In this document: piece by piece, positions 1 to 30,208 of the stretch
Layout of the letters: each line of letters opens with the position of its first letter
Position numbering within the stretch: position 1 is the first letter of the stretch
From: a virus
Taxonomy: Duplodnaviria > Caudoviricetes
Direction: 5' to 3' (one strand)
Virus record (IMG/VR): IMGVR_UViG_3300049781_000114
Location: 1 to 30,208 of that record
DNA: 30,208 bases
Program-made: the position numbers and the translations under genes
The notes under the pieces: model-generated
Told to the model about the DNA's origin: nothing
Seen by the model: the letters and a program-made list of their open reading frames with translations, nothing else
Databases searched by the model: none

Positions 1-204
1 CTACTTCGCTGCGTAGGTACGGGCCGGATCAGACTGCTTAGTGAGTACTACCGGAACCTTGGGAGTAGTCGGCATTAGTGCCGGTACTGGCCTAGGGGTT
101 GTCTCTGCTGGCTTACGGTTGAAGATCTGCTCTACCCGGTAAGCACAGTGAGTGAATCCGACTAAGAGAGCTACGTAGATGATTACGAGAGAGACTGTGA
201 TCAC
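1..204 (-). CDS. Small membrane-anchored hypothetical phage protein (67 aa)
   Basis: N-terminal hydrophobic stretch (VSLVIIYVALLVGF) and Pro-rich tail. Its GTG start overlaps the TGA stop of the upstream ORF (GTGA coupling at 201-204). Confidence 0.65.
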   Translation of the reverse strand: MITVSLVIIYVALLVGFTHCAYRVEQIFNRKPAETTPRPVPALMPTTPKVPVVLTKQSDPARTYAAK

Positions 205-347
205 TTCTCTACCCCCAGTCCAAGAGCGCCGATAACGCGCATGGCTACCTCAGAAGGCGTCAGATCTGGGTACTGAGAACGGATCTGCTCGTATAGGTGG
301 TGCTCGTAAAGGTCGTGAGCGAAAGCATCAAAGTCGTTAGCGTTCAT
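201..347 (-). CDS. Small hypothetical protein, 48 aa (MNANDFDAFAHDLYEHHLYEQIRSQYPDLTPSEVAMRVIGALGLGVEK); not in the ORF track
   Basis: GGAGA RBS upstream of the ATG at 347. Coupled to the next ORF. First gene after promoter P1. Confidence 0.7.
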   Translation of the reverse strand: MNANDFDAFAHDLYEHHLYEQIRSQYPDLTPSEVAMRVIGALGLGVEK

Positions 348-425
348 TGGTCAATCTCCCTTTGGGGTGTGTGTTATCGCCCTCCTTCATTCGCCATTCC
401 CGGCTCTTTCCTTGCTACTACGTCT

Positions 426-463
426 ATTCTATCAAGAACTTGATAAGCCGTAGTCGGCTACTC
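426..463 (-). promoter_or_regulatory. Phage promoter P1: GAGTAGCCGA-N22-TAGAAT, with palindrome TATCAAG-AA-CTTGATA (430-445) over the spacer
   Basis: One of five copies with identical 22-nt spacing to a -10-like hexamer. Confidence 0.75.
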
Positions 464-472
464 GGCTTAGTC

Positions 473-496
473 GGGGCAGGGGGTTAAGCCTGCCCC
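473..496 (-). terminator. Hairpin/terminator after the primase gene
   Basis: GGGGCAGG-N8-CCTGCCCC, 8 nt past the stop codon. Confidence 0.6.
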
Positions 497-504
497 TCAC
501 GCGA

Positions 505-2733
505 CTACTGATCTGTTGGCACTCGGCTACTGATCAGGCTGTAACGGTCGGTTGGCCGACCACCCGCAGCCTTAGAGCCACTAGCCAACTCGTTCTTACC
601 AATGCGTCCCTGGAACTTCAGAGACTCCATGGCTACCTTGACTGCCCTCTCGGAGATCTTCCCCTTGTATCCGGCATCGGCAAGGAACTGGTAGATCTCT
701 GCGGCTGTAGAAGCACGGTTCTCGCGTAGAACGTCGATAACCTTCTCTTCAACAAAGAGCTTCCTGGACTCCGCGTTCTTCTTGGCAACCTCCCAATCGT
801 CCTCAACGAGACGGTTGGTTACGTCGGTGTTGCGGCTACGGGAAGCAGTGACAGAGAGCATGCCGTTACGGTCGGACTCGTAAGTCACCCAAGCGGCTGT
901 CTTGCCGACTTCTCCGGCACCACCCTGGTTGTCCTTACGGAGGATCAGTTCAGCAAGTCCAGTGCTACCGATGCTCGGAACCTTCTGAGGCTTGATCTCG
1001 TAAAGGGCTCCCTGAGTCGCCTGTGACTTACGGATAGAGCCTGCCTGCCGATCCTTGTTCTCGTGGCCTACGTGGTCAATGTAGATGCCGCACGCACCGT
1101 GGATGGTGAACGGAGTCAGGTAACTGGAGATAGCCAGATCAGTACCGGCCGGAGAGTTGACGTCTTCTCCAAGCGCGATGATGGACGGAGTAAGAGCGTC
1201 CAGGGTCACCAGGGTTACAGCCTTGATGACGTCCGGGGTTAGCTGATTCAGCTCAGAGGCAGAGCGGAGAACGATGAACCGAGCAGCGATTGCCTCTGGT
1301 GCGGTTCCCTGGTTGAGGAGTCGACGTACTAAGCGACGGTTGGTGTTGTTGTCAAACTCCCAGTGAACAACCGTCTTGCCCGCGTTGAGTTCCCTAGCCC
1401 TTAGAGAGTCCTGGTACAGAGACTTACCCGTACCACCATCACCAAAGATGCCGTTGGTCTGTCCCTTGTAGAAGAGACCGACAAAGGCGTCTTCCAGCAT
1501 TCCGACAGTTGGGGCTACGTCGTCTTCCTCGTTAAGGCAGGCGGCTAACGCGTCGGCAATGCTCTCGACGGCTACAGCGTTCTGAGCCTCCATAGCCAGT
1601 GCATGACGCGCGTCTCGGTCAATGCTCATCTGGAGCTTACGAGCCTCTACGGCACGAGCGTAAGCGTCTTCCTCGCTTGCCTGTGCTTCTGGGGTGGGCT
1701 CCTCCGGTAAGTCCGTGCCTCCCTCGTTGCGCTTCTTCAGAGTCATTCCGCACCAGCAATTCTTGTGGGGGTCACCCTGCTTCTTAGCTACGGACCCTTC
1801 AACGGCACGCTTCCATTCAGCAGCGTGTAGGGACTCGTCAGAGTCCCTGGTCTTAGAGACAGAGGTGAATACCTCATAGAGTTCCTGTAGGGCTGTGACA
1901 CCCCCACTGTGACCCTCATGGGCAAGGTGGATAAGGGAGTCAGTTCCCCGCAACATCGCGTGATGCACGTCCAGGCCGTAGACGTGCCGGTTAAGGATCA
2001 GATCCTTAGCCTTGACCAACTGAGCCGCCATATCGGCACAAGGGGCACCCTCTGCATCAGCACGGGATACGAGCCAGTCAGAGACCGCTGTCCAATCCAT
2101 GTCCTTACGGGAAGCACGGGGAAGGCGGCTAACTCCACCAGTGATCTTCTTTACCGCTACTTCTGGAAGCGTGAAGGTGACGTCTTCCGGAGTAGGGATA
2201 CGGTCGGATGGAGTGCTGACGTCTCCAGGCTTGTACCACTCGTACTGCTTACCGGTGTCCGGGTGGATAGAGGGGTAAACAACGGCGTGCCTGTGACCGT
2301 AACGGATGATCTCGATATCGGCGTCAAGCTTGCTCGGCCATTCAAGACCCTTGGGGACGCGTACTAGACGCTGTCCACGGGCAGAGGGGTTCTCTCGACT
2401 AGAAGAAATCCAGCACTGAGCATCGATCTCGTTGCAGTCGATTCCGAGAGAGTCCCAGAACTCAAACCACTGTACGTACCCCTGCTTACCCTTCTCGCGG
2501 TCGGTGTCGACGTCAAAGAGAATGAACTCACTGTCAGCAACGAGGGCAAGGGTGATGTTGTATTCCGGCTTCTGACGGGCCCAACGCTGGTACTGCTCGG
2601 CAGTAGCGATAGCGGTTGAGTAGCCGGTGAAGCCTACTGGTAAGTCCTGGCTCTTCCCCTTGACGGGAAGGATGTTGAAGTCATTGGTCCAACCGGCCTG
2701 AATGTAAAGGCTCTGTGCATCTGGGTACAGCAT
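505..2733 (-). CDS. Bifunctional DNA primase-polymerase fused to a RecA-like/AAA_25 helicase, with probable C-terminal winged helix
   Basis: Prim-Pol motifs FDVD and IEIIRYGHRHAVVYPSIHPDTGKQYEW. Walker A GDGGTGKS, Walker B VTLDAL, IDHVG..AGS. C-terminal helix-turn-helix-like segment (TAAEIYQFL...ISERAVKVAMESL). GGAG RBS. Confidence 0.88.
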   Translation of the reverse strand: MLYPDAQSLYIQAGWTNDFNILPVKGKSQDLPVGFTGYSTAIATAEQYQRWARQKPEYNITLALVADSEFILFDVDTDREKGKQGYVQWFEFWDSLGIDCNEIDAQCWISSSRENPSARGQRLVRVPKGLEWPSKLDADIEIIRYGHRHAVVYPSIHPDTGKQYEWYKPGDVSTPSDRIPTPEDVTFTLPEVAVKKITGGVSRLPRASRKDMDWTAVSDWLVSRADAEGAPCADMAAQLVKAKDLILNRHVYGLDVHHAMLRGTDSLIHLAHEGHSGGVTALQELYEVFTSVSKTRDSDESLHAAEWKRAVEGSVAKKQGDPHKNCWCGMTLKKRNEGGTDLPEEPTPEAQASEEDAYARAVEARKLQMSIDRDARHALAMEAQNAVAVESIADALAACLNEEDDVAPTVGMLEDAFVGLFYKGQTNGIFGDGGTGKSLYQDSLRARELNAGKTVVHWEFDNNTNRRLVRRLLNQGTAPEAIAARFIVLRSASELNQLTPDVIKAVTLVTLDALTPSIIALGEDVNSPAGTDLAISSYLTPFTIHGACGIYIDHVGHENKDRQAGSIRKSQATQGALYEIKPQKVPSIGSTGLAELILRKDNQGGAGEVGKTAAWVTYESDRNGMLSVTASRSRNTDVTNRLVEDDWEVAKKNAESRKLFVEEKVIDVLRENRASTAAEIYQFLADAGYKGKISERAVKVAMESLKFQGRIGKNELASGSKAAGGRPTDRYSLISSRVPTDQ

Positions 2734-2765
2734 TTCGTAATCTCCTAATCCAACCCGTCAACGGG

Positions 2766-2945
2766 TTATCGGTTGGTTGGGCTCTCGTAGATGAAGTCAC
2801 TGAGGTTGTAGTCGTTCTCGTTAAGGTGCTTGAGGATCAAGCTCCGTAAGAACTCTCCATCGTTCATGTTCGCGTCTTCTGCTGCCTTATGCAGTGCCCG
2901 TGCCTGCCACGGGTAGAGCTTGAACGTCTTAGGCTGCATAGCCAT
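2766..2945 (-). CDS. Ribbon-helix-helix-like DNA-binding protein, 59 aa (MAMQPKTFKLYPWQARALHKAAEDANMNDGEFLRSLILKHL...); not in the ORF track
   Basis: AGGAG RBS. Beta-strand (KTFKL) followed by two helices, as in CopG/Arc-type RHH proteins. Lies between P2 and the primase gene. Confidence 0.7.
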   Translation of the reverse strand: MAMQPKTFKLYPWQARALHKAAEDANMNDGEFLRSLILKHLNENDYNLSDFIYESPTNR

Positions 2946-3035
2946 GGCTTCTCCTAGTGGGGTAATACCGGTAGTACCGGATCAGGCGACAAAAATTCCC
3001 GGCGGACTAGCCGGGGTGCTTTCTGCGATACCTCT

Positions 3036-3073
3036 ATTGTCTCAGCTAGTCGCTGTCTCGCTTTCGGCTACTC
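3036..3073 (-). promoter_or_regulatory. Phage promoter P2: GAGTAGCCGA-N22-GACAAT
   Basis: Conserved decamer and spacing, upstream of the RHH and primase genes. Confidence 0.72.
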
Positions 3074-3230
3074 GTCAACCTCGGTTGACGTCTCACAATG
3101 TGTGTGGGACTAGGGTCCGTACAGTCCTCTGAAGTGCGGCTTAGTCCTACTAGTCCCCACAGGGCTTAGAGGTCTGCTACCGTCGCGCTGAGCGCGACAA
3201 GGGGTCGCCAACGAGTAGGGGAGAGGGACC

Positions 3231-3806
3231 ATGGCGAAGAAGCCGGTAGTCGTCACGGAAGCCGAGTGGGAGAAGGACAAGGAGAACGTCCAGAGGATTG
3301 AGACCCCTATTCCGGGGTTCGCGGACGCTGAGCCAGTAATCACCTACGTTCAGGTTCAGTACCTGGACGACGTGACCGAGAAGCCTGCCGATGGCATCGA
3401 GACCGTTCCTCTCCTGGTGCCCGTGGAGAAGGAGAAGGAAGAAGTCGTCATCGGGGAGGACGGAGAGCCGGAGAAGAACGAGGACGGCTCTGACAAGCTC
3501 CAGGCCGTGAAGTACTGGGACTTTGAGCCCCGGGAAATCGACTTGGGTTCGGCTTCCCTCAAGAAGCTGGTGACTGCCCTCAAGCCGTTCTACGAGAAGA
3601 GCCGTCCGCGCGTCGTGTCGGTCTCCCGTCCGGCTTCTGCGTCCAAGGCTCCTGGTTCGGCCGGACACGACTTGGCCGCTATCCGGGAATGGGCCAAGAA
3701 GGCAGGGCACGAGGTTGCCGACAAGGGGCGCATCCCCAACAAGGTGATCGACGCCTACTACAACGCAACGGGTAAGAGCCGCCCGGACGGACAGCAGTCC
3801 TTTTGA
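3231..3806 (+). CDS. lsr2: Lsr2-like nucleoid-associated/xenogeneic silencer protein with insertions
   Basis: C-terminal DNA-binding domain DLAAIREWAKKAGHEVADKGRIPNKVIDAY. Dimerisation-domain landmarks MAKK...YLDD...ETV...EIDL...KLVTALKPF. GGGGAG RBS. Confidence 0.88.
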   Translation: MAKKPVVVTEAEWEKDKENVQRIETPIPGFADAEPVITYVQVQYLDDVTEKPADGIETVPLLVPVEKEKEEVVIGEDGEPEKNEDGSDKLQAVKYWDFEPREIDLGSASLKKLVTALKPFYEKSRPRVVSVSRPASASKAPGSAGHDLAAIREWAKKAGHEVADKGRIPNKVIDAYYNATGKSRPDGQQSF

Positions 3807-4035
3807 TCGGCCGGAGAGCCGGGCAACGCGCTCGGTTTTCCGGTCCCTCCAAAGGGAGCGGAAAGGCTTCCTCTGGGTTCAGGTGGGAGAGCAATTCCCC
3901 ACTGACAGCCTGGAAGCCTTCTCGACAGCCGCAAAGGCTTGGCTCGGGGATAAGAGCAACCTGAGCAGCCGGACAATTGAAGAGGCGGACTGGGCGGAGA
4001 TCTACGGACACTTCAAAGCCCTGTCAGCCAAGTAA
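3805..4035 (+). CDS. Unannotated ORF in the +1 frame after lsr2: either a 76-aa frameshift extension or a 50-aa protein from GTG 3883
   Basis: Open frame DRPESRATRSVFRSLQRERKGFLWVQVGEQFPTDSLEAFSTAAKAWLGDKSNLSSRTIEEADWAEIYGHFKALSAK* ends 4 nt before a strong terminator. No good RBS before 3883. Confidence 0.55.
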   Translation, partial: DRPESRATRSVFRSLQRERKGFLWVQVGEQFPTDSLEAFSTAAKAWLGDKSNLSSRTIEEADWAEIYGHFKALSAK

Positions 4036-4039
4036 GGCC

Positions 4040-4073
4040 AGAGAGCCCCTACCGCGATTGGTAGGGGCTCTCT
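4040..4073. terminator. Strong, probably bidirectional, terminator hairpin
   Basis: AGAGAGCCCCTACC-N6-GGTAGGGGCTCTCT, a 14-bp perfect stem between convergent transcription units. Confidence 0.85.
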
Positions 4074-4369
4074 TGCTGTCCGGGGTCCGTCCAGGGCCCT
4101 GAGAGCCCCTGTGGGCCGTTGTCGGCACAGGGGTGCGGACTCGGTCCGGCGGCTTGGTCCAGGAGCTGGAGGAGGGCTCTCAGACCAAGATCTTTTAGGT
4201 CGGAGCCGGCGAGGGGAAGTTGATCATGAAACCCCAAGCTCAGACAGGGTGCGTGTCCGGCCGTGCCGACTCGGACTATAGGACGGCTCTGTAGGGCTCC
4301 CTGAGCCCCTGTCGGCACCGAGCTGGGGCACGCGTCCGGGGGACTGGAGAGCGTCCAGGACAGGGCGGC

Positions 4370-4636
4370 TCAGGGACGCTTGCGAGCCTGATAGTGCGCG
4401 TTGTATTCACTCTGTGCCAGAGAGCACTTTCCGCAACGGCACTTCCAATTGATGTAAGTCGCTCGCTTGCCATGCGCTTCCGGCGGAAGCGTAGAAGGGT
4501 CTCGTTCAACCCTTCGCCTGATCATGCGTCGACTGTGAAACCTCTTGCACCGATCACAACGGCATCCGTGATTCGAGTAGCAGTGTCCCGACTTCTTACC
4601 TGGACAGTCGGGACGGCATAACTTGTCTTCATTCAT
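4370..4636 (-). CDS. Cys/His-rich putative zinc-binding protein with two Y-x4-CRC-x2-C repeats (88 aa)
   Basis: HCYSNHGCRCDRC and HGKRATYINWKCRCGKC. Start overlaps the end of the upstream gene. Confidence 0.7.
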   Translation of the reverse strand: MNEDKLCRPDCPGKKSGHCYSNHGCRCDRCKRFHSRRMIRRRVERDPSTLPPEAHGKRATYINWKCRCGKCSLAQSEYNAHYQARKRP

Positions 4637-5048
4637 GTGCGGTCTGACTCTTCCTCATTCCGATAATGATGCGGAAACTCGAATCCGGGTGCTTGGCCCG
4701 GTACACGTTGACCGCGCGGTGAGTCGACTTCCTGTCGTTGCCAAAGTCGACCGTGAACCATCGTCCTGCGTACCTGTGCTGAATCCTGAATGCAGAGTCC
4801 GGCGGAGCGAAACCCCCGCTCTCGTTCTTCTGCCTGTTGTGGGTCCGGCATAAGCCGTTGCCCCAATGCGGGCCAGAGCATCCGGGGAAGTAGCAGCCGT
4901 CCACGCTTGGCTTGGTCTTCTTCAACGGCGTGAGCGGCTTTCCTAGAGAACGCTGCTTGTAGTGCCCCATGCAGAGCCCCTTAGCCCGTACTGCCTTAGA
5001 GCACTCGGGGAAAGAGCAGAGCCTTTCTGTGTCTGTGAGCCTAGACAT
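4629..5048 (-). CDS. Zinc-finger protein with two C-x4-C-x9-C-x2-H modules plus a short C-terminal domain (139 aa)
   Basis: CSFPECSKAVRAKGLCMGHY and CYFPGCSGPHWGNGLCRTHN. GAAAGG RBS. Confidence 0.75.
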   Translation of the reverse strand: MSRLTDTERLCSFPECSKAVRAKGLCMGHYKQRSLGKPLTPLKKTKPSVDGCYFPGCSGPHWGNGLCRTHNRQKNESGGFAPPDSAFRIQHRYAGRWFTVDFGNDRKSTHRAVNVYRAKHPDSSFRIIIGMRKSQTAHE

Positions 5049-5085
5049 GGCTGTAGCCCTTTCTGTGAGTGCCGGAGTGGGCTAG

Positions 5086-5340
5086 CTACTCCTGGTTGAT
5101 GGGAAGCGTCCCGCGTCGATAGCGGGTGTAATCCGCCTGGCAGTAGCCAAGCGCGTAGTGGAGCCGGATACATCCGGCGATTTTGCAGCCTTCATGCTTA
5201 CGGGTACGGGCACGTAACGGCCGGAGCCTTAATCCCGCCTGCCTCTGTAAGTCATGGGCCATGCATAGGCCGTAAGTACGGTGAAGGTTCTCGCATCCAG
5301 GGAATGAGCACATGCGCTCTGGAGTAGTCGTATTCATCAC
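5086..5340 (-). CDS. Zinc-finger protein with two C-x4-C-x9-C-x2-(H/D) modules (start 5340/5337, or leaderless from 5367)
   Basis: CSFPGCENLHRTYGLCMAHD and CKIAGCIRLHYALGYCQADY. AAAGGA RBS before GTG ATG. Confidence 0.75.
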   Translation of the reverse strand: MMNTTTPERMCSFPGCENLHRTYGLCMAHDLQRQAGLRLRPLRARTRKHEGCKIAGCIRLHYALGYCQADYTRYRRGTLPINQE

Positions 5341-5373
5341 GGGTCCTTTCGGTGGGTCTCTCTCCATCCCTCT

Positions 5374-5411
5374 ATTTTATGACGGGAACCTCGTTTGGCA
5401 GTCGGCTACTC
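5374..5411 (-). promoter_or_regulatory. Phage promoter P3: GAGTAGCCGA-N22-TAAAAT
   Basis: Conserved decamer and spacing, upstream of the zinc-finger operon. Confidence 0.75.
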
Positions 5412-5422
5412 GGGGCTTAGGG

Positions 5423-5654
5423 GGTTTCCGGAGGTAGGGGTTAGAGGGTCCGGAAACCTAGGGGGTTTTCGGAGGGTATAAGCGCAGGTCAGATGGGTTA
5501 TCGGAGGTTTTCGGAGGTTGAGGGTCCGAATACCCTCCGGAAACCCTAGGGTCCGAAAACCTCTTTTCGCAGGTCAGATGGGTTTTCGGAGGGTTCGGAA
5601 ACCGGGTTTTCAGACCCTCTGGGGGTGTAGAGATACACCCCAGGTCCGGAAACC
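5423..5654. repeat. Iteron-like cluster of 12 TCCG(G/A)AAACC-type decamers in both orientations; probable replication origin
   Basis: Copies start at 5423, 5449, 5464, 5496, 5506, 5525, 5536, 5552, 5581, 5594, 5605 and 5645. Also two CGCAGGTCAGATGGG copies and a GAGA-loop hairpin at ~5619-5643. Confidence 0.8.
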
Positions 5655-6030
5655 TCCCGTAGTGAGTAGGGGAGAGGCTTGCAAGGTGGGGGAATGCAAG
5701 AGACCGAGAAGACTTATCAAGCCTGAGTAGGGGCTTAGTTGCTGGGGCTAGTCACTTGTCCCTAGTGGAGTTGCTGACGATGGGAAAGACCTTGAGGCTT
5801 ATCCTGTAAGCCGGACAAGGGAAGTACGTGAATTCGCCGTACCCCTCTGTTTTGTCTTTGTCAAGCCGAATCCGGATTCTTTTCCATGATTCTTTAGCGT
5901 TACTCCCTGTGTTCACCCTGCAAATTTGCTATTCCACCTTATCAATGCAGGTGAGGCCCTATTCCCGCCTTTTCTTCTAAAGGGAATACCTATGCAGTCC
6001 CTATTCGCTTATCCAAGAAAGGAAGTCGCT

Positions 6031-6543
6031 ATGCGTAATGGAAAGCCCGGAAAGCTGGGTTCTGGAGCAGAGCGGGCAGACAATGCCGCTAAGGCTTTTG
6101 GCATGTCCCTGAAGGGAATGACCAATGGTCAGATCGGTGAAGAGTTCGGTGTAAGCCGTGAAGCTATCCGCCTACTCCTCAAGGAATACATGGACTCCCT
6201 CACAACCCCTCTGGCAGAGGACATGAGGCGGACCGAGGATGACAAGCTAAACCGCCGTGAAGCGCTCCTGTGGCGTCTCCTGGACGGTAAGTACAAGGTG
6301 ACCGGTCACGGCAAGGTAGTGATTGACCTAGCGACCAACGAGCCTGTTGAAGACCTGGAGCCCATCTATAAGGCGGACGCTGCACTAGGCCGGATCGCTG
6401 AGCGTAGGGCCAAGCTATGGGGTCTCGACACACCTGTTACTCAGGAACAGAACATCACATACACAAGCCCTATTGATGAGAGCTACAAGCGACTCATTGA
6501 GCAGATGGACGCACGAGCACAGGCGGATATCGAGAGCCTTTAA
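6031..6543 (+). CDS. Terminase small subunit (HTH-containing)
   Basis: AAAGGA RBS before ATG 6031 (track start 5926 unlikely). HTH GMTNGQIGEEFGVSREAIR and RRAKLWGLD motif typical of actinophage small terminases. Upstream of the large terminase. Confidence 0.75.
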   Translation: MRNGKPGKLGSGAERADNAAKAFGMSLKGMTNGQIGEEFGVSREAIRLLLKEYMDSLTTPLAEDMRRTEDDKLNRREALLWRLLDGKYKVTGHGKVVIDLATNEPVEDLEPIYKADAALGRIAERRAKLWGLDTPVTQEQNITYTSPIDESYKRLIEQMDARAQADIESL

Positions 6544-7047
6544 CGCTCGGTCACTGCATAGGGATGCGCGGGATATGCGCGCGTTATGCGCAGGGTCAGA
6601 GGCTCCAGGGGTAAGCCGGGGTAAAGCGCTCAGGCGTAAGGCTTTGCGCTCGGGTGATCATCCTTCTCCCTCACTCCTGGTGAGTAGTGGTCGGACATCG
6701 TCTGTGTGGGACTGATCAACTACGAGCCTCTGACCTGCGGTGATTACAGCAAATCGGGGACGTCTCACAGATCTCTCACACGGGCCCCTCTTTGCTGAGC
6801 AAACCAGGGGCGGACTCTTTGCTTATGACCTGGACTGCAAAGGCTTAGCGGACTAGCGGGTGATCAGTCACGCGGATAAGTGGCCACTCATAAGCAAAGG
6901 CATTAGTCAAGCCCTTTAGGTGATTTGCTCTAAGGCCAAAGCAAACTAGATGGGGGGTACACATAGAATTGACAAAAGCCTAATCATGCGGGACCGACCC
7001 CCTTTCAATCTCACACAAGAAATCGAATACCGAAACTTGGGGTATCA

Positions 7048-8589
7048 GTGAATCCATCTCTAAGGAGGGTCTTTGAGGGAGTAGACGTAGACGCGCTCTT
7101 CACCACTGACCCCGATAAGCAGGAGGCAGCAGCCGCCTACCGTCGTGCGGCTTGCCGTACCAATCCTCTTCTCTTTGCGGCTCTCTACATGCCGCACCAC
7201 ATCACAGGTGATGAGACAGGCGGGGAAATCACCTTTGCCGAGCCGCACTTTGAGTGGGCCGACCTAGCCAAGACATGGGCCCGTAAGGGCCAGCGGAAGG
7301 CTAAGGCCAACCGGCACGCGTTCATTGCCCCTCGTAACCTCGGCAAGACAACGTGGTGGTACCTGATCCTCCCTGTGTGGTGGGCGGCTTACGGCTACAG
7401 CACGTTCTGTGTGGCGTTCGCCAACGCGGCCACTCAGGCTCAGACCCACCTAGAGACTTTCCGTACCGAGCTGGACACCAACGAGCTACTACGGAGGGAC
7501 TTCCCCGAGTTATGCGCGCTCCCTAAGAAGCGCAAGGGGATGGACAAGGGAGACACAGCCGATACGCGTATGTGCGCTAACGGCTTCATCTTCCGTGCCA
7601 AGGGAGTGGACTCCAGCTCTCTCGGTATGAAGGTGGGAGCCAACAGGCCGGACACCATCCTTCTGGACGACATTGAGCCGGACGAGTCGAACTACTCGCT
7701 AGGCGAGAAGGCAAAGCGTCTGCACACCGTGCGTGCCGCGATTCTCGCTCTCTCCATGTCCGCCCGTGTGGTGCTTACCGGCACGGTCACCATGTACGGC
7801 TCCATGGTTCACGACTTGGTCCGTTTCAATAAGGGCGAGGAAGTCGACTGGGTAAGTCACGAGAAGTTCACCGTGCACCACCACAAGCCTTTCATCCTGA
7901 ATGAGGAGACCGGAGAAGAGCGCTCCATCTGGCCGGAGCACTCCACCTTTGACCCGGACGTCATGAACGAGGACAGGCATACTCGTATCTTCAAGCTGAA
8001 CTACGAGAACGACCCTGATGCTATTGACTCGGACTACTGGGTACGTGACGACTTCACTTACGGGACTATCCCGGATGACCAGATTGCCACTACCTACCTG
8101 AGCATTGACGGTGCCGTAACGGCGGGTAAGAACTCCGACTACACCGGCATTGCAATTGTCGCCTGTGCTAACCAGCCCAAGCGGGTAATGGTCCGCTATG
8201 CCAACGCGGTGAAGCTCAAGGGTGCTGCGTTGCGTGATTACGTCCTGGACTTGCTAGAGACGTATGAAGACGTCAACTTCCTTCTTATCGAGACCAACCA
8301 GGGTGGAGACCTCTGGAAGGAAGTTTTCCATGACATGGGTGTTCCGATTCTCACCGTGCACAACAAGGTGAAGAAGGAGACTCGCGCTACCCGGCTTCTC
8401 AACCTGTATCAGCAGCGTCCTACTCAGGTATTCCACGAGAAGGTGTTGAGCAAGCTGGAAGACCAGATGTGCGAGTTCCCCAAGGGAGCCAATGACGACA
8501 TGGTCGACGCAGTAGGTACAGCCGTACTGCGTTGGATCGTTCCGGAGAAGCGCCGTAAGGCGCGAATCACTATGCGGACTCCGGTCTAG
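7048..8589 (+). CDS. terL: Terminase large subunit
   Basis: Walker A APRNLGKTT, Walker B ILLDDIE, coupling motif TGT. Nuclease acidic residues SIDGA, SDYTG, NDDMVDA. Confidence 0.93.
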   Translation: MNPSLRRVFEGVDVDALFTTDPDKQEAAAAYRRAACRTNPLLFAALYMPHHITGDETGGEITFAEPHFEWADLAKTWARKGQRKAKANRHAFIAPRNLGKTTWWYLILPVWWAAYGYSTFCVAFANAATQAQTHLETFRTELDTNELLRRDFPELCALPKKRKGMDKGDTADTRMCANGFIFRAKGVDSSSLGMKVGANRPDTILLDDIEPDESNYSLGEKAKRLHTVRAAILALSMSARVVLTGTVTMYGSMVHDLVRFNKGEEVDWVSHEKFTVHHHKPFILNEETGEERSIWPEHSTFDPDVMNEDRHTRIFKLNYENDPDAIDSDYWVRDDFTYGTIPDDQIATTYLSIDGAVTAGKNSDYTGIAIVACANQPKRVMVRYANAVKLKGAALRDYVLDLLETYEDVNFLLIETNQGGDLWKEVFHDMGVPILTVHNKVKKETRATRLLNLYQQRPTQVFHEKVLSKLEDQMCEFPKGANDDMVDAVGTAVLRWIVPEKRRKARITMRTPV

Positions 8590-8591
8590 TT

Positions 8592-8629
8592 GAGTAGCGG
8601 AAAGCAGCGAAACGAGTAAGCCTTATACT
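8592..8629 (+). promoter_or_regulatory. Phage promoter P5: GAGTAGCGGA-N22-TATACT
   Basis: One mismatch to the decamer, same 22-nt spacing, good -10 hexamer. Predicted start ~8636. Confidence 0.7.
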
Positions 8630-8636
8630 CATCCGT

Positions 8637-8854
8637 GGGTGAGTGTTCTGGTGTCTTACTCCTAGAACCCCCGTCTCTGGTCCGAATCCGGGATCAGCAA
8701 GGAACCGATTAACGCTCGGTTGAAAACGCACTGGTTACGGTCCTTCCCGGTGTGCGTCCCTTTGCAGAGAAGTCCTGTTGATGCCCAGAGACGGGGTGTC
8801 ACCCCCTTATTCGTCGGTCGGGTCTTCTGCCGCCCTCACGGGAGTCCGGCCGAC
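8637..8854 (+). ncRNA. Candidate structured ncRNA or long structured leader between terL and portal
   Basis: Nested stems 8637-42/8799-804, 8645-51/8662-68, 8669-80/8785-96 (12 bp perfect), 8693-99/8776-82, 8703-21 and 8726-57, then a hairpin at 8813-54. Begins at the predicted P5 start. Confidence 0.6.
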
Positions 8855-8976
8855 CCCCCTTCAAAACCAAGCAGCCAAGTTCGGCGCTTAGCAGTACCCA
8901 ACTTAACCAGAACTCCAGTAGCCAGGTTCGGCGGAAAAGAGGAGGTCACAAGCAACCCAGATAAGAGGTAATCATC

Positions 8977-10404
8977 ATGGCAACACCTGTAGAGCCAGGA
9001 CACAACGACCTAAACGGTCTCGACAACCTACATGCCGACTACTTAGAACTCATCAATGCGCGTCCGGAGTACGAGCGTGCCGAGTCCTTCTATGAAGGCA
9101 TGATTGAAGAGGCGTACAGCAGCCCCAAGGTTGCCCGCCTTCTTAGCCGTTTCGGCCTCAATGACCTACCGACATTGAACCTGGCCCATATTGCCGTTGA
9201 CGCTGTGATTGATCAGCTCCATCTGAACTCGGTCACCACTGAGGACAACACCCTAGACAATGTCCTTGATGACCTCCGAGACGCTAACGACCTAGATGAA
9301 GAATTCCCGATCCTTATGCAGAACGCGGGGAAGTTCGGGGACGCATACCTTTTCGTGTGGCCAAGCACTGACGAGAGTGGAAACACAGTCGGTGTCCGTA
9401 TGGAGCCACAGGACCCCCGAGTAGCACGAGTCTTCTACAGCGAAGAGAACCCGACCGTTATGGACAGGGCTATTCAGAGCTGGGAGACCGGAGCTAGGGA
9501 CACCCTTGTAGTGCGGGTGAACCTCTACTACGCGGACCACATTGAGCGTTGGTGCCACAGGGGCAAGGTTCCCAAGAACCCTAAGACTGCCAAGTGGGTT
9601 CCGTTCACTGAGGACGGCTCTCCGGCCTACATTCCGAACCCCTTCGGACAGGTGCCTTACTTCCACTACCGCACTAGCCGTCCTTATGGTCGGCCACTGC
9701 ACAAGGATGCTTACGGACCACAGCTCTACATCAACAAGCTAGTGACTTCTCACCTAGCCACCGTTGACTACCAGAGCTTCCCGCAGCGTTACGCGCTCGT
9801 GGACCCCACAGCAGACCTAGGCGGCTCTGAGAGCGGCGGCTACGACGAGGAGCACCCCGAGGACGGCATGAGCCCCGAGGGGGACGCACAGAGCCAGCTA
9901 GACACTTCCCCGTCGGCTGTCTGGAACCTGGACGGCTACAAGGAAGTAGGCCAGTTCGAGGCTGCTAACCCCGATGTGTTCCTCAAGCCCTTTGATCGCT
10001 ACATCAAGGCAATGGCTCAGGCAACACAGATTCCCTTCCAGGCTTTCGACTCCACAGGAGACGCGATCTCTGGAGAGAGCCGCCGGGTAGCTAACGAGCC
10101 CCTTTACGTGCGGGTGGAGAACCTACAGCGCATGTTCGGCTCTACCCATAAGAAGGCGTACAGGTTCGCCCTGGAGATCCTTGGTGAAGAGGCAGAAGAC
10201 CTCTCTGTTAACTGGAAGCCAGTACGGAACATCAACGACCTTAACGGTATCCAGATGCTTCTACTCAAGAAGCAGCTTGGTGTACCGGATGACGTACTTC
10301 TCGCAGAGGCCGGTTACAACTCGGCCGACATTGACTCCTGGTTAGCGGAAGCTACACCAGAAGAAGTAACACCAGACGAAACACCGAATGAAGCACCGCA
10401 GTAA
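8977..10404 (+). CDS. Portal protein (SPP1 gp6-like)
   Basis: 475 aa after terL. Motifs FYEG, FGDAYLFVW, NPFGQVP, SFPQRY and AISGESRR match actinophage portals. Confidence 0.9.
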   Translation: MATPVEPGHNDLNGLDNLHADYLELINARPEYERAESFYEGMIEEAYSSPKVARLLSRFGLNDLPTLNLAHIAVDAVIDQLHLNSVTTEDNTLDNVLDDLRDANDLDEEFPILMQNAGKFGDAYLFVWPSTDESGNTVGVRMEPQDPRVARVFYSEENPTVMDRAIQSWETGARDTLVVRVNLYYADHIERWCHRGKVPKNPKTAKWVPFTEDGSPAYIPNPFGQVPYFHYRTSRPYGRPLHKDAYGPQLYINKLVTSHLATVDYQSFPQRYALVDPTADLGGSESGGYDEEHPEDGMSPEGDAQSQLDTSPSAVWNLDGYKEVGQFEAANPDVFLKPFDRYIKAMAQATQIPFQAFDSTGDAISGESRRVANEPLYVRVENLQRMFGSTHKKAYRFALEILGEEAEDLSVNWKPVRNINDLNGIQMLLLKKQLGVPDDVLLAEAGYNSADIDSWLAEATPEEVTPDETPNEAPQ

Positions 10405-10430
10405 GCGGGTTCACAAAGGAGATAAGCAAG

Positions 10431-11024
10431 ATGACTGACCTAAACACTGACGTTACTGACGACGTAACCGACGTAGACACCACTGATGACGAATGGGTTC
10501 CGCCTACTCGTGATGAGTGGGAGGACATCTTAGATAAGAAGCGTCGTGCCGATTCTGAGGCTGCATCGCGTAAGCGTTGGCTCCGTGATCTGGGCTATGA
10601 CCCAAAGACCGGACAGAAGCTCTCTAGCGGCTCTGAGACCGACTCGGACTCGGTAGACCGTGGGGGTGCTGCTAAGCCTGTACAGGTCGACACAGCGGCT
10701 CTAGAGACTGCCGTAACCACAAAGACAGAGGCTGTCTTTGTAGCTCTTGCAGAAGCAGGCGTAGGCCCAAGGAGCCTCGCACGCGTAAGCAGGATGATCG
10801 ATAAGAAGTCCATCACCATTGATGAGGACGGCATTGAGGGTCTGGCCGAACAGGTCGACGCACTCAAGGCAGAGCTTCCCGAGCTTTTCAAGCGTTCTCG
10901 TACTGCCCCTGTAGCGGATGTATCTGCTGTAGGCGGCGGAAAGAAGAAGGCTCCGGTTTCTACCCCTCAGTCTATGGACTGGGAAGAGCAGATCAGGGCT
11001 CGCTTCAATAAGGGTCAGCTCTAA
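10431..11024 (+). CDS. Capsid scaffolding protein
   Basis: Acidic N-terminus, EAASRK coiled coil and LKAELPELF motif. Lies between portal and capsid. Confidence 0.82.
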   Translation: MTDLNTDVTDDVTDVDTTDDEWVPPTRDEWEDILDKKRRADSEAASRKRWLRDLGYDPKTGQKLSSGSETDSDSVDRGGAAKPVQVDTAALETAVTTKTEAVFVALAEAGVGPRSLARVSRMIDKKSITIDEDGIEGLAEQVDALKAELPELFKRSRTAPVADVSAVGGGKKKAPVSTPQSMDWEEQIRARFNKGQL

Positions 11025-11106
11025 GAACCCTGCTTTACCTAATGCTTCAAGGATGCCGAGTTAGGCGAGGTGATTCAAACAATACTCACAGAAAGGCGGG
11101 CACCGA

Positions 11107-12036
11107 ATGTCCACCACTGATTTTCCGAACTGGGTACCGATTGAGTACAGCTCTGAGGTAGTCCAGCGTGCAATCCAGGAATCTGCCGTTGAGCGTTACG
11201 GTCGCGGCATCAAGATGACCTCTGACACCAAGAAGGTTCCCCGTTCTGCGGGTCACTCTGTTGGTACCGGAGCTACCTACACCGCTGACTCTTCTACCGC
11301 TGACACCGTTCTTCTCGACTCTGTGAAGTTCACCGGTCAGGACCTTATGGACGCTGATCAGCTTGCTGATGCTGAGTCCATCATCGACGTTATCGGCACC
11401 AAGGCCCGTGACTGGGCAACCTCCTACGCCGTGGCTTTCGACAACTCTTGCCTTGGTGTAACTGCCGCTAACAACGCAAGCTCCACCCAGACTCGTCCGT
11501 TCGACTCTGTTTACTACAAGGTCCGTAACAACGACTCTGCGGCCGGATACACCGCTGACGCTAACTACGTCAACTACAACGGTTCTGCTTCTGGCGCTTA
11601 CACCTCTCTGAGCAATGCTCTCGGCCTTGTCGAGGGTGGCGCTTACTGGCGTGAGGCCAATGCAGTTGTCGTTGCGCACCCTAACTTCCGTCAGGTTCTG
11701 CGTAACGCCACTGACACTCAGGGCCGTCCGATCTTCGTTCAGGGACAGTCTGGTGACTCTGGTCAGCCTGACACCCTTTTCGGAATCGAGATCGTATGGA
11801 GCCGTGGCGCTAAGACTTCTAACGTCCGTAGCGAAGAGCCAGAGGGTAACCCACTCCTGGTAATCGTTGCCGACCGCGAGAAGCTTATCCGTGGTGACCG
11901 TGAGCCAGTTCAGTTCCGTATGGACGAGGGCCGTGCACACGACAGCACCGACGAGACCGCTCTCAAGTTCAAGTCTCGTAAGGCGTTCGTAGTCGGACAC
12001 ACCAAGGCATTCGCCGTTGTGGAGAAGACTGCCTAA
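11107..12036 (+). CDS. Major capsid protein (HK97 fold)
   Basis: 309 aa. WVPIEYS, TDTQGRPIF, DTLFGIEI and C-terminal AFAVVE motifs. Strongly biased codons and a downstream terminator. Confidence 0.92.
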   Translation: MSTTDFPNWVPIEYSSEVVQRAIQESAVERYGRGIKMTSDTKKVPRSAGHSVGTGATYTADSSTADTVLLDSVKFTGQDLMDADQLADAESIIDVIGTKARDWATSYAVAFDNSCLGVTAANNASSTQTRPFDSVYYKVRNNDSAAGYTADANYVNYNGSASGAYTSLSNALGLVEGGAYWREANAVVVAHPNFRQVLRNATDTQGRPIFVQGQSGDSGQPDTLFGIEIVWSRGAKTSNVRSEEPEGNPLLVIVADREKLIRGDREPVQFRMDEGRAHDSTDETALKFKSRKAFVVGHTKAFAVVEKTA

Positions 12037-12044
12037 TCAAGTCT

Positions 12045-12082
12045 CCGGGGTGAGAGATGCCTAATCTCCACTCTCACCCCGG
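12045..12082 (+). terminator. Terminator after the capsid gene
   Basis: CCGGGGTGAGAG...CTCTCACCCCGG 12-bp stem followed by TCTTGTTT. Confidence 0.8.
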
Positions 12083-12115
12083 TCTTGTTTCCCCCACCTG
12101 AAAGGCGGTGCGGAG

Positions 12116-12571
12116 ATGGCTTGGGTTACGCCCGAAGAAGCACTAAGCATCACTCCTGGCATTGCGGTTAGTCAGGAGGGCATTGATGCCGCTCAGATCC
12201 TCATTGAGATCTTTGCCGACACTACCGAGGAAGCTTCGGATGCCGGACTGATCTCCAGTAAGAACCTCCGCCTTCTGAAGCTCGCAGTAGCTTTCCAGGC
12301 TGCCTGGATGACTGCCCACCCGGATCAGTACACCGGCTCTGATTTCGACACCTTCCAGTCTGACGGACTCTCGGTCACTTACAAGAACGAGAACTCCAAC
12401 ATCCTGGCCCCTATGGCTAGGCGCTGCATCAAGCGGCTTTCTTGGAAGCGAAACAGGAACATCTACATCCGTCCGGCGAGTGGCCCTAGGGAGTACATCC
12501 CTAAGCATCTCAACACCACTAATGCCGACCTGGACGACTTCCGTACGGACTGGCGTCCGCTCGACATTTAA
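12116..12571 (+). CDS. Head-to-tail adaptor
   Basis: Position after capsid, size, and LKLAVAFQAAW / LAPMARRCI motifs. Confidence 0.72.
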   Translation: MAWVTPEEALSITPGIAVSQEGIDAAQILIEIFADTTEEASDAGLISSKNLRLLKLAVAFQAAWMTAHPDQYTGSDFDTFQSDGLSVTYKNENSNILAPMARRCIKRLSWKRNRNIYIRPASGPREYIPKHLNTTNADLDDFRTDWRPLDI

Positions 12572-12583
12572 GGGCGGTGACTG

Positions 12584-12913
12584 ATGATCTCCCGAGCGAC
12601 AACCACAATCACCATTTATCGCGGGCAGACCGAAGATGAATGGGGAGACCCAATCGACACTGACACCGTGGTAGAGACCGGCATTCCGGCCTTTATCACA
12701 GAGGTGAATGTCGACCACTCAAGCGAGGTTTCTCTAACACCTCGTGACATCCGTAAGGCTACTTGCCGAGTCGGATCAGAAGTGGACGTTCAGCAGAACG
12801 ACCGCATCTATGACGAGAAGAACGGCCAGAGCTGGACTATCCAGTACGTGACTCGTCAGCAGAACCCCGTTATGGCGCAGGACACAAAGCTTGTTCTTCA
12901 GCGCACAACGTAA
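12584..12913 (+). CDS. Head-to-tail stopper (head closure)
   Basis: TITIYRG..DEWGDP..DRI pattern and synteny. Confidence 0.72.
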   Translation: MISRATTTITIYRGQTEDEWGDPIDTDTVVETGIPAFITEVNVDHSSEVSLTPRDIRKATCRVGSEVDVQQNDRIYDEKNGQSWTIQYVTRQQNPVMAQDTKLVLQRTT

Positions 12914-13009
12914 ACAACTGAACACCTTACAGATGGCGTATGGAAACAGTCCCTGGCAGACAGGGCCCGTATACATCTTCCTTCAACTCGCAGAGAGAAA
13001 GGAGTCGGT

Positions 13010-13372
13010 ATGACCAAGTCTTATGACCTTCACGTGAATCCGCAGTGGCCACAGAAGCTCAGGGGTGCTGCTAGGCAGTTCCTTACTGAGAATGCCCGCG
13101 CGGTGTGGAAGGACATGGTCAGGTATGCGCCTGTAGATAGCGGCCGACTCCGAGACGATCTCGATTGGGAAGTTAACGGGTTAGAGGCACGAGTAGGTGC
13201 CCGGACTGTTCCATACGCCATTTTCGTAGAGGAAGGCACTCGTCCTCACGCAATCAAGGCTAAGGGTGGGGCTCTCAATTGGGAGGGTGCTGACCACCCC
13301 GTCAACTCCGTTAATCACCCCGGCGCTACTGCTAGCTATTTCATGCGGCGTGCGCTTTATACCAAGAGGTAA
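13010..13372 (+). CDS. HK97 gp10-like neck/tail-completion protein
   Basis: APVDSGRLR, YAIFVEEGTRPH and VNHPG..FMRRAL motifs. Confidence 0.82.
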   Translation: MTKSYDLHVNPQWPQKLRGAARQFLTENARAVWKDMVRYAPVDSGRLRDDLDWEVNGLEARVGARTVPYAIFVEEGTRPHAIKAKGGALNWEGADHPVNSVNHPGATASYFMRRALYTKR

Positions 13373-13378
13373 GAGCCA

Positions 13379-13846
13379 ATGGGAATCGTTCACGCGAATG
13401 ATGAACTTGTGGCCCGTGCTTGGCTCAAGTCTCTTGGGCTAACGAACGTGGGAACCACTGTTCCACAGAACAAGGCGTCCTGGTCTCAGGAAGGCTTTGT
13501 GCAGATCACAGTTACTGGCGACTCAAGCCACATCTACTACCGGCTCCGTCGCCCTGTGATTACCGCCGTTTGCTGGGCGGTTAATCCAGCACTCAATGAC
13601 TCCCCACACAAGAACATGCAGTCCCAGACTCCACCTTGGGGCAAGGCATGTGACTTAGCGGAAACGATCGCTGAGGGATGTTGGGGCTTTACTCCGGACT
13701 ACTTAACGCTCGGAGTAGCGGGGGCACCTAGGGCCCGCACATTGCAGGCAAACATCATTCAGACCCCTCGGAGGGTTCCTGGTGATGAGGGCGAATACGC
13801 AAGGTACACCGTCGATTTTGAACTCATCTGGAATGAGACCACCTGA
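13379..13846 (+). CDS. Tail terminator protein
   Basis: Synteny, size and C-terminal ARYTVDFEL. Confidence 0.7.
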   Translation: MGIVHANDELVARAWLKSLGLTNVGTTVPQNKASWSQEGFVQITVTGDSSHIYYRLRRPVITAVCWAVNPALNDSPHKNMQSQTPPWGKACDLAETIAEGCWGFTPDYLTLGVAGAPRARTLQANIIQTPRRVPGDEGEYARYTVDFELIWNETT

Positions 13847-13870
13847 CACCCTTGAAAGGGGTAAGCCAAA

Positions 13871-14428
13871 ATGGCTAATGAAGATGTATTAGTGATGGGC
13901 CCTGCGACCCTGTACATCGCAGCATTCGGAGCGGATGAGCCTGCCGATTCCGCTTACAACACAGCCCCGGCGGCTTCTGCTTGGACTGATCTTGGCTTCA
14001 CCGATGGTGGAGTTGAACTCACCGTAGATCAGACCTACAAGGAGCTAACCGCAGACCAGGCAGTAGACAAGATGGGTGCGCGTCTTACCGAGCGTTCTAT
14101 CAAGGTCAAGGTCTCTCTTGCAGAGCCGTCCCTACAGAACATGATTTACGTTCTCAACGGCGGTACCGCTACCTCTGGTGTCGGTTACCAGAAGCTAGAG
14201 CCGGAGTTCCTTACTAGTGCCACACAGCCGAACTACCGCGCTCTCATTGTCGACGGTTGGGCTTCTGGTGGTGGCCGTGCACGTCTCATCATTCGCAAGG
14301 TACTTAGCACCGACAAGGTGAGCTTCAAGTATGCGAAGGCAGACCAGACGGTCTTTGAAGTCGAGTTCGAAGGCTTCTACGTAGATGAGACAACCGCACC
14401 TTGGACCATGATTACTGAGAACGCGTAA
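13871..14428 (+). CDS. Major tail tube protein
   Basis: GPATLYIA, WTDLGFTDGGVEL and C-terminal FEVEFEG motifs. Confidence 0.85.
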   Translation: MANEDVLVMGPATLYIAAFGADEPADSAYNTAPAASAWTDLGFTDGGVELTVDQTYKELTADQAVDKMGARLTERSIKVKVSLAEPSLQNMIYVLNGGTATSGVGYQKLEPEFLTSATQPNYRALIVDGWASGGGRARLIIRKVLSTDKVSFKYAKADQTVFEVEFEGFYVDETTAPWTMITENA

Positions 14429-14461
14429 TCCCTCGCAGTACCAATCAAAAGGAGATTCCTA

Positions 14462-14764
14462 ATGCTGAAGATCGGAAAGACCAAGCACGTTGAGAAGCGC
14501 GAACCGCTTTTCGAGCTGGACGGGGTCGAGTACTCCGTACTGGTAAACCCTGGACCGAATGTCGGCCTAACCTTCATGGAAATCCAGACCGAGTCTGGAC
14601 AGGAAGCAGCCGTTGTCTACCTGTTAAAGGCCATGCTGGGAGAAGAGGCTTTCAAGGCTCTCGCTGCTAGCCCGGACGTCAGTGAGTCCGAGTACGAGTT
14701 ACTAATGGCTGAGATCAGTGAGCGCGCAATGGCGGCTCAGGAGAAGACAGTAAAAAACTCCTAG
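14462..14764 (+). CDS. Tail assembly chaperone (gpG-like)
   Basis: Between the major tail and tape measure genes. Ends in slippery A AAA AAC. Confidence 0.82.
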   Translation: MLKIGKTKHVEKREPLFELDGVEYSVLVNPGPNVGLTFMEIQTESGQEAAVVYLLKAMLGEEAFKALAASPDVSESEYELLMAEISERAMAAQEKTVKNS

Positions 14765-15069
14765 AGCGGACTAATCAGATCCGTTGGGTCTTGGATCACT
14801 TGCCTGATCTCGAATCCGACTTCTCGGCTATCCATCACATCCGAGACCCATACGGAGAACTGACCGGTCCGCAGTACTTCCAGATGGCTATACGCATGGG
14901 TGCCTATAGGGGAGTTATGCGAGCCCACCTAGAGGCGGAAGCCGAGAAGCAGCGTCCCAAGTCTCCAGAAGAGATGAGGGAGCTACGTAAGGCAGGGGCC
15001 CTGAGCCCCGGTGAAGAAAAGGCATTGAGGTACGGATCAATGCTCGGCAACGGCTCACGCAAGCGATAA
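14752..15069 (+). CDS. Tail assembly chaperone gpGT extension via -1 frameshift at A AAA AAC (14752-14758)
   Basis: The -1 frame reads LLERTNQIRWVLDHLPDLESDF..., continuous with track ORF 14791..15069. Confidence 0.82.
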   Translation, partial: KKLLERTNQIRWVLDHLPDLESDFSAIHHIRDPYGELTGPQYFQMAIRMGAYRGVMRAHLEAEAEKQRPKSPEEMRELRKAGALSPGEEKALRYGSMLGNGSRKR

Positions 15070-15132
15070 GACGGCTGACCTTTCAGAGGGCGAGAGGAGA
15101 CCGACACGAACCAATAGAAGAAAGGCGGCGTC

Positions 15133-17175
15133 ATGGCTGGTGCCGGATTCACTATCGCCAGTGGTCATGTGCGGATTGAGGCGGACGTCGACAACGCACA
15201 GACCAAGATTACGAACCTGATTACCAAGCTTGTCTCTGTTGGTCCGGCCGCAGGTGGAGCCGCAACCGTAGTGGCAGGCGCATTAGGCAGCGTTACCGCT
15301 GCTGTCGTAGCCGCAGGAGCGGCTACCGGTGCTTTCGCTGTAGCTGCAAAGCCTCAGCTTGCTGAGGTAACAGAAGTAACCAAGCTCTATGAGGCAGCAC
15401 AGAAGGCGGCTGCTGACGGTGCCTCCGATGCAGCGGAGAAGCAGAAGGCTTACCAGGAGGCACTAGCCAAGCTTCCTCCGGCTACTCGGGACACTGCTGT
15501 AGCTCTTAGCAAGCTGAAGACCGAGACCAAGTCTTGGTCCGACTCTCTAGCCGGTACCACAATGCCTGTCTTCACTAAGGGCATCAACGTACTAAGGGAC
15601 GTTATCCCGCAGCTAACCCCACTGGTTAAGACAGCGGGTGGAGCCTTCTCCGGCTTCATGGATCAGTTGAAGTCGGACGTTAACTCCGGCGGCTTCAAGT
15701 CCTTCATGGACGGACTGAACAAGGCGGCTAAGGAAGCTCTCCCAGATCTTCTCTCCGCTGGACGAGACGTCTTCCGTGGAATCGGTGGCGTTATCGGTGC
15801 CTTCCTTCCGCACGCCGGACAGGCTTCCGAGAAGATTGCCCAGATGGCTAAGGCTTTCGGGGATTGGGCACAGGAGCTAGGAAGTAGCCAGGGGTTCAAG
15901 GACTTCATGTCCTTTGTCTCTCAGAACGGTCCGAAGATTGTTACGACTCTCGGCAATCTCGCGGTAACCGCTCAGAAGCTTTGGCAGGCTTTCTCTCCTC
16001 TAGCCAGCATTCAGCTAACTGTGTTGGCTGAGTTGTCCGGCCTCATTGCGGCGCTTCCACCACCCGTGATCTTGGCTTTGGCTGCTGCCATTGTTGCCGT
16101 GAAGGTCGCAATCATGGGCTTCCAGATCTATGCGGCTCTAACGGCTCCGACTATGGCCCCGCTTATTGCGTCTACGTGGGCATGGACAGTGGCCCTTCTG
16201 GCTAACCCGCTTACCTGGATCATTGCCGGAATCATCGCGCTTATCGCGGTCATTGTTCTTATCGCCACTAAGACCGACTGGTTCCAGAAGCTTTGGTCTG
16301 TTTGCTGGGGTGCAATCAAGACGGCTACTTCCGCAGCTTGGGACTGGATCAAGGGCGCAGTCTCTAAGGGCTTCGACTTCCTAAAGAACCTGTTCCTGAA
16401 CTTCACCGGTCCCGGACTAATCATCAAGCATTGGGACAAGATCAAGTCTGCTACTGGTGCTGCTTGGCAGTGGGTAAAGGACAAGGTCTCTTCTGCGATT
16501 AACGCGGTGAAGTCCACTGTCTCTACCGTGACAAGCGCCATTTCTTCTAAGGTCTCTAGTGTCTGGGGCTCTATCAAGTCCGGCACTTCTGCGGCTTGGT
16601 CCTGGATCAAGTCCAAGGTGACTGACGGAATCAATGGAGCCAAGAACGCGGTGACTACTGCGGTAGGCAAGATTGCCTCTACCATTTCTAGTATCAAGGG
16701 CAAGGTGACTGGTGCCCTTTCTGGTGCGGCTTCTTTCCTCTACAACTCCGGACAGGCCATCATCCGTGGACTGATCAACGGTATTAAGTCCATGGCCGGA
16801 TCTGTGAAGAACGCGGTAAGCGGAGTTCTCCAGGGTGCCCGTAATCTCCTGCCGTTCTCTCCGGCTAAGGAAGGCCCGTTCTCGGGTAAGGGTTGGACCG
16901 AGTATTCCGGTGCCTCTCTTATGAAGGGGCTTGCAACCGGTATCGACAACACGGCCGGACTTCCTTACCAGTCCATGAGCAGTGCACTCGGAGGAGTGTC
17001 CGGGGTGACTGCTAGTCAGCCAGTAATGGCGACAGGTGGAAACACCTACAACCTCACAGTCAATGTGGAATCCAAGTGGGATTTGAACTCTCCGGCTGAG
17101 CGTCGGGCGCTAGCCAAGCTCACTGCTAAGGAGTTCGCAGAAGAACTACGCAACCAGGAGAAGGAGCAGCGGTAA
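15133..17175 (+). CDS. Tape measure protein (680 aa)
   Basis: Ala/Gly-rich helical sequence, LANP motif, Trp-spaced repeats and PFSPAKEGP near the C-terminus. Confidence 0.92.
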   Translation: MAGAGFTIASGHVRIEADVDNAQTKITNLITKLVSVGPAAGGAATVVAGALGSVTAAVVAAGAATGAFAVAAKPQLAEVTEVTKLYEAAQKAAADGASDAAEKQKAYQEALAKLPPATRDTAVALSKLKTETKSWSDSLAGTTMPVFTKGINVLRDVIPQLTPLVKTAGGAFSGFMDQLKSDVNSGGFKSFMDGLNKAAKEALPDLLSAGRDVFRGIGGVIGAFLPHAGQASEKIAQMAKAFGDWAQELGSSQGFKDFMSFVSQNGPKIVTTLGNLAVTAQKLWQAFSPLASIQLTVLAELSGLIAALPPPVILALAAAIVAVKVAIMGFQIYAALTAPTMAPLIASTWAWTVALLANPLTWIIAGIIALIAVIVLIATKTDWFQKLWSVCWGAIKTATSAAWDWIKGAVSKGFDFLKNLFLNFTGPGLIIKHWDKIKSATGAAWQWVKDKVSSAINAVKSTVSTVTSAISSKVSSVWGSIKSGTSAAWSWIKSKVTDGINGAKNAVTTAVGKIASTISSIKGKVTGALSGAASFLYNSGQAIIRGLINGIKSMAGSVKNAVSGVLQGARNLLPFSPAKEGPFSGKGWTEYSGASLMKGLATGIDNTAGLPYQSMSSALGGVSGVTASQPVMATGGNTYNLTVNVESKWDLNSPAERRALAKLTAKEFAEELRNQEKEQR

Positions 17176-18386
17176 TGGCAGTCGATTGGGGAACAGTAAC
17201 CGTCGGTCGCATCTCTCTGCGTGAAACCTTCTCGGTAGCGGAGACCGGAGGTTCTACACCGACGCTCGCATTGGAGGGTCAGGAGGCTTCTCCTGACCTC
17301 TCCCGTGAAGCGCTTTATCAGCTACACGAAAACCTTCTAGCCCTTGAGGTGGGGAAGGTCTACCCCCTCACCTTTGAGGACAAGCCAGAGCGGGACGGCT
17401 ACTACACGCTGAACTCCAATTCAGCGGAAGTGGTCGAGTACCGCAATGACTTAGTGCTTTGTGACTGGAAGCTAGCTTTCAATCGCTTGGGCTCTCAGAA
17501 CGACATTGACCTACAGAGCCGCCTTACTGGGGCGACTCGTGCCAATGACTTCTCTCTGACTGGTGAGACAACCCATGCTCCGGCCCTGGAGCACTACGGC
17601 TACTACACGGGTGCGACGTCCCCCAGCTCGATGACGCGCACGGGCCTGGACGGCTCTCTGACGGTCTATCGGAACGTGCCTGCCGGAGTGTCCCCACGGT
17701 GGGGAGCAACAGCCGCAGAAGCCCTTACAGGGCGCGTCCGGCTGGTGTCCTCCGGCATTGCTCCGGCAGGGGTGGAGCTGGACGGCTGCATGCACGTCAT
17801 GAGCCCTACGGCCTGGACCCTGAGCAACGGTCTCGTGAACCTCTCTCCGTCTGTGTCGGCGGGGGTCCTGGACGTTGCTTCCTATTCCGGCGGTAGCTAC
17901 CACTCCAAGCTCTGGAGGGTGACCGTTGGGGGAGTGGCACCGGTCTGGGATGCGGCCACTGTCCTACGCAATGACCTGGAAATGGTTCACGTCCGGCTGA
18001 CGGCTTCCAGGAGCCCCGGAAGGGTTGCCCTGGACCTAACTCTTAGGCGGGGTTCTCGACTCATTGAGGGACGCCTACAGAGCGGTTCTAGCACCACTCT
18101 CGGGCTAGCTCTGGTCACCCCTGAGACCAACGTGAACACGTCGGCATCCGGCTATATGACAGCCACTTCCAACGATGCCGACGGAAACCGTTTCGTGTGT
18201 GGTTCCGCCCGGACATTCACCGGCTCTACTAACGGCTCACTCACCAAGGCGTCTAGCAACGACTGGAGTTTCTTCATCGGTGCCGTTATCGCCGGAGGTT
18301 CCGCCGTATCCGGTGACACAGCCTTAGACCTTCGGAATCAGTACATCGGCTTCATGGCCGAACAGACCTATGGAGTCAAGCGATGA
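17175..18386 (+). CDS. Minor tail protein (distal-tail position)
   Basis: Directly coupled to the tape measure gene (TAATG). Beta-rich composition. Confidence 0.7.
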   Translation: MAVDWGTVTVGRISLRETFSVAETGGSTPTLALEGQEASPDLSREALYQLHENLLALEVGKVYPLTFEDKPERDGYYTLNSNSAEVVEYRNDLVLCDWKLAFNRLGSQNDIDLQSRLTGATRANDFSLTGETTHAPALEHYGYYTGATSPSSMTRTGLDGSLTVYRNVPAGVSPRWGATAAEALTGRVRLVSSGIAPAGVELDGCMHVMSPTAWTLSNGLVNLSPSVSAGVLDVASYSGGSYHSKLWRVTVGGVAPVWDAATVLRNDLEMVHVRLTASRSPGRVALDLTLRRGSRLIEGRLQSGSSTTLGLALVTPETNVNTSASGYMTATSNDADGNRFVCGSARTFTGSTNGSLTKASSNDWSFFIGAVIAGGSAVSGDTALDLRNQYIGFMAEQTYGVKR

Positions 18387-18754
18387 ACACGGGAATGCAG
18401 ATCCTCTTATCCGTGGCGGCTGCTGTCGCGGCTATCGGCGTCATCTGGCATCAGCTAATCCGGCCTCTATGGCGGAGCCTCAAGCGTGGCGAACAGGTCT
18501 GGGAGAGCGTCAACACCATTGAGCCCTTCCAGGCCGAGGTAAGGGAATTCATGGTTGAGATGCGTGAACACCGGGACTTTGTGAATCACGAACTCAACTA
18601 CAACTCCGGTAGCAGCGTTAAGGACATGACGCGTGCTGGTAAGGAAGCCGCTGACGCTGCTAAGGCTGCTATTGAGCATCACATCAACACACCCGAGTTA
18701 CACCGGCCTTTCCAGGTCAACGTAAACACCAACGACAACTCCAGCCTTAACTAA
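18383..18754 (+). CDS. Single-TM membrane protein, possibly holin-like, embedded among tail genes
   Basis: N-terminal TM segment ILLSVAAAVAAIGVIW and NSGSSVKD motif. ATGA overlap with the upstream gene. Confidence 0.55.
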   Translation: MNTGMQILLSVAAAVAAIGVIWHQLIRPLWRSLKRGEQVWESVNTIEPFQAEVREFMVEMREHRDFVNHELNYNSGSSVKDMTRAGKEAADAAKAAIEHHINTPELHRPFQVNVNTNDNSSLN

Positions 18755-18768
18755 GGGAGGTACCGACA

Positions 18769-21699
18769 ATGGCTGTACGTGAAGTACTACACGCATTAGG
18801 AAGCTTCGACTTCAAGCTCAAGGGGACAACACCCCGTGACGTCCTGGACGCTATCCAGTACTTCGGTCACATTGCGATTCTCCCTGGACGCGTCTACATC
18901 GAGGAAGCCGGGGACAACTCCCTTACTGCGGCTCGTTACGTGGGTGTCGTTCGTAAGAAGAAGATTGGTGACGATGCCCGTACCTCTGAAGTAGGGGATG
19001 ACCTACAGATCGGCGGAGTGGGTATTGCCTTCTGGCTCGGTGACGACGACTCCGACCGTGGAAAGGGAGACGTCATTGAGGTTCCTGCCACGTTCACTAA
19101 CGAGACGTTCGCCAACACTGTTAGGGGACTACTCCCGGACGCTGTAGTAGAGAACACCATCTACTCCGTATCTGGTGGGTTCTCTGGGCAGTTCGTCTAC
19201 GAGACTCCGCGTACTGCGATTCAGTACGTGTGCGACACCTTTTCGGCAAGCACTGGATTACCGGTCTCTTGGAGGGTTAACGGGGACGCTTCTCTAGATG
19301 CCGGACCTGAGTCTGATCTCTACGTGACCAACCCGACTTGCGTAGTGGTTCGTCGTGGCTTTGGTGAAGACATGTCTATGCGTGCGCTTGAAGGCAGCAT
19401 GGACGTTGAAGAGGACATGGAGGATTTCAGCACTCGCGTTGTCCTCTTGGCTGAGGGTGAAGGAACCACAATCGCTACCGGCTCTGCCGATATCTCCGGC
19501 GGACTGAACCCTTACAAGGATCTGCACGGTAACTCGCTCAAGCTCACTCGTATTGCGAGTGAGTCTGACACCTCTACGGGGAACGCAGAGGCTAGGGCTC
19601 AGCTCCAGCTAAACCGCTTCTCCAGTAGCCGTAAGGCTCTGTCCCTCTCTGCCGATGACTACGACGTTCACGGGTCTTTCAACGTGGGTGACTACATCTA
19701 CGTCTATGACCCTGATGCCGGACTAGTGGACACCAACCACGAAATCGAGTTCAGGGGAGAGCGGCTTAACCCGATCAAGCTCCAGGTACACGAGACCTCT
19801 TGGAGCATCACTAGCGGTTACTCGGTTGGCTATAGGGACCGAGCCGGTAACTGGTATGACCTCACTGACTACATCGACTTTGAGACTCTGTCGTCTTCCA
19901 AGATCACTGTTGGTGACTTCTCTCGGACCCTTTCCGTAAGCAGCGGTGAAAGCGTCGGCACCCGTCCGAATGCAGATACCTCTACTCCGGATACTCCTAC
20001 ATGGCTGGAACCGTTCCAGACGCTCAACTACCAGGATGACCTAGGGTTCACGCGCTCTCGTGTAAGGCTTTCTTGGAGTGCTCCGAACAACACAGACGGC
20101 TCTACCGTTCTGGACGGAGACCACTACGAAATCCAGGTACGAGTAGATACCGACGCGATCTATCCGCAGTCCTGGTCTTCCGTTAGCTCTACCTCTTGGC
20201 AGGATGCCAACTCTTGGGCTCAGCCGTTCACCCCTTCTCTGAGTGCTTGGGAAACCAAGTACGTGGCTTGGGGCGAGACGGTTTATGACCTCAACGACCT
20301 AGCTACAGGGGTTGGATATGACGTCCGTATTCGCGGAGTCGACACAGCCGGAAACATCGGTGAATGGGAAGAGACCACCTTTGTCACTACTCAGGACAAC
20401 GTAGCCCCGAGCACTCCGGCGGCTCCGTCTGTTGCTGGTTCTCGTATCGCCCTACAGGTGACACACGAACTCGGAAGGGCAACCGGCGGAACCTTCAACC
20501 TTGAGGCCGACTTACACCACCTAGAAATTCACGTCGACTACGAACCCCACTTCACCCCTAGTGACACGACCCTCAAGGGCACCGTGATTGCTAATCAGGG
20601 AATGATTGCGGCTCAGATTCCCGCTGTGGTTACGGTCCAGGTGGAGGAGACCTCTACCCGGTACGTGCGGGTTATTGCGGTAGACCGAGCCGGTAACAAG
20701 TCGCTCGCGTCTGATGCGGCATCGGCTGACGCTCTGCTTATCGATGACGCTCACATCAGTGATCTGACAGTAAGCAAGCTGACTGCCGGAACCATTTCAG
20801 CGGACTTCATCCTTGGTGCTCGTATCAAGACTGCCAACGATGGTGCACGTGTAGAGATGAATCAGAACGGCATTGAGGCTTACAACTCGGCCGGACAGCA
20901 GACCGTAGACATCGGCACAGACGGAAACGTATCGATGATCGGTACGTTCTCTTCCGGGCCGGAAGGGTCTTCTAAGCGGGTTGTACTTAACCCGGGAAAC
21001 ACCGGACTCCCTGAGATTCGCTTCTACTCCAATGACGGAACTGAGTACGGCGGTATCAACGGCGCTACCAGCTCTGGTGACGATGACCAGGAAGTAGCTA
21101 TGGGTATGTTCTCGTCTAACTGGACGGGTGATGCCGATATTGAGAGGCAGTCGCGTATTCGCCTGTACAAGGGTGGGGGTTCCTTTGAGGTAGTCACTGA
21201 TGAGCAGCAGGCTTACGGCGGCTTCCATCTGATCACCGACACCTACGCACGTTCCGGTTATAGGGATGCCGTACAGACCTACGGCACGGTTTACGTAGAC
21301 GTCGATACTGCCATTGTCGAAATCGTCGACTCTGGCACTGCTCTAGCGCTTGGAAGTACAGAGGCTTCGATCTTCTATAAGCGCGCTACAGCGGATGAAC
21401 AGGGGTTCATCTTCGGGAACACCACAACCCACTACGGGTCTTGGAATGACTTTGTCAGCGCTAGCTCTACTCAGGGCATCTTCACCGGAACGGTTGACGC
21501 GTCTTCCGGTTCTAGTTCTCTGGGACTGACCTACGGTCCAACGATGGCTTCCCAGATGATTCCTATCGTCTCTATCCGAGACGACATTGCCCACTCGTTC
21601 AACATTAGTGATGCGACCGCCATTGGATTCTCTACAGAGATTAGCCCCGCTGGTTCAGGTGTCTGGGCTCTGTACTTCTGGTGCTGGCGTCTCGGATAA
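18769..21699 (+). CDS. Large tail-tip/hub protein with fibronectin-III-like domains and a C-terminal fibre (976 aa)
   Basis: Hub-like N-terminus. FN3-like segments LSWSAP..YDVRIRGVDTAGN and YVRVIAVDRAGNKS. ISDLTVSKLTAGTI beta-helix motif. Confidence 0.8.
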   Translation: MAVREVLHALGSFDFKLKGTTPRDVLDAIQYFGHIAILPGRVYIEEAGDNSLTAARYVGVVRKKKIGDDARTSEVGDDLQIGGVGIAFWLGDDDSDRGKGDVIEVPATFTNETFANTVRGLLPDAVVENTIYSVSGGFSGQFVYETPRTAIQYVCDTFSASTGLPVSWRVNGDASLDAGPESDLYVTNPTCVVVRRGFGEDMSMRALEGSMDVEEDMEDFSTRVVLLAEGEGTTIATGSADISGGLNPYKDLHGNSLKLTRIASESDTSTGNAEARAQLQLNRFSSSRKALSLSADDYDVHGSFNVGDYIYVYDPDAGLVDTNHEIEFRGERLNPIKLQVHETSWSITSGYSVGYRDRAGNWYDLTDYIDFETLSSSKITVGDFSRTLSVSSGESVGTRPNADTSTPDTPTWLEPFQTLNYQDDLGFTRSRVRLSWSAPNNTDGSTVLDGDHYEIQVRVDTDAIYPQSWSSVSSTSWQDANSWAQPFTPSLSAWETKYVAWGETVYDLNDLATGVGYDVRIRGVDTAGNIGEWEETTFVTTQDNVAPSTPAAPSVAGSRIALQVTHELGRATGGTFNLEADLHHLEIHVDYEPHFTPSDTTLKGTVIANQGMIAAQIPAVVTVQVEETSTRYVRVIAVDRAGNKSLASDAASADALLIDDAHISDLTVSKLTAGTISADFILGARIKTANDGARVEMNQNGIEAYNSAGQQTVDIGTDGNVSMIGTFSSGPEGSSKRVVLNPGNTGLPEIRFYSNDGTEYGGINGATSSGDDDQEVAMGMFSSNWTGDADIERQSRIRLYKGGGSFEVVTDEQQAYGGFHLITDTYARSGYRDAVQTYGTVYVDVDTAIVEIVDSGTALALGSTEASIFYKRATADEQGFIFGNTTTHYGSWNDFVSASSTQGIFTGTVDASSGSSSLGLTYGPTMASQMIPIVSIRDDIAHSFNISDATAIGFSTEISPAGSGVWALYFWCWRLG

Positions 21700-21710
21700 G
21701 GAGATCAGGA

Positions 21711-22256
21711 ATGAAGGAGCTTGAGTTAACCAACGCAGAAGAGTACTTCCACGGGTCAACGACATGTTGGCGAGTGACCTACCGCAAGGAAGACGGGACT
21801 AATCACACGCACGTCTTCCCGAAGGACACTTTTGACTGGCGTGCGGCTGAGTACGACATTGATCCAGCGGATATCGAAACGCTTATGGATGTTGTTCTTC
21901 ACGAACCGTACGTAGACCCGATGGATACCGCTGTACGTGAAGCCGGAAAGCTCTCCCCCGCACTCCAGAACAACAAGACAACTCGCAGGGGAGAGCCTGA
22001 GCCAACGAACCTCTTCAATGCGGAGTCCATCTCTGAGGCACGTGAAGCACATCTACTCAGGATTGAGGACGCTAAGACAAACCGAGTGAATATCAGGGCC
22101 CCCAAGGGTGCTGATCCTCGGGACGAGATTCGTAACAAGTATCGAGTAAACCGCTCTGCGGTTGCCGAAAAGAAGCAGCTTGTTACAGAGGGCCGGAGGT
22201 TACTCCGGGAAGGTATTCCGATTGCAGTGCCCGACAAGATTAGGAAGGAGGCGTAG
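21711..22256 (+). CDS. Hypothetical tail-region protein (181 aa)
   Basis: AAGGAG RBS before ATG 21711. In the operon. Confidence 0.65.
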   Translation: MKELELTNAEEYFHGSTTCWRVTYRKEDGTNHTHVFPKDTFDWRAAEYDIDPADIETLMDVVLHEPYVDPMDTAVREAGKLSPALQNNKTTRRGEPEPTNLFNAESISEAREAHLLRIEDAKTNRVNIRAPKGADPRDEIRNKYRVNRSAVAEKKQLVTEGRRLLREGIPIAVPDKIRKEA

Positions 22257-22258
22257 AC

Positions 22259-23194
22259 GTGGCTGGAACTACAACAACGCGTCTGGCCTTGTATAAGCCG
22301 GACCCGGTTGATGACATCAATGTTGCCACCGACCTAAACGCCAACTACGACAAGATCGACCTGGATATCGGATATCGGGTGTGCACTTCCAGTACTCGCC
22401 CTTCTTCCCCATTCGTCGGACAGAAGATCTATGAGACCGACACAGGGAAGATTCTTTTCCGTACCAACTCTGCCACTTGGCAGGAGATCTTTGCTGCGGG
22501 TACTCAGATCAGTCTCAACAACACCAACAATGCGACGCTAAGCAGTACGGGTCATGCTCTTCAGATCGGACCAACGTCCGGCATTAACCTAATCGCTGAC
22601 AACGACTCGCTGATTGCAAGGAATAATGGTGGTGCGTCCACTCTGTCTCTGAACACGACAGGTGGAAACGTAACTATCGGTGCCACGGGGTCAACCGTGA
22701 CTATCCCTGGAACTCTGGTAGTTGGTGGCCAGTACTTCCCGGTGACTATGTACCGCACTACCAACCTGGATAGGGCAAGCACCACCACGTTTGCGGCGGA
22801 CCCTGTTCTACAGGCGTCTCTAGCCGCCAACGCGGTTTACCTAGTTGAGGTTTACCTGAACTACGGTGCTCTTGCAGCGGCCGACATTAAGACTCAGTGG
22901 ACGGCTCCGGCTGGTGCTACAGGAAACCGTGCGGTAATGGGTCCCGGCTCTACAGCCGCTAACGCTTCCGCCGACAACATCAGCATGCGCAGCGGTGTGC
23001 ACAGCTTCACAACATCCGTTACCTACTCGGGTGTTAGGGACAGTCAGAGCAACCTCTCTATTGCTACTGAGACTTCCATCGTTACTACAACTACCGCCGG
23101 AACTCTGTCTCTTGACTGGGCTCAGGTCACTTCCAACGCAACAGGTAGCCGCATGGGTGCGGGTAGCTGGATGCGAGTTACCCGACTCGCTTAA
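22259..23194 (+). CDS. Minor tail/fibre protein
   Basis: N-terminal TTRLALYKP..DLNANYDKID..TRPSSPFVGQKIYETDT, typical of actinophage tail fibres. Beta-sandwich-like C-terminus. Confidence 0.75.
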   Translation: MAGTTTTRLALYKPDPVDDINVATDLNANYDKIDLDIGYRVCTSSTRPSSPFVGQKIYETDTGKILFRTNSATWQEIFAAGTQISLNNTNNATLSSTGHALQIGPTSGINLIADNDSLIARNNGGASTLSLNTTGGNVTIGATGSTVTIPGTLVVGGQYFPVTMYRTTNLDRASTTTFAADPVLQASLAANAVYLVEVYLNYGALAAADIKTQWTAPAGATGNRAVMGPGSTAANASADNISMRSGVHSFTTSVTYSGVRDSQSNLSIATETSIVTTTTAGTLSLDWAQVTSNATGSRMGAGSWMRVTRLA

Positions 23195-23214
23195 TCACTC
23201 TAGGAGTAAATGAA

Positions 23215-23736
23215 ATGGCTAATGACGGAACAGGCATCAAGGGCACACTAAACATCAAGCTCACCGGTCCGGATGGAAAGGTGAAGGTGGACAAGACAGT
23301 TCACAACCTGATCACCACCGTAGGAGATCAGTACTACGCCAAGATGGGCTGTGCTGGAGTAGGCGGAAACACCGCTCCAACTCTGGCCAACGGAATGAAG
23401 TTAGGAACCTCTAGCGCTGCGGTTGCTAAGTCCTCTACTGGAAGCTTCATCGCTAACGCTGGTTACATTGCTGGCTCTAACAACACCTTCGACTCCGTTA
23501 CTGCGGCTGTCGTATCTGGTGACACCGGTTGGAAGATTACCTACGTTGCCTCTTGGGCGGCTGGTGACGCTACAGCCACTATCGAGGAAGCAGCGATTGT
23601 CACTGACCAGGCGACCGACAACACCTCTACTGGTGCTTCTGTCTGCATCGCTCGTGTTCTCACTGGAACCATCGTCAAGGGAAGTGCCGACACTCTGACC
23701 CTTACTTGGGTACACACCTTCTTCGACGCTCCGTAA
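23215..23736 (+). CDS. Probable high-copy virion fibre/decoration subunit (173 aa)
   Basis: HNLITTVG...GTS...TIEEAAI...DTLTLTW pattern. Capsid-like codon bias and its own downstream terminator. Confidence 0.62.
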   Translation: MANDGTGIKGTLNIKLTGPDGKVKVDKTVHNLITTVGDQYYAKMGCAGVGGNTAPTLANGMKLGTSSAAVAKSSTGSFIANAGYIAGSNNTFDSVTAAVVSGDTGWKITYVASWAAGDATATIEEAAIVTDQATDNTSTGASVCIARVLTGTIVKGSADTLTLTWVHTFFDAP

Positions 23737-23750
23737 ATCTGGGCTGGAAT

Positions 23751-23774
23751 CAGGGACGGTTTCGGCCGTCCCTG
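23751..23774 (+). terminator. Hairpin after the 173-aa gene
   Basis: CAGGGACGGT-TTCG-GCCGTCCCTG. Confidence 0.75.
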
Positions 23775-23798
23775 TTCCGTATCTAAGGAGGTGAACCA

Positions 23799-26342
23799 AT
23801 GGCTATTTCCTTCATCAACTCCGCTACCGTCTCTGCTTATGACCTTGACGGTACGTTCGTCGTAAACAAGCCGACGAACACCGCTCAGGGTGACGTTATG
23901 TTCACCATGGTCAACACCTTCAACGGTGCTCCGCCTAGCGTGCCTTCCGGCTGGACCCTCGTAACCAACCAGAACAACGCGACGCCTTCCGTCGGTACTT
24001 ACGTCTACTGGAAGTTGGCGGGTGGTTCAGAGCCGTCTACCTACTCTTGGGGACTTGACCCCGGCTTAGACCTAGCGGCCAATATCGCCGTTCACACTTA
24101 CCGAGGGGTGGACCCAACCAACCCGGTAGGTACGGCGGCTAAGGCAGTTTCCACTACGGCGGAAAGCCTCGCCTCTGGAAACGTCACTGTGACTACTCCT
24201 GGCTCTTGGCTTCTCGCGGTATCCGGCTGTCGTCACACCGGTACTACTGCCTGTACTTGCACCATGGCCAGCATGACGGAACGGGCAGACCTAACGGCGG
24301 CTGACACTGCTGGTAGCTTCTCGCGTTCTATGGCTACTTATGACTCCAACGGCACTGTGGCTGTAGGAACGGCTAGCCGTACAGCGGTGGTTACCGGAAC
24401 TACGGCGGCTCACACGGTAATTCTGATTCCCGTTCGGCCGGAGCTAGCTCTAGCTCAGACCCTTACCGATAACTTCGATGACAACTCCGTTGATGCCGCT
24501 AAGTGGAACAACGGTGTTTCTCCGTACACCGGAACCGTTACCGAGACCAGCGGGCGTATTCAGATCTCTGACGTAGTCGGAGGTTCCAGCCGTAAGGGAC
24601 TAGCGTCCGTAGTGCCTTACGACTTGAGGGGAAGCTACGTACAGGCTCAGATTGGAGCGGTGTTCACGGACACCACTTCTCAGATCTTCCCTCTGAGGCT
24701 GTCTGTTGACTCCGCTGGTTCTGGAACCTGGACCGGTATTCAGGTTCTCGCCGGAAACATCCGAGTCTCTGACTCTGGTGGTGTGAGTTCTTACAGCGCT
24801 ACCTACAACGCGACTAGTCACAAGTTCGTGAGGATCAGGGAATCCGGCGGAACGGTCTTCTACGACCGGTCTTCTGACGGTGTGTCCTGGACGAACATGA
24901 CGTCATTCACGACAGCGGCTCTCGGCTTCAGCGTCGCTGAAGTCTGGCTCTCCATTGAGCACTTCAACGGTGCGGCTGTCGGTAGTTCGTCTACGGCTGC
25001 TGTCGACAACTTCAACATCATCCCGGTACTCAACACATCCAACCCGACTGACGTTGAGACCCTTTCGGACTCCCTCACAAAGGCAGTCCAGAAGCCACGT
25101 AGCGCGAATGACACCGAGACGCTTGCCGACACAGTCACTAAGGCTCTCGGTCGGAACAGGTCTGCCAATGACGGAGAAGGACTCTCCGACAGCCTGTCTG
25201 TGGCTAAGGGATTTGGTAAGTCGGCTAGCGATACAGAGGGGTTGTCCGACACTCTCTCTAAGGCTCAGGGGTTCAATCGGTCTACGACCGACACCCTTGG
25301 ACTGTCTGACGCTCTGTCGGTATCCCTCGGCCGGAACGTTGCTTACTCCGATGGACTCGGTCTAAGTGACTCTGTTAACTCTGATCTAGAGGTTGGGGCT
25401 CAGGACTTCACCGTTGATCGGGCAGACGGCTTAGGTCTCTCCGACTCGGTCACCGCTTCTCGGGGCTTGTCTCGTTCGGCAACGGACGCAGAGAACCTGT
25501 CGGACAGTGCAAGTCGCGTAGCGGGATACAGCCGTAGTGCCACAGACGCTCTGAGCCTGTCTGATACGGCCGTTGCTGGCTTGTCGGTACCTCGGTCTAC
25601 CCAGGATTCCGAAAGCCTCTCTGACAGCCATACAGCGGCTCTCGGTAGGTCTGCTTCTCTGTCCGATGTTGTGGGTCTCTCCGACTCTCTATCGGTAGTC
25701 GTCCACCACGTGGTTACGGTCACGGATGCAGAGCGTCTGTCGGATATGGCAACCATCAACGGCGGCTCCGCCGTTGAGCCTGAAGACGTCCTAGGCATCA
25801 CGGATTCCCTTACTCGGGTAGCCGGATACCAGCGGACAGCAACAGAGGTACTGAACCTCTCTGACAGTCTCACTGCGGCGCGAGGAATCGGCCGGAGTAG
25901 GACGGATGCCCTCAACCTCTCCGAGAGCGTCACAGGGGCTCTCAGCCTTCCTCGCACGGCAACGGACAACATAGCTCTAGGCGACTCGGTAACCATCTCG
26001 GTTCACCGGAACCTTGAGGTATCCGACTCCGTAAACCTCAGCGATCAGACAAGCATTGATCAGGAGTTCGCTGAGATTGTCAGTGACCTGGAGGGGCTAT
26101 CCGATTCCGTCGGGTGGTCTCTGTCCATCGTCGTTGGCGATACGGCCGGACTCTCCGACAATGCGAATACCAACGGAGGAACCAAGGTTCTGGAGAGGGC
26201 AGACGTTCTTACTCTGTCCGACTCTGTGACTACGGGCCTCTACCGGACAACGGTTGAACCGCTAGAACGTAAGGCGTCTATCGGGACAAGCGAGCGTGTG
26301 TCACGAACAGAAGATTTCGAGCGGAAGTGGAGTATTGGCTAA
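23799..26342 (+). CDS. Fibre protein: two N-terminal globular (adhesin/lectin-like) domains plus 20 ~20-aa DxxxLSDS repeats
   Basis: Repeats are encoded at 25050-26225. N-terminal domains carry PSGWT..EPSTY and DNFDD..IRESGGTV..SSDG..W motifs. Confidence 0.72.
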   Translation: MAISFINSATVSAYDLDGTFVVNKPTNTAQGDVMFTMVNTFNGAPPSVPSGWTLVTNQNNATPSVGTYVYWKLAGGSEPSTYSWGLDPGLDLAANIAVHTYRGVDPTNPVGTAAKAVSTTAESLASGNVTVTTPGSWLLAVSGCRHTGTTACTCTMASMTERADLTAADTAGSFSRSMATYDSNGTVAVGTASRTAVVTGTTAAHTVILIPVRPELALAQTLTDNFDDNSVDAAKWNNGVSPYTGTVTETSGRIQISDVVGGSSRKGLASVVPYDLRGSYVQAQIGAVFTDTTSQIFPLRLSVDSAGSGTWTGIQVLAGNIRVSDSGGVSSYSATYNATSHKFVRIRESGGTVFYDRSSDGVSWTNMTSFTTAALGFSVAEVWLSIEHFNGAAVGSSSTAAVDNFNIIPVLNTSNPTDVETLSDSLTKAVQKPRSANDTETLADTVTKALGRNRSANDGEGLSDSLSVAKGFGKSASDTEGLSDTLSKAQGFNRSTTDTLGLSDALSVSLGRNVAYSDGLGLSDSVNSDLEVGAQDFTVDRADGLGLSDSVTASRGLSRSATDAENLSDSASRVAGYSRSATDALSLSDTAVAGLSVPRSTQDSESLSDSHTAALGRSASLSDVVGLSDSLSVVVHHVVTVTDAERLSDMATINGGSAVEPEDVLGITDSLTRVAGYQRTATEVLNLSDSLTAARGIGRSRTDALNLSESVTGALSLPRTATDNIALGDSVTISVHRNLEVSDSVNLSDQTSIDQEFAEIVSDLEGLSDSVGWSLSIVVGDTAGLSDNANTNGGTKVLERADVLTLSDSVTTGLYRTTVEPLERKASIGTSERVSRTEDFERKWSIG

Positions 26343-26665
26343 TGGCGCTCAACAAGGCTAAGGCAATCTCCGTTCTGTCTACCGAGTACGTACAGGTGCG
26401 GGTGTCCACCACCCTTAACGGCCTGCCTTATGACGTGACAGACGGAACGGTAGAGTTCGCGTTCGTCTCCAATGGTGAAAGCCCAACGGTAGGCGACTGG
26501 ACTACAGCGGAATGGGAGACAGCCGGACCGGACTACTACGGGCGAATCCTCGTAGGACCGGAAGGAGCGGTAACCCTAGCGGCTGGTAGCTATGAGTCCT
26601 GGATTCGAGTAACCATCGATCCCCAGACGCTCGTAGAGCCAACTGGTTCGGTACTGATCTACTAA
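26342..26665 (+). CDS. Small virion protein, possible fibre anchor (107 aa)
   Basis: ATG overlaps the previous stop (TAATG). Beta-sandwich pattern ..AGSYESWIRVT. Confidence 0.62.
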   Translation: MALNKAKAISVLSTEYVQVRVSTTLNGLPYDVTDGTVEFAFVSNGESPTVGDWTTAEWETAGPDYYGRILVGPEGAVTLAAGSYESWIRVTIDPQTLVEPTGSVLIY

Positions 26666-26677
26666 CGGCAAACAGAA

Positions 26678-26708
26678 AGGCCCGGCACCCTGATTGGGTG
26701 TCGGGCCT
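26678..26708. terminator. Bidirectional terminator between the late operon and the leftward accessory operon
   Basis: AGGCCCGGCACCC-TGATT-GGGTGTCGGGCCT between convergent stop codons. Confidence 0.85.
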
Positions 26709-26719
26709 CTCTTGTGTGC

Positions 26720-26881
26720 TTACTCGTGCGCTGCCTTGAGTGAGGCAATCTCGGAATCCTTCTCCGCCAACTGTCGCTGAACATCTGCCAATGCAGCCTT
26801 AGTCAACATGAGCTGATAGGTGGTCTGGTCTACGTGGTTTCGGTACTCGGCTAATACAGCCTCAAGACTTACGGAGTTCAT
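26720..26881 (-). CDS. Small coiled-coil protein (53 aa)
   Basis: AAGGA RBS before ATG 26881. Heptad pattern. Confidence 0.65.
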   Translation of the reverse strand: MNSVSLEAVLAEYRNHVDQTTYQLMLTKAALADVQRQLAEKDSEIASLKAAHE

Positions 26882-26891
26882 GCGTTCATCC

Positions 26892-27509
26892 TTACGGGCA
26901 AGTGGTGTCTTCCTTGGAGTAGCCGTAGCTACCAAAGGCATTCTTGGGGTCGTTGTCGTTGTAGTAGCTCACGTACATCCGGCCTACTTCTACCTTCACG
27001 GAACCGCTTGGGCGGGTGTCACACCAAGTCCTGTTCTGCTCTGTGTCATCTGCGATGAAGAATCGGTACACAGGCTTATCCGGCTTTGGCTCAGGGTTCG
27101 GCTTCACGGTCTCGGTTGGGTTTGCTGTCGGTGTGGGAGTACTCGGCTTTGGTGTAGCCGTGGCTGTAGCGGACGGCTTCTCTGGGCTCTCAGAGCCCTT
27201 CTCCGGGGAAGCCGGGGACTCGGTAGGGGCGGCTACTCCTGTAGCCGGAGAACGGCTCTCAGGGCTCTGGGGGACGTCTGTAGCTTCAAGGCTCCGATCC
27301 TTACGGGCCTGTCCCTCTTCCGCTGTCTTAGGGGCTTCATCAGATGGGCCCGGAGTATCCGGCCCCTTCATGTCCAACTGAACCTCTGGTGTTTCCGGCT
27401 TCTCGGATAGGACTCCGCCAACGCAAAGACCTGTCACACCTAGTAGGGATAGGCCGACCACGTATGGGATCAGCCTCTTGTAGATAGGTCGTGTCTTTGC
27501 GTGACGCAT
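26892..27509 (-). CDS. Membrane-anchored/secreted Pro-Thr-Glu-rich protein with a small C-terminal domain
   Basis: Basic N-terminus plus TM segment (LIPYVVGLSLLGVTGLCVGGVL), long low-complexity linker and Cys-flanked C-terminal domain. Confidence 0.72.
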   Translation of the reverse strand: MRHAKTRPIYKRLIPYVVGLSLLGVTGLCVGGVLSEKPETPEVQLDMKGPDTPGPSDEAPKTAEEGQARKDRSLEATDVPQSPESRSPATGVAAPTESPASPEKGSESPEKPSATATATPKPSTPTPTANPTETVKPNPEPKPDKPVYRFFIADDTEQNRTWCDTRPSGSVKVEVGRMYVSYYNDNDPKNAFGSYGYSKEDTTCP

Positions 27510-27512
27510 TTC

Positions 27513-27650
27513 CTATTCCTTCTCTGCCTGTACGGCTACATACATCTCTAGCTTCCAGGTTGGCGACTCGGTCTCTGCCGAGCCGTCCCCGGTAAGTGAG
27601 ATCCAATGCTCAGACTCTTCCGAGTCTGGCTCTACACGGATCTCCATCAT
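27513..27650 (-). CDS. Small acidic protein, 45 aa (MMEIRVEPDSEESEHWISLTGDGSAETESPTWKLEMYVAVQAEKE); not in the ORF track
   Basis: Fills the gap in the operon exactly. AAGGA upstream. Confidence 0.55.
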   Translation of the reverse strand: MMEIRVEPDSEESEHWISLTGDGSAETESPTWKLEMYVAVQAEKE

Positions 27651-27652
27651 GA

Positions 27653-27784
27653 TTACTTGTCCTTCTTTGGCTCTGGCTTAGCGGCAGTCTTCTTCTCGGG
27701 GTTACAAGACTCAGAGCAATACGGTCGGTACTTCCATACCGGTGCGTTCTCTCCGCATGCGATACAACGTGGGTTAAGCGGCAT
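27653..27784 (-). CDS. Small treble-clef zinc-finger protein, YacG-like (43 aa)
   Basis: CIACGENAPVWKYRPYCSESC. AGGAG RBS before ATG 27784. Confidence 0.65.
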   Translation of the reverse strand: MPLNPRCIACGENAPVWKYRPYCSESCNPEKKTAAKPEPKKDK

Positions 27785-28034
27785 CGTCGGTCTCCTGGTT
27801 CTGGTGTTTATCGGCTGCTGTCTCCCAGAGCTTCCACAGCTCTGCACGGTTAGAGTCCGGGAAGACGGTCTGTACCTCTTCCCAAGTCATGGTCCCGATT
27901 GCTCGTTCAATCGGCTCCCATACCTTCATGAACTCGGCAATGGTGAGCCGTAGTTCTGCGGTCATGTGAGTGAGTGCTTCCCGCACTCCTTCAAGGTTCG
28001 CGGTAATCCTCAGCTCTGCTTCTCCGTTGGGCAT
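27774..28034 (-). CDS. Hypothetical protein (86 aa)
   Basis: AGGA RBS. In the operon. Confidence 0.68.
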   Translation of the reverse strand: MPNGEAELRITANLEGVREALTHMTAELRLTIAEFMKVWEPIERAIGTMTWEEVQTVFPDSNRAELWKLWETAADKHQNQETDDAA

Positions 28035-28047
28035 AGTCCTAGTCCTT

Positions 28048-28224
28048 CTAGTAGGCGCGTTCTGTTACGTGCAGTCCGTGTTCCTTGAAGAGCTTTCGTA
28101 GTGCCTGCCTGATGACTTCACTGTGAGAAGTCTTCTGACGCTCGGCTAGCTCGATGATGTTCGCGTTGTCCTCTTCAGTAAGGGCGAAACTCTTCATGTT
28201 GGTCACCCTCTGAGTACCGGCCAT
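28048..28224 (-). CDS. CopG/Arc-type ribbon-helix-helix regulator, 58 aa (MAGTQRVTNMKSFALTEEDNANIIELAERQKTSHSEVIRQALRKLF...); not in the ORF track
   Basis: Strong AAAGGAGG RBS. RHH signature SFAL..LAER..S.SEVIRQAL. First gene after P4. Confidence 0.82.
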   Translation of the reverse strand: MAGTQRVTNMKSFALTEEDNANIIELAERQKTSHSEVIRQALRKLFKEHGLHVTERAY

Positions 28225-28251
28225 GTCGCCTCCTTTCCTTGTCCTAGTAGA

Positions 28252-28289
28252 ATTCTATCAACGACTAGGGTTTACGCTTTCGGCTACTC
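28252..28289 (-). promoter_or_regulatory. Phage promoter P4: GAGTAGCCGA-N22-TAGAAT
   Basis: Conserved decamer and spacing. Overlaps the xis stop codon. Confidence 0.75.
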
Positions 28290-28485
28290 AGCCACCGAGA
28301 ACCGCTACTAGAGAAGCGGTGATAACCCGAGTAGAAGAACCGAGCTTCAGTACCTTCACGGGTGCTTCTCCTACTCGGATCAGTTCGTAGAGGTGACTAC
28401 GGCTGATGCCTAGTGCTAGTGCCGCTTCTGTGACTGTGACCGTTGCTGGCCAAGCCTTGATCTCTTCTAGAGAAGGTGGGGTCAT
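28288..28485 (-). CDS. xis: Excisionase / HTH_17 DNA-binding protein
   Basis: WPATVTVTEAALALGISRSHLYELIRVGEAP. Divergent from the integrase. Confidence 0.8.
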   Translation of the reverse strand: MTPPSLEEIKAWPATVTVTEAALALGISRSHLYELIRVGEAPVKVLKLGSSTRVITASLVAVLGG

Positions 28486-28792
28486 GTCCCCTAATGGCAC
28501 CGGGGCCGATGGGGGTACGTCAAGCCAGATCAGAGACGTATCTGTTAGCAGTAGGGCTAAGAAGAAACCGCAGGTCAGAGGCTTGCGTAGTCCTAAAGAA
28601 GTTTCTTAGCCCTACCCCTAAGAGACCTACTACGGGTACTGCTACTAGTCCGGCCTGATCCAGTGCTCTAGTCGACTACCGCTAGTCAAGTAGTCGCAGG
28701 TCAGAGCCTTGATCCTAAGTGGTACTTGTAGAACCTGTGAGATGACCCGTACTCTCATGGCTGTAGTACCTGGACCGACTAGAGGAGATCAG

Positions 28793-29989
28793 GTGCCAGA
28801 CATCAAGAAGGTCCCACTCAAGGGTGGGAAGTTCCGGTATCGCTTTGTAGTGGATGCCGGACGTGATCCGGAGACGGGTAAGCGTCGTCAGGTAACGGTC
28901 ACCAAAGACACGCTGAAAGAGGCCAAGGCTGAGCTTTCTCGTATCGAGAATGAGCAGCACGTAGGGACCTACGTTCTCCCGAACCAAATCACCGTGAACC
29001 AGTGGCTTGACCAGTGGCTAGCGATGAAGGCGGAAGACCTGGAAGAGACCACCATCTACAACTACCGGATCACCCTGGACCGAGTCCGGGGAAGGCTCGG
29101 GGAAATCCTTCTCCAGGAACTCACGGAAGAGGACGTAGAAGCGTGGATGAAGTGGGCTCTCAGGAGCGGACGTGTCAGGGGCGGTAAGGCTGGAACTCCG
29201 CTCGGGGTAACGAGCGTGGACATGAGCCTTGCCCGACTGAAAGACGCTCTGAATCGGGCGGTCACGCGTCGGGTGGTTTCCATGAACGTGGCTCAGCACG
29301 TTCTGATTCCGCGTAGGGCTCGGAAAGATGAGCGGAAGACCAAGGAAGAGGTTGCTCCCTGGGACGTCAAGGAAGTCCAGACGTTCATCAACGGAATCCG
29401 GGAAGACAGGCTCTACGCTCCGCTCCTGCTTTGCCTCATGGGTCTGCGTCCGGCGGAAGTCTGTGGACTCCGTTGGGAAGACGTTGACTTGGAAGTCGGA
29501 ACGCTCCTGGTGGCCAACACCCGAACCATGATCGGCAACAAGACTGTGGTGGAAAAGGACACCAAGTCTCTGGCCGGTGAACGCGGTCTCCCGTTGCCCG
29601 CTCTGGTGTGGTCGGCTCTCCGGTCGCTAAAGGCTCTCCAGGCCAAGGAAAAGCTTGCTCTGGGTTCCGCCTATGCGGACTCCGGCTACGTCCTGGTGGA
29701 CGAGAGCGGAGAGCCCCGGAACATCAAGCAACTCCGTCGGCGGACGTACCGGATCATGGAGCTTTTGGGGCTCCGCCGGGTGCGGCTCTACGACGCTCGC
29801 GCGTCGTGTCTCACCTACCTGGCCAACAACGGGGTGCCTGATCACATCCTGGCTCGGTGGGCCGGACACACCAACGTCAAGACCACCAAGAAGTGGTACG
29901 TCAAGCCGACCGTTGAAGATCTTCGCGGAGCCGCCACAGTGTGGGACGGCTTGAGCGGATCGGGAGACGTACATACCGCACGGTCGTGA
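28793..29989 (+). CDS. int: Tyrosine integrase with N-terminal arm-binding domain
   Basis: GAGGAG RBS before GTG 28793. Arm domain GRDPETGKRRQ. Catalytic GLRPAE, RLYDAR, AGH and final Tyr (KKWY). Confidence 0.93.
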   Translation: MPDIKKVPLKGGKFRYRFVVDAGRDPETGKRRQVTVTKDTLKEAKAELSRIENEQHVGTYVLPNQITVNQWLDQWLAMKAEDLEETTIYNYRITLDRVRGRLGEILLQELTEEDVEAWMKWALRSGRVRGGKAGTPLGVTSVDMSLARLKDALNRAVTRRVVSMNVAQHVLIPRRARKDERKTKEEVAPWDVKEVQTFINGIREDRLYAPLLLCLMGLRPAEVCGLRWEDVDLEVGTLLVANTRTMIGNKTVVEKDTKSLAGERGLPLPALVWSALRSLKALQAKEKLALGSAYADSGYVLVDESGEPRNIKQLRRRTYRIMELLGLRRVRLYDARASCLTYLANNGVPDHILARWAGHTNVKTTKKWYVKPTVEDLRGAATVWDGLSGSGDVHTARS

Positions 29990-30019
29990 GCGATTGTGAG
30001 AGATGAGAGGGTGAGAGCC

Positions 30020-30208
30020 ATGAGTGAGACCACCCCATCAACCCTCCAATACCGCTTTGACGGGCCAGAACAGGCACCAGTACTGATCTTGGGACCCTCA
30101 CTTGGTACAACATGGCACATGTGGGACCGCCAGATCCCCGAGCTGATCAAGCAGTGGCGCGTCTTCCGGTTCGACCTGCCCGGCCACGGCGGCGCCCCCG
30201 CGTACCCG
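30020..30208 (+). CDS. Host 3-oxoadipate enol-lactonase (PcaD/PcaL-type alpha/beta hydrolase), 5' part, runs off the window
   Basis: MSETTPSTLQYRFDGPEQAPVLILGPSLGTTWHMWDRQIPELIKQWRVFRFDLPGHG matches the N-terminus of this family. Confidence 0.85.
   Translation, partial: MSETTPSTLQYRFDGPEQAPVLILGPSLGTTWHMWDRQIPELIKQWRVFRFDLPGHGGAPAYP
30107..30125. other. Probable att core (prophage right junction), ACA-TGGCACA-TGT
   Basis: Imperfect palindrome ACATG-GCA-CATGT (30110-30122) at the point where third-position GC jumps to 100%. GTGAG/TGTGAGA arm-like repeats at 29986-30030. Confidence 0.55.

Follow-up and report, generated by a model that had tools for sequence, protein, structure and literature searches.

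What function does the 387-nt gap (8590-8976) between the terminase large subunit gene and the portal gene of this prophage serve? To our knowledge, the way in which actinobacterial phages hold back their structural genes and then switch them on is poorly mapped, and the gap lies directly before such genes. The DNA that we analysed, referred to here as the window, comprises all 30,208 bases of an IMG/VR provirus record whose completeness is estimated at 41%. PHROGs names a terL, portal, scaffold and major capsid gene, tail genes and an integrase in it, and by its sequence the source is a Streptomyces-type provirus. The nearest relatives of its portal protein are 59-85% identical and are Streptomyces proteins wherever named, and the portal identity to cultured phages is at most 35%; about 18 of these relatives, at 59-82%, come on top of the loci compared below. 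An 83-aa ORF inside the gap (8720-8971) was dropped, as the ORF is not preserved in relatives. By analogy with the pR'-tR' region of lambdoid phages, we propose, with a probability of roughly 0.45, that the gap is a clade-restricted regulatory cassette in which a terminated or attenuated leader RNA precedes the head genes. The flanking genes are as follows.

7048-8589, plus strand: terminase large subunit gene (terL), the upstream neighbour (phrog_38, E 1.5e-59)
8977-10404, plus strand: portal gene, the first of a structural cluster of ~18 kb (phrog_104, E 1.5e-60)

Homologous gaps were compared from three complete loci, L003 (S. olivochromogenes, portal 83%), L073 (G187, 74%) and L004 (S. prunicolor, 67%), and from one partial locus, L027 (portal 70%); counts out of four below refer to the window and the complete relatives, and counts out of five add the partial locus. 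Gap length (355-402 nt) and the order of elements are the same in all three complete relatives. Among 52 distinct loci where terL lies beside a portal gene, the full element set occurs only in the three with 355-402-nt gaps. In the 49 distant relatives (at most 49% identity) the gap is no longer than 120 nt in 44 cases and contains GCCCTC, the conserved loop described below, in none, which makes the cassette clade-restricted. Five heavily overlapping draws of 301-401 genomes placed only G001, G002 and G187 in the close clade. The one DNA sequencing run, possibly the origin of the record itself, showed no variants and was left out of the evidence. When the gaps were compared with each other by blastn, only one stretch of ~105 nt aligned (window and L003), so it is mainly the fold that is conserved.

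On reading the sequence, the promoter copy, the TATACT hexamer, the helices and the second hairpin that the first-pass annotation had placed in the gap were all found at the positions listed here and below. The promoter elements are these.

8592-8601, plus strand: upstream box of the promoter, GAGTAGCGGA, set 22 nt ahead of the -10 hexamer; one of five exact copies
8624-8629, plus strand: -10 hexamer TATACT, from the sequence; TATAAT in the three complete relatives

The box, GAGTAGCSGA, occurs five times without mismatch in the window; the gap copy points rightward and the other four point leftward on the minus strand (454-463, 3064-3073, 5402-5411 and 28280-28289). With one mismatch allowed there are 13 matches where 5.0 are expected, a count reached by none of 100 shuffles, and TAnnnT lies 22 nt downstream of four of the five exact copies, the fifth having GACAAT. 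The same box family occurs in G187 (four copies with this spacing) and in G001, and it may resemble phiC31 promoters. The gap copy is degenerate in L003 and L004. All four complete loci carry a copy of the promoter motif with a -10 box ahead of the late genes, read from the sequence alone; the -10 box lies 34-36 nt past the terL stop and is followed by a GUG(A/G)G start. Placed by this spacing, an RNA start near 8635-8637 is likely. A -10-like box directly after terL is also present in distant relatives and in the cultured phage PHTowN. Two of the leftward box copies lead to proteins of 58-59 aa that look by eye like ribbon-helix-helix regulators, and these proteins could bind the box.

Downstream of the predicted start lies a structured domain with the following parts.

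8635-8804, plus strand: Domain 1, beginning at the predicted GUG(A/G)G start; its length is 107-171 nt across the four complete loci
8637-8642 / 8799-8804, plus strand: closing helix P1, GGGTGA with TCACCC, pairing computed
8645-8668, plus strand: first hairpin, 7 bp with one G-U; in three of four complete loci, absent in L073
8669-8680 / 8785-8796, plus strand: perfect 12-bp helix P3; in three of four complete loci, not found in L003
8680-8688, plus strand: motif above P3, GUCCGAAUC; GUCGAAUC in L004 and GUGACUC in L003, L073 and L027
8735-8746, plus strand: pyrimidine loop with an anti-Shine-Dalgarno-like GUCCUUC; unpaired probability mostly 0.8-1.0

Domain 1 has a folding z of -3.3 in the window and of -4.6, -3.7 and -5.2 in the complete relatives. 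The stretch 8637-8804 folds at -67.6 kcal/mol (z -2.97, matched by none of 200 shuffles), which bears out the expectation that it would fold better than shuffled sequence, but the whole 345-nt stretch 8632-8976 does no better than its shuffles (z -0.45). The z of the ~170-nt domain ranks fifth among 90 windows of the same size in the prophage (12 shuffles each, median z -0.86), and the interior of 8637-8804 is poorly determined, its minimum-free-energy structure differing from the centroid. No gap shuffle out of 100 contains a perfect helix of 12 bp, and the longest perfect helices are 11-15 bp in all four gaps, each reached by 0/100 shuffles. With hand-set registers, P3 pairs in 24/24 cells between the window and L004, with 4/12 columns changed on both sides, and in 36/36 cells once L073 is added. 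For Domains 1 and 2 together (the first 170-240 nt), z on the plus strand is -3.1, -5.5, -5.2 and -5.5 in the four complete loci and is lower than on the reverse strand in each of them; the 3' part of the gap has z ~0.

The topology of Domain 1 varies. The window and L004 have a common layout, L073 keeps P1 and P3 without the first hairpin, and L003 keeps the first hairpin with neither P1 nor P3; P1 pairs with a probability of ~1.0 in the window, 0.6-0.96 in L073, ~0.4 in L004 and 0 in L003. The 168-nt three-way junction on which the first-pass annotation centred is therefore present in the window and L004 but, being whole in only two of four loci, is not a conserved core. Its expectation that the stems would covary in relatives is supported by two-sided changes in P3 and in the second hairpin, but not in L003, where P1 has no pairing probability and P3 is missing. 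Three finer proposals likewise apply to the window more than to the family: GGTCCGAATCC at 8679-8689 does look like a T-loop, but relatives have no T-stem and three of five loci have GUGACUC there; the alternative pairing is possible in the window but seen only there; and read-through RNA from terL is computed to lower P1 pairing from ~1.0 to 0.09 in the window but in none of three relatives. Loops of the type GUCCUUUC/UCCUUUC occur twice in L004 and also in L073, and L003 has none. What is most conserved in the gap, 8813-8854 and 8874-8932, lies downstream of the junction, beyond a C-rich linker that separates Domain 1 from Domain 2.

8813-8854, plus strand: Domain 2, a long U-poor hairpin with apical loop GCCCUC (8832-8837), a candidate terminator or 3' end; in all five loci

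Across the sequences compared, Domain 2 is the best-conserved part of the gap. The GCCCUC of its apical region is invariant in 5/5 loci and mostly unpaired in four of them, and in every locus the hairpin has 12-18 bp and a folding energy of -23 to -31 kcal/mol, and the 8 nt after it include 1-2 U. Over the five sequences 85% of cells are paired and 10 of 16 pairs show two-sided change; 0/500 shuffles reach this covariation score, slid registers drop to 19-56%, and a hand-set 9-bp core is paired in 45/45 cells. These figures come from only four complete loci and one partial locus, with the structure derived from those same sequences, and we take the covariation as support for a conserved stem, not as proof. 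A covariance model of Domain 2 run over 62 sources scored above 45 bits only for its five training loci (next best 17 bits), and no further copy was significant when the model was run on three host genomes. A pattern scan of viral contigs gave 44 stretches, only two of them before a portal gene and both known homologues; one further match, L132, was inspected and dropped.

Could this hairpin end a transcript? It is not called by a consensus terminator scan. In a study of S. clavuligerus, 353 of 535 highly structured 3' ends belong to a 'highly structured, U-lacking' class, which its authors take to be U-lacking terminators or Rho-dependent ends, and which includes processed ends and shows more read-through than U-rich terminators (PMC8269248). 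Domain 2 fits this class as it is described there (PMC8269248). In size it is similar to two long terminator-like hairpins of the same prophage, one after the capsid gene (12045-12081, in 4/4 prophages) and one at the end of the structural cluster (26678-26708). Termination by itself leaves the invariance of GCCCUC unexplained, because a plain terminator needs no invariant loop. A pseudoknot partner in cis was sought for GCCCUC, and no conserved one was found.

Between Domain 2 and the portal gene, and again before the capsid gene, we found a short repeated element.

8874-8885, plus strand: first mini-hairpin or dyad, GCC-AAGTTC-GGC; loop 96-104 nt upstream of the portal AUG in 5/5 loci
8921-8932, plus strand: second copy, GCC-AGGTTC-GGC; loop 50-58 nt upstream of the portal AUG in 5/5 loci
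8941-8947, plus strand: GGAGGTC, from the sequence; GGAGG in 5/5 loci, with no start codon behind it
8965-8968, plus strand: likely portal ribosome-binding site, GAGG, from the sequence
11055-11066, plus strand: third copy, ahead of the major capsid gene; at -46 to -53 in 4/4 prophages

The consensus is GCC-RRG(U)NN-GGC, and in L073 the arms of the second copy are swapped to GGC..GCC. With a pattern that was loosened post hoc, the element lies ahead of the capsid gene in 14 of 35 wider relatives, against 11 of 594 control windows; it also precedes one unrelated capsid family (L169). Twin copies before the portal gene occur only in the clade that bears the insert (3/3), and elsewhere there is a single loose match (1/49). 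Scanning viral contigs for the twin pattern gave eight stretches, one of them a homologue. The short GCC(C)/(G)GGC stem, the purine-led loop and the repetition within a phage are reminiscent of lambda boxB, a short protein-binding hairpin; unlike boxB, the mini-element keeps a fixed distance to the portal or capsid start codon that follows it, and lies downstream of a candidate terminator.

Related elements were noted in other phages. A GCC-GAG(U)NN-GGC form lies ~45-55 nt before the major capsid start codons of L006, L016, L168 and L169, and another branch (L005, L009, L012, L029, L031, L033 and L037) has a GCCC-AGGTA-GGGC form before its capsid genes; we know of no family for either. PHTowN (L172) has a -10-like box after the upstream stop, TGCGGC and a GCCC-TGG(C/G)T-GGGGC hairpin at 4376-4424 and again at 8643-8700, an arrangement that thus occurs twice, before the portal gene and before the capsid gene.

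Taken as a terminated late leader, the cassette would work as follows. Host RNA polymerase would fire the gap promoter along with the leftward early promoters that have the same box, and the RNA, starting near 8635, would fold into the variable Domain 1 and the conserved Domain 2 hairpin. It would end at Domain 2, at ~220-230 nt, where the U-poor hairpin would terminate transcription or set a stable 3' end. The portal, capsid and tail genes would then be read only by read-through, with the short RNA acting as a brake on the head genes, until a phage factor lifts the block. The twin mini-hairpins are likely a separate head-gene signal, either a bound hairpin or a DNA dyad, common to the portal and capsid genes; positioned downstream of the block, they cannot load the factor that overcomes it. 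Through its exposed C/U-rich loops (GCCCUC and UCCUUUC), the short RNA may base-pair to ribosome-binding sites, so that the leader possibly doubles as an anti-Shine-Dalgarno small RNA; a search of the four prophages found no conserved target of the loops in trans. Some observations sit less easily with the late leader. Its promoter box is common to leftward early genes, and no antiterminator is named among the window proteins (34 in PHROGs, 15 in Pfam; many small early genes have no family).

The lambda pR' late leader is 194 nt long and is controlled by the antiterminator Q. Like the lambdoid pR'-tR' region, the gap places a promoter of host type, a non-coding stretch of a few hundred bases and a hairpin ahead of late genes, and its short product could display exposed seeds. 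StxS (PMC7547250) is a precedent for a terminated late leader turned small RNA. The differences are considerable: this is an actinobacterial prophage with no sequence relation to the lambdoid phages, no Q-like protein was found in it, its hairpin is U-poor, its leader follows terL instead of preceding lysis genes, its promoter box is common to early genes, and termination is predicted only. A late-operon leader was among the options of the first-pass annotation, and the comparison of relatives supports it; its broader claim of a promoter-driven structured RNA agrees with our prediction, the fold being conserved across divergent relatives.

A discrete RNA of ~220 nt is predicted by the terminated leader and also by an independent small-RNA gene, in which the promoter, Domains 1 and 2 and their own terminator would form a unit with trans-acting anti-Shine-Dalgarno loops and the mini-elements, as late promoters or entry signals of their own, would restart portal expression in the way the single copy would do for the capsid gene. 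We consider this the strongest competitor, though an improbable one. In its favour are the occurrence of the mini-element before capsid genes (14/35 relatives against 11/594 control windows, and the L169 family), the twin copies before the portal gene in the insert-bearing clade (3/3 against 1/49), and loops that are unpaired and rich in C and U. In both the window and G187, the gene immediately downstream of a leftward promoter has the site GAAAGGACCC, which complements the Domain 1 loop, but this site is outside the top eight duplex matches for either loop. The Domain 1 loop is also missing in L003, and no -10 box was found at a fixed spacing behind the 14 mini-elements. The conserved unpaired seed expected of a trans-acting anti-Shine-Dalgarno RNA is present in GCCCUC. 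Anti-Shine-Dalgarno RNAs with C-rich loops include 6C RNA and the c4-type phage antisense RNAs of P1 and P7, which are alike in showing C/U-rich loops on stable hairpins; the gap differs from them in having no Rfam match and no conserved phage target that we could find.

Doubtful, too, is the wider proposal that the gap founds a new family of ~220-nt non-coding RNA, co-regulated with early genes, whose loops would mimic the 16S rRNA tail and so sequester ribosome-binding sites, or whose Domain 1 would bind a prohead or host protein. It is equally doubtful that such an RNA was inserted together with an undescribed GCC..GGC head-gene signal before actinophage portal and capsid genes. The first-pass annotation had not recognised a family, and our searches agree: Rfam, applied to the window at gathering thresholds and to the gap and four relative loci at E 10, gave only a 13.5-bit chance match to a CRISPR repeat. 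A terminase query found no match in viral contigs, and three of the gaps had no blastn match among 50,697 phage records. Searches of the non-subscription literature found no description of the element. PMC10690425 lists 11 candidate RNAs close to portal genes, together with three short candidates from Streptomyces DNA viruses (42-76 nt), and the cassette may overlap with some of them. Apart from such an overlap, the cassette is a conserved, undescribed RNA motif set.

Two testable motifs without an Rfam family thus emerge, a structured leader with an invariant loop and a GCC..GGC element before head genes. Two cultivable Streptomyces strains, S. olivochromogenes DSM 40451 (L003) and S. prunicolor NBRC 13075 (L004), carry prophages with the leader, and the element reaches more distant phages. 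If the short RNA proves stable and trans-acting, it would represent a new phage small-RNA family.

No discrete RNA would be needed if the gap were simply a 340-nt 5' untranslated leader whose folds stabilise the late mRNA and whose mini-hairpins and GGAGG tune portal translation, a reading that we also regard as unlikely. It would suit the fixed spacing between the mini-hairpins and the start codons of the portal and capsid genes, and the varying loop length and the one arm-swapped copy are what an RNA hairpin would tolerate. In full-length folds, GGAGG or the ribosome-binding site is predicted to be paired with C-rich linkers, and the poor U-tract of Domain 2 points the same way. However, the long-range pairings vary between loci, the full leader of the window folds no better than shuffles, and an invariant loop at least 140 nt from the start codon is left without an account.

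A structural RNA that serves in the packaging motor or the prohead, on the model of phi29 pRNA, is very unlikely, and if it were true it would be a major surprise. The pRNA has a two-domain layout, and phi29-like pRNAs diverge in sequence. The gap adjoins the portal gene and resembles the prohead RNA in size and in layout: a large 5' domain, which in two loci has a three-way junction, is followed by a single-stranded linker and by a second hairpin of ~45 nt. The analogy drawn in the first-pass annotation nevertheless fails on several points. The three-way junction is whole in only 2/4 complete loci; complementary loops reach 2-4 bp at best, are self-palindromes and are not conserved, leaving no conserved kissing loops; and in 44 of 49 more distant relatives of this terminase/portal type the gap, at most 120 nt long, leaves no room for such an RNA. 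The phage also encodes a large and, probably, a small terminase subunit instead of a phi29-type ATPase, and the Rfam model of phi29 pRNA has no match in the gap.

Even less probable is a Y-RNA-like decoy for the host Ro60/Rsr protein. According to PMC4201824, X. laevis Ro60 contacts GGUCCGA, and a GNCGAAN0-1G motif is described. The window has GGUCCGA and L004 has GUCGAA, close to that motif (PMC4201824), each on a long helix as in bacterial Y RNAs, and three host genomes encode a TROVE protein. Against a decoy, three of the five loci have GUGACUC at this position, the motif is neither conserved nor 5'-terminal (26-46 nt from the 5' end), the tRNA-like module with its D- and T-arm is absent, and the window contains no TROVE gene, leaving no Ro60 gene within 4 kb. 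The Rfam YrlA model (RF02553) finds the hosts' own Y RNAs (E 2e-7 to 6e-6) and none here at E 10. YrlA-like RNAs were seen beside host TROVE genes at ~510-619 in L148-L150, and at 294-359 in L148 and L149; with 31-44 bits they fall below the Rfam gathering score of 69 and so would be missed by standard annotation. As to tRNA and tmRNA, ARAGORN finds no gene in the window; tRNA-like sequences were noted by eye on the minus strand inside the terL-portal gap of L040 (5475-5949) and L061 (5391-5976).

Chance folding of a GC-rich spacer, or inverted repeats that matter only as DNA, could draw on four other prophage windows with lower z and on reverse strands that fold as well, but is largely refuted and highly improbable given perfect helices of 11-15 bp in 4/4 gaps (0/100 shuffles each) and compensatory changes with G-U pairs on the plus strand.

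Several minor observations concern the neighbourhood of the gap. The short terL-portal gaps of L034, L037, L060, L064, L076, L077 and L151-L153 share TA..CTTCGATTC(A/G)AAGG, which by its sequence features is probably a promoter with a small hairpin. Before terL itself, a conserved GGGGGGTACACA-TAGAAT-TGACAA (window 6964-6969, L003 4000) is a candidate terL promoter. Upstream of terL, 5926-6543 carries the PHROGs label 'RNase E' (phrog_645), yet has a helix-turn-helix like sigma-70 region 4, and from this context its product is likely the small terminase. Between the divergent arms, a cluster of short repeats (family D12) occupies the non-coding region 5420-5640 and is a possible origin or packaging region.
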